Assembly (NCBI GenBank): GCA_030149285.1
Contig: JASBRU010000004.1
Coordinates: 114,997 to 178,996 of the forward strand
Reading direction: 5' to 3'
DNA length: 64,000 nt
DNA from: Flavobacteriales bacterium
Lineage (GTDB): Bacteria; Bacteroidota; Bacteroidia; Flavobacteriales; JASBRU01
The position numbers were made by a program, and so were the translations under genes. The notes under the pieces are model-generated. The model was not told the DNA's origin. It did not search any database and was given only the letters and a program-made list of their open reading frames with translations. This document shows positions 1-64,000 of the stretch, in pieces. How positions within the stretch are numbered: the stretch's first letter is position 1; every line of letters begins with the position of its first letter.

Positions 1-886
1 CATCGTTTTCATCAAAACCGGAAGTACTGTAACTGTTAGAAAAGAAAATTAATCCGTTAGACACTCTTACATCTGCATACTTTGCAGGGTCTATTATAGG
101 GGGGTCTACATTTAGTATATGCTGATTCCAAAGACCGTTTGCTATATCATATCTATAAATATCATCATCAAAACCAATTGGTGTTTTGTTTACTGCATAC
201 ACATAGCCATTATATACCGCTAAGGTGTTATATAAACTAGTAGGTATAGTATTTTGCAAGCCATTTTGCCAAGTGCTGGATAGTAGCAATAAAGGGTCGC
301 TTCTATCTACCTTAAATACTCCGGCTTCTGTAGCTGCATACAACACATCATTTGCAGGGTCATATGCAAGCTCATTTACATTCAGCTCGGTTGCGTTTAC
401 ACCAATAAAGTAGGTGTCTTTTACAATTTTATCGGTAAGGTTTATCACCACAATACCAAAACCACATGAAACATATATATCATCTCCTATGGGCAAAATA
501 TGGTTGATTGTTTTTCGGCTGATACCCGATGCACGTTTTATATCGGCAATGTTTATTACCTCATTGCCTCTTATCAAATCTATATTGGCATTGTCATAAC
601 CCACCACTATATAGTCTGCAGCTTGGTTGTATGCTATTGCATTTACACCAATATCTGATAAGCCCGAAAGCTTAGACAAGCGGGTAATCTCTTCGGTAAC
701 AATATCGTAGGTAAATATAGACTGTGTAGTAGCACAGTACAGTAAATCTCCTTTGCGAGCAATATCTACACCTTTGCTATAAGGCAAGTGTTCTCGCCAC
801 AAGCCTAATGAGGTTACTTGGGCATTAATTGCCTGAATAGACAAAACGAAAACAAATAAAAAAACAAGCCTTTTTCTAATAAACAT
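1..886 (-). CDS. porZ: T9SS component PorZ-like beta-propeller protein, 5' part (runs off window start)
   Basis: Not in the ORF track. Manual translation from ATG at 886: MFIRKRLVFLFVFVLSIQAINAQVTSLGLWREHLPYSKG...SKLSGLSD...VGYDNANIDLI...YVSCGFGIVVINL...DTYFIG. Signal peptide plus PorZ N-terminal propeller motifs; frame open to base 1. Confidence 0.8.
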   Translation of the reverse strand, partial: MFIRKRLVFLFVFVLSIQAINAQVTSLGLWREHLPYSKGVDIARKGDLLYCATTQSIFTYDIVTEEITRLSKLSGLSDIGVNAIAYNQAADYIVVGYDNANIDLIRGNEVINIADIKRASGISRKTINHILPIGDDIYVSCGFGIVVINLTDKIVKDTYFIGVNATELNVNELAYDPANDVLYAATEAGVFKVDRSDPLLLLSSTWQNGLQNTIPTSLYNTLAVYNGYVYAVNKTPIGFDDDIYRYDIANGLWNQHILNVDPPIIDPAKYADVRVSNGLIFFSNSYSTSGFDEND

Positions 887-921
887 ACTTTCAACAATTT
901 AGCTATGAGCCATAGCAGCTC

Positions 922-929
922 CAAATATA
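922..929 (-). promoter_or_regulatory. Bacteroidota sigmaA -7 element (TATATTTG) for porZ
   Basis: Exact TAnnTTTG on the minus strand, ~35 nt upstream of the porZ ATG. Confidence 0.6.
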
Positions 930-952
930 AACGATAAAGACTGCAAAAATGA

Positions 953-960
953 TATATTTG
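953..960 (+). promoter_or_regulatory. Bacteroidota sigmaA -7 element (TATATTTG) for tRNA-Arg
   Basis: Exact TAnnTTTG 12 nt upstream of the tRNA. Confidence 0.65.
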
Positions 961-972
961 CTTGTGTTTTTT

Positions 973-1046
973 GGCCCCGTAGTTCAACTGGATAGAATAT
1001 CAGATTTCGGCTCTGAGGGTTGGGGGTTCGAATCCTCCCGGGGTCA
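973..1046 (+). tRNA. tRNA-Arg(UCG), CCA not encoded
   Basis: Cloverleaf: acceptor GGCCCCG/CGGGGTC, D-arm GTTC..GAAT, anticodon stem TCAGA/TCTGA with loop TTTCGGC, T-arm GGGGG-TTCGAAT-CCTCC. Confidence 0.95.
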
Positions 1047-1073
1047 CAACTATAAATCTACTATCTTTAAAGT

Positions 1074-1574
1074 ATGGAAAATCAGGTTTTAGACGATGCA
1101 TTTCAAGAAATAAAAGAAAGAAGACGCAAGCTACTCCCTTGGTGGATACGTTTTTTTACATGGGTATATATGATTTTTGGAGTTATAGCCCCTCTTGGAC
1201 TTATTGCAGGCATTGCAGGCTGGCAGTTTAACTTATCTATTTATGGCTTAAGTACTGTGCAGCCTTTGTCTATTATAGGCCTAGTAATTATCTGTTTATT
1301 TATATTGAATGGACTAGCTGCTTTTGGCCTTTGGTTAGAAAAAGACTGGGCAATACTATATGCAAAGGCTGCCGGTTATACAGGCATAGTGGTTTGTATT
1401 TTTACCATGTTTATAATGCCTTCTCTATTTCCGCCACACGATAACTCTATTTATTTTGTGAATGGGAGTACTTCTATTAGTATTAGGTTAGAGCTTGCTT
1501 TACTTACTCCGTTTGTAATACGCCTAAGCAAAATACAGCGGGAGTGGAAACTAAGAGGCTTTAGTGCTATATAG
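1074..1574 (+). CDS. hypothetical membrane protein (~4 TM)
   Basis: 166-aa ORF with several hydrophobic helices; sits between the tRNA and its 3'-half copy. Confidence 0.8.
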   Translation: MENQVLDDAFQEIKERRRKLLPWWIRFFTWVYMIFGVIAPLGLIAGIAGWQFNLSIYGLSTVQPLSIIGLVIICLFILNGLAAFGLWLEKDWAILYAKAAGYTGIVVCIFTMFIMPSLFPPHDNSIYFVNGSTSISIRLELALLTPFVIRLSKIQREWKLRGFSAI

Positions 1575-1588
1575 TTTTACTATATTTT

Positions 1589-1632
1589 ATTTCGGTTCTG
1601 AGGGTTGCAGGTTTGAATCCTGTCGAGGTCAC
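1589..1632 (+). pseudogene. degenerate 3' half of tRNA-Arg (att-like direct repeat of 1004-1047)
   Basis: 37/44 nt identical to the tRNA from the anticodon loop to the 3' end; T-stem still pairs (GCAGG/CCTGT); no 5' half. Confidence 0.85.
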
Positions 1633-1661
1633 TTACTAATTAATCATATTAATAAAATCTT

Positions 1662-2672
1662 ATGGATTTCCCGAAAAGAAAACAACAGCATAAATCTCAA
1701 TCAGACTCTTTTGCAATACTTTTATATAGGCTCAAAGAGCTTGGAATATTTAGAAGTTTTACTGAAAATGACTACGGTATTGATTTTGAAATCGAAATAA
1801 TTCTTAAAGAAAATGTCATTGGAAAATATTTAAAAGCACAAGTAAAGAGTGCTCAAAAAGTAAAAATTCGAAAACGTGATAATATCCCTACTATAAGCGG
1901 AATTAAACAATCTACACTTTTATATTGGGCTGAATTAAGTTTCAAAAGCCCTGTTGTAGTTTTTGCTGTTGACCTAAAAACTGAAGCAATATATTACACA
2001 AAAAGTGTTTTTTGGCAGGCTACTAAGTTAATTGACGACACCAATAAATCTAAAACTATTGAATTCCTACCTGCGTTGGAGTTACCTAATACAGAAGATA
2101 ATATTACTAAAAAAAAGATGGAGGGTTTTATAACTAGTTTACTAGTGAAAAAAATTGCTTATGACCCTAGTATAAGTGATATAATTTTTGCACATAAAAC
2201 TATCCTTAGAAGTCTTAAAAATATATTTGATATGTATACTGATACATGGCATTACGATGCTTGGACTGAAGTTCAATCTTTAGATATTTTTAAAACTACT
2301 CTCGATTGCTCCATATATCTTATCGAGCTTCCTAAAGAAATTGATGGTGTTGATGCTGATGATTTGAAAAACCTTTTAAGTTTTGACTATTGGGCAAAAA
2401 AAACTAATTGGTCAGGCGATGAAGTCTCAAATGAAATTGCAAAAATTCCACTCAAAATTATTTTACCCCTTTTACTAAGTAGAATATCTTATTTCTCCAA
2501 TATGATTTTAGATGCTAAAACCTACTGGCAACATAAAGACATTGCTTACTTGAAACTAGTCCATTCAATTAAAATTCCTGAAAACCTTGATCATGAATCA
2601 ATAACAGACATTAGTTATAATAATACCCCTTTAACAAATGATGTTCCCTTTTCACATTATTTATTAGTATAA
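1662..2672 (+). CDS. DUF4365 (PD-(D/E)XK-like) domain protein with C-terminal helical region
   Basis: N-terminal FR...ENDYGIDFEIEI...KAQVKS motif typical of the DUF4365 restriction-like fold; very AT-rich. Confidence 0.7.
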   Translation: MDFPKRKQQHKSQSDSFAILLYRLKELGIFRSFTENDYGIDFEIEIILKENVIGKYLKAQVKSAQKVKIRKRDNIPTISGIKQSTLLYWAELSFKSPVVVFAVDLKTEAIYYTKSVFWQATKLIDDTNKSKTIEFLPALELPNTEDNITKKKMEGFITSLLVKKIAYDPSISDIIFAHKTILRSLKNIFDMYTDTWHYDAWTEVQSLDIFKTTLDCSIYLIELPKEIDGVDADDLKNLLSFDYWAKKTNWSGDEVSNEIAKIPLKIILPLLLSRISYFSNMILDAKTYWQHKDIAYLKLVHSIKIPENLDHESITDISYNNTPLTNDVPFSHYLLV

Positions 2673-2684
2673 GATGATATTTTG

Positions 2685-2711
2685 TATACATAAGATTTTT
2701 ATGTATATTTG
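2685..2711 (+). promoter_or_regulatory. Putative PadR operator (TATACATAA-N5-TTATGTATA) overlapping the -7 element TATATTTG (2704-2711)
   Basis: Perfect 9-bp inverted repeat directly upstream of padR, overlapping the promoter. Confidence 0.65.
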
Positions 2712-2715
2712 TCTT

Positions 2716-3051
2716 ATGTATTCAAATAATCTAATTAAAGGCACACTACAACCTATTATTCTGAAGTTATTAGAAAGCGGCAGAATGTATGGTTATGAGA
2801 TCACCCAAAAGGTAAAAGAATTATCTGATGGGAAAATAGAAATAACTGAAGGCGCATTGTACCCTGCATTGCATAAGCTAGAAGCAGACGGCATACTTAA
2901 AACCGAAAAAGAGTATATCGGTAAACGGGTGCGCAAGTATTACTCTTTGTCTGACGATGGCGCTGCAGTAGCAACAGCAAAAGTCACAGAGTTTTCTGAT
3001 TTTATGCAAACCGTAAGTTCTATTCTATCTCCAAAAGCAAAAACATTATGA
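2716..3051 (+). CDS. PadR family transcriptional regulator
   Basis: LIKGTL..IILKLL...MYGYEI...EGALYPALHKLE..G...RKYYSL. Start moved from 2674 to ATG 2716 because the promoter lies inside the longer ORF. Confidence 0.92.
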   Translation: MYSNNLIKGTLQPIILKLLESGRMYGYEITQKVKELSDGKIEITEGALYPALHKLEADGILKTEKEYIGKRVRKYYSLSDDGAAVATAKVTEFSDFMQTVSSILSPKAKTL

Positions 3052-3467
3052 TACTAACTGAGCAACAAATAGACTATATCAAAAAAGACATCTCTAACAG
3101 AGGGGTGAGCTTAACAGATTTGGCTGACAGCTTGGTAGACCATATCTGCTGTTTTATAGAAAACAATAATCATACAGACTTTAGCACTGCATACGAAGCG
3201 GCCCTGGCAAAATTTGGCAGTTTCGGACCAAAAGAAATTCAAAAAAACACCACACTATTATTAAATCTCAAAAAAGAAACAATTATGAAAGCAACCATGT
3301 ATATCTTAGGATACGTAGCCGTAATTTTAGTTACAACCGGTAGCCTATTTAAAACCATGCACTGGCCAATGGCTAACATATTTTTGGTAACCGGCATTAT
3401 GCTGTTAAACATTGGCGTATTACCTATGTACTTTTATAACAAGTACAAGCAGTCTATTGCACAATAG
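3048..3467 (+). CDS. PadR-associated membrane protein with GldL-like two-TM C-terminus
   Basis: ATGA overlap with padR. N-terminal L.DH.CC.IE...F..A...FG motif; C-terminal GSLFKTMHWP resembles the GldL N-terminal GALFK.LHW motif. Confidence 0.7.
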   Translation: MILTEQQIDYIKKDISNRGVSLTDLADSLVDHICCFIENNNHTDFSTAYEAALAKFGSFGPKEIQKNTTLLLNLKKETIMKATMYILGYVAVILVTTGSLFKTMHWPMANIFLVTGIMLLNIGVLPMYFYNKYKQSIAQ

Positions 3468-3492
3468 CAATACGCAAAAACATAATTAAATG

Positions 3493-3522
3493 AAAAGCCT
3501 GCACAGATGTGTAGGCTTTTTT
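3493..3522 (+). terminator. Rho-independent terminator
   Basis: AAAAGCCTGCAC-AGAT-GTGTAGGCTTTTTT. Confidence 0.8.
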
Positions 3523-3616
3523 GATTCTAGCAACCTGTTTACTATATAATCCAATACTTAAAAATGCTTATTTTGGTTCAAGAAAAGTTAACAATTCTCA
3601 TAAAACATAAGCACAA

Positions 3617-4450
3617 ATGGGAAAATGCATCTATTGTGAAAAAAAAGCAGGTTTTTTAAGTTCTCGGCACAGAGCATGTAAAACCAAATTTGAAAATGGG
3701 GTTCAATTATATATAGATGAAATATCTAATACAATAGTTAAAAAATCTACCTATGAAAATTTAAAACAAAAATTAGAGGAAATAAGGGTATCACACTTGA
3801 TAAAAGAAAACCAAAAACCAAGCTTAATAGCATTAGGCTTTGACAGAGCAATCAAAAGCATTTTAAGTGATCGTTTATTATCTGTAGAAGAAGAGGACAG
3901 AGTAACAGAGTTTAAAACCCGCTTTGAGTTAAGTGAAAAGCTTTTAGATAAAAATGGCTCTTATACAAAAGTAATAATGTCCTCCATATTAAGAGACCTA
4001 AGTATTGGGCTTATTCCAGAATTAAATACCAATAATGTAATTCCCTTGCCTTTCCTTTTTCAAAAATCTGAACAATTGATTTGGTTTTTTAATGATGTAG
4101 GGTATTATGAACAGCAAACACGAACAGAATATCACGGTTCTAAAGGGTCTTTAAACTTTGAGTTATTTAAAGGTGTAGATTATGAGATGAGTTCTTTTTC
4201 TGTTAGCCCTGTATCTATTACAGAAATGAACTATATAAGTACCGGAACACTTGCGATAACCACTAATCATATTTATTTTGGTTCTGATGATACCACTTTT
4301 AAAATTCGTCATTCAAATTTAATTGGCATAGACCCTTATGAAGATGGAATAGGTATTCATACAGACGGATGGAATTCAGTACCCCAAGTATTCAATAATA
4401 TAGATGGATGGTTTATGTATTACGCTATCATAGGTCTTAATAAGCTTTAA
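3617..4450 (+). CDS. hypothetical protein; N-terminal CxxC..H..C zinc motif, C-terminal PH-like region
   Basis: MGKCIYC..AGFL..RH.AC at the N-terminus; C-terminal YYE..TR..Y.G...GTLAITTNHIYF pattern. Confidence 0.7.
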   Translation: MGKCIYCEKKAGFLSSRHRACKTKFENGVQLYIDEISNTIVKKSTYENLKQKLEEIRVSHLIKENQKPSLIALGFDRAIKSILSDRLLSVEEEDRVTEFKTRFELSEKLLDKNGSYTKVIMSSILRDLSIGLIPELNTNNVIPLPFLFQKSEQLIWFFNDVGYYEQQTRTEYHGSKGSLNFELFKGVDYEMSSFSVSPVSITEMNYISTGTLAITTNHIYFGSDDTTFKIRHSNLIGIDPYEDGIGIHTDGWNSVPQVFNNIDGWFMYYAIIGLNKL

Positions 4451-4453
4451 ATT

Positions 4454-5566
4454 ATGTATAATCTCTCCAAAAACTATCTATCAATATTTCTTTTTTCCCT
4501 TTATTCAGTAACAGGTTACTCTCAAACACTAGAAACCCAATTTCAGGAAGTTTTAGACTTTACTTACCAAGAAAACACGGATGCTGTAGGCATGATTATT
4601 CATGTGGAAGCACCCAACAAAAATATTTCGTGGACAGGAGTAGTTGGTTATTCCGGTAAAGAAAATACGCTTGCACTAAATACAAACCAGCCTGTACTTA
4701 TTGCCAGTAATACTAAAACTTATGTTGCGGTTGCAACCCTAAAACTGGTTGAAAAAGGCAAAATAAAACTAAACCAACCAATTGCAGATTTAATTAGTGA
4801 AAAATCAAATACTGTATTAACGGAAGATGGCTATGAGTTAGATAAAATTACGATTAGGCATCTGTTATCACATACATCAGGCATTGCCGACTATGTAGAT
4901 GATGCCTATTTTGAACTTGTTAATGAAAAACCATATAAACTATGGACTAGAGATGAACAAATACAGCGCACAGTAGCTGTTGGCGACCCATTAGCTGAGC
5001 CGGGAAAACAATTTAAGTACGGCGATATTAATTATTTGCTCCTTACTGAAATTATTGAACAGCAAACTGACAAGCCCTTTTATACAGCAATAAGAGGGTT
5101 AATAGATTATGAAAAACATGGGCTCAATTCTACTTGGTTTATTAATTTAGAAAAAGCTCCTGAGGGTACACTTCCCTTAGCACACCAGTATTGGAGCAAA
5201 TACGATTGGGGCTCTTACTATCAAAACCCATCATGGGATTTGTATGGCGGCGGAGGAATAGCCTCTACGGCAGAAGACTTAGCCCTCTTTTTTCAGTTGT
5301 TATTTGAGGGCAAAATCATTCAGGATAAAGAGCTTTTGGCAGAAATGTACTCCTTTGTATTACCCAAAGAAGAGTCAATCTATTGCTTAGGGATAAGAGT
5401 GATTTCTTTTCATGGTCATACGGCTTATTACCACGGTGGTTTTTGGGGTACTGATGTAATGTATCTGCCGGAGTTCAACACTACAATTTCTGCTTTTACC
5501 CTTCAAAAAGACAAGCGTAATTTAAATGCTGAAATCAGTAACAAAATTTTAGAGTTGTTAAAATAA
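4454..5566 (+). CDS. serine hydrolase, beta-lactamase/DD-peptidase (S12) family
   Basis: SxxK (ASNTK), TIRHLLSHTSG, PG..F.Y, HGG motif; signal peptide. Confidence 0.88.
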   Translation: MYNLSKNYLSIFLFSLYSVTGYSQTLETQFQEVLDFTYQENTDAVGMIIHVEAPNKNISWTGVVGYSGKENTLALNTNQPVLIASNTKTYVAVATLKLVEKGKIKLNQPIADLISEKSNTVLTEDGYELDKITIRHLLSHTSGIADYVDDAYFELVNEKPYKLWTRDEQIQRTVAVGDPLAEPGKQFKYGDINYLLLTEIIEQQTDKPFYTAIRGLIDYEKHGLNSTWFINLEKAPEGTLPLAHQYWSKYDWGSYYQNPSWDLYGGGGIASTAEDLALFFQLLFEGKIIQDKELLAEMYSFVLPKEESIYCLGIRVISFHGHTAYYHGGFWGTDVMYLPEFNTTISAFTLQKDKRNLNAEISNKILELLK

Positions 5567-5572
5567 TCCCTC

Positions 5573-6067
5573 TTAGCGAGGGATCATTTGATTGGTATCA
5601 AGCGGGTAACTATCATACTTATTGTAAAGCTTCAAAAAATCATCAGGGTTTACAGGGGCTGAGCTTAGTACTTGTTTAAGCCCTCTCATAAACCCTTCTC
5701 GCTTTGCAGCCGGATTAAAAATTAAGGTCACCTTAGCTTCACTTTGTTGGTCATTTTTAAAACCATGCGGTGTAAACCTAGGCACATATACAATATCTCC
5801 TTTCTGTAGCTTATGCTCCTCTTCCCCTACTTGCACCGTTACAATGCCCTCTCTCACCATAAATGTTTCATCCATAAACCGATGATAATGTGGTTTAGCC
5901 CCAACAGCCCCTGCACCAAGTGTTATATAATATATCCCTAATTGGTCATTAGTATGTTCACTTGTAAGCATCAGGTTTGTCGACACATTATCTAAAACAA
6001 GGTGTTCTCCATCATCAGGTTTAATAATTTTTGCTCTATTTTCTAGTTTATCATTTAAGTAGTCCAT
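5573..6067 (-). CDS. cupin domain protein
   Basis: PHYH..MDETF.V.EG and GD.VYVPRFTPHGF cupin motifs. Confidence 0.88.
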   Translation of the reverse strand: MDYLNDKLENRAKIIKPDDGEHLVLDNVSTNLMLTSEHTNDQLGIYYITLGAGAVGAKPHYHRFMDETFMVREGIVTVQVGEEEHKLQKGDIVYVPRFTPHGFKNDQQSEAKVTLIFNPAAKREGFMRGLKQVLSSAPVNPDDFLKLYNKYDSYPLDTNQMIPR

Positions 6068-6071
6068 AGTG

Positions 6072-6446
6072 TTATTTTGAAAGACTTATTAATTCAACTT
6101 TTGGGAAATTCCCAATTACTGTCCAGCCATCTTCATTTACCAATGAGATGTAAGAATGAAAATGTAAATACTCACTTGACAATGTAAGCTTTACCATAGC
6201 CATATCTTCCATAATATCTACTGAGTGTATGTTTATTTCTCTAGGCACACCTCCAAACTTTCCGGTAGATACATGCTCAACATAATCCTCTTTATTAATT
6301 AAATACACACCTTTTTTATCAAAGTATCCGTTTTGGATATTTAAAAAATCTTTATGCATTGCTTTGCTAAGCCTATCTATGTTTGCTTCGTCCGCTCCTT
6401 CTGTAAAGTTTTTTAATGCTGCAATCACTTGTTCTTTATCAGTCAT
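6072..6446 (-). CDS. SnoaL/NTF2-like (putative lumazine-binding) protein
   Basis: 124 aa with NTF2-like pattern (L.KAMH..F, REINIHSVDI..DMAMVK, W.VI). Confidence 0.7.
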   Translation of the reverse strand: MTDKEQVIAALKNFTEGADEANIDRLSKAMHKDFLNIQNGYFDKKGVYLINKEDYVEHVSTGKFGGVPREINIHSVDIMEDMAMVKLTLSSEYLHFHSYISLVNEDGWTVIGNFPKVELISLSK

Positions 6447-6473
6447 AATTTTATAGTTTATTAATTATTAATT

Positions 6474-7052
6474 TCAAATTGATTGTCTTCCTAATACCTC
6501 AACCTGAGAAAGCCAATTTTCTCTTTGTTCTGGTGTTGAAGAATAAACCGGAGTAAATACTGTGGTTTTCACGGGGCTTACTCCACAATACTCCAGCAAG
6601 CCCTGTTTCATCGCTCGTAAGCCAACATTTTTATACACCAGGGAGTAATACCATTTGGGCGTGTCCATTGTAGTAACTATTCTAGCCGACTTCCCTTTAA
6701 GAAGTTTATCCCAAGACTTTGGGTTTCCCCTATGCTTAAATGCAAAGCCTGATAGAAATGTACGGTCAATAAATCCTTTAAGAAGCGCTGGATATGTTCC
6801 CCACCAAATCGGAAATACAAATACAAGATGATCTGCCTGTTTAATCTTCTGTTGAGCTTCTATAATTTCATGCTCAAGATTATCACCCTTGCCTCTATCC
6901 TCTTTCAGAACCAAGTCGAATTGTATTTTATATAAATGCAAAACCTCACAGTTGTGCCCTGCTTCTTTTGCCGATTGATAATATTTGTCTGCAAAAGCAG
7001 TAGAGAGGCTGTTCTCATTTGGGTGTCCGTTTATAACCACTATTTTCTTCAT
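6474..7052 (-). CDS. NAD(P)H-dependent quinone oxidoreductase (flavodoxin_2 family)
   Basis: INGHP..SLS, ADHLVFVFPIWWG.PALLKGFIDR, LKGKSA. Confidence 0.92.
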   Translation of the reverse strand: MKKIVVINGHPNENSLSTAFADKYYQSAKEAGHNCEVLHLYKIQFDLVLKEDRGKGDNLEHEIIEAQQKIKQADHLVFVFPIWWGTYPALLKGFIDRTFLSGFAFKHRGNPKSWDKLLKGKSARIVTTMDTPKWYYSLVYKNVGLRAMKQGLLEYCGVSPVKTTVFTPVYSSTPEQRENWLSQVEVLGRQSI

Positions 7053-7075
7053 ACTTTAGTACTTTTTGATGTAAA

Positions 7076-7102
7076 AACAGACAAGTCACCCAAAACGTGA
7101 CA
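7076..7102 (-). promoter_or_regulatory. ECF41-type promoter TGTCACG-N16-TGTT for the oxidoreductase operon
   Basis: Minus strand reads TGTCACG TTTTGGGTGACTTGTC TGTT; matches the ECF41 -35 TGTCAC consensus and spacing. Confidence 0.7.
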
Positions 7103-7114
7103 AACTTTTACATT

Positions 7115-7141
7115 TGTCACGAAAAGCCCCTTTACACTGTT
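7115..7141 (+). promoter_or_regulatory. ECF41-type promoter TGTCACG-N16-TGTT for the sigma gene
   Basis: TGTCACG AAAAGCCCCTTTACAC TGTT; same boxes and spacing as the divergent copy. Confidence 0.65.
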
Positions 7142-7159
7142 ATAAGAGAAAACATTATT

Positions 7160-7999
7160 GTGGAGAATTATCAGAAAATACTGTTTCCTTATGCCTACAA
7201 TATTTTAGGCTCAGCAGAAGACGCTAGAGATGCTATACAGGATGTGTTAGTTAAATACTTGCAGGTAAAAACTAAGCCTGAAAATGAAAAAAACTATTTG
7301 ATTAGGGCTGTGATTAATCAATCTATTAATCTTAAAAAAAAGCAACAAAAGCTGGCCTATGATAATAACTTACCTCAGCCAATTGTCACGTCTGATTATA
7401 GTATTCAAACTGAGTTAAATGATTTGGTTTCTTACTCTCTATTGCTCTTATTAGAGAAACTAAATCCAAAAGAACGAGCTGTTTTTATTCTGAAAGAAGC
7501 CTTTGCATACACTCATCAAGAAATTGCGGATGTGTTATCTATCACTGAAGAAAATTCAAGAAAAATTCTCAGCAGGGCATCATCAAAAGTGCATCATCAA
7601 AAAGCGGTTTCTAAAACACATAAGCCTTCTAAAAACCACGAAAAACTAAAACAGTTTATTGAGGCAATTCAACAAAGAAATTTAGAACAGTTACATAGTA
7701 TTTTTAAGGAAGATATATCATTTAGAGCAGATGGTGGTAAGCATATGAATGTGGTAGCAAAACTAGCTTCGGGCATCGACAAGGTTTCTGAATTAATGGT
7801 GTTTATTTACCATAAATTTCAAACCGGGTATGAAATAAGTTATTATGAAGTAAATCACCAGCCCTCTATTTTATACTTTGAAGGTAAGGTTTTAAGAGCA
7901 TGTCAAGTTTTTGAAATAGACCCTAAATCCAATAAAATAGCTAGTATTTCCGTAATATTAGATCCTATTAAACTCAACCGTATCTTCCAAAACAACTGA
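7160..7999 (+). CDS. ECF41/SigJ-type sigma-70 factor with C-terminal SnoaL-like extension
   Basis: YAYNILGS..DA.D.IQD, LLE.L.PKERAVFILKEAF.Y...EIA and the ECF41 hallmark ADGG; likely start is GTG 7160, downstream of its promoter. Confidence 0.88.
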   Translation: MENYQKILFPYAYNILGSAEDARDAIQDVLVKYLQVKTKPENEKNYLIRAVINQSINLKKKQQKLAYDNNLPQPIVTSDYSIQTELNDLVSYSLLLLLEKLNPKERAVFILKEAFAYTHQEIADVLSITEENSRKILSRASSKVHHQKAVSKTHKPSKNHEKLKQFIEAIQQRNLEQLHSIFKEDISFRADGGKHMNVVAKLASGIDKVSELMVFIYHKFQTGYEISYYEVNHQPSILYFEGKVLRACQVFEIDPKSNKIASISVILDPIKLNRIFQNN

Positions 8000-8000
8000 T

Positions 8001-8696
8001 ATGTACATACACAAGCCTTTCTTTATCAAAGCATCTCTCATCTTAATATTTTCATTAGGTTCTTTATTTGCAACCGCACAAAACATATTCGGTTTGTGGG
8101 AAATCACCGAAGTAAAAATGGGTAATGAAGCAATGACCCCAATTGCAAAATGGACTCGCATAAATTTAGATGGCACATATGAGTCTGGTAATGGATGGCT
8201 ACAAAACTCTGAAGGGGTTTGGTCCTATAATGAAAACACAAACTCTTACGCGCCCAAAGAAAAAAACGGTATTACAGACCCTTTTGGTGGCTTTACAGTT
8301 ACACTTTCTGAAAACACAATGCTATGGGAACGAATGGAAGAAGAAGGGGCAATGGTTACAGTAAGTTTACAAAGAATAGATAAGTTACCTAAAGCTCCTG
8401 CAGATATGGTTGTTGGTTTATGGGAGCTACAAGCTAATCAACCCACTGACGAAGCTCACACAATACATATTCGTTGGGATAGACTCTATAAAAAGCAAAT
8501 AGGTAGTGTTACAGAGTATGGGTACTGGAACATCCATGCTCACAGAGTAGAGATTGTGTTTTTTGATGATAGCACTGAGAATCTGAAAAAATGGAAAATT
8601 GAAGTAGATGATAATACATTAAAGCTTATTGGTATATCTGACTCCAACAAAGGAATTGAGCACACCTACAAGCGCCTACATAAGTTTCCTGAATAA
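8001..8696 (+). CDS. secreted hypothetical protein, two lipocalin-like repeats
   Basis: Signal peptide; two I/VxGxWE...GxW repeats. Confidence 0.7.
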   Translation: MYIHKPFFIKASLILIFSLGSLFATAQNIFGLWEITEVKMGNEAMTPIAKWTRINLDGTYESGNGWLQNSEGVWSYNENTNSYAPKEKNGITDPFGGFTVTLSENTMLWERMEEEGAMVTVSLQRIDKLPKAPADMVVGLWELQANQPTDEAHTIHIRWDRLYKKQIGSVTEYGYWNIHAHRVEIVFFDDSTENLKKWKIEVDDNTLKLIGISDSNKGIEHTYKRLHKFPE

Positions 8697-8701
8697 ATGC
8701 A

Positions 8702-9379
8702 TTACACAGTTCTTGCAAGTCTAAAGCCTAAGTCGTCAATTTTAAATTTTATGGGGTGGCTACGTCTACGGTTGGTGGCAATACAGCCTCTTGCCTCATC
8801 ACACCAACCCCCTCCACGAAAAATTCGATAAGAGCCATAAACTTCTTCATCATAAATATCTGAGCACCACTCCCAAACATTACCGAGCATATCATATAAG
8901 CCCCAATTATTTGGTGATTTTGCCCCCACATTATGGGTTTGTTGCTCAGAGTTTCCTTTATACCAAGCTATATCATCAAGCTCACCATAACGTATTTCTG
9001 TAGTGCCTGCCTTACATGCATACTCCCATTCTGCTTCGGTTGGTAGCCGATAGCCATTTACTTCTTTATTAAATTTTACTACTTCAGATTCGTTATCAAT
9101 TATATAACACTCTTTTAGCCCTGATTGTACAGAAAGCTGATTACAAAACACTACAGCCTCATGCCAAGTAACACTTTCAACAGGTCTTTTATCGCCCGTA
9201 AACGCTGATGGGGTCTGCCCGGTCAACTCCTTATAAATATCTTGTGTAACAGGATACTTAGCTAAAAGAAATGGTGCTATTTCAACCTGCCACTCTTCTT
9301 TTATTCTATCGTCTCTCAATAAAACCTTTCCTTTTGGAATAGAAACCATCTCATCTTCATATGCCTTTATATCTGCCAT
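8702..9379 (-). CDS. formylglycine-generating enzyme (SUMF1/FGE-sulfatase) family protein
   Basis: YRLPTEAEWEYAC, PN.WGLYDMLGNVWEWC, RGG.W, GFRLAR. Confidence 0.93.
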   Translation of the reverse strand: MADIKAYEDEMVSIPKGKVLLRDDRIKEEWQVEIAPFLLAKYPVTQDIYKELTGQTPSAFTGDKRPVESVTWHEAVVFCNQLSVQSGLKECYIIDNESEVVKFNKEVNGYRLPTEAEWEYACKAGTTEIRYGELDDIAWYKGNSEQQTHNVGAKSPNNWGLYDMLGNVWEWCSDIYDEEVYGSYRIFRGGGWCDEARGCIATNRRRSHPIKFKIDDLGFRLARTV

Positions 9380-9450
9380 GCGTTATTGAGTTTAATTGGG
9401 CATAAAAATAGCTTTTTGTACTTTTATAGAACTACTATTAACCCCAAATT

Positions 9451-9903
9451 ATGGAAACCCAAACTACCACAAAAGATGGCTTTGCAATCCATCATGATTT
9501 TGTAATTAAAGCTCCTATAAAAAAAGTATTCGCAGCTATTTCAGAACCCAGTCATTTAATCAACTGGTGGCCACAAAAATGCTCAGGTACACCCAAGCTT
9601 GGTAATGAGTACAATTTTTATTTTACCGAAGAGTATGACTGGCTAGGTAAGGTTATTGCATGCGAGCAAGACAAAACCTTTCATATAAAAATGACCAAAG
9701 CAGATGATGACTGGAGCCCTACCTCTTTTGGTTTTGATTTAGAGGAAACCAAAAATGGTGTATTAGTGAAATTTAAGCATAAAAATTGGCCTGCATGTAA
9801 TGCACATTTCAGATACTCATCTTTTTGTTGGGCTATACTATTAAATGGCTTAAGAAATTATGTTGAAAAAGGCATTATTATTCCTTTTGAAGAAAGAGAG
9901 TAA
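9451..9903 (+). CDS. SRPBCC/AHSA1 domain protein
   Basis: I.API.KVF.AIS....L..WW...F.L......V.F.H..W....W...L..LR.YVE.G. Confidence 0.88.
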   Translation: METQTTTKDGFAIHHDFVIKAPIKKVFAAISEPSHLINWWPQKCSGTPKLGNEYNFYFTEEYDWLGKVIACEQDKTFHIKMTKADDDWSPTSFGFDLEETKNGVLVKFKHKNWPACNAHFRYSSFCWAILLNGLRNYVEKGIIIPFEERE

Positions 9904-9988
9904 GAAAATATTATATATTATTTTCTACGCTTTGAAAATATATATGAAAAAAAATCCGTTAGTAGTGTAGACCAATACCTCTACTACA

Positions 9989-11563
9989 ATGAAACTAACA
10001 CTAACCTCCCTAGCCCTGCTATTGGTATGCTCTATTACCATGGCACAAAATCAAAGCCAAACCCTTTTATTTGATTATGACGACTACAGCTTAAAAAGTA
10101 AACATCAAAATCAATTACAAATTCTATTAGATAGTTTAGAAAAGTATGATGATTATTCAATAACCATTTCTGGACATACAGATGCAGATGGAAGTGATGA
10201 GTACAACAAAACCTTATCGCAAAACCGCACAAATTCTGTAAAAGACTATTTTATCGAGCATAATATCCCTTCTGATAAAATAAGTACCGCATCACTAGGT
10301 GAAAAAAAGCCTGTTGCCAATAATAGCTCACTTAGTGGTAAGCAGCAAAACCGTAGAGTAGAAGTAACCATTAATTATATCCATAAAAAAGAAGTAGTAG
10401 ACATTTGGGAATTATACCAGCAGACGATAAACCCACCAAAAGAATATGTTATAAATAATACAAAAGACACTGTTCTGAGATGTGATAAGGGAACGTTGCT
10501 TTACATAAAAGCAAACTCATTTATTGATAATGGAACACCCATAAAAGACGAGCAAATTACGCTTCAAGTAAAAGAGGTTTACGATAAGTCTGATATGATA
10601 TTAGAAAGTCTAACCACTACATCAAATGGTGCCTTATTAGAAACAGGTGGGATGGTTTACATAAATGCTTTTGGTAAAAATGAGAAACCAGCAGAAATTG
10701 CCCCCGATAAGAGTATAACCGTTTTTAAACCTACCGACAACATTATACAAAACACCTTGCTGTTCACCGGTGAGCGTGACCCACATAATGATGTTATGGA
10801 TTGGACCCCGACAAATTCAACTATGACAGATGCCTCCGCAATAGGCCTTGCTTACTGCAGTAGCGAAGCATTATATAAAAATGTAACCGGTCCCAGAGAT
10901 AAAGGCAAAAGGAAAATTGATAATTGCCCATTTTTCTTTTGTAAGATAAATAGGTTCTTTGGAAGCCTTGCTAAGTCAAAAGAAGAAAGAGACAAAACTT
11001 CAAATAGAAAAGCTAGGAAAAATGTAAGAACAAGGGGGTATGAAGATATAGGGTACGAATACGACTGTACAAAACGAGACTCAATACTTGATTTTTATGG
11101 TTTTGACGACTACCAAGATTTAATTGCTGAATTAAAAAGGGAAAAATTAAGGGGTATTGAAACAAACTATAATAACTCAGCAATCCGATTTGAGGATTTA
11201 CAATACTATACTTTTAATGTAAATGGGTTTGGCTGGAACAATATTGATGCTTTTTTAAAAATGCCGGCAAGAGCCCTAACGGAAGTTAATGTAAATGTAA
11301 AGCCCCAAACTAATATAGATATTAGGCTAGTGTTTAAAAAAAGAAATATACTAGCATACGGCAGTAGTCATAATAATCAATATAGGTTTGAAAGTATGCC
11401 AAAGGGGGAAAGAGCCTATTTAGTGGCATTAAAATATGACGGTGACAGCCCGCTTGTTTCTATTGAAGAAATTAAAGTTGAAAAAGGCGCAACCTATAAT
11501 GTGAACTTTAAGAAACTTAGCCTAGATGAACTAAAACAAGAGCTGAAAAAAATCAACTCCTAA
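9989..11563 (+). CDS. OmpA-like peptidoglycan-binding domain protein with large C-terminal domain
   Basis: GHTD.DGS..YN..LS..R..SV..Y...NRRVEV at the N-terminus; C-terminal GT..I.ANSF / LETGGM / GW.N.D motifs. Confidence 0.85.
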   Translation: MKLTLTSLALLLVCSITMAQNQSQTLLFDYDDYSLKSKHQNQLQILLDSLEKYDDYSITISGHTDADGSDEYNKTLSQNRTNSVKDYFIEHNIPSDKISTASLGEKKPVANNSSLSGKQQNRRVEVTINYIHKKEVVDIWELYQQTINPPKEYVINNTKDTVLRCDKGTLLYIKANSFIDNGTPIKDEQITLQVKEVYDKSDMILESLTTTSNGALLETGGMVYINAFGKNEKPAEIAPDKSITVFKPTDNIIQNTLLFTGERDPHNDVMDWTPTNSTMTDASAIGLAYCSSEALYKNVTGPRDKGKRKIDNCPFFFCKINRFFGSLAKSKEERDKTSNRKARKNVRTRGYEDIGYEYDCTKRDSILDFYGFDDYQDLIAELKREKLRGIETNYNNSAIRFEDLQYYTFNVNGFGWNNIDAFLKMPARALTEVNVNVKPQTNIDIRLVFKKRNILAYGSSHNNQYRFESMPKGERAYLVALKYDGDSPLVSIEEIKVEKGATYNVNFKKLSLDELKQELKKINS

Positions 11564-11600
11564 TATTTATACTTATTTTGGCTATACATTTATAAAAACT

Positions 11601-11903
11601 ATGGAAGCCAACTATACATTAATAAACAATACCGATGCCAAACAATATGAGTTTCATGTGGATGGATTTACCCCTAAGGTAGAATACATTATAGCGCAAG
11701 AGCGCATATTCTTAACCCACACAGAAATACCCAAAGAACTGGAAGGAAAAGGAATAGGTTCTGCCCTAGTAAAGGCTGTGTTAGAAGATATTGAGAAGCA
11801 AAACCTCACGCTTGTACCCCTTTGCCCTTTTGTTGCATTAGTATTGAAAAGAAATCCTGAATGGAAACGTTTAGTAATGAAAGGCATTAATATTGGCGAG
11901 TAA
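11601..11903 (+). CDS. GNAT family N-acetyltransferase (YjdJ-like)
   Basis: THTE.P..LEG.GIGS.LV...VPLCPFV. Confidence 0.88.
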   Translation: MEANYTLINNTDAKQYEFHVDGFTPKVEYIIAQERIFLTHTEIPKELEGKGIGSALVKAVLEDIEKQNLTLVPLCPFVALVLKRNPEWKRLVMKGINIGE

Positions 11904-11915
11904 ATTACCCCTATC

Positions 11916-13079
11916 ATGAAAACTATAAAAACACTCTTTTTACTTCTTTTTCCACTATCATTATTTGCACAAACTGCAGAACACCAAATTTCTTTTGCCC
12001 GAGACCCTAAGCCCCTAGCATATTATGTAGAACAAGCTGAGCTTTGGTGGAAGGCCATTGAGCAAGATGATACATCAGAAGAAAATTGGTACAACTATTT
12101 TAGAGCCTGCCGAAATGCACATGGTACAGCCGACTGGCGTTCTGACTTTACCAAAGAATCTCCCTACTTAAAAACCGGAGAGGATATTATGGCTTTGATT
12201 GCCAAAAATATTCCAAACACGTTTACCTATTACTATATTTCTTATCTCAAAAATGGTATTGGAACTGCTAACAGTAGCGATATATTAAAGGCATACAAAA
12301 TGAACCCCAATTTTGAGGGCATCCATTCTAGTGTTATTTCTTATGCCGAAAGTAGCTTAGATAGAGACTTAAGAAAAAAGGTAAATAAAGAGTGGTACAA
12401 CACAAACTATGTTTCTTACCAGCTCCTAAACTATGCTTACAATGTATTGATGTCTATAGACGATAATGCCATCTTATTTACCCAACACGATAATGATACT
12501 TACCCTGTATGGTTACTACAAGACGCAAAAAATATTAAGCCCGATGTAATGGTTATCAGCATTGATTTTTTGCTGCTTGAAAACTACCGAGAAACTATAT
12601 TTAAAGCCTTAAACGTTCCGCCTTTAGATTTGGGTGAGGTAGATTTAGATGAGTATCACTTAAATTGGGAAAAAGTAGTGTCTCATATCATTACAAACTA
12701 CAAAGGAGAGAAACCAATACATGTGGGGATGACTCTTTTTAATCACCTTTACGAAGATTTTGAAGACCAACTTTTTGTTTGTGGCTTAACGCTTCAGTAC
12801 TCTTCTACCCCCTTAGAACTTGGCAAACTAAATAGATACCTGTACGAAGATGTTTTTTTGTTAGACTATATAAGGCATAACTACACTGTAGATCCTAATC
12901 AGTTAAACATCAACTACCAAAACATCAACTATGTTTCTATCCTAAAAAGAGTATATAATCAATACCAAGAAGAAGGAAAAACAACTGAGGCTGAGCAAGC
13001 AAAAAACTTAGCCATTTACATTGCCAAGCAAATAAATAACCCTGCATTTTCGGAGCAAGTACTAGCAGAATTTAAGTGA
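11916..13079 (+). CDS. secreted hypothetical protein with DUF2723/TMEM260-like soluble domain
   Basis: Signal peptide; YAYNVLMS...NAILFT.HDNDTYP.W..Q...PDV..I...L motif. Confidence 0.65.
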   Translation: MKTIKTLFLLLFPLSLFAQTAEHQISFARDPKPLAYYVEQAELWWKAIEQDDTSEENWYNYFRACRNAHGTADWRSDFTKESPYLKTGEDIMALIAKNIPNTFTYYYISYLKNGIGTANSSDILKAYKMNPNFEGIHSSVISYAESSLDRDLRKKVNKEWYNTNYVSYQLLNYAYNVLMSIDDNAILFTQHDNDTYPVWLLQDAKNIKPDVMVISIDFLLLENYRETIFKALNVPPLDLGEVDLDEYHLNWEKVVSHIITNYKGEKPIHVGMTLFNHLYEDFEDQLFVCGLTLQYSSTPLELGKLNRYLYEDVFLLDYIRHNYTVDPNQLNINYQNINYVSILKRVYNQYQEEGKTTEAEQAKNLAIYIAKQINNPAFSEQVLAEFK

Positions 13080-13080
13080 T

Positions 13081-13275
13081 ATGGATACTTTGGGACAAAT
13101 ATTATGGTACTTACTATTTGCTAGCCCTATTATTGCCATACCCATTGCATTAAAGTTGAGTAAAAAAGTAAAAGTCCGTATTCTGTTATGGTTAAGCATT
13201 TCATTGGTATTAGCAACACTTTGTTACTTTTTAAGCATCTCTATTTTATTCAGAGGCGGAATGGGGCCAACATAA
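13081..13275 (+). CDS. small hypothetical membrane protein (2 TM)
   Basis: 64-aa ORF packed between co-oriented genes, two hydrophobic helices. Confidence 0.65.
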   Translation: MDTLGQILWYLLFASPIIAIPIALKLSKKVKVRILLWLSISLVLATLCYFLSISILFRGGMGPT

Positions 13276-13284
13276 ACTTTAACA

Positions 13285-13725
13285 ATGCAAATTGAAAAAC
13301 TAAATACCAATAACCTCAACGCTTTAGTAGAGCTTTACCTAAAGCTCTTCCCCAATTGTAATTATACCGAAGAACAAGCATACTTTACAAAAGCCCTGAG
13401 TACTGATAAAGAAACCTGCTTTCTGTTAAAGAAAGAGGATAACTATATTGCCTTTATACACCTCAACCTACGTACAGATTATGTTGAAGGCACCAGTACC
13501 TCACCTGTTGCATACCTAGAAGCCATTTACGTAGAACCCGACTACCAAAAAACAGGCATTGGTAAACTATTGGTAGAGCAAGGCAGGCAATGGGCAAAAA
13601 CGATGGGCTGCACAGAGTATGCCTCTGATGTAGAGCTGACCAATGAAAACAGCATTGGCTTTCATAAAAACATGGGTTTTACCGAAGTAAATAGGGTAGC
13701 TTGTTTTATGAAGAAGATAAAATAA
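13285..13725 (+). CDS. aac(6'): aminoglycoside 6'-N-acetyltransferase, AAC(6')-I family
   Basis: LR.DYVEG...SPVAYLE.IYV....K.GIG..L.....WAK..GCTE.ASD..L.N..S..FH...GF.E..R. Confidence 0.85.
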   Translation: MQIEKLNTNNLNALVELYLKLFPNCNYTEEQAYFTKALSTDKETCFLLKKEDNYIAFIHLNLRTDYVEGTSTSPVAYLEAIYVEPDYQKTGIGKLLVEQGRQWAKTMGCTEYASDVELTNENSIGFHKNMGFTEVNRVACFMKKIK

Positions 13726-13764
13726 AATTTACATAAAACTGACATTAATTAAACCCATATAATA

Positions 13765-14817
13765 ATGTATAATACTCCAAACATATTTAACTACGCCACT
13801 AGTGAATTAAGTCAAGATGCTTTCTTAGCATGGCTTATAGAATGGTCAGACCCTAAATACAAAATAGAAAATGAAAAATTACATAGTTTAGGGAAAGCGT
13901 TTTTAGAGTCCCTTATAGCTATTGAAGAAAGAAAATTAAGTGATGATTATAAGGGTTTGAAAATTCGAAGGCAATATCATAAAATAGATGTTTTTGTAAC
14001 ATTTGAATCGGATGGTGAGAAAATAGCTCTTATTATAGAAGATAAAGTGGGATCTTCTAATCATAGTAATCAACTAGATAGATATTTAAAAAAAATAAAA
14101 TCTAAAGATTATGATAAAGTAATTCCTATTTATTTTAAAACCGAGTTTCAGCATAGTTTTAAAGAGATAATAGGTAAGGGTTACTCCCCATATACAATTA
14201 AAGACTTTTTAAAAGTCTTGAAAAAAGGAATAGAGCAAGGGATTGATAATGCTATTCTCATTAATTACTATCAATATATAATGAAAAAAGAAGAAAAATA
14301 TGATCGTAATAAATCTTCATTTGAGAATTATAAAGAGTTTCCCGTTAACGAATGGAATTGGTGGGCTTGTACAGGTTTTTTTAATGACAACCAAGAGTTA
14401 TTTAATGCAAAATGGGAATCGGTACCAAATACCCGCGAACCATTATTAGCGTTCCCGTTTGGTTTTATACCCCTATCAATTATTGATGTTGATACTAATG
14501 AAACTATAACTATTGAACCTTATTTAGATATAAAATATTCCGACAGTAAAAAAATTACTATTGATTTTAGGTTATGGTTAAAGGGTCATCAACAACAAAA
14601 TAATAGAAACAAAAACCACATTTACGACAAGCTGTATCCATACTTACAAAATAACCATATAAAACATAAAAAAACTCGGTTTAAAAAAGCTAAACAATCT
14701 CTTTTACTTGCGCAAATAGTAGATTTTAATGATGATTTATATCACAACCAGCTAATTGATTTATTGGATAAATATAAATCTGTCTTACATAGTTTCGTAA
14801 AAAATTATCCTAATTAA
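13765..14817 (+). CDS. PD-(D/E)XK nuclease family protein (PDDEXK_4-like)
   Basis: NIF.YATSELSQDAFLAWL, KIDV, IIEDK.....HSNQLDRY; very AT-rich. Confidence 0.8.
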   Translation: MYNTPNIFNYATSELSQDAFLAWLIEWSDPKYKIENEKLHSLGKAFLESLIAIEERKLSDDYKGLKIRRQYHKIDVFVTFESDGEKIALIIEDKVGSSNHSNQLDRYLKKIKSKDYDKVIPIYFKTEFQHSFKEIIGKGYSPYTIKDFLKVLKKGIEQGIDNAILINYYQYIMKKEEKYDRNKSSFENYKEFPVNEWNWWACTGFFNDNQELFNAKWESVPNTREPLLAFPFGFIPLSIIDVDTNETITIEPYLDIKYSDSKKITIDFRLWLKGHQQQNNRNKNHIYDKLYPYLQNNHIKHKKTRFKKAKQSLLLAQIVDFNDDLYHNQLIDLLDKYKSVLHSFVKNYPN

Positions 14818-14869
14818 GTCTTTATCAATATGGTTCCAAATACTATGTTTTTAAAAAACCCTTTTTCGC

Positions 14870-14900
14870 TATTTAAAATCAATCTAAATAATTATCTTTG
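14870..14900 (+). promoter_or_regulatory. Palindromic operator (TATTTAAAATCAATCTAAATA), possible iron-box, adjacent to the -7 element TATCTTTG
   Basis: Imperfect 21-bp palindrome abutting an exact TAnnTTTG upstream of an IsdG-like gene. Confidence 0.5.
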
Positions 14901-14929
14901 GCAAAAATTTTACTTAAACATTATATACT

Positions 14930-15262
14930 ATGAGCTTAGGTTTTGCCGCAGTAAACTATATTACTTGTAAAGAAGATTATAAAGAGCGTTTTGAAGAATT
15001 ATTTACTTCTCGTAAAGGTGCTATTGATAAAATGCCGGGGTTTAGAAACATGCATGTGTTGAAACCACAAACAGATGACAACAGCACTTACCTTATTGTA
15101 AGCTACTGGGATGATGAAAGTAACTTTAAAGAGTGGACTCAGTCTGAGGCATTTATTGAAGGTCACAAAAGAGGTTTCGAGGATATTACCAAAGCGCGTG
15201 AGCAAGGTATTGAGCCTCCAATGACATCAGATTTTAAAACATACGCTATACTTACCAACTAA
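14930..15262 (+). CDS. ABM family monooxygenase, IsdG/HmoA-like heme-degrading
   Basis: N...FEE.F..R...I..MPGF...W.....F..W..SEAF...H; Asn/Trp/His pattern of the IsdG family. Confidence 0.75.
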   Translation: MSLGFAAVNYITCKEDYKERFEELFTSRKGAIDKMPGFRNMHVLKPQTDDNSTYLIVSYWDDESNFKEWTQSEAFIEGHKRGFEDITKAREQGIEPPMTSDFKTYAILTN

Positions 15263-15264
15263 TT

Positions 15265-15381
15265 ATGAGCCGTTTTAAAGGCTACATAAAAAAAGTTGGA
15301 ATAATAGGCTTTCTATTCTTTTTGGTAAAAGGTCTTATATGGCTTGGCATCTTCTTTTGGGGTGCCAAAGCCATTAGTTAA
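15265..15381 (+). CDS. 38-aa single-TM small protein (not in ORF track)
   Basis: MSRFKGYIKKVGIIGFLFFLVKGLIWLGIFFWGAKAIS; starts 2 nt after the ABM stop and ends 7 nt before the convergent corA stop. Confidence 0.7.
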   Translation: MSRFKGYIKKVGIIGFLFFLVKGLIWLGIFFWGAKAIS

Positions 15382-15388
15382 TAGGCTC

Positions 15389-16453
15389 TTATAACCACCC
15401 CTTGCGCTTAAAGTAGCGTAGCATTATGAGTGCTACTATAATAAGCACTACCCAAAAAATAAGGTAGCTGTACTTGTAATGCAGTTCGGGTAAAAAGTCA
15501 AAATTGGTTCCGTAAATACCTGCCACAAAGGTTAGCGGAATAAAAACAGCAGAAAAGATAGTGAGTACTTTCATTATCTCATTCATCTTATTACTCAGGT
15601 TTGAGTGATGAATCATCAACTGATCAGATAACATTTCTCTATACGTTTCTACCTCTTCATTTACTTGCACTGTAGAGTCTTGTAAATCTTTTATAAATTC
15701 TTGGGTTCGTTTGCTTATTAGCTTATTTTCTAATTTAGAAAATTGCAGCACTGCTTCTCTTGCAGGTCTAATGTTCTTTCGTAAAAAGTTAAGTTCCCTT
15801 TTATAGGTTTTAATCTTATCTAACAGCTTAGGGTTATCCGGTATTAGCACGGCAGCCTCTAAATCCTCTATTTTTTCTCCCAGTAAGCCTACTATATACA
15901 TATAGTTATCTATAACGGTATCCATTAAAGCATAGGCCAAATAATCGGGTCCGGCATTTCTAATTCTACCTCTTTGCTTTCGCAGTCGCTCTCTTACCGA
16001 GTCAAAAACATCACCCCCTTGCTCCTGAAAAGTGATGAGCATATTGGGCATAATCACCATACTTAACTGCTCACTAATAAGGTTGTTATTTTGGTCTAAG
16101 TGAAGCATTTTTAAAGTAGAAAAGATACAGTTATCAAACTCTTCTATTTTAGGTCGTTCATCTACGTTAAATATATCTTCCATCATCAACGGATGAAAGT
16201 CAAACAAGCCTGTAAGTTTGCCAATAGTCTCTACATCATGTAAGCCCGTAATATTTACCCATGTGCAAGTGCTAGAAGTCTCGTACTGCTTAATTTGCTC
16301 TATATCTTGGGTGTCTACTTCTGTAAAGTTATCACTGTTATAATCTATAATAGCAATATGAACTTTTTCTTGTTTTTTTACCCCTGTATAAAGCAATGTA
16401 CCAGGCATAGAGCCTATTTGGTCTTTTTGCTTACGTAAATATCTCCTTGTCAT
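15389..16453 (-). CDS. corA: magnesium/cobalt transporter CorA
   Basis: WVNITGLHD, HPL..EDI, RPKIE, PLTF.AGIYGTNF..LPEL (GMN variant GTN). Confidence 0.93.
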   Translation of the reverse strand: MTRRYLRKQKDQIGSMPGTLLYTGVKKQEKVHIAIIDYNSDNFTEVDTQDIEQIKQYETSSTCTWVNITGLHDVETIGKLTGLFDFHPLMMEDIFNVDERPKIEEFDNCIFSTLKMLHLDQNNNLISEQLSMVIMPNMLITFQEQGGDVFDSVRERLRKQRGRIRNAGPDYLAYALMDTVIDNYMYIVGLLGEKIEDLEAAVLIPDNPKLLDKIKTYKRELNFLRKNIRPAREAVLQFSKLENKLISKRTQEFIKDLQDSTVQVNEEVETYREMLSDQLMIHHSNLSNKMNEIMKVLTIFSAVFIPLTFVAGIYGTNFDFLPELHYKYSYLIFWVVLIIVALIMLRYFKRKGWL

Positions 16454-16529
16454 AAACCTAGTTTGCTATAAAGATAAAACCAATCCTCTAACAATTTATA
16501 AAAAATTCTCATTCATGCCCTCAAACCGC

Positions 16530-16580
16530 TATCTTTGCGCAAAGCAAAAAAGATAGTATCTTTAAGCTTTTAAGATACTA
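16530..16580 (+). promoter_or_regulatory. -7 promoter element TATCTTTG followed by a 5'-UTR hairpin (TAGTATCTT-N9-AAGATACTA)
   Basis: Exact TAnnTTTG at 16530-16537; perfect 9-bp inverted repeat at 16554-16580, upstream of the PSP1 ATG. Confidence 0.55.
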
Positions 16581-16603
16581 AACGAACAGAGAGAGATTAG
16601 ATT

Positions 16604-17773
16604 ATGGGATGTAGTAGTTGTTCGGGTGGTGGCGGAGTACCAAATGGTTGCCGAAACAACGGAAGTTGTGGCAACGGAGGCTGTAATAAACTAACCGTTT
16701 TTGACTGGTTGGCAAATATGAGGCTTCCTAACGACCAAGTGCCTTTTGATTGCGTTGAAGTACGTTTTAAAAACGGACGAAAAGAGTTTTTTCGCAATGT
16801 TAATAATTTGCCTTTGGCAGTAGGAGATACAGTAGCCGTAGAGGCTTCACCAGGACATGATATTGGTGTTGTATCTGTAATAGGAGAATTAGTGCGTGTG
16901 CAAATGCGCAAGAAAAAGGTTACAGAAGATAGCGAGGACGTTAAAAAGTTATACCGCAAAGCTACCCAAAAAGATATAGATAAATGGCAGGAAGCGCGCG
17001 ACCGTGAGCACGATACAATGCACCGTTCTAGAGAAATAGCTTTAAAGCTAGGTCTTAAAATGAAGTTGAGCGATGTAGAGTTTCAGGGCGATGGTTCTAA
17101 AGCTACCTTTTATTATACCGCAGATGAACGAGTTGACTTTAGACAGCTCATTAAAGATTTGGCGGGAGCATTTAGTGTGCGCATAGAAATGCGCCAAATT
17201 GGTGCCAGACAAGAGGCAGCCCGATTAGGGGGTATAGGCTCTTGTGGTAGAGAGTTGTGCTGTAGTACATGGCTTACAGATTTTAGATCTGTAAACACCT
17301 CAGCGGCTCGTTACCAACAACTGTCCTTAAACCCTCAAAAGTTAGCAGGGCAATGTGGTAAGCTAAAGTGCTGTTTGAACTATGAGCTGGATAGCTACAT
17401 GGATGCATTGAAAGTTTTCCCGGACACCAATGTGCGTTTGAAAACAAAACAAGGCGAAGCGTTCTTCCAAAAGATGGACATTTTTAGCGGCAGAATGTGG
17501 TATAGTTATACTACCAATCCGCAACACTTTATACAAGTAACGGTAGAATCAGTAAAAGAAGTTATTGAGAGCAATAAACGAAATGAGATTCCGCTAACGT
17601 TAGATGAGTATATTGAGGAAACAAAACAAGTGGTTGTAGAAGACTACACAAATGTAGTAGGGCAAGATAGCCTTACTCGTTTTGATCAGCCAAAAAACAA
17701 AAGCAAAAAAAGACGCAACAATAAGTCTAGAAATAAGAACAATAGAAACAGAAATGCTAAAAAACCATCATAA
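16604..17773 (+). CDS. PSP1/RicT (YaaT) family Fe-S protein
   Basis: FYYTA..RVDFR.L...A......IEMRQIG.R.EA..LGGIGSCGRELCC, LAGQCGKLKCCL.YE. Confidence 0.92.
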   Translation: MGCSSCSGGGGVPNGCRNNGSCGNGGCNKLTVFDWLANMRLPNDQVPFDCVEVRFKNGRKEFFRNVNNLPLAVGDTVAVEASPGHDIGVVSVIGELVRVQMRKKKVTEDSEDVKKLYRKATQKDIDKWQEARDREHDTMHRSREIALKLGLKMKLSDVEFQGDGSKATFYYTADERVDFRQLIKDLAGAFSVRIEMRQIGARQEAARLGGIGSCGRELCCSTWLTDFRSVNTSAARYQQLSLNPQKLAGQCGKLKCCLNYELDSYMDALKVFPDTNVRLKTKQGEAFFQKMDIFSGRMWYSYTTNPQHFIQVTVESVKEVIESNKRNEIPLTLDEYIEETKQVVVEDYTNVVGQDSLTRFDQPKNKSKKRRNNKSRNKNNRNRNAKKPS

Positions 17774-18254
17774 GCCTTACGCGGCATTATTGGCTTTTTT
17801 ATTCATCTTTTTAGTGAGCTGTGGTAACAATACTGTTTACGAAGAGTATGTAACTATTGAAAAAAGCGGTTGGGAAAAATTTAAGCCGGTTGTATTTGAG
17901 ATAAATGCACCCGATACAATTAGCTCATACGACTTGTTTGTACATGTAAGAAACAACAATAATTACCCATACAGCAATTTATACTTACTGAATACCGTTG
18001 AATTTCCGGACGGGTATACTATTACCGATACCTTAAACTATTTGTTAGCCCAACCAAATGGAAAATGGGTGGGAAAAGGAGTAGGAGCCTTAAAAAGCAA
18101 TAAATTTAGCTTTAGGGCAACCTCATTAGTATTTCCTGAAAAAGGAATTTATAAATTTACATTTTGGCAAGCCATGCGCCAAGATACATTAGAAGGTATT
18201 GAAGACATGGGATTGAGCATAGAAAAAGCTATAACCGATGGCGAAAACAACTAA
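17754..18254 (+). CDS. gldH: gliding motility lipoprotein GldH
   Basis: Lipobox FLVSC; VRNNN.YPYSNLYL, DTL.Y.LA.P.GKW.G.G, QAMR...L.GI.D.G; start moved to ATG 17754. Confidence 0.9.
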   Translation: MLKNHHKPYAALLAFLFIFLVSCGNNTVYEEYVTIEKSGWEKFKPVVFEINAPDTISSYDLFVHVRNNNNYPYSNLYLLNTVEFPDGYTITDTLNYLLAQPNGKWVGKGVGALKSNKFSFRATSLVFPEKGIYKFTFWQAMRQDTLEGIEDMGLSIEKAITDGENN

Positions 18255-20550
18255 ACCAAAAAAGACCTCTTTTAAAAAACTCATCCGTTGGTTTTGGATA
18301 CTGGTATTTGCCGGTCTCGGAAGCTTTGCCCTACTTATTTTTGCAGCTGCAATGGGCTGGTTAGGCAAGCTCCCTTCTATTGAAGAATTAGAAAACCCTA
18401 AAAGTAATTTAGCTTCACAAATCATCTCTTCAGATGACATGGTATTGGGTAAGTTTTTTGCGCAAAACCGTACGCATGTTGAGTATGAAGAGCTTTCTCC
18501 CTATTTAATTAATGCCCTTGTGGCTACAGAAGATGAACGTTATTACTCACACTCAGGTGTAGATGTTGAAGCGCTTGTGAGAGCTGTTGCAAAAATGGGA
18601 AGCGCCGGTGGTGGTAGTACGATCTCTCAGCAATTGGCAAAAATGCTTTTTCATGATCCTGCTCAAAGTAAGTTTGCTAGACTTAGTCAAAAAGTAAAAG
18701 AATGGGTAATCTCCGTTCAACTAGAAAGAAAATATACCAAAGAAGAAATTATTGCGATGTATTTCAACCGCTTTGATTTTTTAAATCTTGCTGTAGGGGT
18801 GCAATCTGCTTCTACTATATACTTTAGTAAAAAACCTGCCGATTTAGAAATACATGAAGCCGCTATGTTGGTTGGGATGGCAAAAAACCCTTCTTTATAC
18901 AACCCTTTACGAAATGCTGAAGGAACTAGGGGTAGAAGAAATATTGTGTTTTTACAAATGGAACGAAATGAGGTGATTACTCGAGCAGAAAGAGACTCAT
19001 TGAGAGAGTTGCCATTGGGCTTAGAGTACAACCCTGCCAGCCATAATACAGGTACCGCTACTTACTTTAGAGAAGAGCTACGTAGTTTTATGAAAGACTG
19101 GGTCTCTAAAAACAAAAAAGCTGATGGTACTGAGTACAACATCTACACAGATGGATTAAAAATATACACCACAGTAGACTTTAAAATGCAAAAGTATGCC
19201 GAAGAAGCAATGGAAGAACATATGGCTAACCTGCAACGAGTATTCTTTTTGAAAGAAGAAGGCAGGAAAACAGCCCCTTTTCATGGAATTAATCAAGACC
19301 GTATTGATAGACTACTAACTGCCGCTAAAAAAAGAAGCGGCATGTACAGAAGCCTGAAAAGAGCAGGCATGTCTAAAGACTCTATAGATATTGTGTTTAA
19401 TACCCCTAAAGAGATGACTGTTTTCTCTTGGAAAGGAGATATTGATACAACAATGAGCCCCATGGACTCTATCCGTTATTACAAATACTTTTTACAAACG
19501 GGTTTTATGGCTATGGAGCCACAAACAGGCTATATAAAGGCTTGGGTTGGTGGTATAAATTATCGTCATTTTCAGTATGACCATGTAAAAACAGGGCAAA
19601 GACAAGTAGGTTCTACCTTTAAGCCTTTTGTATACGCCACGGCTATGAGACAGTTACATCTATCGCCATGCTATGAGGTGGCCGATGTACAAACCTGTAT
19701 AGAAAAAGGACAATTTGATTTATTAAAAGACTGGTGCCCTAAAAACTCTGATGGTAAATATGGTGGAGTATTAACACTAAAAGAGGCTCTCGGACGCTCA
19801 AAAAATACAGTAACTACTTATTTAATGAAACAGGTAGGGCCGGAACCTGTTAGTCAATTAGCAAAGGAAATGGGTGTAAAAAGCGATATCCCTATTCAGC
19901 CTGCCATTGCCTTAGGCACACCCGATTTAACGGTATACGAAATGGTAGGAGCCTACGGAACATTTGCCAATAAGGGAGTATATACCGAACCCATAATGGT
20001 TACCCGTATAGAAGATAAAAACGGAGTAGTGTTGGCAGAATTTACACCGGACTCTAAAGATGTAATGAGCGAAGAGCAAGCATATGTTTTACTGGACTTA
20101 TTACAAGGTGTAACAACTTCTGGAGGTTCTGGCGCACGCTTAAGAAGTCGTGGAGGTAGTTATCTCAATGATGTAGTAACTGGTTTCCCTTATGCGTTTG
20201 ATTATAGTACTCAAATAGCAGGTAAAACAGGTACAACGCAAGACAACAGTGATGGCTGGTTTATGGGCGTAGTACCCAACCTAGTAGCAGGTGCTTGGGT
20301 AGGTGGTGAAGACAGAGATATTCATTTTAGTGGTATATATTACGGTCAAGGAGCAACAATGGCATTACCTATTTGGGCACTATTTATGAAAAAAGTATAT
20401 GCCGATGGCAAGCTTGGGGTAACCCCAACAGATAAATTTGAAAAACCGGTTGAGAAACTAAGCATAGAGCTTGACTGTGAAAAATATAAACAGCAAAACA
20501 CTGGCAACCCTTTCAACGAATCTAGTCCGGAAGGGATGTTTAATGACTAA
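18238..20550 (+). CDS. mrcA: penicillin-binding protein 1A (transglycosylase/transpeptidase)
   Basis: [32 protein letters not shown] motifs. Confidence 0.92.
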
Positions 20551-20555
20551 AAAAT

Positions 20556-21254
20556 ATGATTAACAAAGTAGTTGCAAACGCAGAAGAAGGCATTGCCGGC
20601 GTAAAAGACAATATGACTTTTATGTTGGGAGGCTTTGGTTTATCAGGTATTCCTGAGAATGCTATTTCTGCTCTTCAAAAAATAGGTATTAAAGGATTGA
20701 CTTGTATTTCTAACAATGCCGGAGTAGATGATTTTGGCTTGGGTTTATTATTACAAGGTCATCAAATCAAAAAAATGATTTCTTCTTACGTAGGAGAAAA
20801 TGATGAATTTGAGCGCCAAATGCTAAGCGGTGAACTAGAGGTAGATTTAATACCACAAGGAACCTTAGCAGAACGTTGTCGTGCTGCAGGAGCAGGTATC
20901 CCTGCCTTTTTTACACCTGCAGGTTATGGTACTGAAGTAGCGGAGGGCAAAGAAGTAAGAATTTTTAACGGTAAGCCACACATTTTAGAACATGCTTTTG
21001 AAGCAGATTATGCATTTGTAAAAGCATGGAAAGGTGATGAAGCCGGAAACCTCATATTTAAAGGTACTGCACGTAACTTTAACCCGCTAATGGCAATGGC
21101 AGGTAAAATTACAGTTGCTGAAGTAGAAGAGCTAGTACCCGCAGGAGAGTTACACCCCAATGAAATACATACGCCGGGTATTTTTGTGCAACGTATTTTT
21201 AAAGGCACTAACTACGAGAAAAGAATAGAACAACGAACTGTAAGACAACGATAA
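20556..21254 (+). CDS. scoA: 3-oxoacid CoA-transferase subunit A
   Basis: [33 protein letters not shown]. Confidence 0.93.
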
Positions 21255-21255
21255 T

Positions 21256-21912
21256 ATGGCTTTAGATAAAAATGGTATTGCACAGCGCATTGCTCAAGAA
21301 ATGCAAGACGGTTATTATGTAAACCTAGGAATTGGTATCCCTACTTTGGTGGCAAACTATATTCCGCAAGGCATTAGCGTTGAATTTCAATCGGAAAACG
21401 GAATATTAGGCATGGGACCTTTCCCATTTGAAGGAGAAGAGGATCCGGATTTAATAAATGCCGGAAAACAAACAATTACAGCCCTCCCAGGTGCTGCTTT
21501 TTTTGACTCTGCAATGAGCTTTGGAATGATTAGAGGGCAGCATGTACACATGACCGTTTTAGGAGCTATGGAAGTAGCAGAAAACGGAGACATTGCCAAC
21601 TGGAAAATACCGGGCAAAATGGTAAAAGGTATGGGTGGCGCTATGGATTTAGTGGCCTCTGCAGACAATATTATTGTTGCCATGATGCACACCAATAGAG
21701 CAGGAGAATCTAAACTATTACCAGAATGCACATTACCACTTACAGGCGTTGGTGTAGTGAGAAAAGTAGTTACAGATTTAGCCGTTATGGATGTAACTCC
21801 GGATGGTTTTAAACTACTAGAACGCGCACCCGGTGTAAGCGTAGAAGAAATTAAAAATGCAACCGCAGGTAGATTAATTGTTGAGGGCGACATACCTGAG
21901 ATGAAACTCTAG
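21256..21912 (+). CDS. scoB: 3-oxoacid CoA-transferase subunit B
   Basis: VNLGIGIPTLVAN, QSENG (catalytic Glu), GMGGAMDL. Confidence 0.93.
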   Translation: MALDKNGIAQRIAQEMQDGYYVNLGIGIPTLVANYIPQGISVEFQSENGILGMGPFPFEGEEDPDLINAGKQTITALPGAAFFDSAMSFGMIRGQHVHMTVLGAMEVAENGDIANWKIPGKMVKGMGGAMDLVASADNIIVAMMHTNRAGESKLLPECTLPLTGVGVVRKVVTDLAVMDVTPDGFKLLERAPGVSVEEIKNATAGRLIVEGDIPEMKL

Positions 21913-21913
21913 T

Positions 21914-23290
21914 ATGGGGCGCTTGTGGCAAAAATATAGCCTTTCGCAGTGGGCATTTATTTTCATTGCCACATTAGTTATCGGTTACACTTTTTGGTTT
22001 AAGTATTGGAACGAGAAAAAAGTAATAGAATGGGATATACAGATCTATTATTCATACCTCCCCGCCTTATTTGAGCATCACGATTTATCCTTTCATTTTG
22101 TACGAGAATTACCCGCCGGGCATCCGTTAAACCATGGTATTGCTAATGATGGCTTAGGGCATGATTACCCGAAAATGAGTATGGGTATGGCTTATATGTA
22201 CGCTCCTTTTTATGGCTTGGCAACTGTTTATGCAAAAGCATTTGGCTACCCCACAGATGGCTATTCTACACCTTACAGGATGTTTATTATACTTAGTGCT
22301 ATTGCATATTTTTTACCCGGACTATACTTTTTTAGGCGCGTATTACTCAACTATTTCTCTGAAGCAGTTACGGCCACTACAATGATTGTAATTGTTTTGG
22401 GTACTAACCTGTTTTACTACACTTCTTCTACAGGAAACCCTATGTCTCATGCGTATACTTTTGCGTTGGTCAGCGCATTTTTGTTTTTCTCTATTAGATG
22501 GACTGATAAAAAGACTTTTCTCAATACCGCCTTACTAGGCTTACTTGGGGGCTTAATTACTCTAATACGGCCCGTAAACATTATTGTGTTTCTCTTTCCT
22601 TTACTAATTGGCATAACATCCTTTAATGACTTTTGGTATCGAATTAAAGACCTAGCCATTAATCATAAAAAGACTATCCTATTAATTGCTTTTGGTAGCT
22701 TTTTAGTCATCTTCCCGCAACTTATTTTTTGGAAATGGAATGTGGGCAAGTGGATAGTTTACTCATACGGAGAAGAAGGCTTCTTTTTTGCAGATCCAAA
22801 AATTATAGACGGCTTACTTAGTTATCGTAAAGGCTGGTTAGTTTACTCTCCCTTAATGGTTACCTTTTTTGTAGGGTTATACTTCTTGTATAAAAAATAC
22901 CGCAAGCTGTTTTTACCTGTACTTATTACCTCTTTCCTTTTTATGTACATCATTTTTAGCTGGTGGTGTTGGTGGTATGGAGGTAGTTTTGGTGCTAGAC
23001 CAATGATAGATATCTTGCCTATTGTAGGTTTATCTGTAGCTGCATTTTTTGATTTTATTTACACCAAAAAAATAAAAGTTATTGCTAGTACTGCCGCCAT
23101 TACAATTTTATTGGTGCTTTACAGTTTATTTAATGACTATCAGTACAGACTGACGCTTATTCATTGGGATGGAATGACAAAAGAGGCTTATTGGGAAGTA
23201 TTTTTAAAAACTCATTTCCCTGATAATCTTGAGCAAGCTATTTCTGTACCGGATTACAATAGTGCAATTGACAATAAAGAAGACTACTAA
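21914..23290 (+). CDS. multi-TM GT-C fold glycosyltransferase-like membrane protein
   Basis: D...YYSYLP, GTNLFYY, MSH, L.LIRP.N, W..WWYGGSFG.R; about 10 TM helices. Confidence 0.65.
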   Translation: MGRLWQKYSLSQWAFIFIATLVIGYTFWFKYWNEKKVIEWDIQIYYSYLPALFEHHDLSFHFVRELPAGHPLNHGIANDGLGHDYPKMSMGMAYMYAPFYGLATVYAKAFGYPTDGYSTPYRMFIILSAIAYFLPGLYFFRRVLLNYFSEAVTATTMIVIVLGTNLFYYTSSTGNPMSHAYTFALVSAFLFFSIRWTDKKTFLNTALLGLLGGLITLIRPVNIIVFLFPLLIGITSFNDFWYRIKDLAINHKKTILLIAFGSFLVIFPQLIFWKWNVGKWIVYSYGEEGFFFADPKIIDGLLSYRKGWLVYSPLMVTFFVGLYFLYKKYRKLFLPVLITSFLFMYIIFSWWCWWYGGSFGARPMIDILPIVGLSVAAFFDFIYTKKIKVIASTAAITILLVLYSLFNDYQYRLTLIHWDGMTKEAYWEVFLKTHFPDNLEQAISVPDYNSAIDNKEDY

Positions 23291-23293
23291 GCA

Positions 23294-24742
23294 GTGCAGC
23301 TAAAAAAAGCAGAATCATATTATCCTTATGTAATTGGTGTATTGGCCTTGCTAATGTTCCTATTTAAACTTGGCACCAGACCGCTACAACTTTGGGATGA
23401 GTCTCGATTGGCTATTAATGCCTATGAAATGGTTCAGTCTGGTAATTTTTGGGTTACCACTTATTTATTTGAACCTGATTTATGGAACACCAAACCCCCT
23501 TTATTGATATGGTTAATGGCGGGTAGTATAAAGCTATTTGGGTATTCAGAGTTTGCCTTAAGGTTGCCTTCTGCCATAGCAGCAATAGCTTTGGCTTTTA
23601 GTATTTACTGGTTTTGTAAAAAACACCTCAAAAATGCTACTGTAGGATTTCTTTCTAGTTTAGTGCTTATCAGTAGTTATGGATTCACCCGCGACCATGT
23701 TGCTTTTTCTGCAGATTATGATGCCTTACTTTGTTTATGGCTATTCTTATATAGCATTCAGCTTTTTATGTATTACAGAACCGGCCTGCTGAAGCATGCA
23801 TTGTTGTTTGGCTTATTCTTGTTTCTTGCCGGTATGACCAAAGGTATAGCAGGTTACTTATTACTCCCTCCTATAGTTCTATTCGGCCTTAGCAAAAAAG
23901 AATACTTAAGAAGGTTGTTTGCAGGTAAACTTATCGTCTCTACAATCTTTTCTTTAGCGGCAATTATTGGTTATTATTTCTTGCGAGAATCTTTCAGCGA
24001 AGGCTATATAGAAGCCATTAAAAACAACGAGCTTGGAGGCCGTTTTAATGAAGCATTAGAAGGGCATGCTCACCCATTTTATTTTTATTTAAGGCATATA
24101 GCACAACAAGGCTTTGTACCATGGTTATATGTTCTACCCTTTGTTCTATTCTTAACGTTTAAGTCTAAGCACATGGGGGTTAAGCAATTTAGTGCTTACT
24201 CTTTACTTGCAATGCTTGTATACCTACTCATTATCTCTATAGCAAATACAAAGCTACGTTGGTATGACGCTCCTATTTACCCCTTTTTAGCCATACCCGT
24301 TGGGGTAGGCTTGTATGAGTTTTTACAACTCAAGTTTAGCACTAAAACAGTTCGTGTTTCTATACTATCAGTAGTAATGGTTTTTTCAGTAGGTATGGTC
24401 TTTGGCAAAAATAAGTTTGCTAAAAAATATACTCCGGAACGCAGGGTTGATGAAGAGCGATATGCCGAGTTCTACCAATATTTAGTAGACAGTGGCAAAG
24501 ATATTGAGAACGATTACCAAGCTGTGAGTACCTACTATAATGGCGCTAAGATTTATTACAACTACATCTTTGGAGTCAATCAAGTATGGATCAGTAAAAT
24601 TGACACTTCTAAGCCCGTACTTACCTGCCACGGATGGGAAATTGAGATGATAGAAAAAGAAGGATATGCAGTAAAAATAATTGAAGATTTAAACCAACGT
24701 TGCTTTGTTTGCGAAGTAAAAAAGAAAAAAGCAACAGATTAA
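23294..24742 (+). CDS. ArnT/PMT-like (GT83/GT39) glycosyltransferase
   Basis: WDESR.A.NA.EM, KPPL..W, E.ALRLPS, TKG; multi-TM. Confidence 0.85.
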   Translation: MQLKKAESYYPYVIGVLALLMFLFKLGTRPLQLWDESRLAINAYEMVQSGNFWVTTYLFEPDLWNTKPPLLIWLMAGSIKLFGYSEFALRLPSAIAAIALAFSIYWFCKKHLKNATVGFLSSLVLISSYGFTRDHVAFSADYDALLCLWLFLYSIQLFMYYRTGLLKHALLFGLFLFLAGMTKGIAGYLLLPPIVLFGLSKKEYLRRLFAGKLIVSTIFSLAAIIGYYFLRESFSEGYIEAIKNNELGGRFNEALEGHAHPFYFYLRHIAQQGFVPWLYVLPFVLFLTFKSKHMGVKQFSAYSLLAMLVYLLIISIANTKLRWYDAPIYPFLAIPVGVGLYEFLQLKFSTKTVRVSILSVVMVFSVGMVFGKNKFAKKYTPERRVDEERYAEFYQYLVDSGKDIENDYQAVSTYYNGAKIYYNYIFGVNQVWISKIDTSKPVLTCHGWEIEMIEKEGYAVKIIEDLNQRCFVCEVKKKKATD

Positions 24743-26469
24743 ACCAATATTGCCTCTCCCTTAGGTATTGCTTCAATTAGGTGCTTGGTATATTCTTTTT
24801 TAGGGTGATTATATACCTCATCAGCTAAACCGCTTTCCTCAATTTTACCTTTATTCATCACTATCATTCTATCTGACATAAACTTAACTACAGATAAGTC
24901 ATGTGAGATGAAAATATAAGTTAAGCCAAATTCTTCTTTCAGCTCGTTTAAGAGGTTTAAAACTTGTGCTTGAACCGATACATCTAATGCCGAAACGGAT
25001 TCGTCTGCAATGATAAATTCGGGCTCTAAAGCCAAGGCTCTAGCAATACCTATACGTTGCCTTTGTCCACCTGAAAACTCATGAGGATACCTGTTGTAAA
25101 AATCTCCACTCAGGCCTACTCTTTCCAGTAGTGCCTTTACTTTTTCTTTATGCTGGGTTTTAGTGCCGGATATATTATGTACCAGCATTGGCTCAACAAT
25201 AGCCTCTCCAATTGTAAGTCTTGGGTTTAAGGATGAATAAGGGTCTTGAAAAATAATCTGGATTTCTTTTCTTAATTTTCTAAGCTCCTCTCCTTCTAAC
25301 TGAGCAATGTCTTGCCCTTTGTAAATAATTTCTCCTGCTGTTGGTTTGTTCAGCCTTAATATGGTTCTACTCAATGTGGTTTTCCCGCAACCTGACTCTC
25401 CTACCAGACCCATAGTTTCTCCCGGAAACACATTAAAGTTTACTGTATCAACAGCTTTTACATATTCTTTAACCTTACTAAATATGCCTTTTTGTATTGG
25501 GAAATAGGTTTGTAAATCATTTACGTGTAATAATGGCTCTTGAGCAAATAATAATTTTTGCCTTGCTGATGTATCGCTATCATTTAATTTCCATTGATTG
25601 TGATAGGCTTTCATCTCTAAACTTTCGTCATTCAAAAAATCAGCAACTGTTGGCAGTTTTTTCAACCTATAATTTAAGGGTGGTCTACAAGCCAATAAGC
25701 CTTTTGTATAAGGGTGTTGTGGGTTATTAAATAGCTGTTTGGCTGTGCCTTGCTCTACAATATCTCCTTTATACATTACCACTACTTTATCTGCAATTTC
25801 TGCAACTACACCTAAATCATGTGTAATAAAAATCAGCCCCATACCATATTCTTGTTGCAAATTTTTGAGTAGTTGCAATATGGTTTTTTGCACCGTTACA
25901 TCCAGTGCTGTTGTGGGCTCATCTGCTATCAAAACTCTAGGGTTACAGCTGATAGCCATCGCTATCATTACACGTTGTTTTTGCCCTCCTGATAATTGAT
26001 GCGGGTAAGAAGTATAAATATCTTGTGGTCTGGGAAGCTCTACCTTCTTAAAAAGTTCTATTACTTGTTTTTTTGCCTCTTTTACAGAACACTTTTTATG
26101 TAACTGTATAATTTCTGCAACTTGATCTCCGCACTTATGTACGGGGTTTAAAGAGGTCATGGGTTCTTGAAATATCATTGCAATATCATTGCCTCGATAT
26201 TTTTGCATTTCTTTCTCTGATAACTTAGTTAAGTCTACCTCAATTCCTTCACTTTTTTTGTAAATAATTTCTCCCGAAGAAACTTTGCCTACTGCTGGTA
26301 ACAAACCCATTATAGATAATGATGTTACTGACTTGCCAGAGCCTGACTCTCCAACTATACCTACTGTTTCTCCTTCAGCTACATCAAAGCTAACGCCCTT
26401 TATAGCAGTAGTAACTTCTTTACCAGTGGTAAATGTTGTAACTAAGTTTTTTATCTGTAGTAAGTTCAT
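24739..26469 (-). CDS. fused dipeptide/oligopeptide ABC transporter ATP-binding protein
   Basis: Two NBDs: GESGSGKS/GESGCGKT, YPH.LSGGQ.QR, ADE; no permease genes adjacent. Confidence 0.92.
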   Translation of the reverse strand: MNLLQIKNLVTTFTTGKEVTTAIKGVSFDVAEGETVGIVGESGSGKSVTSLSIMGLLPAVGKVSSGEIIYKKSEGIEVDLTKLSEKEMQKYRGNDIAMIFQEPMTSLNPVHKCGDQVAEIIQLHKKCSVKEAKKQVIELFKKVELPRPQDIYTSYPHQLSGGQKQRVMIAMAISCNPRVLIADEPTTALDVTVQKTILQLLKNLQQEYGMGLIFITHDLGVVAEIADKVVVMYKGDIVEQGTAKQLFNNPQHPYTKGLLACRPPLNYRLKKLPTVADFLNDESLEMKAYHNQWKLNDSDTSARQKLLFAQEPLLHVNDLQTYFPIQKGIFSKVKEYVKAVDTVNFNVFPGETMGLVGESGCGKTTLSRTILRLNKPTAGEIIYKGQDIAQLEGEELRKLRKEIQIIFQDPYSSLNPRLTIGEAIVEPMLVHNISGTKTQHKEKVKALLERVGLSGDFYNRYPHEFSGGQRQRIGIARALALEPEFIIADESVSALDVSVQAQVLNLLNELKEEFGLTYIFISHDLSVVKFMSDRMIVMNKGKIEESGLADEVYNHPKKEYTKHLIEAIPKGEAILV

Positions 26470-26506
26470 TACCTATTGTTATGCTTGTCTCAAATATATT
26501 ACAAAT

Positions 26507-26539
26507 AAAAAAGGTGTTACTACTTATGCAATAACACCT
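26507..26539 (-). terminator. Rho-independent terminator after the 26561-27067 gene
   Basis: AGGTGTTA...TAACACCT stem with T-tract on the minus strand. Confidence 0.65.
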
Positions 26540-26560
26540 CTAGTACATTTTGTTTTACGG

Positions 26561-27067
26561 CTATTCCATAATACATTTAAGGTTATCCATAAGATAGTTG
26601 GGCTTCTCTACTTCTATAGTAGTATAAAAATCCCCTCTCAACCTTATATTGCTAATAGGAGACTCTAGAAGCTTTTTTATTTCCTTCTTTTTTAAACCCT
26701 TAGTAATAAAAATTACCCTAAAGTCACATTCAATATCAGTGCTGCCCGATTTAAGCTCTAATACTTCCCCATTCTCTAATTTAATTTGAATTTCTGAGTC
26801 TTCAATAAAGCAGACTACTTCTTCCTCTGCTCGAAAAATTACCATTATCTTGACATCGTCTTCCGTTTTATATACTGAAAGGCTCAGTTTCCCCCTATAA
26901 GAACTCCCTATTCTTTCTATTTTTGTAGTTATACTTTTTCTACCACTAAACTCATCCACATTCTCTTCTAAGTTGCAGTCCGGTTTACCTGCCTCTGTTG
27001 TTGTTTGTGCATATGAAATTGAAAGTGTGAATATTGCTAATAGAAGAGTAATCGTAAATTTTTTCAT
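26561..27067 (-). CDS. secreted hypothetical protein
   Basis: MKK signal peptide; ..VDEF.G...I.T N-terminal pattern. Confidence 0.75.
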   Translation of the reverse strand: MKKFTITLLLAIFTLSISYAQTTTEAGKPDCNLEENVDEFSGRKSITTKIERIGSSYRGKLSLSVYKTEDDVKIMVIFRAEEEVVCFIEDSEIQIKLENGEVLELKSGSTDIECDFRVIFITKGLKKKEIKKLLESPISNIRLRGDFYTTIEVEKPNYLMDNLKCIME

Positions 27068-27146
27068 GGTATGATTTTTATTTATCCCTACAATTGTAAA
27101 GAATTCAAACTATTTAACAAATGATTTTTACCAAAAAGAATGCCAA

Positions 27147-27863
27147 TTAGCTATGTACATTTTCAGGTTTAATAATAGCCTGTCCCTTATACTTCAATAG
27201 TAACTGTGCTACCGTAAGTGTATCTTTTTGGCAATACTCTACAATCCTGGGTAAGTTTTTTTCTTTCCAATACACCTCAGCAACTTGGCTTCCATCTATA
27301 TCATCTTTTGGGGTTGGAATATTAAATATTGCTGCTAATAATTTTAGTGATGTATAGTTTTTCCAGTCACCAAACTTCCACAGCTCCATGGTGTCTAAAT
27401 GCTGAATTTCCCATGGCTTTTTGCCTGCTATATTTAATAATTTAGGAAGTCTTATTCCATTCACCAACATTCTTCTGGCAATTACCGGAAAATCAAATTC
27501 TTTGCCATTGTGTGCGCAAAGTAAATGGTTTGGGCTACTATAATGGCTCTCTAAAAGCTCAGCAAACTCAATTAATAAGTCCTGCTCATTATCACCATAA
27601 AAAGATTTTAAACGAAAGCCTTTCAACCCTCTTTCTTCCTCTGTAATAAAGCCTACTGATATGCATATAATTTTAGAGAACTCAGCCATAATACCTGCGC
27701 GTTTAGCATAAAACTCAGCGGCAGTTTCATCGCCTCTTTGGTATTGGGTTTTATCATCCCACAGGTATTGCATTTCGTCTGATAAGCCTTCAAAATCTGC
27801 GCTTTGGGGTACGGTTTCTATATCTAAAAAAAGTATGTTACTTAACTTAATGCCTTCAAGCAT
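27147..27863 (-). CDS. PolB-like 3'-5' exonuclease family protein
   Basis: LDIETVP, HNGKEFDFP, KPWE, YC..D (DEDDy). Confidence 0.9.
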   Translation of the reverse strand: MLEGIKLSNILFLDIETVPQSADFEGLSDEMQYLWDDKTQYQRGDETAAEFYAKRAGIMAEFSKIICISVGFITEEERGLKGFRLKSFYGDNEQDLLIEFAELLESHYSSPNHLLCAHNGKEFDFPVIARRMLVNGIRLPKLLNIAGKKPWEIQHLDTMELWKFGDWKNYTSLKLLAAIFNIPTPKDDIDGSQVAEVYWKEKNLPRIVEYCQKDTLTVAQLLLKYKGQAIIKPENVHS

Positions 27864-29004
27864 CGGGGAACATTTTTAAGGTTTCTTGTACAATTAAATG
27901 GGTGTCATTGTAATGCTTGCCATCACTAGAAACATCAGAATGCTTACCTAAGCGCACTACAATCATATCTTTCTCAGGGAACACAATAACATACTGCCCT
28001 AAGTGCCCTCGTGCATAAAATATAGGGGTTTCATAACCCTCAATTATCCACCAATGCAAGCCATAGTAACCAGCTAAGCCTTGTGATATTGTAGAGCCTC
28101 TCACATAGTATTCCGGCACAATTTGCTTTCCATTCCAGTTGCCATCATTTAGGTATAGTTTACCTAAACGTGCAAAGTCTCTGGCATTAGAGTTGAAGCA
28201 GCAATAGGGTTTCTCCATACCTCCTTCTTTATCCAAAGTCCATTTGGCATCATGTTTTGCGCCAATGGGTTTCCATAGTTTTTCAGAGGCGTATTCACTT
28301 AAAGTCATACCGGTAGCTTCTTCTAATATCAAGCCTAGTATTGCTGTATTACCACTTAAGTATTTAAAGCGTTGGCCTGGTCTTTCTTTTAGTTTCAGTC
28401 CTCGTATAATTTCTTCTAAATGATCTCCATAATAAGCCTCAGCGGTGATTGATAATGGTCCGGTATAACTCTCTTCCCAATCTAAGCCTGAGCCCATAGC
28501 TAATAAGGATTTGATTGTCAATTCTTCTTGAAACTCTAGCTCTTTAAACTCCGGTATAAAGTCACTGGCAGGTTGTAATATGTTTTTGATTTTACCTTCT
28601 TCTAAGGCAATCCCAACCAAAATACTTACAATACTTTTTGCCATTGAAAAGGAGTTAGATGCAGAGTCTGCATTATATCCATCCCAATATTGCTCATATT
28701 GTATACTATCATTTTTAATTACCAGAAAGGCAACTGCTTCTAATCTCTCTAAATCGGTTGTAAGGTTTTCGGGGAGCTTCGTTGCGTTATAATCTTTTGC
28801 AACATTCCACGGCTGGTAATTGCCTGCTTCTACGGTTCTTGTATCAAAAAACTGCGCATCATCAATGGTAGCGGTTTTTTCGCCACGCATATAAGTAAGC
28901 TCAACACCTTTATATAAATACGTTTTATCAAAGATGACAATCAATAGATTTAGCAAAATAATTATTGCTAAAAGGGCTAGTAAAAACCGTTTAATAAACT
29001 TCAT
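27856..29004 (-). CDS. serine hydrolase (class C beta-lactamase/NylB-like)
   Basis: FSMAKS, F.Y.SG.T, ARDFARLG.LYL..G.W.G, G..GQY. Confidence 0.88.
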   Translation of the reverse strand: MKFIKRFLLALLAIIILLNLLIVIFDKTYLYKGVELTYMRGEKTATIDDAQFFDTRTVEAGNYQPWNVAKDYNATKLPENLTTDLERLEAVAFLVIKNDSIQYEQYWDGYNADSASNSFSMAKSIVSILVGIALEEGKIKNILQPASDFIPEFKELEFQEELTIKSLLAMGSGLDWEESYTGPLSITAEAYYGDHLEEIIRGLKLKERPGQRFKYLSGNTAILGLILEEATGMTLSEYASEKLWKPIGAKHDAKWTLDKEGGMEKPYCCFNSNARDFARLGKLYLNDGNWNGKQIVPEYYVRGSTISQGLAGYYGLHWWIIEGYETPIFYARGHLGQYVIVFPEKDMIVVRLGKHSDVSSDGKHYNDTHLIVQETLKMFPDA

Positions 29005-29015
29005 AAAGGCCGTTT

Positions 29016-29720
29016 TTAGGGTGTAATAAACTCTATATTAAATAACGTTGCCAAGTGTTGTTTCAGTTTATCTTTTACTTCATTTATATCTACCTCTTTT
29101 CCTAATTCCCGTTTCATAGAGGTAACATCTTTATCATCTATACCACAAGGAACTATATGGTTAAAATAAGATAAATCCGTATTTACATTAAAAGCAAATC
29201 CATGCATCGTTACCCATCTGCTGGCTTTCATACCTAAAGCACATATTTTACGGGCTGTGGGTTTACCAACATCTAGCCATACACCTGTTTCTTTTTCAGA
29301 ACGCTCGCCTTTTAAACCGTATTCTGCAATGGTCATAATCACTGCTTCTTCAAGGTAACGTAGGTACTTGTGAATATCGGTAAAAAAATGGTCTAAATCA
29401 AATATTGGGTAACCTACTATTTGTCCGGGTCCGTGATAGGTAATATCGCCACCACGGTTTATTTTGTAGTACTGAATGCCTAGTTCTTGCCTTTTATCAG
29501 CATCAATCAGCAAGTTTTCTTCACTACCGCTTTTACCCAAGGTGTATACATGCGGGTGCTCACAAAAAATAAACGTGTGTTTGGGTGGGGTTTGCTGCTC
29601 TAGTGGAAAATGTCTCTCCTCTAATTTCCTATTTACTTCTTTATCAAATAGGTTTTGCTGATAGTCCCAAGCTTCTTGGTAATCTATCAAGCCAATATCT
29701 CTAAGAACTACTTTTTGCAT
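29016..29720 (-). CDS. lipB: lipoyl(octanoyl) transferase
   Basis: CEHPHVYTLGK, RGGDITYHGPGQ, RKICA.G, HGFAFNV, IVPCGI. Confidence 0.95.
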   Translation of the reverse strand: MQKVVLRDIGLIDYQEAWDYQQNLFDKEVNRKLEERHFPLEQQTPPKHTFIFCEHPHVYTLGKSGSEENLLIDADKRQELGIQYYKINRGGDITYHGPGQIVGYPIFDLDHFFTDIHKYLRYLEEAVIMTIAEYGLKGERSEKETGVWLDVGKPTARKICALGMKASRWVTMHGFAFNVNTDLSYFNHIVPCGIDDKDVTSMKRELGKEVDINEVKDKLKQHLATLFNIEFITP

Positions 29721-29758
29721 CGCTCTGCCTCCTCATGGCTATTTTATAGCTGCTCTTC

Positions 29759-30742
29759 TTAAAATTTAGATAGCTCGTCTTTCAGATGTTCAATCACCTT
29801 TATATCTAAAATATCTACCCCGTTTTTCTCTGATAAAAAGTAAGAAGTCCAATCGCCAATGTGTATCAAATACAGTGCTCTTTCAAGCGGGCTATTGCCT
29901 TTACTCCACACTTCGGTAATAGAGTTGGTGTGTTTCTCTATTGTTTCTTTGTTAATCTCAATACGCTTTTGGCTACGCTCAAAGTCTGTTGGGTTTCTAA
30001 AAATCACAACCGATAAGCCTTCTTTGGCACCTGCCCATCCTACCAATTCGTTATGGTTCATTTCTGGTATTACATGATGCCAGCACAACATCTTACTATT
30101 CTCATTTAACTGCTGACGAAAACGAACGGCAACCCCTTCATTACCCGCAACCGAATAGATAACAGGTGTTTTACCAAACAGCGTGTCGGCCAAATTGTTT
30201 GCTTCCAACAATAATGCGGTAGACTCTTTTTCTAATAAAGCTGAGGCTGCTTTTATATCTTTTATATAGGCATCTGATATTACACCATAATGATTTAATA
30301 ATCTGTATAATTGAGTGAGTGAGTACCCCAGCATTGACCTTGGAGGATTGTCTCCGGGTATTACTATATGGTTATAGTTATTTGCTTTTGCCTTATTTAA
30401 CGCTAGTCCGCCTGACGTAATAATGGCAACTTCTGCACCTTTAGCTACTGCCTCTTCCATAGACATAATGGTCTCTTCGGTATTACCCGAATACGAACAA
30501 GCTATTACCAATGTATGCTCTCCTACATAAGCAGGGATTGTATAATTTTTATTGACAACAATAGGTAATGATGCCTCATCAGCGGTTAATTCAGACACAA
30601 TAGTTCCTCCAATACCAGAACCGCCCAAGCCTAAAATTAACACACTATTTATAGGTTTGGTATGCTTTTTTAAGTCAGCTTTAGCACCTATTTCTAATGC
30701 ATGTAATAAATGCTTTGGAAAATCTGCAATAAGTTGTTTCAT
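29759..30742 (-). CDS. bifunctional phosphoglucose/phosphomannose isomerase (SIS)
   Basis: GLGGSGIGG, SYSGNTEET, R...Q.NENSK, PEMNHNE. Confidence 0.9.
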   Translation of the reverse strand: MKQLIADFPKHLLHALEIGAKADLKKHTKPINSVLILGLGGSGIGGTIVSELTADEASLPIVVNKNYTIPAYVGEHTLVIACSYSGNTEETIMSMEEAVAKGAEVAIITSGGLALNKAKANNYNHIVIPGDNPPRSMLGYSLTQLYRLLNHYGVISDAYIKDIKAASALLEKESTALLLEANNLADTLFGKTPVIYSVAGNEGVAVRFRQQLNENSKMLCWHHVIPEMNHNELVGWAGAKEGLSVVIFRNPTDFERSQKRIEINKETIEKHTNSITEVWSKGNSPLERALYLIHIGDWTSYFLSEKNGVDILDIKVIEHLKDELSKF

Positions 30743-30792
30743 AGAAGCTAGCTTTGTGGTGCAAAATACAAATTAAAGCAGCAAAATATCTG

Positions 30793-30800
30793 TATCTTTG
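30793..30800 (+). promoter_or_regulatory. -7 promoter element for lysS
   Basis: TATCTTTG 18 nt upstream of the ATG. Confidence 0.6.
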
Positions 30801-30818
30801 CGCAAATTTTTCTGAATT

Positions 30819-32531
30819 ATGGCAAGAGAATTAAGCGAACAGGAAGTTGTAAGAAGAGATGCGCTACACAAAATGCGCGAAATGGGTATAGAGCCCTACC
30901 CGGCTGCAAAGTACGAGGTAACTGCCTATGCAAAGGAGATAAAGGAAAACTTCTCTGAAGAAAAGAAGAACTACCAAGATGTGACATTAGCAGGTAGAAT
31001 GATGAGCCGCCGTATTATGGGAAAGGCTTCTTTTGCGGAATTAATGGACTCTACAGGTCGTATACAAGTATATTTTAACCGCGATGAGATTTGTACAGGT
31101 GAAGATAAAACCTTGTACAATGATGTGTTTAAAAAGTTGCTTGACATTGGCGACTTCATCGGCATTAGAGGAGAAGTATTTAAAACGCAAGTTGGCGAAA
31201 TCTCAATACTAGTAAAGGAATTCACGGTATTGAGTAAATCTTTGCGCCCTTTACCGGTTGTAAAAACCGATGAAGACGGTAATGTACATGATGCATTTAC
31301 TGACCCTGAAACTCGTTACCGCCAACGTTATGTAGACTTAGTAGTAAACCCAAAAGTAAAAGACATTTTTGTTACTCGTACTAAGGTGGTAGCGTCTATG
31401 CGAGAGATGTTTAACAAAATGGGCTATATGGAAGTAGAAACTCCAATATTACAGCCTATACCGGGTGGTGCCGCTGCGCGTCCGTTTATTACACATCACA
31501 ATGCATTGAACATGCCATTGTACTTACGTATAGCAAACGAATTGTACCTAAAGCGCTTAATTGTAGGTGGTTTTGAAGGTGTATATGAGTTTGCAAAAGA
31601 CTTCCGTAACGAAGGAATGGACCGTACGCACAACCCTGAGTTTACCGTAATGGAAATATATGTAGCCTACAAAGACTACAACTGGATGATGGACTTTACC
31701 GAGGAGATGATTGAAAAAGTGGCGCTTGACGTACATGGTAAAACTACCGTGACTGTAGGTGAAAACGAAATCAATTTCCAACGCCCATTTAAGCGTGTAA
31801 CCATGTACGACTCTATTAAAGAGTTTACAGGTGTAGATATTAGCGGAATGGATGAAACTCAATTGCGTCAGGTTTGTAAAGACCTGAAAATTGAGGTAGA
31901 CGAAACCATGGGTAAAGGCAAACTAATTGATGAAATTTTTGGCGAAAAGTGTGAAGGCAACTACATACAACCAACCTTTATTATAGACTACCCAAAAGAG
32001 ATGTCGCCATTGTGTAAAGCACATCGTGATAACCCTGAATTAACAGAACGTTTTGAGTTGATGGTTAACGGTAAAGAGGTAGCAAATGCTTACTCTGAGT
32101 TAAATGACCCTATTGACCAACGCGAGCGTTTTGAAGAGCAATTAACCTTGTCTGAAAAAGGGGATGATGAAGCGATGTTTATCGATCAGGATTTCTTGAG
32201 AGCGTTGGAATATGGTATGCCTCCTACATCGGGGATGGGTATTGGTATCGACCGATTAGTAATGCTAATGACCAACCAGTCCTCTATACAAGAAGTATTA
32301 TTCTTCCCACAAATGAAGCCCGAAACTACTAAGAAAGCTGTAGAGCTGAATGATGAAGAAAAAGCAGTATTTGGTTTATTGCAAAAAGCAGAAAAGATGG
32401 ACTTAAATGACCTAAAAGAAAAATCGGGCTTGAGCAATAAAAAATGGGATAAAACCATTAAAAAACTAACTGCAAACAAACTGGCTAAAGTGGAAAAAAC
32501 TGATGCCGGTTTAACCGTCGAGTTAGTTTAA
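30819..32531 (+). CDS. lysS: lysine--tRNA ligase (class II)
   Basis: [23 protein letters not shown]...HNPEFT, YGMPPT.G.GIGIDRL. Confidence 0.97.
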
Positions 32532-32549
32532 TAGACTTTCAATATTATT

Positions 32550-32580
32550 AAAAAAAGGCTGCTAATTGCAGCCTTTTTTT
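32550..32580 (+). terminator. Rho-independent terminator after lysS
   Basis: AAAAAAGGCTGC-TAATT-GCAGCCTTTTTTT. Confidence 0.85.
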
Positions 32581-32590
32581 GTTGCTCAAA

Positions 32591-32615
32591 AATCCAAACT
32601 GATTGTAGCTGCGTA
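32591..32615 (+). promoter_or_regulatory. possible ECF-sigma promoter AATCC-N16-CGTA for the fasciclin gene
   Basis: AATCC aaactgattgtagctg CGTA lies between the lysS terminator and the fasciclin ATG. Confidence 0.45.
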
Positions 32616-32659
32616 AATGTTTGTGTAAATAAAAACATTCACAAACAGACTTTAAAATT

Positions 32660-33217
32660 ATGAAAGCAACAAAAATTACAATCTTATCTCTTGCCCTAGC
32701 AGCATTTAGTTTTTCAAATGCAAAAGCACAAAATGAACCGGTTGTAGGTGGAGAAAAAATGTACCCAAAAAAGAACATTGTAGAAAATGCCGTAAACTCT
32801 AAAGACCACACTACACTAGTAGCTGCTGTAAAAGCTGCCGGTTTGGTAGAAACTTTACAAAGCGAAGGTCCTTTTACAGTATTTGCTCCGGTAAACGATG
32901 CCTTTGAAAACTTGCCTGAAGGTACCGTAGAAACATTATTAAAGCCGGAAAACAAAGCCAAATTATCTGCGGTGCTTACTTACCATGTTGTATCAGGTAA
33001 CTGGGACTCTAAAAGTATAATGAAAGCCATTAAAAAAGGCGATGGAAAAGCAGTTTTAACTACTGTACAAGGTGGCAAACTTACTGCTATGATGAATGGA
33101 ACCAGTAGCATTATGCTAACTGACGAAAACGGAAGAACCTCTAATATAAGCATCTTAGATGTGTACCAGTCTAATGGTGTAATACATGTAATTGATGCGG
33201 TAGTACTGCCTAAATAA
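32660..33217 (+). CDS. fasciclin (FAS1) domain protein
   Basis: TTLVAAV.AAGL..TL...GPFTVFAP.N.AF, L.YHVV, SNGVIHVID.V. Confidence 0.94.
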   Translation: MKATKITILSLALAAFSFSNAKAQNEPVVGGEKMYPKKNIVENAVNSKDHTTLVAAVKAAGLVETLQSEGPFTVFAPVNDAFENLPEGTVETLLKPENKAKLSAVLTYHVVSGNWDSKSIMKAIKKGDGKAVLTTVQGGKLTAMMNGTSSIMLTDENGRTSNISILDVYQSNGVIHVIDAVVLPK

Positions 33218-33248
33218 TGGTTAGTTAGGTTAGTGTTTAAGTTGATTG

Positions 33249-33277
33249 AAAAAGCCCGCTAATAGCGGGCTTTTTTT
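33249..33277. terminator. bidirectional Rho-independent terminator
   Basis: AAAAAGCCCGCT-AAT-AGCGGGCTTTTTTT between convergent genes. Confidence 0.85.
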
Positions 33278-34091
33278 ATTCTACTTTTTTAAAGTTTACT
33301 ACAAAGCCCTTCTCCCCAGCAGATACATATACTTTCAGCTCTGTAGCACTTAACCATTCATATACTATCTTTTGCGGAAAATCGTGCTCGGGGTTTTCAA
33401 AAACCCACTTATTCTCTTGGAAACTAGTCAGCTTAAATTTTACAGGTCCTGAATTGTGATTTACAGTAGCTTCATAATACCATTCGTCTCCTTCATTTAT
33501 AAAGCGCAACTCTTCTGTTAGCACCTCTTTTCCATTTACAACTTTATAGCCTCTTCCTTTAAAATCAAAAATTGTTTTTCCGTTTTCATCTATTTCATAT
33601 CCCCACTCTTCATAAGTTCCGGGTCTTTTGGTATTTTCCCAAACCCCCTTTAGTTTCTTCTCATTTAAGGTTCTTTTATAAACCCCACTAAAAGAACAAA
33701 AATTATTATCCCCAGAGTCATTATCTACAATAACAACCTCATCTTTTCCGAACTTAAACATCAGTGTATTTTGCTTCCGCCTTCCTTCTCCATAAAGAAC
33801 ATACTTGCCTGTGCTATCATTAATCATCTCGATCTCTGGTTGATTTATTGTAATTGCAGGCGAACAAGTTCTATTGCAATTACTATTGATAAGTAACAAA
33901 CGTGTTTCAGAGTATAATTCTATTATTTCTAACACCCCATAGCCAATCTCTCCTGATGAGCCTGGGCAATCTATGCTAAAAGTATAAAGCCCTGCCTTTT
34001 GTGCTGAAGCAAAAAAACTAAAAAGGCTTAAAAAAAGTAGGGTAACTACTTTATAAGTGTTGAACGTCGGGATCGTTTTTTCCATGTACAA
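33276..34091 (-). CDS. secreted protein with C-terminal DUF6265-like domain
   Basis: C-terminal half G.W...YEEW...E.L....Y.A.V....PV.F.L....FENP.HDFPQ.I.Y; unrelated Cys-containing N-terminal half. Confidence 0.7.
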   Translation of the reverse strand: MYMEKTIPTFNTYKVVTLLFLSLFSFFASAQKAGLYTFSIDCPGSSGEIGYGVLEIIELYSETRLLLINSNCNRTCSPAITINQPEIEMINDSTGKYVLYGEGRRKQNTLMFKFGKDEVVIVDNDSGDNNFCSFSGVYKRTLNEKKLKGVWENTKRPGTYEEWGYEIDENGKTIFDFKGRGYKVVNGKEVLTEELRFINEGDEWYYEATVNHNSGPVKFKLTSFQENKWVFENPEHDFPQKIVYEWLSATELKVYVSAGEKGFVVNFKKVE

Positions 34092-34341
34092 ACCAAATTA
34101 ATAAGGAGGCCATTGGCCAAGCTAGTAATAAAAAGGCAGTCCATATGTATTTGGTTTCCTTGCTTATCTGTTTTCTAAGGAAAAGAGACCCTACGGCAAC
34201 TGCAAAAGCTAAAGTAAGAAATAATAAAGCCGATGTAACCATAGTTGATGAAACAGATAATGGGCTATGGATATAATTGAATAATACGTAATAAGAAAAG
34301 AGTGTAGCAGCTATACAAAAGCCAAATTTTAAAAATCGCAT
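34051..34341 (-). CDS. hypothetical membrane protein (3 TM, PLDc_N-like end)
   Basis: Hydrophobic 96-aa ORF ending K.IW...LL..P....L.W...GK. Confidence 0.6.
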   Translation of the reverse strand: MRFLKFGFCIAATLFSYYVLFNYIHSPLSVSSTMVTSALLFLTLAFAVAVGSLFLRKQISKETKYIWTAFLLLAWPMASLLIWFVHGKNDPDVQHL

Positions 34342-34417
34342 AAATGAGTTTTTAGTTCGTTTTTATACAATTTTCAACGAAAAAAAGGAGTTTTTGTTCA
34401 AAAAAAGCCTTTTTAAG

Positions 34418-35074
34418 CTATTTTTTAGCAAAAATTACAGAATTAATACTGCTTGGTTTTAAGGTTTTAATATTGCTAAATATTGCCTCGCTTGCAAAGT
34501 ATATCTCTTCGAACTGTGTTTTTTGGGTTTGGGTTTTAGTAACCACATTAAACAACATCGCCCCTTTATCAGAAAGCCTCGTAGTTACATTCTCTAAAAA
34601 CTCTTTAGAGGCAATGTCTTGTGGCACATCTAAACCCACAAAAACATCTACTATTATTAAATCAAACTGCTGGTCGGTTTCTTTTAAAAAAGTGATAGCA
34701 TCGGTAACAAATAACTTTAACTTTTGAAAGCGCGCTATATTGAAATAGCTATTGCCTAAATCTAATACCTTACTATCTAGCTCTACACCTCGTATCTTAC
34801 ATTTAATGTTACACTCTTCTTGTAAGATAGACGCTACGCTTCCTACTCCAAAACCTAATATCAATACATTATTAGGAGGAGTATCAGCAATATTAATATC
34901 TTTAAATACCTTTTGGAAAACCGTATGTAGTGTGCCGTAAGAGTAGTTTGAGTTTGGCGAGTGCAAAACCAATTTACCTGCCTCCATTACTACTTCTAAT
35001 TTACCGGAAACTGTGCTCTCTACAACAGCAACTTTTACAGGGTATAAATAGCTTAAAAGCTTTTTAAAGTTCAT
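34418..35074 (-). CDS. spermidine synthase-like SAM-dependent methyltransferase
   Basis: NYSYG.L, VLILGFGVGS, VELD, DA..F, FDLIIVD.F. Confidence 0.85.
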   Translation of the reverse strand: MNFKKLLSYLYPVKVAVVESTVSGKLEVVMEAGKLVLHSPNSNYSYGTLHTVFQKVFKDINIADTPPNNVLILGFGVGSVASILQEECNIKCKIRGVELDSKVLDLGNSYFNIARFQKLKLFVTDAITFLKETDQQFDLIIVDVFVGLDVPQDIASKEFLENVTTRLSDKGAMLFNVVTKTQTQKTQFEEIYFASEAIFSNIKTLKPSSINSVIFAKK

Positions 35075-35081
35075 TAATTTA

Positions 35082-37163
35082 CTAGTAGCTCAATAGCTCT
35101 TCTATTTTATCGGCAACCTTATCGGCATTAGGTATCATGGTTTGCTCTAAGGTTGAATTTAAAGGTATTGCCGGTAAATTCTCAGACCCGATAACCATTA
35201 CAGGAGCATCTAATTTGGTAAAACACGCTTGTTGTATGCGACCCGCTATTGCTTGTGCAAACGAATTGTTTACAGGCTCTTCGGTAACCACCAAACACTT
35301 GCTGTGTTTGCTTACAGAGCTTATTATTAATTCTTCATCTAAAGGCACAAGAGTTCTCAAGTCAATCACCTCTACTTTACCAGGGAATTTCTTAGCTGCA
35401 TTTTTAGCCCAATACACACCCATACCATAGGTAATAACTGTGATGGTTTCCCCTTTATCCACTTTGGCTTCATCAGCTTCTAAGGCTATTCTTCCTTTAC
35501 CAAACGGGATTACATAGTCTTCATCCGGCTCAATGGTTTTAGCGTCTTCAGTCCCTTTTATCTTACTCCAATAAAGCCCTTTGTGTTCTAACATTACAAC
35601 TGGATTAGGATCATAATAAGCCGACTTCATCAAGCCTTTTAAATCTGCCCCGGTAGATGGATATGCAATCTTTATCCCTCTAATATTTGTGAGTACAGAC
35701 TCTACGCTTGAAGAGTGGTAAGGTCCGCCGCTACCATAAGCACCTATTGGCACTCTTAATACGGCACTTACTGGCCACTTACCATTAGACAAATAGTAAG
35801 ATCGGCTAACCTCAGTAAACAATTGGTTCAAGCCCGGCCATATATAGTCTGCAAACTGTACCTCTACAAACGGCTTTAAACCTACAGCACTCATCCCTAC
35901 AGTACTACCAATAATAAAGGCTTCTTGTATTGGGGTGTTGAATACGCGGTCATCGCCAAATTTTTGTGCAAGTGTAGCTGCTTCTCTAAATACACCACCT
36001 AATCTACCACCAACATCTTGACCATATAACAATGCCTCCGGGTGCTTGCGCATAATTTCTTGTATGGCAAACAATGCCGAGTCTACCATTACGGTTTTCT
36101 CTTTCCCTTTTGGCTCACGTACCCCTTTTTCTTCTGTAATTGGAGTAGGTGCAAAATCGTAATCAAATAAATCTTCCGGTCTCGGGTCTTCTGCTTTTAA
36201 AGCTCTTTCATAGTCTGCCTGTACTCTCTTTGCTGCTTCTTCAGCAATTGTATCTAATTCATCAGCACCAATACCTTGCTCTTCTAAATCTTTTCTAAAT
36301 CTTGGGTAAGGATCTCTTGTAGCATGCTCTTCCAAATCATCTCTATACCACTCTTTACGAACACCCGATGTATGATGCCCTAACAAAGGCACTTTGGCAT
36401 GTACCAAAAATGGGCGGCGCTCTTTACGAATAAGCGCAATCACTTCTTCCAAGGTATTGTAAGATTCATAAAAATCTGCACCATCAATACTTCTTACTTC
36501 AATACCTTTAAACCCTTTGGCATAATGTGCTGCATCCTGTGCTCTTGTTTCTTTAGCATTTGCAGAGATATCCCACTCATTGTCTTGTACTAAATATAAT
36601 ATGGGGAACTGCTTTAAAGCAGCCATTTGCATAGCCTCTGCAATTTCTCCCTCTGTCATAGCGGCATCTCCAATAGAACAAACTACTACAGGGTTTTCTC
36701 CTTTGTAGTCATCCGCTAAATTTTGTTTCTCTTTATACTGAACCCCCATTGCAACCCCTGTTGTTGGGATAGCTTGCATACCTGTAGCCGATGATTGGTG
36801 TGGTATTTTGGGCTTGTCATCTTCATTTAAACTTGGGTGACTGTAATAAGTTCTACCACCCGAAAAAGGGTCGTCTCTTTTTGCTAATAACTGCAACATA
36901 CAGTCATAAGGCGTCATCCCAATTGATAGTAAAATAGAATCGTCTCTGTAGTAAGGAGCAACCCAGTCTTGAGGCTTTAATTGCATACCTAAAGCTATTT
37001 GTATTGCCTCATGCCCACGCGAAGCAGCATGAACATACTTGCTGGTTACGGCTGCATTCTCTTCATAAAGCTCTGCCATAGACTTAGCAGTACTCATTAG
37101 TTCAAACGCCTTTAGTAATACTTCTTCCGATATTTTTCCCTCTTTCTTAGTTGCCGTTGCCAT
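35082..37163 (-). CDS. 2-oxoacid dehydrogenase E1, fused alpha/beta subunits
   Basis: GHEA.Q, YYRD, TPP motif GDAAMTEG..N, HTSG; beta part FNTPIQEA, EVQFADY, GPYHS, EHK.LY. Confidence 0.92.
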   Translation of the reverse strand: MATATKKEGKISEEVLLKAFELMSTAKSMAELYEENAAVTSKYVHAASRGHEAIQIALGMQLKPQDWVAPYYRDDSILLSIGMTPYDCMLQLLAKRDDPFSGGRTYYSHPSLNEDDKPKIPHQSSATGMQAIPTTGVAMGVQYKEKQNLADDYKGENPVVVCSIGDAAMTEGEIAEAMQMAALKQFPILYLVQDNEWDISANAKETRAQDAAHYAKGFKGIEVRSIDGADFYESYNTLEEVIALIRKERRPFLVHAKVPLLGHHTSGVRKEWYRDDLEEHATRDPYPRFRKDLEEQGIGADELDTIAEEAAKRVQADYERALKAEDPRPEDLFDYDFAPTPITEEKGVREPKGKEKTVMVDSALFAIQEIMRKHPEALLYGQDVGGRLGGVFREAATLAQKFGDDRVFNTPIQEAFIIGSTVGMSAVGLKPFVEVQFADYIWPGLNQLFTEVSRSYYLSNGKWPVSAVLRVPIGAYGSGGPYHSSSVESVLTNIRGIKIAYPSTGADLKGLMKSAYYDPNPVVMLEHKGLYWSKIKGTEDAKTIEPDEDYVIPFGKGRIALEADEAKVDKGETITVITYGMGVYWAKNAAKKFPGKVEVIDLRTLVPLDEELIISSVSKHSKCLVVTEEPVNNSFAQAIAGRIQQACFTKLDAPVMVIGSENLPAIPLNSTLEQTMIPNADKVADKIEELLSY

Positions 37164-37256
37164 AGAACTCTATTTTATACATGCAAATATCGGAAAAACC
37201 ATTGAATTGATTACTTTGGTGAGCATTAACCCCACATAATTTAAAACATTAGCACA

Positions 37257-37922
37257 ATGAGTTATTTTAATGAAGATTTTATGCAGTTTTTTAAAGATTT
37301 GGCTGCTAATAATCACAAAGATTGGTTTGATGCCAATAGAAAACGTTACGAAACAACCGTAAAAGAACCTTTCAAGTCTTTTGTAGGTGAGATGATAAAC
37401 CATGTACAAAAAGTTGACCCTGAAGTGCAAATTGAACCTAAGGATGCAATTTTTAGAATCAATAGAGATATTCGTTTTTCTAAAGATAAAACACCTTATA
37501 AAACCAATGTTTCTGCGGTGATTACTCCTGGCGGAAGAAAAGATAAAACTACTCCGGGTTTGTATTTTGAGTTGAACCCGGAAAATATTCGCGTTTATAC
37601 CGGATTATATATGTTAGATACTCAGCAATTACAAAAAGTGCGCACTTATATAGCTTCTAATTTGGCTGAATTCGGAAAAATCATCAATGAAAAACAATTT
37701 AAAGAGCGTTTTGGAGAAATTTTAGGTGAAAAGCACAAACGTGTACCAAAAGAGTTTCAAGATGCTTATGAAAAACAGCCTTTAATTGCCAACAAGGCTT
37801 TTTATTGTTTTGCTAAGCTAGACCCCGATGAAGTTTTAAGAGACGATTTCCCGGATTTAATAATGGACTACTACAAAACTGCACTCCCATTAAAAAACTA
37901 CTTAACAAAAGCTTTAGGCTAA
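37257..37922 (+). CDS. DUF2461 (TIGR02453) family protein
   Basis: F...L..NN.K.WF..N, FRINRDIRFSKDKTPYK. Confidence 0.92.
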   Translation: MSYFNEDFMQFFKDLAANNHKDWFDANRKRYETTVKEPFKSFVGEMINHVQKVDPEVQIEPKDAIFRINRDIRFSKDKTPYKTNVSAVITPGGRKDKTTPGLYFELNPENIRVYTGLYMLDTQQLQKVRTYIASNLAEFGKIINEKQFKERFGEILGEKHKRVPKEFQDAYEKQPLIANKAFYCFAKLDPDEVLRDDFPDLIMDYYKTALPLKNYLTKALG

Positions 37923-37924
37923 AT

Positions 37925-37951
37925 AAAAAAAGGGGCAATAAGCCCCTTTTT
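37925..37951. terminator. bidirectional Rho-independent terminator
   Basis: AAAAAAAGGGGC-AATAA-GCCCCTTTTT between convergent genes. Confidence 0.8.
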
Positions 37952-37971
37952 CTATTCTCTTACTAATATGT

Positions 37972-38910
37972 TTATAGCCCAAACTTATAAGCAATGCCTA
38001 CGCCTAATACTTGTTTAAACTGAGTTCTTGGTGCTGTTCTATCAATAATGCCATCGCCATTATCATCTATATCGGCTTCAATATCATCATCGTAAATTAG
38101 GTGGGTAGTAAACGTAACATTCAAAAACTTATTCACCTTCATGGTAATTAAAGTTTGCCAGTTTACATCTATTAAATCAGGGTTTTCGTAGTTAGAGTAT
38201 AAATCAAGCTTGGTATTAAAATCCACATTCTTCATAATAGTTCTCTTATAAGAGAACTTAAAATAAGCACCCGCCTCAATACGAATATTTTCTCCTGATA
38301 TTACTATTTGCCCTGCTCCATTTAGCACGGCTCCTTCAACACCATAAGCTCCTGCATTTGCCAAGTCTTGATCATTAACAATTGTTACTTTTCCGGTTAT
38401 TGGAGATATAAATATTGATGTGTTTTTGGTAGGCTTATAGTCCATACCAATACCTCCCGAAAAATACGCAGGGGCTAAAAAACGAGAAATCACAGTCCCT
38501 TCTGCCGGATCCTCCCCAACATCAAATTGCGTACGGAAATTTAAAAATGCAGAGTAGTTCCAGTGCTCAGACGCTTTGCGTCCGTATTTAGAGTCTAGCT
38601 CTATTCTATCATCTGTTTTTATCAAATCATCGCTTCCCAGCTTACTTAAACCATAAGCCAAGTCTAGGGTATTTTCCCATGATGTTTTTCCTTTTTTGTA
38701 ATTGGCGTATAAAGACAGTATTCCGTTACCGGAAATTGCGTCTTGTCCACCACCTTGCCAGTTAGACAATGATACTTGAGAGAAGGTAATACCTATTGTC
38801 CCTCCCCTTTTCCAGGCTGTGTCTTTTGCTGCTGTTGCAGTAGAATCTTGTTGAGCATTTGCACTTGCAAAAAAGCCTACACAAACCAATAATAGTAGCG
38901 TTTTTTTCAT
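37972..38910 (-). CDS. DUF3078 outer-membrane beta-barrel protein
   Basis: W..GG....F.Q..LSNW..GG, K.DD......KYG, F.TQF..G, F.AP.Y...G.G, W...I.MKVN; aromatic C-terminus. Confidence 0.88.
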   Translation of the reverse strand: MKKTLLLLVCVGFFASANAQQDSTATAAKDTAWKRGGTIGITFSQVSLSNWQGGGQDAISGNGILSLYANYKKGKTSWENTLDLAYGLSKLGSDDLIKTDDRIELDSKYGRKASEHWNYSAFLNFRTQFDVGEDPAEGTVISRFLAPAYFSGGIGMDYKPTKNTSIFISPITGKVTIVNDQDLANAGAYGVEGAVLNGAGQIVISGENIRIEAGAYFKFSYKRTIMKNVDFNTKLDLYSNYENPDLIDVNWQTLITMKVNKFLNVTFTTHLIYDDDIEADIDDNGDGIIDRTAPRTQFKQVLGVGIAYKFGL

Positions 38911-38930
38911 AGTGTTTCGGTTTTTAATTT

Positions 38931-39707
38931 TTATCTGGCACCAGATTTAAACTTGTTTATTGCATTTACTGTGAAGTCTGAAAGTACTAATTTTCCGCTC
39001 ATTTCTGCTCTTTTTTCCAATAAATCATCCCAGTTATCAGTTCCTTGCCAGAAAATATTTTTCAGCATTCCCATTGCTTCAGGGTTGCTTTTTGCTAGTT
39101 TATTTGCCAATGCATCAACAGCTTCATCAAGCTCTTCAACAGTATTATATACATCAGTATATAAGCCTTTTTCTCTTGCCCAGTCTGCGCTAAACCACTC
39201 TGTAGCATTAATGGCCATCGCACTCATTGCAGAAGTACCAACTTTGCGTTCTACAGCAGGGCCTACCACAAAGGGGCCAATACCTACTGCCAACTCACTT
39301 AGCTTTACTGATGCCGCATTTGTAGCCATGCAGTAATCTACTGCCGAAGCCATGCCTACACCTCCGCCAACAGCTTTGCCTTGTACTCTACCAATAATTA
39401 GTTTTGGGCACTTACGCGCCGCATTTATAACTCGGGCAAAGCCCATGAAAAATTCTTTTCCTACCTCAAATGTTTCTATAGAAATCAGCTCATCAAAAGA
39501 TGCTCCAGCACAAAATGCTTTTTCTCCTTCGCTTTTTAATACAATTACTTTTACATCATTATTCTCTCCCGTAGCAGTAATTGTTTGCGCTAACTCTTTC
39601 AATACTTTTCCCGGTAAAGAGTTACTCTTTGGGTGATTAAACGTAATCGTTGCTATTCCGTTTTCAATTTGGGTTTCTACACCGCCTTGCTCTATAATAT
39701 TATCCAT
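38931..39707 (-). CDS. enoyl-CoA hydratase/isomerase (probable PaaF-equivalent)
   Basis: AFCAGA, GKAVGGG.G, LSE...GIGP; translationally coupled behind paaZ-ABM. Confidence 0.8.
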   Translation of the reverse strand: MDNIIEQGGVETQIENGIATITFNHPKSNSLPGKVLKELAQTITATGENNDVKVIVLKSEGEKAFCAGASFDELISIETFEVGKEFFMGFARVINAARKCPKLIIGRVQGKAVGGGVGMASAVDYCMATNAASVKLSELAVGIGPFVVGPAVERKVGTSAMSAMAINATEWFSADWAREKGLYTDVYNTVEELDEAVDALANKLAKSNPEAMGMLKNIFWQGTDNWDDLLEKRAEMSGKLVLSDFTVNAINKFKSGAR

Positions 39708-40044
39708 TTTCGTTTTCTAAGTTGAATTCGTAATCTTTCTCTACTTTACATATACGCACTTTGTAATGCTCGTAAAACTTCTTTTTCCCTAATTCCTTAG
39801 CACCTTGATGAAGCATATTTTTGCTCCAGCCATCTATATCTTCCAATGTTTTCCAATAGGTAATAGACGCGCCATAGCCATTTTCATCTCTAAAGCTTTC
39901 CATGCCTAAAAAACCATCTAACATAGATGCCTTCATATATACAGCATCATTTAAACCTACATACCCATCATCTACATCTGTTCTCTGAGAAGTAAATATA
40001 ACTGAGTAATAAGGTGGTTCGGGAGTGTTTATTCCGTGTTTCAT
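39700..40044 (-). CDS. ABM family monooxygenase-like protein
   Basis: PPYY.VIFTS.R, GFLGMES.R...G...SITYW...I..W....H. Confidence 0.85.
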   Translation of the reverse strand: MKHGINTPEPPYYSVIFTSQRTDVDDGYVGLNDAVYMKASMLDGFLGMESFRDENGYGASITYWKTLEDIDGWSKNMLHQGAKELGKKKFYEHYKVRICKVEKDYEFNLENENG

Positions 40045-42089
40045 TACATCGATTGATCTAGTTTTTTAACCATGGTAAGGATAGTGGCTATTGCTACTGT
40101 TTCGCCTGTTTCATCGTAAACATCTACCAAGAATTTTACAATACCCTTGGCAATATCTTCCTCACTTCGTTTCTCTTGGTCTACTTTTTCTTTTACGGTT
40201 AGTTTTACACCTATTGTCATCCCCGGGTAAACAGGTTTCGTAAATCGGCATTCTTCTAATCCGTAGTTTAATAAAACAGGTCCTTTTTTAGGGTCTACAA
40301 ACAAGCCTGCTGCTGCAGATAATACAAAGTACCCATGTGCTACTCTGCCCTCAAAAATGGTTTCATCTAGTGATGTTACATCCATATGAGCATAAAAATT
40401 ATCTCCGCTTATGTTGGCAAAGTTTACTACATCTGCCTCTGTAACTGTACGTTTATGTGTAATAACCGTATCTCCTACTGTCAAGTCTTCAAAGTGCTTA
40501 CGGAATGGGTGTACTTCGGTTTCGTTTTGCTTTCCGCCGTATTGGTATACATTAGTTATTCTGCTTAAAGTGGTTGGTGTACCTTGTATAGCGGTACGCT
40601 GCATGTAATGGAATACGCCTCTCATACCACCCATTTCTTCGCCACCACCTGCTCTACCTGGGCCACCATGCGTAAGCATTGGCATAGGCGAACCATGTCC
40701 TGTACTTTCTTTAGCAGATTCTTCATTCAGTACTAATATTCTACCGTGGTGTGAAGCAGCGCCAATTACAAATTCTCTGGCAACCTCATCATCTGCAGTA
40801 GCAATAGAGCATACCAATGAGCCTTTACCCATTTTAGTTAACTCAATGGCTTCCTCGGTAGTTTTATAAGGCATAATAGTGCTTACCGGACCAAATGCCT
40901 CAATATTATGTGTGTCTTGATTAGTAAATGGATTGTCATTTCGCATTAAAATTGGCGATAAGAATGCTCCATTTTTATCTGCTCCCATTAATTGAACTTC
41001 GTTTACATCTCCGAATACAATTTCTGATGAGCCTGATAATTGCTGTATTTTTTCTCTTACCTCATCTACTTGTGTTTGTCCGGCTAATGCCCCCATACGT
41101 ACGCCCTCTACTTGCGGGTCTCCAACAGTAGTTTTTGCCAAACGCTGGCCTACAGCTATTTGTACATCTTCCAATATATTTTCTGGAACAAATATTCTAC
41201 GGATGGCCGTACATTTTTGTCCGGCTTTTACTGTCATTTCTCTTACTACCTCTTTTACAAAAAGGTCAAACTCAGGCATACCCGGCTTTACATCTAAGCC
41301 CAATACAGAACTATTTAAAGAGTCTGCCTCCATATTAAATGGCACTGCTTCTTCTACAATTTTTGGGTGCGACTTTAGCATCTTACCTGTGCTTGCAGAA
41401 CCTGTAAAGGTTACAATATCTTGTGATTCTACATGGTCTAAAATACCATTAGCAGAACCACAAATCAGCTGTAAAGAGCCCTCGGGTAAAATACCCGAAG
41501 CAATAATTTCTTTTACCACTACTTCCGTTAAGAAAGAGGTTATGGTTGCCGGTTTTACCACAGCAGGTACACCTGCTAATAGGTTTACCGCAATTTTTTC
41601 TAGCATTCCCCAAACAGGGAAATTAAATGCGTTGATATGAACTGCTACGCCTTCTTTTGGTACCATAATATGGTGCCCAACAAATGTTCCGCCTTTTGAT
41701 AAGCCTACAGTATCACCATCCACATAATAGGTCTCGTTTGGGAACTGTCTACGAAGACTGGCGTTTGCAAATAAGTTTCCGATACCTCCTTCAATGTCAA
41801 TCCAGCTATCTACTTTGGTTGCACCCGTAGCATAGCTTACTTTATAAAAATCTGCTTTTTTGCTGTTTAGGTGTAAAGCCAATGCTTTTATCATACGCCC
41901 TCGCTCATGAAAAGTCATTTTACGCAATGCTTTGTTTCCTACAGTACGTCCATAATCTAACATCTGCCCAAAGTCTAATCCTGCACTAGACGCATAGGCT
42001 ATTTTTTCGCCCGTAATAGCATTGTATAAGGCTTTGCCTTCTCCATTACCTTCTATCCATTTGCCGTAGGCATAGTTCTGTAATTTCAT
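40044..42089 (-). CDS. paaZ: oxepin-CoA hydrolase / aldehyde dehydrogenase PaaZ
   Basis: ALDH domain (HINAFNFP.WGMLEK, FTGSA.TG, EADSLN, GQKCTAIRR) plus C-terminal MaoC hot-dog domain. Confidence 0.96.
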   Translation of the reverse strand: MKLQNYAYGKWIEGNGEGKALYNAITGEKIAYASSAGLDFGQMLDYGRTVGNKALRKMTFHERGRMIKALALHLNSKKADFYKVSYATGATKVDSWIDIEGGIGNLFANASLRRQFPNETYYVDGDTVGLSKGGTFVGHHIMVPKEGVAVHINAFNFPVWGMLEKIAVNLLAGVPAVVKPATITSFLTEVVVKEIIASGILPEGSLQLICGSANGILDHVESQDIVTFTGSASTGKMLKSHPKIVEEAVPFNMEADSLNSSVLGLDVKPGMPEFDLFVKEVVREMTVKAGQKCTAIRRIFVPENILEDVQIAVGQRLAKTTVGDPQVEGVRMGALAGQTQVDEVREKIQQLSGSSEIVFGDVNEVQLMGADKNGAFLSPILMRNDNPFTNQDTHNIEAFGPVSTIMPYKTTEEAIELTKMGKGSLVCSIATADDEVAREFVIGAASHHGRILVLNEESAKESTGHGSPMPMLTHGGPGRAGGGEEMGGMRGVFHYMQRTAIQGTPTTLSRITNVYQYGGKQNETEVHPFRKHFEDLTVGDTVITHKRTVTEADVVNFANISGDNFYAHMDVTSLDETIFEGRVAHGYFVLSAAAGLFVDPKKGPVLLNYGLEECRFTKPVYPGMTIGVKLTVKEKVDQEKRSEEDIAKGIVKFLVDVYDETGETVAIATILTMVKKLDQSM

Positions 42090-42107
42090 ATCAATCGTCT
42101 ATTTTTT

Positions 42108-44240
42108 CTATTCGTATAAATTGGTATAACCCATATTATAAAACATAAAGGCCCATTTATCTGCTTGTTCTTCAATAATTTTTGAGGTTGGCTTTCCTGC
42201 GCCATGCCCCGCATCCGTTTCAATTCTAATCAGCACCGGGTTTTCACCTGTATGCTTTTCTTGCAATGTTGCTGCAAATTTAAAAGAATGTGCGGGAACT
42301 ACACGGTCATCATGGTCTGCAGTTGTAACCATTGTTGCAGGGTATTCTACCCCTTCTTTTAGGTTATGTACAGGCGAGTAACCGTATAAATACTCAAACA
42401 TCTCTTTGCTTTCTTCGCTAGAACCATACTCCGGTACCCAGCCCCAGCCTACAGTAAATTTGTGGTAGCGCAACATGTCCATTACCCCCACCGCGGGGAA
42501 TGCTACTTTGTATAAATCCGGTCTTTGGGCCATACATGCACCAACTAATAAGCCTCCGTTTGAACCTCCGGCAATAGCCAGTTTTTCACTTGAGGTGTAC
42601 TTATTATCAATTAGGTATTCTGCAGCAGCAATAAAATCGTCAAACACATTTTGCTTTTTCATTAGCATACCGTCTTTGTGCCATTCTTCTCCGTACTCTC
42701 CTCCACCACGTAAATTGGCAACCGCATAAATGCCTCCGTTTTCTAATAAAACGATGTTACTTGTGCTAAATGATGGTGCAAGATTGATGTTAAAGCCCCC
42801 ATAAGCATATAGCAATGTTGGGTTGGTTCCATCAAGCTTCAGTCCTTTTTTATGAACTATAAACATGGGTACCTTGGTACCATCTTTACTTTTAAAGAAT
42901 ACTTGGTTCGCCTCATAATCTTCAGGGTTGAACTTCAATTCCGGTTTGTTATATACCATAGACTCTCCCGACTCTACATCATATGCAAATATGGTTGTTG
43001 GATATGTAAATGAAGTAAAGCTATAGTACAATGTTTTATCATCTTCTTCACCACTAAAGCCGCCTGCACTACCTATGCCCGGTAATTGTATTTCTACCTC
43101 GCCTGTACCATCATAATTATAACGATAAATATGAGTTGAAACATCTTGTAAGTAGTCTGCAAACAAATAGCCTCCTCCGGTACTCACCCCTTCCAGTATA
43201 TGGTCTTTTTCCGGAATAATTGTTTCCCAATTTTCCTTTGCAGGGTTATTAGGGTCAATAGCTACCAGTCTGTTTTTTGGCGCGTCTACATCTGTACGTA
43301 CTAAAAACTTTCCTCCTTCGTGCTCTATCACACTGCTCTTACTATCAAAACCTGTAATTAATGGACTAAACTCATCATCCGTTCCTGCTTTTTTAAAGTG
43401 AATGTCTACACCTTCAGTACCTTGTTGTTGATATAAAATAATGTACTCCTCATCATCCGGAACACTTACAAAGTGATAAATTTTTGGATCGGTTGGGTGC
43501 TTATATACCAACTCATCTTTCTCTTGTGGGTCGCCTAGTTTATGGTAGTAAACCGAGTGATACTCATTGGCTGCCGATAGCTCTGTTCCGTCTTCCGGAG
43601 CTTTGTATCGGCTGTAAAAGAAACCATCTTTATACCAAGATGCTCCTGAAAATTTTACCCATTTTAATACATCCGGTAGTTCTTTATTGGTAGCAATTTC
43701 ACGTACATGAATCTCAGACCAATCTGAACCAGCCTCCGAACGAGAGTAAGCCATATACTTATTGTCCTTTGACTTGCCTGCAAAACCAATAGATACGGTT
43801 CCGTTTTCAGACAAAGTGTTTGGATCTATAAATACTTTTTCTTCGCCATCTGCTCCCTCTTTGTAATAAATTACCGATTGATTTTGTAGTCCACTGTTTT
43901 TAGAGTAGAAAAAGTAATCTCCTACTTTCCATGGAGCAGAAAGTTTGGGGTAATTAAATATCTCTTCATATCTCTTTTCAATCTTTTCACGAAAAGGGAT
44001 ACTTTCTAAGTAGGCATTGGTAACCTTATTTTCTTCTATTACCCATGCTTTGGTATCTTCTGCGTTATCATCTTCTAGCCACCTATATGGGTCTGCCACG
44101 CTTGTGCCAAAGTAATCATCTACCTGATCTACTTTTTTGGTTTCAGGGTATTTCAATGCTGTTGTTGTTTTAGTAGTTTCGGTGCCGCAAGCTGCAAAAA
44201 TTAGTGCTGTTGGCAAACTCATTAACAATACTTTTTTCAT
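42108..44240 (-). CDS. prolyl oligopeptidase (S9A), lipoprotein
   Basis: Lipobox FAAC; DPYRWLED, GGSNGGLL, DHDDRVVP.HS, AGHGAG. Confidence 0.95.
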   Translation of the reverse strand: MKKVLLMSLPTALIFAACGTETTKTTTALKYPETKKVDQVDDYFGTSVADPYRWLEDDNAEDTKAWVIEENKVTNAYLESIPFREKIEKRYEEIFNYPKLSAPWKVGDYFFYSKNSGLQNQSVIYYKEGADGEEKVFIDPNTLSENGTVSIGFAGKSKDNKYMAYSRSEAGSDWSEIHVREIATNKELPDVLKWVKFSGASWYKDGFFYSRYKAPEDGTELSAANEYHSVYYHKLGDPQEKDELVYKHPTDPKIYHFVSVPDDEEYIILYQQQGTEGVDIHFKKAGTDDEFSPLITGFDSKSSVIEHEGGKFLVRTDVDAPKNRLVAIDPNNPAKENWETIIPEKDHILEGVSTGGGYLFADYLQDVSTHIYRYNYDGTGEVEIQLPGIGSAGGFSGEEDDKTLYYSFTSFTYPTTIFAYDVESGESMVYNKPELKFNPEDYEANQVFFKSKDGTKVPMFIVHKKGLKLDGTNPTLLYAYGGFNINLAPSFSTSNIVLLENGGIYAVANLRGGGEYGEEWHKDGMLMKKQNVFDDFIAAAEYLIDNKYTSSEKLAIAGGSNGGLLVGACMAQRPDLYKVAFPAVGVMDMLRYHKFTVGWGWVPEYGSSEESKEMFEYLYGYSPVHNLKEGVEYPATMVTTADHDDRVVPAHSFKFAATLQEKHTGENPVLIRIETDAGHGAGKPTSKIIEEQADKWAFMFYNMGYTNLYE

Positions 44241-44368
44241 GATGTTTATATATTATTTCAAGGAGAAATGCTTTACCCCTCTGGTATCAAGAAATTTTGA
44301 TGTGTAAGTTAGTCCAAATTTCGCTTTTTTCCGAAAGCTACCGAATTCATCACTAAAGTTTAACACAT

Positions 44369-44396
44369 AAAAAAAGCGGGGCATCTCTGCCCCGCT
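44369..44396 (-). terminator. Rho-independent terminator after the large T9SS gene
   Basis: GCGGGGCA-N4-TGCCCCGC followed by a T-tract on the minus strand. Confidence 0.85.
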
Positions 44397-44421
44397 CTCA
44401 ACTAAGAATATACTCAATTAA

Positions 44422-47400
44422 CTATTGTACTATGAGGTTATGCACCTCAACAGCACTTTCTCTAGTAAGTTTAACTGTATAAGTTCCTTTTGCAAACGTA
44501 CTTATATCTATTGTTTTCACTTCATTAACAAACACTTTAGTTGTTTCTCTGTAAACAACCTGTCCGTTAATAGCTACAATTTCTATCGTTACGTTTTCAT
44601 CCTTGTAATTTCCATTACTGATGTTAAATACAGTACTTGTAGGGTTAGGGTATATCGCAAATACATCAACTGTATTTTCTTCTATACCAATAAAGCAACT
44701 ATCTACTTGTACAGATACTGAAGCAGACGAGTCTCTACAAACACCGTAACCAGGCACTGTATAAGTAAAGTTATAAGTGCCTTGTATGCCTAATACTGAA
44801 GCATCAAATGTGCTACCTGTAACTCCACCTGTTAAGTCGTCATCACTCCATATTCCACCTACATCAGGCGTACCTGTAAGAATTGTATTTAAGTCTACAG
44901 AGTCATCTAAACAGATAGTCACTGTACCTCCACCTACTCCAGGATTAGCTTCTGCATTAATATTTACAGTTACTAATGCTGTGTCTGTGCCTGTACATAC
45001 CGTACCTGTAACTACATAGTTTGCTACATATGTTCCTGCTCCAATTGAAGAGGGGTCAATAGTAGCCCCTGTAATTAAGGCACCTGTTGTATCGTAGAAG
45101 TTACCTGTAGTATCTCTACCTGCGGTTAATGAAGCTAATAAGTCTAATGATATATCGCTTACACAAGCATCTACTGTTAAGTCTGCTCCTGCATCAGGTA
45201 AACCACTTACAACTACTGTAACTGTTGACGAATCTGAAGGACAAGCTGTTCCTGCCACAGTGTATACAAATGTATACGAGCCTGAAGCTACCGCTGTTGC
45301 ATCAAAAATGTTTCCTGTTAATGCTCCTGTTGCGTTTACATCATTCCATGTTCCGCCCATATCAGAGCCTGGTAAAGCTGCATAAATATCTACAGCATTA
45401 TCTGTAATACATACGGCTAAGCTTGAGTCTGTACCAGCATTTGGTGCAGCTTCAACATTTACATCAATAAAGGCTGTATCGTTATCACATGGATAAGCTA
45501 ATACTACATATGCAAAGTTATATGTTGCTCCTGGAGCTACTGCAGTAGCATCAAACATGTTCATAGTTAAAGCACCTGTTGCGCTTAGATCTACCCACAT
45601 ACCGCCAGCAGTTCCGCCAGTTAAACCAGTGCTTAAGTCTACCATGTTATCCGTTTCACAAGCATCTATTACAGAGCCTGTTCCTGCATCTGGTGTTGCT
45701 ATTACATGAAGTGCAAAAGAATCTACAGCACATGTTGTTGTATAATAAACAGTATAAGAACCCGGTGTGCTTCCTGCTAGGTCTAACATACCTGTAGAGG
45801 TACTCATAAACGCAAGACCTGTAGACGAACTAAATGTTCCGCCTGCATCACCTGTTATAGTAGCTACTGGGTTTACATCTGTCTCACAGAATATAGTGTC
45901 AGGATAGCTAAAGCTAGCATCTCCCGGCACAACTGTTTCTGTAACATCTAATGAATAAACACCATTGTTAGAGCTAAACCCTTCTACTACTACGTAATAA
46001 ACCGTATTTGGCATTACTGGTGTTGTAATTTCAGATTGTGTTCCACAGAAGTCATCGTTTGTAGCAACCGATGAACCCGTAGCATCTAGTACTCTAAGGA
46101 ATGAGTCATAGCTAGTTGCAGCACAAGTTGATACTGTTATAGAGTCTGCACATGGTCCTGTTGTTAACTGATAGAATGCATCTGCAGACCCATTACCAAT
46201 TTGATCAGTAAAGCACTCAGCGGTACTGTTAGAATCTGAATACGGTAATGACGCAATAATAATTGGGTTTGCTAATGAATCCCCTACAAATGGTGCACAT
46301 AAAGTAGTAAAGGTAAATGGTCCTGTCCACATACTCACATCGCCTAAACCACAACTATCTCTTACATACACATCATATGTTGTTTGTGCCATTAAGCTTG
46401 TTGCAGCAAATGGGTTTGTAGTTGTAGATGTCCATGTTGTTCCTAAACCGCTACCGGTTGGTACTATTTGAATATCCCAATTCATTGAGCCTCCACTAGT
46501 CCATCCAATATCTGCAGAACTAGAAGTAATATTTGAAGCATTTATTAATGATGGAGCCGGGCAAGCAGGAGCCTCTATTATAGAAAGGTCATCAATTGCT
46601 TGGTCACCACAACAGCCAAAGCCATTTGCAACAAATCTCACTTGAACTGTATCTCCTGCATATGCAGAGATATTTACAATTGCTTCTAACCATGGTGCTG
46701 AAGAACTTGTTTGTGTTGCTCCTGTAAGGTTATACACATTAGTCCACATTGCGCCATTATCATTAGATACTTCAACATCTAAATCTGGTAACGAAGTACC
46801 ATTTCTATGATACCAAAAACGCAGTTCTGGTGTTGTTAAAGTACTTATATCAATAGTAGGAGAAACTAACATAGCTACGTCACCTGTTGAACCAACAGAA
46901 GCTTCAGTATATAAGAAGTTTCCTGAGCCAGTAGTATGGTCAACTGTTGGCCCATTTCCTGAGCCGGGTGCTGCAGATCTTGGTCCCCATTGCAATACAT
47001 TTGGCGTAACCATATCCGGTGTTCTTGACCAACAAACATCTACAGTTGTGTTTGCGTTCTCAAAACTAGTTCCCGGTACCCAAGTTACTCCATCAAAATC
47101 TTCAGAGTAAGGAGCAGTGAAAATAGTACATGATGTACTAAATGTATAAGGTCCTACCCACATACTTACGTTACCTACACCGCAGCTATCTCTTACATAA
47201 TAGTCATAAGTGGTTGCAGCTGTTAAGCCGCCTAATGTATGAGGGTTATTAGTAGTATTTACTATTGTTCCTGCACCTAAAGCAAAACCAGTTGGTCCCC
47301 ATTGTATATTAGCATCTGTAGCACCACCTGTAGTCCAGCTTAAATCTGCCGAAGTAGGTGTTAAATTACTTGCTGTAGGCGCAGATGGAGGTATACATGC

Positions 47401-50400
47401 AGGAGGAGTACAGTTTCCTGTACCTGTAAACACAACACCCGTTGGAGCGCCTGCCGATACAACTGCTTGAGAAAATACTGTTGTACCATATGGGTCTATT
47501 ATATCATAACTAACTTCTTCGTCAAAAGACCCTCCGTTATACGTTACTGTTAATGCTAGTCCATCACATACATCAAATGTAGAGGTTGCGCTAGAGCCTG
47601 TAGTAAAGGTATGGTTGGTAATAATACCTCCCATATCAATATCTACTGATCCTCCGTTCCATCCATCACCAAATGTGTCAAACATATTTATAGTATATGT
47701 ACAAGGTGCCGCACATGCTGCTGTAGTAAATGTAAATGGTCCTACCCATACACTTACATCACCAGGAGCACAACTGTCTCTTACATAATAATCATAGGTA
47801 GTTGTAGCTGTTAAACCCATTAATGTATAAGGGTTTGCTAATGCTGGAGTTACTGTACCTGAGCCCAAAGAGAAACCGGTAGCTCCCCATTGTATTTCCC
47901 AAGTCGTTGCGCCGCCTGTTGTCCAATCTAAATCTGCTGTTACATCTGTAATGTTAGATGCATTAAGCGCCGAAGGCGCCGGACAAGTTGGTGCTTCTTG
48001 TAATGATACATCATCTATTGCTTGGTCGCCGCAACATCCAAAACCGTCTGCTCTAAATCTCACAACCACTGTATCGTTTGCATAAGCAGAAATATTTACA
48101 ATTGCCTCTAACCATGGGTCAGAAGAACTTGTTTGTATTTGACCCGTTAGTGCATATACACTATCCCAATTTGCTCCATTATCATTAGATATCTCTACAG
48201 TAAGATCTGCTAAGTTTGTGCTAAACCTGTGATACCAAAAACGCATTTCAGGAGTAGTTAATGGAGATAAATCAATGCTTGGAGTCATTAAGAAAGCAAC
48301 GTCTCCTGTACTACTACTTGACGCCTCTACATACATAAAGTTTCCGGTACCAGAATGGTCTACAAACGGACCATTACCACTACCCGGACCATTGTTATCC
48401 GGTATCCACTTAAATGGTTCAGAACCTTGTGAAACATCTGGGTTAGATGACCAACATGGGTCAATTGCATTACCTGAGTTTGAATTTGCGCCAAACCAGC
48501 TTGAGCCATCAAAGCTTTCGCTAAATGGAGCGCTAAATACGGAACATGCTGTTGTAAAAGAATATGGTCCTGTAAAGGCACTTGTTGAGCCTCCACAATC
48601 TTCTTGTACATAATAATCATATGTTGTGTTTCCGCTTAAACCACTTAATGTATGAGGGTTTGAAACACCCATTACCATAGTTCCTGCGCCTTGTATAAAG
48701 CCTGTTGCTCCCCATTCTATATTCCATGCAGTGGTCGACACGTCTCCTGCTGTCCAGCTTAAGTCTGCTGAAGATGGTGTAAAGTTTGATGCAGTTAACA
48801 ATGATGGTTGTGTACAGCTTGCCGGTGTAAATTCATCCGCACCAATATCTACAGTTGTAGAACCTGATGCCGGACGTAATTCTCCATCAACATCTTCTGT
48901 AATACCCACAGTATTATCACCAACATCATTAGGTAATGTACCAATAATATGAAGGTCTGAAGCCGGGTTTAAATACCCAGGGTCTCCTTCTAATGAGTTT
49001 ACGTTTAAAGCAACGTCAACTGCTTGCCATGCTGCTAATGTAGCATAGCTAGTACCATTATATGAAATAAGGTTAGTACCTGTTCCGTAATAAATATTAT
49101 AGTTTATAACATCCGTAACATCTTGTCCAGATGTTGAGGTTCCTGTTTCATATGCAAAATCTGTTGAGGTACTGAAAATGTTATTTCTAATATTAAGTCC
49201 TTCAGTATCTCCCACTCTCATTCCCGGAAAACCTTCAAATGAGTTATGGTAAATATCTACATAAGCTACATCATCAATCCAAATTGCCTCATCGTTTGGT
49301 GCAATAACCATGTTGTTGCTTATCACAGATTGAGTAGTTGGGGCAGGAACTACACCTGAAGTTCCTCCTGAAAAGTTCAAATCATCCAAAGTCATCCCTT
49401 GATCTGCAGCAACTATAACGTTTCCTGAAATTGTAAAGTTATCTATGTCATCTGCCTCTATACCATTACTTGAAGTCCCTCTTAAGCCAGAGATGTTATT
49501 CCATGATATGGTTAGTGAGTCTTGATAGTCAACCTCAATACCATCATCTTCCTGTCCTGTAAGAGTATTGTTTGTAACACTGTTACCAACATTGAATGGT
49601 GTTGAGCTTGAAATTCCTGTTAGCTGAATTCCTCCAGAGCCTCCTGTAATTGTATTATTATCTATAATCGTATAGTTTGCGTTGTCTCCTGTGCTTGTTG
49701 CAGAAGTAATAGAGTTTGAAGTCACAATTCCTATTACATCAAATGTTCCGGCAGGATTCATGTCAATAACACAATTTTGAATTGTATTGTGATTTGCTTG
49801 GTTTTGTAACATTACTCCCCAAGCATCAGACGTCCCTGTATTTTGGATTGTTAAATTTTGGATTGTTACCCAGTCTGCTCCATTAATCCATACTGTTGGA
49901 GTATCATTTGGGCTTGAGTAAGATATTGTTGTGGTTGCTGCGCTACCACCATCAAAAGTAACTGAGTTAGACAAGCTCCCTCCTAAAATATCTCCGCTAA
50001 AAATTAAGGGTTCGTTATAAGTTCCGGCAGCTATATTAAATATTACCGGGCCTGAAACACCACAAGTATTAAGTTCTGCTGTTGCTTCTGCAATCGTTTG
50101 GAAGTTTGTTCCTCCCGTTGCTACAGCTGAGTTAATAGTATATACACCACTTAATTGAGATGCACATAATGTTGTAAATGATATTGGTCCTACCCAAGCA
50201 CTTACGTCTGCTGCTGCACAGCTGTCTCTTACATATGCATCATATGTAGCATTTGATAGTAAGCCAGGAATAGTCATTGGGTTGCTTGGTGCAGCAATAA
50301 TAGTTCCTGATCCTTGTGTAAAACCAGTTGGACCATATTCTATTTGCCAGTTAGTTGCCCCTCCTGTTGTCCAGCTCATATCTGCTGAAGTAGAAGTAAT

Positions 50401-51036
50401 ATTAGCAATTGCTAAATTTGAGGGTTGTGGACAACTTGGTGCTTCTGCTATTGAAAAATCATCAATTGCAAAGTCATCATCAAAGTCAGAACCATTGTTT
50501 TCATCTACAATAAACCTAAACTGAATATTTCCGGTAATAGTATATGCCCCTAAAGGTAGGATTACTTCTTCCCAGCCAGCCGTATTTGCCGACCTTGTGT
50601 AAATAGCTGTGTTCCATGCTGCTCCATCAAAAAAGTCAATAGAGAACGTAACATTAGTTGCGTCTTCTCTATCACTGTTTATCCAAAGCCTCATTTCGGG
50701 TACAGTAAGAGCTGAAACGTCAATTGTTGGTGACTCTAATGTGGTTCCTGTATTATGCGGTGATGAATCATCAACAAAAGCATAATATCCTGAGCCCGCA
50801 TCAATACCTATTGTGTGGTCTCCCAAATTATTAAGGTTTCCTTGATGGCCTGAGCCAAATCCGTTGTTAAAAAGCCAACTTTCTGAATTTGAGGCACCTT
50901 GCGCCCAGTTAGTGGGAATTGATCCTCCGTTGTCGAAGTTTTCTGTGTACGGTGCTGTAACTTGTCCAAATGTTGTTTTAGTAGACAACAATAGAAAGCA
51001 CAACAATACCGCTAACGATAGTATCGTTCTTCTCAT
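44422..51036 (-). CDS. 2204-aa T9SS-secreted multidomain protein (3 MAM-like, 5 FN3, beta-helix, Ig-like repeats, type A CTD)
   Basis: Signal peptide; repeated (C/P).PS.L...N.T..SA..SW...YD.YVR.SC FN3 units; E.FD...DH....IDD MAM-like units; C-terminal IYPNP...G.Y.V T9SS sorting domain. Confidence 0.88.
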   Translation of the reverse strand: MRRTILSLAVLLCFLLLSTKTTFGQVTAPYTENFDNGGSIPTNWAQGASNSESWLFNNGFGSGHQGNLNNLGDHTIGIDAGSGYYAFVDDSSPHNTGTTLESPTIDVSALTVPEMRLWINSDREDATNVTFSIDFFDGAAWNTAIYTRSANTAGWEEVILPLGAYTITGNIQFRFIVDENNGSDFDDDFAIDDFSIAEAPSCPQPSNLAIANITSTSADMSWTTGGATNWQIEYGPTGFTQGSGTIIAAPSNPMTIPGLLSNATYDAYVRDSCAAADVSAWVGPISFTTLCASQLSGVYTINSAVATGGTNFQTIAEATAELNTCGVSGPVIFNIAAGTYNEPLIFSGDILGGSLSNSVTFDGGSAATTTISYSSPNDTPTVWINGADWVTIQNLTIQNTGTSDAWGVMLQNQANHNTIQNCVIDMNPAGTFDVIGIVTSNSITSATSTGDNANYTIIDNNTITGGSGGIQLTGISSSTPFNVGNSVTNNTLTGQEDDGIEVDYQDSLTISWNNISGLRGTSSNGIEADDIDNFTISGNVIVAADQGMTLDDLNFSGGTSGVVPAPTTQSVISNNMVIAPNDEAIWIDDVAYVDIYHNSFEGFPGMRVGDTEGLNIRNNIFSTSTDFAYETGTSTSGQDVTDVINYNIYYGTGTNLISYNGTSYATLAAWQAVDVALNVNSLEGDPGYLNPASDLHIIGTLPNDVGDNTVGITEDVDGELRPASGSTTVDIGADEFTPASCTQPSLLTASNFTPSSADLSWTAGDVSTTAWNIEWGATGFIQGAGTMVMGVSNPHTLSGLSGNTTYDYYVQEDCGGSTSAFTGPYSFTTACSVFSAPFSESFDGSSWFGANSNSGNAIDPCWSSNPDVSQGSEPFKWIPDNNGPGSGNGPFVDHSGTGNFMYVEASSSSTGDVAFLMTPSIDLSPLTTPEMRFWYHRFSTNLADLTVEISNDNGANWDSVYALTGQIQTSSSDPWLEAIVNISAYANDTVVVRFRADGFGCCGDQAIDDVSLQEAPTCPAPSALNASNITDVTADLDWTTGGATTWEIQWGATGFSLGSGTVTPALANPYTLMGLTATTTYDYYVRDSCAPGDVSVWVGPFTFTTAACAAPCTYTINMFDTFGDGWNGGSVDIDMGGIITNHTFTTGSSATSTFDVCDGLALTVTYNGGSFDEEVSYDIIDPYGTTVFSQAVVSAGAPTGVVFTGTGNCTPPACIPPSAPTASNLTPTSADLSWTTGGATDANIQWGPTGFALGAGTIVNTTNNPHTLGGLTAATTYDYYVRDSCGVGNVSMWVGPYTFSTSCTIFTAPYSEDFDGVTWVPGTSFENANTTVDVCWSRTPDMVTPNVLQWGPRSAAPGSGNGPTVDHTTGSGNFLYTEASVGSTGDVAMLVSPTIDISTLTTPELRFWYHRNGTSLPDLDVEVSNDNGAMWTNVYNLTGATQTSSSAPWLEAIVNISAYAGDTVQVRFVANGFGCCGDQAIDDLSIIEAPACPAPSLINASNITSSSADIGWTSGGSMNWDIQIVPTGSGLGTTWTSTTTNPFAATSLMAQTTYDVYVRDSCGLGDVSMWTGPFTFTTLCAPFVGDSLANPIIIASLPYSDSNSTAECFTDQIGNGSADAFYQLTTGPCADSITVSTCAATSYDSFLRVLDATGSSVATNDDFCGTQSEITTPVMPNTVYYVVVEGFSSNNGVYSLDVTETVVPGDASFSYPDTIFCETDVNPVATITGDAGGTFSSSTGLAFMSTSTGMLDLAGSTPGSYTVYYTTTCAVDSFALHVIATPDAGTGSVIDACETDNMVDLSTGLTGGTAGGMWVDLSATGALTMNMFDATAVAPGATYNFAYVVLAYPCDNDTAFIDVNVEAAPNAGTDSSLAVCITDNAVDIYAALPGSDMGGTWNDVNATGALTGNIFDATAVASGSYTFVYTVAGTACPSDSSTVTVVVSGLPDAGADLTVDACVSDISLDLLASLTAGRDTTGNFYDTTGALITGATIDPSSIGAGTYVANYVVTGTVCTGTDTALVTVNINAEANPGVGGGTVTICLDDSVDLNTILTGTPDVGGIWSDDDLTGGVTGSTFDASVLGIQGTYNFTYTVPGYGVCRDSSASVSVQVDSCFIGIEENTVDVFAIYPNPTSTVFNISNGNYKDENVTIEIVAINGQVVYRETTKVFVNEVKTIDISTFAKGTYTVKLTRESAVEVHNLIVQ

Positions 51037-51143
51037 AGCTATAATTATTTATTCGGTTAGAACCCCTAAAGTATTAAAAAACTGTTTACGTTGTTAACAA
51101 TTTTTCAACAAAATGTTTTCCGAAAGTTAAATTTTAGCTTTTT

Positions 51144-51737
51144 TTAAGATTTTTTCCAGGTTTTATAGATGTCTTGTTGCTTTGGTCTGTCTGTAGGAAT
51201 TTTCCTAAGTGGTTCACAGGGTTTTAAGGTATCAAAGCACTCTTGCGGTAATTGCTGGTATAATTCAGTCCCTTTTGTTTTCCATGCAAGCATATCGTCA
51301 CTTACATCTTTTACAATTTTATAGGGGTTACCCACAACAATTTTGCGAGAAGGTATTTCGGTGTTTGCCGGAATGAAAGAAAGTGCGCCAATAATACAGC
51401 CATCGCCAATAATAGCATCGTCCATTAACACCGCATTCATTCCTACAAGTACGTTTTCGCCAACGGTTGCACCATGAATGATGGCTCCATGACCAATATG
51501 TGCTCCTTTTTTAAGTGTAACGGTTGTGCCGGGAAACATATGTATGGTACAACTCTCTTGCACATTGCAACCATCCTCAATAATTATTTCGCCCCAATCG
51601 CCACGAATAGCTGCTCCCGGACCTATATATACATCCTTACCTATAATTACATTTCCGGTTACTGTAGCATTGGGGTGCACAAAAGAACTCTCGTGCACCA
51701 CAGGCTTATATCCGTTAAACTCAAAAATATTTGCCAT
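51144..51737 (-). CDS. paaY: PaaY, gamma-carbonic-anhydrase-like hexapeptide repeat protein
   Basis: P.VH..SFVHP.A...G.V.IG, RGDWG, HIGHGAIIHGA, WK..GT..YQ.L; real start ATG 51737 overlaps the paaJ stop. Confidence 0.88.
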   Translation of the reverse strand: MANIFEFNGYKPVVHESSFVHPNATVTGNVIIGKDVYIGPGAAIRGDWGEIIIEDGCNVQESCTIHMFPGTTVTLKKGAHIGHGAIIHGATVGENVLVGMNAVLMDDAIIGDGCIIGALSFIPANTEIPSRKIVVGNPYKIVKDVSDDMLAWKTKGTELYQQLPQECFDTLKPCEPLRKIPTDRPKQQDIYKTWKKS

Positions 51738-52945
51738 TATACTCTTTCTATAATAGTAGCATAGCCTTGTCCTACACCTACACACATCGTGCAAAGTGCA
51801 TAACGCTTGCCTGTTTCTTGTAGTTCTATAGCTGATGTTTGTAACAACCTAGCTCCTGTAACACCTAATGGGTGACCTATTGCAATAGCTCCTCCGTTAG
51901 GGTTTATTCTTGGGTCATCATCTGCCAAGCCCATTTCTCTTGTACAAGCTAATACTTGTGCAGCAAAGGCTTCATTTAACTCTATGATGTCGATATCATC
52001 TAAAGTCAAGCCTGCTTTTTTTAAGGCTTTTTCTGTTGCCAGTACAGGGCCAATACCCATAATACGTGGCTCAACTCCTGCAACAGCAGAAGATACAATA
52101 CGAGCGATTGGCTTTAAGCTATATTTTTCAACTGCTTCTCCCGAAGCTATTAATAAAGCTGCTGCTCCATCATTTAAGCCAGAAGCATTCCCTGCGGTTA
52201 CAGAACCCTCTTTATGAAATGCAGGACGTAATTTTGCCAACACCTCTACAGTAGTAGTGGGTCTTATAAACTCATCCTGATTAAATAGTAATGGCTCTTG
52301 TTTACGGCGTGGTATTTCAACCTCAACTATTTCTTTTGCCAACCTGCCAGACTCTCTTGCTTTGGTAGCTTTTGCTTGGCTCCAGTTTGCAAACTTATCT
52401 TGGTCTTCTCGGCTTATATTAAACTTCTCCACCAAGTTCTCAGCTGTTTGTCCCATGCTGTCAGTTCCATACAGTTCTTCCATTTTTGGGTTGATGAACC
52501 TCCAACCAAAGCTAGAGTCGTACATTTTTGAATCTGTTCCAAAAGCTTTTGCAGATTTGGAAATAACCCATGGTCCGCGTGTCATATTTTCTACACCACC
52601 AGCCACAAACAAATCGCCATCATTGTTTTTTATTGCTCTATAAGCATGTATTGCTGCCGACATACCTGATGAACATAATCTGTTTACCGTTTCGCCCGGT
52701 ACAGAAAAAGGCAAGCCCGCTAATAAAGAAGACATGCGTGCTACGTTTCTATTATCCTCACCTGCTTGGTTGGCACAACCCATAATCACATCTTCTATAG
52801 CTGCTGGGTCTACATTGCTGTTTCTGGCCATTAGTTCTCTAATAGCTATTGCTCCCAAATCGTCTGTGCGAACGGCAGATAAAGTACCGCCGAAATTTCC
52901 AATCGGAGTTCTTACTCCATCAATTATATATGCTTCTTTGCTCAT
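51737..52945 (-). CDS. paaJ: 3-oxoadipyl-CoA/3-oxo-5,6-dehydrosuberyl-CoA thiolase
   Basis: GCANQAGEDNRNVARM, NRLCSSG, NEAFA, GHPLG, MCVGVGQG. Confidence 0.93.
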   Translation of the reverse strand: MSKEAYIIDGVRTPIGNFGGTLSAVRTDDLGAIAIRELMARNSNVDPAAIEDVIMGCANQAGEDNRNVARMSSLLAGLPFSVPGETVNRLCSSGMSAAIHAYRAIKNNDGDLFVAGGVENMTRGPWVISKSAKAFGTDSKMYDSSFGWRFINPKMEELYGTDSMGQTAENLVEKFNISREDQDKFANWSQAKATKARESGRLAKEIVEVEIPRRKQEPLLFNQDEFIRPTTTVEVLAKLRPAFHKEGSVTAGNASGLNDGAAALLIASGEAVEKYSLKPIARIVSSAVAGVEPRIMGIGPVLATEKALKKAGLTLDDIDIIELNEAFAAQVLACTREMGLADDDPRINPNGGAIAIGHPLGVTGARLLQTSAIELQETGKRYALCTMCVGVGQGYATIIERV

Positions 52946-52951
52946 ATTCTA

Positions 52952-53398
52952 TTATTTGTTTTCCGGAAACCACTCTTTGCCGGTTCTGTATACAGTGCCT
53001 TTAAACAAGGCTACTGTTTCACCAGCTTCATTAGTTACCTTTATATGATATATTCCTATTTTGTTTGATAAGCTTACCTCTTCTGTTGTGGCAATTATAA
53101 CATCGCCTGCCCTTAAAGGTTTTGTGTGAGATATAGATGTTTCTACAGAAACGCTTGCCCTACCATGTGAGTTAGATGCAAATGCTAATGCGCTATCTGC
53201 AAAAGAATAGGTAATACCTCCGTGAGCTGTGCCATGCCCATTTAGCATTTCTTCTCTAACTGTCATTTTTAGTATACACTTTGCAGGCAAAACCTCAACT
53301 AACTCAATACCCAACCACTTACTAAAAGGGTCGTTTTGGTACATTTTGTTTGCCACATTTATGGCTAGCTGCTCTGCTGTTTTGTTTGATTTTTCCAC
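52952..53398 (-). CDS. paaI: phenylacetyl-CoA thioesterase PaaI
   Basis: D.FS.WLGI, M.V...MLNG.G..HGG..YS.ADSA.AFA.N. Confidence 0.9.
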   Translation of the reverse strand: MEKSNKTAEQLAINVANKMYQNDPFSKWLGIELVEVLPAKCILKMTVREEMLNGHGTAHGGITYSFADSALAFASNSHGRASVSVETSISHTKPLRAGDVIIATTEEVSLSNKIGIYHIKVTNEAGETVALFKGTVYRTGKEWFPENK

Positions 53399-53423
53399 AA
53401 AGAATAAGTACTTAAAAGAAGTA

Positions 53424-53431
53424 CAAATGTA
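53424..53431 (-). promoter_or_regulatory. internal -7 promoter element (TACATTTG) for paaI-J-Y
   Basis: Exact TAnnTTTG 25 nt upstream of the paaI start. Confidence 0.5.
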
Positions 53432-53458
53432 TCTATTTTTTGCGAGTGTAGTTTGTGT

Positions 53459-53944
53459 CTAAAAAAGAGAGGTTTGTGTTAATACCCCCTCATGCTCTAA
53501 TAGCCATTTTTTTCTATGCAAGCCCCCTGCGTACCCTGTAAGGCTACCATCGGAGCCTATAACTCGGTGGCAAGGTATTGCAATTGCTATAGGGTTTTTG
53601 CCGTTGGTTGTCCCTACTGCCCTTATTGCCTTTACGTCTCCAATAGTTTTTGAAAGCTCTAAATACGATGTGCTCTTTCCAAAAGGAATGTTTTGCAGTT
53701 CACTCCAAACCTTTAACTGAAAGTCTGTTCCGTTTAAATCTATGCGGAAGTCAAAGTCTTTTCTCTCCTTATTAAAATACTCTTTAAGCTGGCTTATTGC
53801 TTTTTGAGTATGTTCGTTTGGCAAAGGACTGTCATTAAACTCTTCATCCAAAAACGTAATAGAAAAAACCCCATTGGTAGTTGCCTCTATTTTCAGCAAG
53901 CCCAAAGGGGTTTCAATAACTTCTATGTAAGTAGTATTATCCAA
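53459..53944 (-). CDS. ogt: methylated-DNA--protein-cysteine methyltransferase
   Basis: GTDFQ..VW, IPFG, RAVG..NG.NP, PCHRV, GYAGG. Confidence 0.95.
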   Translation of the reverse strand: MDNTTYIEVIETPLGLLKIEATTNGVFSITFLDEEFNDSPLPNEHTQKAISQLKEYFNKERKDFDFRIDLNGTDFQLKVWSELQNIPFGKSTSYLELSKTIGDVKAIRAVGTTNGKNPIAIAIPCHRVIGSDGSLTGYAGGLHRKKWLLEHEGVLTQTSLF

Positions 53945-54410
53945 GGTAAGCAGAGTACATCCAAACTAGTTTTTCTTGTTCGGTAATATTTGTACTCATT
54001 AATGCGTTTGTTCCTTCGTCATCCATTTCATCAGATAAAGCTAAAATCACTCTTTGCTTTTCAATCAATACGCTAAATGAGCGTACAACTTCTGTTACTG
54101 TTTCTTGCGCACCGGATACATTTTGAACTTCTTTAATTTCAGCTTTATTAATGTATTCAGAGTATGCATGGATAGGTGTATGCCCTAAGGTTAATACACG
54201 CTCTGCAATTTCATCTGCCTTTAAAATTAAGTCGTTATACAACTCCTCAAATTTCAAATGCAACTCAAAAAATTTTTCTCCCTTAATATTATAATGAAAG
54301 CCTCTGGCATTCATATAAAATATCTGGTAGTTAGATAATAAGTCGTTTAGTTTACTTGCTAATTCTGTAGTTTTTTCAGCATCTAAGCCGATTGCTGTTC
54401 TTTGTTTCAT
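53937..54410 (-). CDS. dps: Dps family DNA-protecting ferritin-like protein
   Basis: H.N.KG..FF.LH..FEE.Y.....DE.AER...LG..P, EK..WM. Confidence 0.94.
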   Translation of the reverse strand: MKQRTAIGLDAEKTTELASKLNDLLSNYQIFYMNARGFHYNIKGEKFFELHLKFEELYNDLILKADEIAERVLTLGHTPIHAYSEYINKAEIKEVQNVSGAQETVTEVVRSFSVLIEKQRVILALSDEMDDEGTNALMSTNITEQEKLVWMYSAYLG

Positions 54411-54419
54411 GGTTGTTGT

Positions 54420-55586
54420 TTAAAAGAATGTTTTGTTTTCACGATTCATTTTTCTCAACAAAGGGCTTGGTCTATATCTATCCTCGCCATACTCTGCTTG
54501 CAGTTTTTCTAGGGTTTCCAACACTTTATCAATGCCTTTTTCATCTGCCCATGCAAGCAAGCCTTTGGGGTAGTTTACCCCTTTTGTCATGGCTAAGTCT
54601 AAATCCTCTTTAGAGGCTATGTTTAGATACAAAGCATCAACCGCTTCGTTTATTAACATAACCAATATTCTCCACAAAATGTTCTCGCCAAGCTCCTTAT
54701 CTTCTGTTGGATTTGGGTTCTCTGCGCCTTCTCTGTAGTCATAGTAACCCCTGCCCGATTTACGCCCTAGCAACCCTGCTTCAGATAATCGTTTTTGAGT
54801 AAACGAAGGTTTATACCTAGGGTCATAAAAGAACTCTCTAAAAACGGTTTCTGTAACTGTGTAGTTTACATCATTCCCTATATAATCCATCAACTCAAAC
54901 GGCCCCATTCTAAAGCCGCCTAACTCTTTCATTGCCCAATCTATTGTTGCTATATCCGCAAAACCTTCTTCGTACATGCGTATTGCTTCTCCGTAAAATG
55001 GTCTGGCAACACGGTTTACAATAAAGCCGGGTGTGTCTTTTGCCAACACTGTTTTTTTGCCCCAAGAGTCTATTAGCTCTTTAGATGCTAATGTAATTGC
55101 CGGGTCCGTTAATAAAGAAGGAATAATTTCTACTAAAGGCATTAAGGGTGCCGGATTGAAAAAATGTATCCCTATTACTCTTTCCGGTTTTTCTACCGCT
55201 GCTCCAATAGATGCTATAGATAATGATGAGGTGTTACTCGCTAAAATGGTATCATCTTCTGTTATCCATTCCAGTTTTTTAAATACCTCTTTTTTTACTT
55301 CAATATTCTCAACAATGGCTTCTATTACAATACCACAGTCGCCAAACTGATCCATGTTGTCAGCAAAAGTAATTCTGCCTAAAATTGCCGAAGCATCCTC
55401 CTCGCTCAACTTACCTTTTGCAATTAAGCGTTTCATAATATTATTTAGGCCGGCACTTGCTCTTTGTAATGCATCGTGGCTATTATCAAACAAAACTACA
55501 TTGTGCCCAGCTGTTGCTGCAATTTGTGCAATACCGGAGCCCATTGCTCCAGACCCTACTACCCCTACTATCGTATTATTATCCAT
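54420..55586 (-). CDS. paaH: 3-hydroxyacyl(adipyl)-CoA dehydrogenase
   Basis: GSGAMGSGIAQ, EAIVEN..VK, SNTSSLS, HFFNP, PGFIVNR; paa context. Confidence 0.88.
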   Translation of the reverse strand: MDNNTIVGVVGSGAMGSGIAQIAATAGHNVVLFDNSHDALQRASAGLNNIMKRLIAKGKLSEEDASAILGRITFADNMDQFGDCGIVIEAIVENIEVKKEVFKKLEWITEDDTILASNTSSLSIASIGAAVEKPERVIGIHFFNPAPLMPLVEIIPSLLTDPAITLASKELIDSWGKKTVLAKDTPGFIVNRVARPFYGEAIRMYEEGFADIATIDWAMKELGGFRMGPFELMDYIGNDVNYTVTETVFREFFYDPRYKPSFTQKRLSEAGLLGRKSGRGYYDYREGAENPNPTEDKELGENILWRILVMLINEAVDALYLNIASKEDLDLAMTKGVNYPKGLLAWADEKGIDKVLETLEKLQAEYGEDRYRPSPLLRKMNRENKTFF

Positions 55587-55591
55587 CCTGT

Positions 55592-56368
55592 TTACTCTCC
55601 TTTAAATTCGGGTTTGCGCTTTTCTAAAAATGCCTGAACGCCCTCATTATAATCATATGTTTTACCTGCCTGTGTTTGCAGTTCGTCTTCCAACTTCAAT
55701 TGTGTATTCATATCGTTGGTAAACGACTTATTCAATGCTTTTTTGGTTAAGCCCAACCCTCTGGTTGGCATAACCGATAATGTTTTTGCAATTGCCCAAG
55801 ATTCTTCTACAAAAGTTTCATCGGCAAATGATTTATAAATCATGCCCATTTGTTCAGCTTCAGCGCTCATTACTTTATCGCCCAACATCATTAAGGCAGA
55901 TGCTTTTTGCATGCCTATAATACGTGGTAAAAAGAACGTTCCGCCGCTATCAGGTATCAAGCCTATTTTGCTAAATGCTTGTATAAATGCCGCTGATGCT
56001 GTAGCTACTGTTATGTCGCAAGCCAAAGCAATGTTTGCTCCTGCTCCTGCCGCTACTCCGTTTACTGCACAAACAATTGGCTTTTCAATTTTTCTTAGGC
56101 GCTGTATAATTGGGTTGTAGTGTTCGCTTACAATTGCAGACAAAGGTGGCCCTTCCGGATCTACAGCTTCAGCCAAATCTTGTCCGGCACAAAACGCTTT
56201 TCCGTTTCCGGTAATATATATTGCTCTTATTTCTGCATCTTTTTCCGCTTCGTCTAGGGCGTCTTGCAATTGCATAGCCATAGAGCGGTTAAAGCTGTTA
56301 AATTTCTCGGGACGATTGAGTGTGATTTTACAGATATTATCTGTTTTTTCAACCAGAATAAAACTCAT
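55592..56368 (-). CDS. paaG: 2-(1,2-epoxy-1,2-dihydrophenyl)acetyl-CoA isomerase
   Basis: AFCAGQDL, YNP, NGVAAGAGAN.ALACD, GLIPDSGG (catalytic Asp). Confidence 0.92.
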   Translation of the reverse strand: MSFILVEKTDNICKITLNRPEKFNSFNRSMAMQLQDALDEAEKDAEIRAIYITGNGKAFCAGQDLAEAVDPEGPPLSAIVSEHYNPIIQRLRKIEKPIVCAVNGVAAGAGANIALACDITVATASAAFIQAFSKIGLIPDSGGTFFLPRIIGMQKASALMMLGDKVMSAEAEQMGMIYKSFADETFVEESWAIAKTLSVMPTRGLGLTKKALNKSFTNDMNTQLKLEDELQTQAGKTYDYNEGVQAFLEKRKPEFKGE

Positions 56369-56436
56369 AACAGAGGGATTATTTTAGATGTTATTATTCT
56401 TTGTAAAGGAACTAAAAAAGCGAGAAAAAAGGAAGT

Positions 56437-56934
56437 TTAGATGCACTTAAAATAATCAAAGGGCTCTTTGCATGAGTTACATTGGTAAAGAGCTTTACAA
56501 GCTGTAGAGCCAAATTGGCTTTTCATTTCGGTATCTCCAGAGCCACAGTGTGGGCAGGTTACCGCTTTCATTTTTCCAAAAAGCACCCCTTTATCTGCAG
56601 TGCCTTTCATAGGTGGAGCAATACCGTAGACTCTTAGTTTTTCTCTAGCCTCTTCATTCATCCAGTCTGTAGTCCAAGAAGGGCTTAGTACTGTAGTAAC
56701 CTTATGCTTGGTGTAGCCATGCTTGTTGAGGACTTTTACAATATCATCCTCCATTTCTTGCATAGCCGGACAACCCGAATAAGTTGGTGTAATTATTACT
56801 TCCAGCTCATCATCATTCCATTTGATGTCTCTTATAACACCTAACTCTATAATATTGATAACAGGAATCTCCGGGTCAGGAATTTCCTTTAAGTATTCCC
56901 AAATAGGTTGAGTATCTTTTGTTTGTGTTACCAT
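56437..56934 (-). CDS. paaD: phenylacetyl-CoA epoxidase subunit PaaD
   Basis: DPEIPV, TPTYSGCPA, WTTDW, CP.CGS, FGSTACK...C..C.EPFDYFK. Confidence 0.95.
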   Translation of the reverse strand: MVTQTKDTQPIWEYLKEIPDPEIPVINIIELGVIRDIKWNDDELEVIITPTYSGCPAMQEMEDDIVKVLNKHGYTKHKVTTVLSPSWTTDWMNEEAREKLRVYGIAPPMKGTADKGVLFGKMKAVTCPHCGSGDTEMKSQFGSTACKALYQCNSCKEPFDYFKCI

Positions 56935-57686
56935 TTTAATCCTGGGTACGAACGCTGCAAATATTGCAAGTCCGAAAGAATATATCCTAAGTGTTCTGTA
57001 TGAACTCCTTTTCTTCCTCCTTCAGCCATCCATGTGCCTTCCGGTAGTGTAAGCGTTGCTTGTTCTAGTACTTGCTTAACGCGCTCATCCCACTTTTGTT
57101 TCACTTGTGTTAAGTCTACGCCTATGCCTTCTTTCGCCAGCATATCAGAAACCTCATCCGTCATGAAAAGCTCCCCGGTGTATCTCCAAAGGTTTTCTAA
57201 TGACTCTTGTATTTTTTGATGACTCTCTTCTGTACCATCTCCTAGGCGAATAACCCACTCTGATGAATGGCGCAAGTGATAAGTTACTTCTTTTAAAGAC
57301 TTCTCTGCAAATGCAGCTAAGGTTTCATCTTTGCTGTTTACCAACTCTTGCAAAAAGAAATAGTAGTAGGCGCTAAAGTAAAACTGACGAGCCATTGTGT
57401 CGCCAAAATGCCCATTTGGTTGCTCAGTTAATAAAGCATTCTTGAACTCTCGCTCAGAGCGCATATATGCCAAATCATCTTCGCCTCTTCCTTTGCCTTC
57501 TACTTCTCCTGCATAGGTAAGTAATGTTCTAGACTGGCCCACTAAATCCAATGCAATATTGGTCATTGCAATATCCTCTTCTAATATTGGTCCGTGCCCG
57601 CACCACTCAGATAAACGATGCCCTAAAATAAGGCTATCATCTCCTAAACGGATACAGTATTCCAATAAGGCTTCTTCCTTCGTCAT
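56928..57686 (-). CDS. paaC: phenylacetyl-CoA epoxidase subunit PaaC
   Basis: LGD..LILG.RLSEWCGHGP.LEED.A, KEV.YH, GDGT.ES, HTEHLG. Confidence 0.96.
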   Translation of the reverse strand: MTKEEALLEYCIRLGDDSLILGHRLSEWCGHGPILEEDIAMTNIALDLVGQSRTLLTYAGEVEGKGRGEDDLAYMRSEREFKNALLTEQPNGHFGDTMARQFYFSAYYYFFLQELVNSKDETLAAFAEKSLKEVTYHLRHSSEWVIRLGDGTEESHQKIQESLENLWRYTGELFMTDEVSDMLAKEGIGVDLTQVKQKWDERVKQVLEQATLTLPEGTWMAEGGRKGVHTEHLGYILSDLQYLQRSYPGLKW

Positions 57687-57688
57687 GC

Positions 57689-57979
57689 TTATAAGTATTT
57701 TACTCCGTCAGGGATTTCATAAAAAGTAGGGTGTCTGTATACTTTGTCATTTGAGGGTTCGTAAAAAGAACCTTCATCTTCAGGGCTAGATGCACTAATT
57801 GCATTAGCAGGAACAACCCATATGCTTATTCCCTCGCTACGGCGAGTATATACATCTCTTGCATTTTCAATTGCCATTTCTGCATCCGGTGCATGAAGGC
57901 TTCCAACGTGTTTATGATTTAGGCCCGGCTTACTTTGGATAAAAATTTCCCATAAAGGCCAATTGTCTTTTTCACTCAT
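57689..57979 (-). CDS. paaB: phenylacetyl-CoA epoxidase subunit PaaB
   Basis: WPLWE.F, H.GSLHA.D..MA..NARDVYTRR.EG.SIWVV, YRHPTFY. Confidence 0.96.
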   Translation of the reverse strand: MSEKDNWPLWEIFIQSKPGLNHKHVGSLHAPDAEMAIENARDVYTRRSEGISIWVVPANAISASSPEDEGSFYEPSNDKVYRHPTFYEIPDGVKYL

Positions 57980-57997
57980 CGTTTAGGGGTTGTATTA

Positions 57998-58933
57998 TTA
58001 AGCTGCTTTTGATTTTTTCTTTTTGGCGTATGCGTTGGCTGCTTCTCGCACCCACTCGCCATTATCGTGTGCCTCGTTTCTTGCTTTTAGTCGCTCACGG
58101 TTACAAGGGCCGTTTCCTTTAATTACATTGTAAAACTCATCCCAATTGATTTCGCCAAACTCATAATGTCCGGTCTCTTCGTTCCATTTCAAATCTGGGT
58201 CGGGGATTGTTAAACCTATAGCTTCTGCTTGTCCAACTGTTCTGTCTACAAATTCTTGACGAAGCTCATCGTTAGATTTACGCTTAATCTTCCATTTCAT
58301 AGACTGCTGGCTATTTGGAGAGTTGTCATCAGTAGGACCAAACATCATTAATGATGGCCACCACCAACGGTTTAAGGCATCTTGTGCCATTTCTTTTTGC
58401 TCTGGGCTACCTTGCGCTAAAGCTGTAATAGCCTCATAGCCTTGGCGCTGATGGAAACTTTCTTCTTTACAAATACGCACCATCGCTCTTGCGTATGGTC
58501 CGTAAGAAGTACGTGTAAGCATTACTTGGTTCATAATGGCTGCACCATCTACCAACCAACCAATGGCTCCCATATCTGCCCAAGTTACTGTTGGGTAGTT
58601 AAATATGCTTGAGTATTTAGCTGTACCGTCTAATAATTGCTCTACCAACATTTGGCGGTCTGCTCCTAAGGTTTCTGCAGCGCTGTATAAATACAGTCCG
58701 TGACCTGCCTCATCTTGCACTTTTGCCAGTAAAATTACTTTTCTGCGTAATGATGGCGCACGAGTAATCCAGTTTGCTTCGGGCAACATCCCTACAACTT
58801 CTGAATGTGCGTGTTGAGATATTTGACGAATCAGTGTTTTACGGTATGCTTCTGGCATCCAGTCTTTTGGTTCAATCTTTTTCTCGGCATCCACATAATT
58901 TTGGAAATTTTCCAAGTGTTTCTCGTCTTCCAT
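57998..58933 (-). CDS. paaA: phenylacetyl-CoA epoxidase catalytic subunit PaaA
   Basis: [39 protein letters not shown] di-iron motifs. Confidence 0.97.
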
Positions 58934-59071
58934 AATCTGAATATTAGCAATTTGAGTACAATTTTATGAAAATTTAAGCATTAATCAACATGATATCTGT
59001 CAGCTTTTCACCTGATTAGCCTGTAATTTAAACCATTCTGCTCACAAAATTGTTCTTTCGAACAGAAAGCT

Positions 59072-59079
59072 TAATTTTG
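59072..59079 (+). promoter_or_regulatory. -7 promoter element (TAATTTTG) for paaE
   Basis: Exact TAnnTTTG 25 nt upstream of the ATG. Confidence 0.55.
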
Positions 59080-59104
59080 CAGGCTATAAATACTAAGTTC
59101 ATAA

Positions 59105-60178
59105 ATGGCACATTTTCACCCACTAACTATTAAGGATGTAAGAAAAGAAACTGCAGACACTGTTTCAATTGCGTTTGATATTCCTGCTCACCTTAATGGC
59201 GATTTCAATTATACACAAGGACAATACCTAACCTTTAAAGCCACGGTTAACGGCGAAGAAGTGCGTAGATCATACTCGCTTTGCAGTAGCCCTACTACTG
59301 ACAAGGAGTTACGTGTTGCCATTAAAAAAGTACCTAATGGTGCTTTTTCTACTTATGCTAACGAAAGCTTAAAAGCAGGAGATGTGTTGGAAACAATGCC
59401 TCCGATGGGTAATTTTTATACCGATTTAAAAGAAGGGCAAAGTAAGCACTATGTGGCTTTTGCCGCAGGTAGTGGTATTACTCCTGTGATGTCTATATTA
59501 AAAACTTCATTGGCAATTGAAACTAATAGCCGCTTTACTTTGTTTTACGGAAACAGAAATAGCGAGAGTATTATTTTTAAAGATGAGTTAGACGCTCTTG
59601 CTGATAAGTATGCCGACAGGCTAAAGGTTCATCATATTTTAAGTAGAGAAGAACAAAGCAACTCTTTATTAAACGGCAGAATTGATGGCGAAAAATGTAA
59701 GGGTTTATGCGAAAGCTTTAACGATGTTCAATCTGCAGATGAGTTCTTTTTATGTGGTCCGGCAGAATTGATTGATAATGTAACCAAGACCCTAGGTAGT
59801 TTGGGTGTTGACAAAAAACATATCCATTTTGAGTTGTTTAATACGCCTGTTATGGCAGAAAACCAGCCCAAAAGAAGCGCCAGCAAAAGTGGCATGTCTA
59901 CCGTAACCATTATTATGGACGGAGATGAAACAACATTTGAACTGGCCTCTAATGGCGACGCAATATTAGATGCTGCTTTAGATGCCGGTGTTGATGTTCC
60001 GTTTGCTTGTAAAGGTGCTGTTTGCTGTACTTGCAAAGCAAAAGTAATGGAAGGCGAAGTAGAGATGGATATGAATTATGCGCTAGAAGACGAAGAGGTT
60101 GAGGAAGGTTTTATCCTTACATGCCAGTCTCACCCAAAAAGCGCTAATGTTGTTGTTGACTACGACGAGGGTATTTAA
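59105..60178 (+). CDS. paaE: phenylacetyl-CoA epoxidase reductase subunit PaaE
   Basis: GQYLT, RRSYS, AGSGITP, CGP, C-terminal 2Fe-2S C..AVCCTC..C; divergent from paaA. Confidence 0.93.
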   Translation: MAHFHPLTIKDVRKETADTVSIAFDIPAHLNGDFNYTQGQYLTFKATVNGEEVRRSYSLCSSPTTDKELRVAIKKVPNGAFSTYANESLKAGDVLETMPPMGNFYTDLKEGQSKHYVAFAAGSGITPVMSILKTSLAIETNSRFTLFYGNRNSESIIFKDELDALADKYADRLKVHHILSREEQSNSLLNGRIDGEKCKGLCESFNDVQSADEFFLCGPAELIDNVTKTLGSLGVDKKHIHFELFNTPVMAENQPKRSASKSGMSTVTIIMDGDETTFELASNGDAILDAALDAGVDVPFACKGAVCCTCKAKVMEGEVEMDMNYALEDEEVEEGFILTCQSHPKSANVVVDYDEGI

Positions 60179-60211
60179 TTAGCCTCTCTTTTTTGAGGCT
60201 TGAAAAAAGCC

Positions 60212-61282
60212 ATGGACAATACTTTTATATACATTCCTGACATCAGTGGGTTTAGCAACTTTGTTAACGACACTGAAATAACCCATAGTAACCACATTAT
60301 TTCTGAGTTGTTGGAATTAATTATCGATTCTAATAAGCTAAGACTTGAAGTGTCTGAGGTTGAAGGCGATGCTATACTCTTTTACAAATACGAGTCTATC
60401 CCTTCACTAGAGGAAGTGATTGAACAAACCAAGGCTACTTTTATTAAATTTCATACTCACTTAAAAGAGTTTGAAGCTCATAGAATATGCCAATGTGGCG
60501 CTTGTAGAAGCGCAGCCAGCTTAAGCTTAAAGTTTATTGCTCATGCGGGTGATGTACAATACATCAAAATAAAAAAGCATAAAAAGCTCCATGGTCCTGC
60601 TGTTATCCTATCTCATCGCTTACTCAAAAACTCAATTGGTGATGGGGAGTACCTTTTGCTTAGTGATGATTTATTAAATACGCTGAATGACTCTACAAAT
60701 GACCTTAAAGAAGGTGCTGATGTATATGATGGTAGTATTACTACCTCTTATAAATACATGAGTCTTCAAAGGCTTCATAATGAAGTGCCCGAGCCCACCC
60801 CAATAACCTATGAAACCCGTATTAAAAACCCTGTAAAAAAAGAGCTATTTATAAATGCTCCTTTATATGATGTATTTGAGACCTTAACCAACCTAGAAAT
60901 GCGCGAGCTGTGGGCTACAGGTATCAAACGAATTGAATATGATAAAGGACGCATTAATAGGCTTGGAACCAAGCACAATTGTGTGTTAGACAATGGAGAG
61001 TTTGAGTTTGAAACTATTAGTAATGATTTTGGTAAAAACGCCTTGGTATACGGAGAGCGTTTTAACTCTCCTATGGCAAAAGGGCTTATGATTTATTACG
61101 TGCTTGAAAAAGAAGAAAAAGGAACAAGAGTTCGCATTGAAGGGCATTATAAAAAAACAATGCTCACTTACTTGTTGCTTCCTTTAATTAGGTTTGGGTT
61201 TAAAAAAGCTTTTAAAAAAGGTCTTGGAGACTTAAAGCTGTATTGCGAAAAAACGTTCTCCAATCAGCCTATTACCGTTTAA
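60212..61282 (+). CDS. DUF2652 (nucleotide-cyclase-like) plus SRPBCC domain protein
   Basis: PDISGF..F, EVEGDA.LF, CQCGAC, L.LKFI.H.G, HRLLKN; C-terminal SRPBCC-like region; likely start ATG 60212. Confidence 0.85.
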   Translation: MDNTFIYIPDISGFSNFVNDTEITHSNHIISELLELIIDSNKLRLEVSEVEGDAILFYKYESIPSLEEVIEQTKATFIKFHTHLKEFEAHRICQCGACRSAASLSLKFIAHAGDVQYIKIKKHKKLHGPAVILSHRLLKNSIGDGEYLLLSDDLLNTLNDSTNDLKEGADVYDGSITTSYKYMSLQRLHNEVPEPTPITYETRIKNPVKKELFINAPLYDVFETLTNLEMRELWATGIKRIEYDKGRINRLGTKHNCVLDNGEFEFETISNDFGKNALVYGERFNSPMAKGLMIYYVLEKEEKGTRVRIEGHYKKTMLTYLLLPLIRFGFKKAFKKGLGDLKLYCEKTFSNQPITV

Positions 61283-61333
61283 ACCAACTACTTCCATATT
61301 TTGTTAACTTTACATAAAAGCATTTTGCCAATT

Positions 61334-62251
61334 ATGTTTAAAAAAGTTACTGTTTCTTTTTTAGTTATTCTTCTAGCTTCTTGTGCTAGTAAGCTACCCG
61401 CTTCATATATTTATGTCCCATACTCTGCAAGCAAAGTGAAAGTAGGTGTCTCTGTAATAGAAACAGGCTACACTTGTGCAAACGAATCTTTTATTCATGA
61501 GAAGGGAAGTTTGTTTAGTACTCACCGCTCTAATAATATTGCTGTTTATATAAAGCACCCAAAAGGCGATTTTTTATTTGATACAGGCTTTGGATCTGAC
61601 TATCAAGACCAGTTGGATAATATGGCGTGGCCGTCTTGTGCTATCAATAGCCATAAGCACACAAAAATTGCCGGAAATGAAGTTGACGCTTTTGGCTCTA
61701 AAGAGGATATAAATTTTATTCTACTCTCTCATTTGCATTGGGATCATGTTAGTGGAATTAATGATTTTCCGGATGCTGAAGTGTGGACCACCAAGGCTGA
61801 ATATGATTTTGCTTTTAGCGATGATGCCAAAAAACCTGCTTTCCTAAAAACAGATTATAATGACCCCACTATCAAATGGAATTTAATAACATTTGACAGT
61901 ATTCCTTATGAAAACTTTGACCGAAGTCTTGATTTGTATGATGACGGTTCTATCATACTAGTCCCTCTTCCGGGGCATACACCCGGTTCGTTGGGAATGT
62001 TTGTAAACCTTGCATCTGGTACGCGCTATTTTTTTATAGGAGACCTTTCTTTTTCTGAAGAGGCTATTCAAAAAAATGCAGAAAAGAACTTTTTTGCCAA
62101 AGCTGTTGTTGATGAGGAACATAAAGTTGTGAGACAAGAATTAAATAGGGTGAGTTTTTTGGCTAAAAAGAAGCCTGAGCTTATTGTTGTTCCATCACAC
62201 GATGGAAGCATTAGCTTAAAAATAAAACAATACCCTGAGTTTGAATATTAG
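61334..62251 (+). CDS. MBL-fold metallo-hydrolase lipoprotein (AHL-lactonase-like)
   Basis: Lipobox LASC; LFDTG, SHLHWDH, PGHTPG, GD, PSHD. Confidence 0.82.
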   Translation: MFKKVTVSFLVILLASCASKLPASYIYVPYSASKVKVGVSVIETGYTCANESFIHEKGSLFSTHRSNNIAVYIKHPKGDFLFDTGFGSDYQDQLDNMAWPSCAINSHKHTKIAGNEVDAFGSKEDINFILLSHLHWDHVSGINDFPDAEVWTTKAEYDFAFSDDAKKPAFLKTDYNDPTIKWNLITFDSIPYENFDRSLDLYDDGSIILVPLPGHTPGSLGMFVNLASGTRYFFIGDLSFSEEAIQKNAEKNFFAKAVVDEEHKVVRQELNRVSFLAKKKPELIVVPSHDGSISLKIKQYPEFEY

Positions 62252-62253
62252 AA

Positions 62254-62502
62254 ATGGAAGACTATAAACCCATAGACTGTAACCTTTACGACTACCTAGA
62301 GGCTTGGGCTACAACCCGAAAGAATAGTACTGTTGTATACTCTGATGAAGGGGAAAATAAGTCTGCCGAAGGCCTTATTAAAGACCTATATATTAAAGAT
62401 AAGGTTGAGTATATGAAGCTAAATGATAGCGAGATAAGGCTTGATGCTTTGTTAAAAGTAAATGATGTTGATTTTAGCGCCGGAGAAAGTTGTGCTATTT
62501 AA
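62254..62502 (+). CDS. Rho-binding antiterminator Rof/YaeO-like protein
   Basis: Y.PI.C..YD.LE........G...D......EY......IRLD matches the Rof family pattern. Confidence 0.75.
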   Translation: MEDYKPIDCNLYDYLEAWATTRKNSTVVYSDEGENKSAEGLIKDLYIKDKVEYMKLNDSEIRLDALLKVNDVDFSAGESCAI

Positions 62503-62944
62503 CTTTGTATAACATCTCTGAATGCGGAATATCATCTTCTAAATAATCTTTCCCTGTAAACACAAAGCCCAAACTTTCATAAAAAGGCTTGAGGTGTGTT
62601 TGTGCAGATATTCTAACGTCTACATTTCCAAACTCTTTTTCAATATACTCCAGTGCTTTTTGTACTAATGGCCTGCCATAACCTTTCCCTCTTATCTTCA
62701 TTTTAGTGGCAATTCTCCCTATCGATACTTCTTTATAGCTAATGCCTGGGGGTAATATTCGCTGATAAGCTACCATTTCGCCTTCTTCATCTACAGCCCA
62801 TTGGTGTATAGCCTGCTCATCTTTTCCATCCGCATCTTGATAAAAGCAGGTTTGCTCTACCACAAATACTTCTTGTCTAAGCATCATTAGCTGATACAAC
62901 TCTTTTGTATTTAACTCTTCAAATTTTTTGCTTATCCATTTCAT
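62495..62944 (-). CDS. elaA: ElaA family GNAT acetyltransferase
   Basis: F.EL...ELY....LR..VFVVEQ.C.YQD.D, IGR, ISAQ..L..FY...GF, YLED.IPH..M; real start ATG 62944. Confidence 0.9.
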   Translation of the reverse strand: MKWISKKFEELNTKELYQLMMLRQEVFVVEQTCFYQDADGKDEQAIHQWAVDEEGEMVAYQRILPPGISYKEVSIGRIATKMKIRGKGYGRPLVQKALEYIEKEFGNVDVRISAQTHLKPFYESLGFVFTGKDYLEDDIPHSEMLYKVK

Positions 62945-62954
62945 TTGTCGAAAA

Positions 62955-62985
62955 TAAAAAAAGCCGTCCATAAATGAACGGCTTT
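62955..62985 (-). terminator. Rho-independent terminator (end of candidate sRNA)
   Basis: Minus strand AAAGCCGTTCAT-TT-ATGGACGGCTTTTTTT. Confidence 0.8.
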
Positions 62986-63059
62986 CGACCCCTGTATATA
63001 CTTGCTATGAAATTCGAGGTCTTGCTACGAAAATCTTAATATCTTTTGTCTTCTATTAT
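62955..63059 (-). ncRNA. candidate ECF-sigma-dependent small RNA (~100 nt)
   Basis: Bounded by an ECF-type promoter and an intrinsic terminator, no ORF, duplicated UUUC(A/G)UAGCAAG motif. Confidence 0.55.
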
Positions 63060-63065
63060 CTTAAA

Positions 63066-63091
63066 GACGAGCAGCCTCGATTTGCGTTGCA
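63066..63091 (-). promoter_or_regulatory. ECF-sigma promoter TGCAAC-N16-CGTC
   Basis: Minus strand TGCAAC GCAAATCGAGGCTGCT CGTC; canonical AAC/CGT ECF boxes. Confidence 0.65.
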
Positions 63092-63120
63092 CATTATGTG
63101 CAATTTTTTTTGTTTTTTTT

Positions 63121-64000
63121 CTAAATCGTTATACCAAAGGTAATTACATTTATTTCTGGACCTCTATTTTCTATAAAAAGAGTAGATAAATCATACTTTG
63201 CAAATAAATTTATGCCCCATAGACCACCTATTTGCATTTCTAAACCATATCTCAAATCATTTACAAAGTGGCTGTTTTTAACTACCAGTTTAGAGTCATC
63301 ATTATTCAGGTCTTTGTACTCAAAGTTCGTGTGTGTATTGGTTCTAATACCCACATAACCACCTATTCCTATATTAAAACCGTTTTCTCTTCTTGGGCTT
63401 TTGCTAAAATCTAGCTGAAACATAATTGGTATACTTAGATAAGTGTTTTCTAACTTACTTTTGCTTACGCTACCAAAGCCTGCAGTATCTGCATTTACAA
63501 ATGCAGTTGCATCTGCTCCCTTTTGTGCAATAAAGTTTCCGGCCATTTGGTAATTATTCCAGCCCAATTCTAATCCGTATTTAAAATATAGTTTACTATT
63601 CTCTCCGAACAACCTTGTCTTTCTAGAGTACTTTAAACCTAGGTATCTTGAGCCCCATAAGTCTAAATCGTAATTAGTTCCGTCTGCTAATGCGCCGTCA
63701 TCTACAAAGTTATTTAGCGCCAATTGAACGTCAAACTGTCCTACTGTTCTTCGTTTTTTCTTTTTCTTCTCCTTGTATTCTTTTGCTGTATCCCAAACTA
63801 TGTCTGCGGCTTCTCCAATATTGGTAACATTTACATTGTCATTTTCTAAAGAGTCTGTTACCTCAACACCGTCTACCGATACCACCAATTTTCTTTCTCT
63901 CTCCTCTATCTTTCTTTCCAAAATTTCTTCAATAAGCTCCATTTCTGCCTCAAGGGCTTCCATCTTTTCGTCTAAGCGATCTTCCCAATTATCTATTTCG
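63121..64000 (-). CDS. outer-membrane beta-barrel protein with acidic coiled N-terminal region (5' truncated)
   Basis: Frame stays open to the window end (..EIDNWEDRLDEKM..); C-terminal barrel motifs SKL...Y..IP.M, G.GGY.G, F.KYDL..LF, G.T. Confidence 0.8.
   Translation of the reverse strand, partial: EIDNWEDRLDEKMEALEAEMELIEEILERKIEERERKLVVSVDGVEVTDSLENDNVNVTNIGEAADIVWDTAKEYKEKKKKKRRTVGQFDVQLALNNFVDDGALADGTNYDLDLWGSRYLGLKYSRKTRLFGENSKLYFKYGLELGWNNYQMAGNFIAQKGADATAFVNADTAGFGSVSKSKLENTYLSIPIMFQLDFSKSPRRENGFNIGIGGYVGIRTNTHTNFEYKDLNNDDSKLVVKNSHFVNDLRYGLEMQIGGLWGINLFAKYDLSTLFIENRGPEINVITFGITI

Follow-up and report, generated by a model that had tools for sequence, protein, structure and literature searches.

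A putative small RNA gene behind an ECF sigma operon whose conserved seed complements the start of a TonB-dependent receptor gene in Flavobacteriales-like bacteria

We found that the DNA directly behind the last gene of an ECF sigma operon carries a compact non-coding element whose conserved seed is complementary to the start of a TonB-dependent receptor gene of the same genome. Our preferred reading, to which we assign a probability of roughly 0.6, is that the element encodes a trans-acting small RNA of ~85-110 nt, which would lie at the 3' end of a sigma/anti-sigma/barrel operon and repress the receptor. The element had been noticed in an initial annotation of the window, by which we mean the whole stretch of 64,000 nt that was analysed (G000:C8:114997-178996). 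The host genome, G000, comprises 2.05 Mb, is 76% complete and was the sole member of its family among the genomes compared. The features of the locus, in the order in which they are read on the minus strand, are as follows.

63121-64000, minus strand: 3' part of a gene encoding a 509-aa OMP_b-brl_2 barrel protein (ORF; Pfam 30.4 bits, cut-off 27)
63104-63120, minus strand: A8-C-A8 run directly 3' of the barrel stop codon
63087-63103, both strands: perfect 8-1-8 palindrome TTGCACAT-A-ATGTGCAA, overlapping the -35-like box
63086-63091, minus strand: -35-like box TGCAAC (motif scan)
63065-63069, minus strand: -10-like box CGTCT (motif scan)
63054-63064, minus strand: 11-mer TTAAGATAATA over the predicted transcription start (about 63058-63061)
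63023-63033, minus strand: conserved single-stranded seed UUUUCGUAGCA, with the core CGUAGCA invariant in 7/7 aligned homologues
62987-63021, minus strand: hairpin 1, with a GACCUC/GGGGUC stem and a 23-nt loop (minimum-free-energy fold)
63001-63012, minus strand: second seed copy, TTTCATAGCAAG = UUUCAUAGCAAG, in the loop of hairpin 1 (G000 only)
62950-62986, minus strand: intrinsic terminator with a 12-bp stem, 4-nt loop and U-run (fold and terminator search)

The operon runs from an ECF sigma gene (191 aa) through the gene for a 216-aa membrane protein to the 509-aa barrel gene, and the three genes overlap head-to-tail. The first two lie just past the window end, with the rest of the operon outside the window, which is where an ECF sigma had been expected; the 191-aa protein found there has Sigma70_r2, r4_2 and ECF domains in Pfam. 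The 216-aa protein contains one hydrophobic stretch, as judged by eye, has no Pfam match and is anti-sigma-like. Other structural details given in the initial annotation also held up on inspection: the strong terminator, the stem that closes the 23-nt loop around the second seed copy, and the perfect palindrome at the -35 box. The stretch was likewise confirmed to be free of ORFs, with none of at least 30 aa on the minus strand from 63121 to 62971, and no ATG was seen by eye in the ~100 nt between the boxes and the terminator. The element resembles sRNAs encoded in 3' UTRs, in that it follows a stop codon and has a single same-strand terminator downstream.

The terminator ends ~6 nt before the start codon of a GNAT acetyltransferase gene (62944), and the barrel-GNAT order recurs in family f16. 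These observations would fit a leader or attenuator of the GNAT gene. A plus-strand element, either an antisense RNA or a 10-codon ORF (MKFEVLLRKS), may also be considered: on the plus strand the A8-C-A8 run becomes a T-run behind the palindrome, whose central base, A on the minus strand, is then T, giving a terminator-like site (63086-63104 plus the T-run to 63112) at which the short ORF ends. We regard both versions as scarcely credible. In family f12 the element precedes a convergent gene instead of GNAT, the f16 genomes with GNAT synteny lack the motif, and the plus-strand terminator-like site, the A8-C-A8 run and the mini-ORF were not seen in the relatives examined. The stretch matching the palindrome is coding sequence in families f12 and f18. 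The palindrome could be an operator or the stem of a plus-strand terminator.

We next consider the seed. The initial annotation had described a duplicated seed, and both copies are present, 20 nt apart, the first within TTTCGTAGCAAG (63032-63021, minus strand). Two matches were found against 0.02 expected, and 0 of 100 shuffles gave two. The duplication proved specific to G000, however, and the conserved copy is the CGU one, whereas the CAU copy was found only in G000. The minimum-free-energy fold of the region (z = -4.1) places the second copy inside the hairpin loop and leaves the conserved seed unpaired upstream of a terminator, which is the layout of the Bacteroides sRNAs GibS and FopS.

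A DNA search with the 186-nt region against 61 relatives from the order returned matches to the terminator and the A-run only, and a single-protein search for close relatives of G000 among genome contigs found none. Relatives of the barrel protein were present in 80/301 genomes of the order. When the barrel loci were compared, CGTAGCA followed by a hairpin and a terminator after the barrel stop was found in 7 of 30 order loci, namely G000 and six f12 genomes from two genera, and the element was absent from the other 23 (f4, f15 and f16). It was also carried by three of the nine metagenome loci read (L080, L081 and L083). Family f12 and two of the metagenome loci, L080 and L081, have the same sigma operon with a sigma ~50% identical; L081 represents a distinct lineage (sigma 54% identical). 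In family f18, G034 carries CGTCTTTTAAGATCGTAGCAG, a hairpin and a terminator, and G017 carries the variant GGAGTAGTATTCTAGTAGCG across the barrel stop codon, with a 2-nt insertion in the seed. The distance from the barrel stop to the seed varies from 2 nt in G034 to 87 nt in G000 and ~100 nt in g12.

The core of the element is CGTAGCA, mostly within TTTCGTAGCA(G/A) (in RNA mostly UUUCGUAGCA), while the flanks have diverged. In a MAFFT alignment of seven sequences CGTAGCA was invariant and the mean column identity was 61%. Each homologue folds singly into a hairpin and a terminator on the operon strand, and the hairpins differ in sequence and position. RNAalifold, run on this alignment of seven modules, found no pairs and no consensus structure, with the hairpins out of register; therefore we claim conservation of layout and not covariation. 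The seed is eroded in G043 and G068 (UACGUAGCA), and in G034 it has no U-run and forms an 8-bp duplex. In relatives, the seed, the layout and the terminator are kept in three families, and matches to the promoter boxes are imperfect. Overall, the element looks like a conserved, terminator-ended non-coding RNA gene behind the barrel gene in three families.

The missing consensus structure would also fit an ordinary 3' UTR and terminator, in which the motif acts in cis, as a stability or nuclease site, or is simply inherited, and its match to the receptor is coincidental. We consider this quite unlikely, and the invariance of a 7-10-nt core between diverged flanks in three families argues against it. 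Further evidence on both sides comes from the receptor gene.

The conserved seed is complementary to UGCUACGAAA, to be read as A-UG-CUA-CGA-AA. In G000 the complement, UGCUACGAAAA, consists of the UG of the start codon and codons 2-4 of a gene on contig C7 that encodes a 1210-aa TonB-dependent receptor with CarboxypepD_reg, Plug and barrel domains. Present as a single copy, this receptor was detected in 140/301 genomes at E <= 1e-100, with ~50% identity across the order. We found ATGCTACGAA at the start of the receptor orthologue in 10 of the first 30 loci read, and ATGCTACGAAAACTACT likewise in G056 and G089. The receptor starts were distributed as follows.

G000, 7/7 f12 and 2/2 f18 genomes: ATG CTA CGA AA/AG
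13 f16 genomes: MGKK, MVKR and similar; motif in 0/13
20 genomes of f2, f3, f8, f9, f13 and f15: MLRK common; motif in 0/20

At the receptor start, the rare codons CTA CGA are retained in every one of the 10 genomes from the three families that bear the sRNA (in G000, CTA accounts for 15% of Leu and CGA for 7.5% of Arg codons). Elsewhere MLRK is encoded with TTA/TTG AGA (f3), CTG AGA (f13) or CTG CGA (f15), and synonymous sites vary freely at conserved residues further into the receptor signal peptide. The 17-mer pattern occurs in 11/401 genomes of the order. Ten of these occurrences are receptor starts; the eleventh is in an unrelated gene of G386 (f16), a genome with no seed behind its barrel paralogue. 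An exact complement at an orthologous start codon, with rare synonymous codons fixed in those families only, argues against an ordinary 3' UTR and a chance match. On the other hand, G028 (f12, 99% complete) has neither the barrel gene nor the sRNA, and yet its receptor start keeps ATGCTACGAAGA, as that explanation would allow. The carriers come from no more than five genera, perhaps forming a single clade, in which case the shared codons could partly reflect inheritance.

The 10-mer complementary to the seed has only 5 copies in G056 and 7 in G089 in total, with the antisense of the sRNA included. In G000, GCTACGAAA has 9 non-self occurrences, three of them in start regions (two TonB-dependent receptors and one 5' UTR). 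GCTA(C/T)GAA is found at the starts of four genes of the receptor locus. One of the four is the 1290-aa gene that directly follows the receptor gene, and its start (TTGCTATGAAA) matches the CAU copy; the second seed copy complements UUGCUAUGAAA there.

The initial annotation had proposed that the seed pairs with GCU-AUG-AAA and hence with the starts of MK(K) signal-peptide genes in general. Complementarity to the start of an outer-membrane receptor gene was upheld, but in the register A-UG-CUA-CGA-AA at one receptor and not in the register GCU-AUG-AAA. One of the in-window start sites that had been named, GCTATGAGA, is present at the ATG of a 2204-aa ORF (44422-51036), and window matches to GCTATGAAA with at most one mismatch numbered 33 against 25 +/- 5, which corresponds to chance. 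Generic targeting did not survive at the genome level: start-region duplexes of <= -12 kcal/mol numbered 50 genome-wide, compared with 36 +/- 18 for shuffled seeds, and showed no excess. A preference for GCU-AUG-AAA was also rejected, as GCT before ATGAAA is not enriched beyond other common contexts. The first reading is right in kind and wrong in register and target breadth.

We then calculated the duplex of each sRNA with its own receptor start and compared it with 300 shuffled seeds; in most genomes the real seed did better.

G000: -20.5 kcal/mol; 1/300 shuffles as good; 11 contiguous bp, +2 to +12 of the receptor mRNA
G056: -17.4 kcal/mol; 2/300 as good
G079: -15.8 kcal/mol; 4/300 as good
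G089: -36.6 kcal/mol, ~30 nt of near-continuous pairing; 0/300 as good
G034: -15.5 kcal/mol; 11/300 as good
G017: -20.0 kcal/mol; 11/300 as good
G043 and G068: -17.3 kcal/mol; 7-8/300 as good; best duplex in the 5' UTR, not at the AUG

Among 1858 G000 start regions, that of the receptor comes 3rd for the G000 RNA, and in silico the seed of this RNA pairs at the start codon of the receptor mRNA, as the seeds of GibS and FopS do with their targets. The sRNAs pair poorly with the receptor starts of f3 and f16. In the cross matrix, the cognate sRNA-target pair was not always the best. Barrel-downstream regions of f15 and f16 showed no consistent excess of pairing with their own receptor starts, with 6/9 within the shuffle range. 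The ~30-nt duplex in G089 is a further point against a coincidental match between a 3' UTR and the receptor.

The shared 10-mer might instead be a transcription-factor site in the DNA, located at the receptor start as well as behind the barrel gene. Such a site would be independent of orientation, and the perfect palindrome at 63087-63103 is a nearby protein-binding-like sequence. This explanation is very improbable in our view: the 10-mer is not itself palindromic, it keeps a fixed place before a hairpin and terminator on the operon strand in every homologue, and on the target side it overlaps codons 1-4 rather than a promoter. The lineage-specific extensions of complementarity in G089 and g12 fit RNA pairing.

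From the sequences, their conservation and their complementarity we infer transcription, sigma dependence and repression, which would be connected as follows in a trans-acting small RNA. When the sigma factor is active, the RNA would be made from its own ECF-type promoter, TGCAAC-N16-CGTCT, with a start near 63058-63061; processing of the operon mRNA is a less likely source. The single-stranded UUUUCGUAGCA would then pair with UGCUACGAAAA at the receptor start codon and codons 2-4. With no Shine-Dalgarno sequence in the target mRNAs, ribosomes should fail to load once the AUG is covered, and less of a very large outer-membrane barrel would be synthesised. The second seed copy, UUUCAUAGCAA, present in the loop in G000 only, would match the next gene of the target locus.

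The motif TGCAAC-N16-CGTC lies at 63091-63066, exactly as first described. It is found once in the window, where shuffles predict 0.06, and four times in the 2.05-Mb genome. The 11-mer TTAAGATAATA has five copies in the genome, two of which lie behind the -10 box and behind a TGGAAT-N16-CGAT ECF-like site upstream of the operon sigma; over 17 nt, TTAAGATAATA(A/G)AA(A/G)AC is nearly repeated at these two places. Upstream of the sigma gene, G000 has GACAAC-N16-GTGTCTTG, and f12 genomes have GGCAAC-N16-(G/T)TGTCTAT in the same place. The boxes of the sRNA, TGCAAC-N16-CGTCTTT, fit this class with a spacer 1 nt shorter. Searching G000 with [GA]CAAC-N17-18-GTCT[TA] gave 43 matches, of which 8 (19%) were intergenic, compared with 8% of the genome being intergenic and 4/51 for the reversed control. 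The eight belong to the operon sigma, a second ECF sigma, an M16 peptidase, an ABC ATPase, a BNR protein, a di-haem peroxidase, this sRNA and a sibling locus behind pspC. In Flavobacterium psychrophilum, the ECF motif SM6 likewise has a CGT box at -10 (PMC9723704).

In relatives the boxes were less regular. The g12 version, TGTAAT-N16-CGTCT, extends across the barrel stop codon, with a constant CGTCT and a 16-nt spacer of variable sequence; G034 retains CGTCT 8 nt ahead of the seed; G089 and G017 have no clear match. The ECF-driven promoter of the initial annotation is strengthened by the membership of its boxes in a class found upstream of two ECF sigma genes and weakened by the altered g12 box and the unclear cases. 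On balance, these motifs suggest that the sRNA probably has its own ECF-type promoter.

The relatives lacking clear boxes raise the question of whether the same function could be served by processing alone. RNase E cleaves CpxQ from the cpxP 3' UTR, and the freed RNA acts on envelope-protein mRNAs in trans. The present element resembles it in being encoded past the stop codon of a stress-response mRNA and ending at its terminator, and differs in having a separate promoter-like site. If the operon 3' UTR were processed in the same way as CpxQ, the boxes would be fortuitous or weak. We consider this unlikely, though a serious contender. It is supported by G089 and G017, by the minus strand, which has no operon terminator between the barrel stop and the seed, and by G034 and G017, in which the seed starts 2 nt after the barrel stop or overlaps it, so that any promoter in these genomes must be within coding sequence. 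The boxes of G000, however, are intergenic and belong to a class enriched in intergenic DNA and located upstream of two sigma genes, CGTCT is retained beside a varying spacer in g12, and the layout of G034 would place the start site right at the seed AAGAUCGUAGCA. With its own promoter or by processing of the operon 3' UTR, expression of the RNA would follow the operon either way.

Among known systems, MicA, RybB and MicL of enterobacteria constitute the non-coding arm of the ECF sigmaE response, reduce the output of outer-membrane proteins by pairing at the translation starts of OMP mRNAs, and depend on Hfq. MicL has a sigmaE promoter inside a gene and a terminator in common with that gene, and this is the layout proposed here. 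The candidate differs from the sigmaE sRNAs in its phylum, in having no sequence or covariance-model similarity to them, and in being physically part of the sigma operon; its dependence on sigma is predicted from sequence. An Rfam scan of the element gave no family at the gathering score and no MicA/RybB/MicL-type family up to E = 10. The best match, GibS (RF04182), reached 32.3 bits (E = 0.016), where the gathering score is 115, and it covered mainly the terminator; neither GibS nor FopS matched any of ten homologue or sibling loci at E <= 1.

Within Bacteroidota, nearly all that is known of post-transcriptional control comes, to our knowledge, from GibS and FopS of gut Bacteroides. These Bacteroides thetaiotaomicron sRNAs are described as having a seed that binds target mRNAs lacking a Shine-Dalgarno sequence, at the start codon or next to it; FopS, which belongs to a multicopy family, blocks translation of SusC-like TonB-dependent transporters (PMC7366714, PMC11697453). 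Their promoters are given in the same sources as canonical sigmaA promoters for FopS and the PM2 motif for GibS. The element described here shares with them the phylum and start-codon pairing, the latter predicted from sequence, and the Rfam consensus of GibS opens ...UUUUUCAUAGUA..., which resembles the CAU copy of G000. It differs in its ECF-type box pair, in its position at the 3' end of a sigma operon, and in its predicted target, which is one conserved receptor outside the typical SusC/D pair. FoxI and FoxJ of Fusobacterium nucleatum are described as sigmaE-dependent sRNAs (PMC9546586, PMC11005410). As far as those reports describe them, they likewise form a sigmaE-linked non-coding arm outside Proteobacteria, but are unrelated in phylum and sequence. 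In the openly accessible main texts covered by our literature searches, we found no ECF-linked sRNA in Bacteroidota or Flavobacteriia.

A wider reading, possible but short of probable, is that sRNAs with the UCGUAGCA seed form a family that serves as the non-coding arm of an ECF sigma regulon in Flavobacteriales-like lineages, and that the codons CTA CGA have been frozen by pairing in three families; it would then be the first circuit of sigma factor and sRNA described for Bacteroidota. If true, the design in which an envelope sigma factor is combined with a repressor sRNA either arose independently or is far wider than thought, and repression could be achieved by covering the AUG where there is no Shine-Dalgarno sequence. 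An sRNA would also have shaped the 5' codon choice of a major outer-membrane receptor in abundant uncultured lineages. With one seed and one target site, compensatory mutations would provide a precise and cheap test.

The seed also occurs elsewhere in G000. The 9-mer TTCGTAGCA has 10 copies in this genome, which is near a rough composition-based estimate of ~14 and would fit an ordinary 3' UTR with an inherited or cis-acting motif. Against that explanation, 6/10 copies are intergenic by a rough gene map, and four of these six precede same-strand terminators; two copies are the antisense of target starts. The four loci with terminators are the window locus and three siblings.

Sibling B, C5:435127: directly behind a PspC-domain gene, whose stop codon is spanned by AGCAAC-N16-GTGTCTTT
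Sibling C, C5:446466: after a PDZ gene with a T9SS sorting domain
Sibling D, C7:115263

No extra copies of the seed 9-mer were found outside ORFs in G056, G089 and G034. In these three genomes together with G028 and G017, the copies beyond the known locus and the target antisense are nearly all in long ORFs. When pspC was inspected in four relatives, a degenerate look-alike was found behind it in G043 only. The wider reading of an sRNA family includes one copy in most genomes and four in G000, with the founding copy within the sigma operon. The best predicted targets of the siblings include an AhpC/TSA-like lipoprotein gene (ATGCTACGAAG), located 2 kb upstream of the receptor gene, and the gene for an 815-aa TonB-dependent receptor.

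The seed of the candidate sRNA (its conserved single-stranded stretch, core CGUAGCA) recurs with a terminator at three further loci of the source genome, G000, all of them outside the window:
C5:435040-435240 (locus L169, about 4040-4240): sibling B
C5:446440-446540 (L170): sibling C, UUCGUAGCA with a terminator
C7:115230-115350 (L171): sibling D, UUCGUAGCA with a terminator

Sibling B is located immediately 3' of a gene encoding PspC, LiaI-LiaF-TM and Toast-rack domains. A promoter-like site, AGCAAC-N16-GTGTCTTT, spans the stop codon of this pspC gene and is followed by UUCGUAGCA, a UAGUUUUUCGAAAA stretch and then the terminator. The UAGUUUUUCGAAAA stretch is shared with the sRNA of G089, a relative from family f12. 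Sibling B looks like a second ECF-driven sRNA that has the same seed and is linked to a phage-shock-type envelope gene. In G043, another f12 relative, the first 60 nt 3' of the pspC stop codon (L175) contain TTTTCGCACTAAGCAGAAACAC and a terminator. This element is similar to the sRNA of G043 itself (…UACGUAGCAGAAACAC) and may be what is left of a sibling after pspC in family f12. Sibling C lies in the 3' region of a PDZ gene that also encodes a T9SS sorting domain, and sibling D in that of a 326-aa gene for which no family matched.

The predicted target, a 1210-aa TonB-dependent receptor, is encoded in a locus outside the window:
G000 C7:194362-205140 (L102 3364-14140): genes for an AhpC/TSA-like lipoprotein, a Cu2_monoox_C protein, the receptor, a 1290-aa protein and a PorV/PorQ-family protein

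The motif GCTA(C/T)GAA was found at or adjoining the ATG in four of these five genes, while about 21 genes carry it in this way genome-wide. Apart from a small bulge, the sibling C sequence GUCGUAGUUUUUCUUCGUAGCA is complementary to the receptor start over about 15 nt. The pairing of the receptor gene with the large-protein gene is syntenic across families.

Further features were observed around the candidate sRNA in the window:
63086-63120, plus strand: palindrome followed by T8-G-T8, scoring as an intrinsic terminator
62495-62944, minus strand: GNAT acetyltransferase gene
62254-62502, plus strand: ORF encoding 82 aa, weakly similar to ROF

The terminator-like site would serve transcripts antisense to the sRNA; it is not present in relatives, and no plus-strand gene has an obvious need for it. 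The ROF-like match of the ORF (20.8 bits) is under the cut-off of 27.6. The ORF is convergent with the GNAT gene, overlapping its 3' end by 8 nt, and no plus-strand terminator was found between the two.

At six loci of the f16 genus g36 (L050, L051, L053, L058, L065 and L066), a different short element occupies the place of the sRNA in the first 80 nt past the barrel stop codon, in the order small hairpin, terminator, GNAT gene. The hairpin loop retains (A)UUCGUGUGC, and complementarity of the element to the g36 receptor start was not in excess.

Promoter-like sites were also found elsewhere, including a pair outside the window:
L038 4850-4960, minus strand: two tandem ECF-like sites upstream of the sigma gene

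The first reads TGGAAT-N16-CGAT, then TTAAGATAATAAAAAAC, and the second GACAAC-N16-GTGTCTTG. The first appears to be either the origin of the sRNA promoter region or a duplicate of it. At an f4 locus (L046), TGTAAC-N16-CGTCA occurs about 80-140 nt past the barrel stop codon, with a gene for a membrane-anchored protein, not an sRNA, downstream: the same promoter-like site would drive a different cargo in another family.
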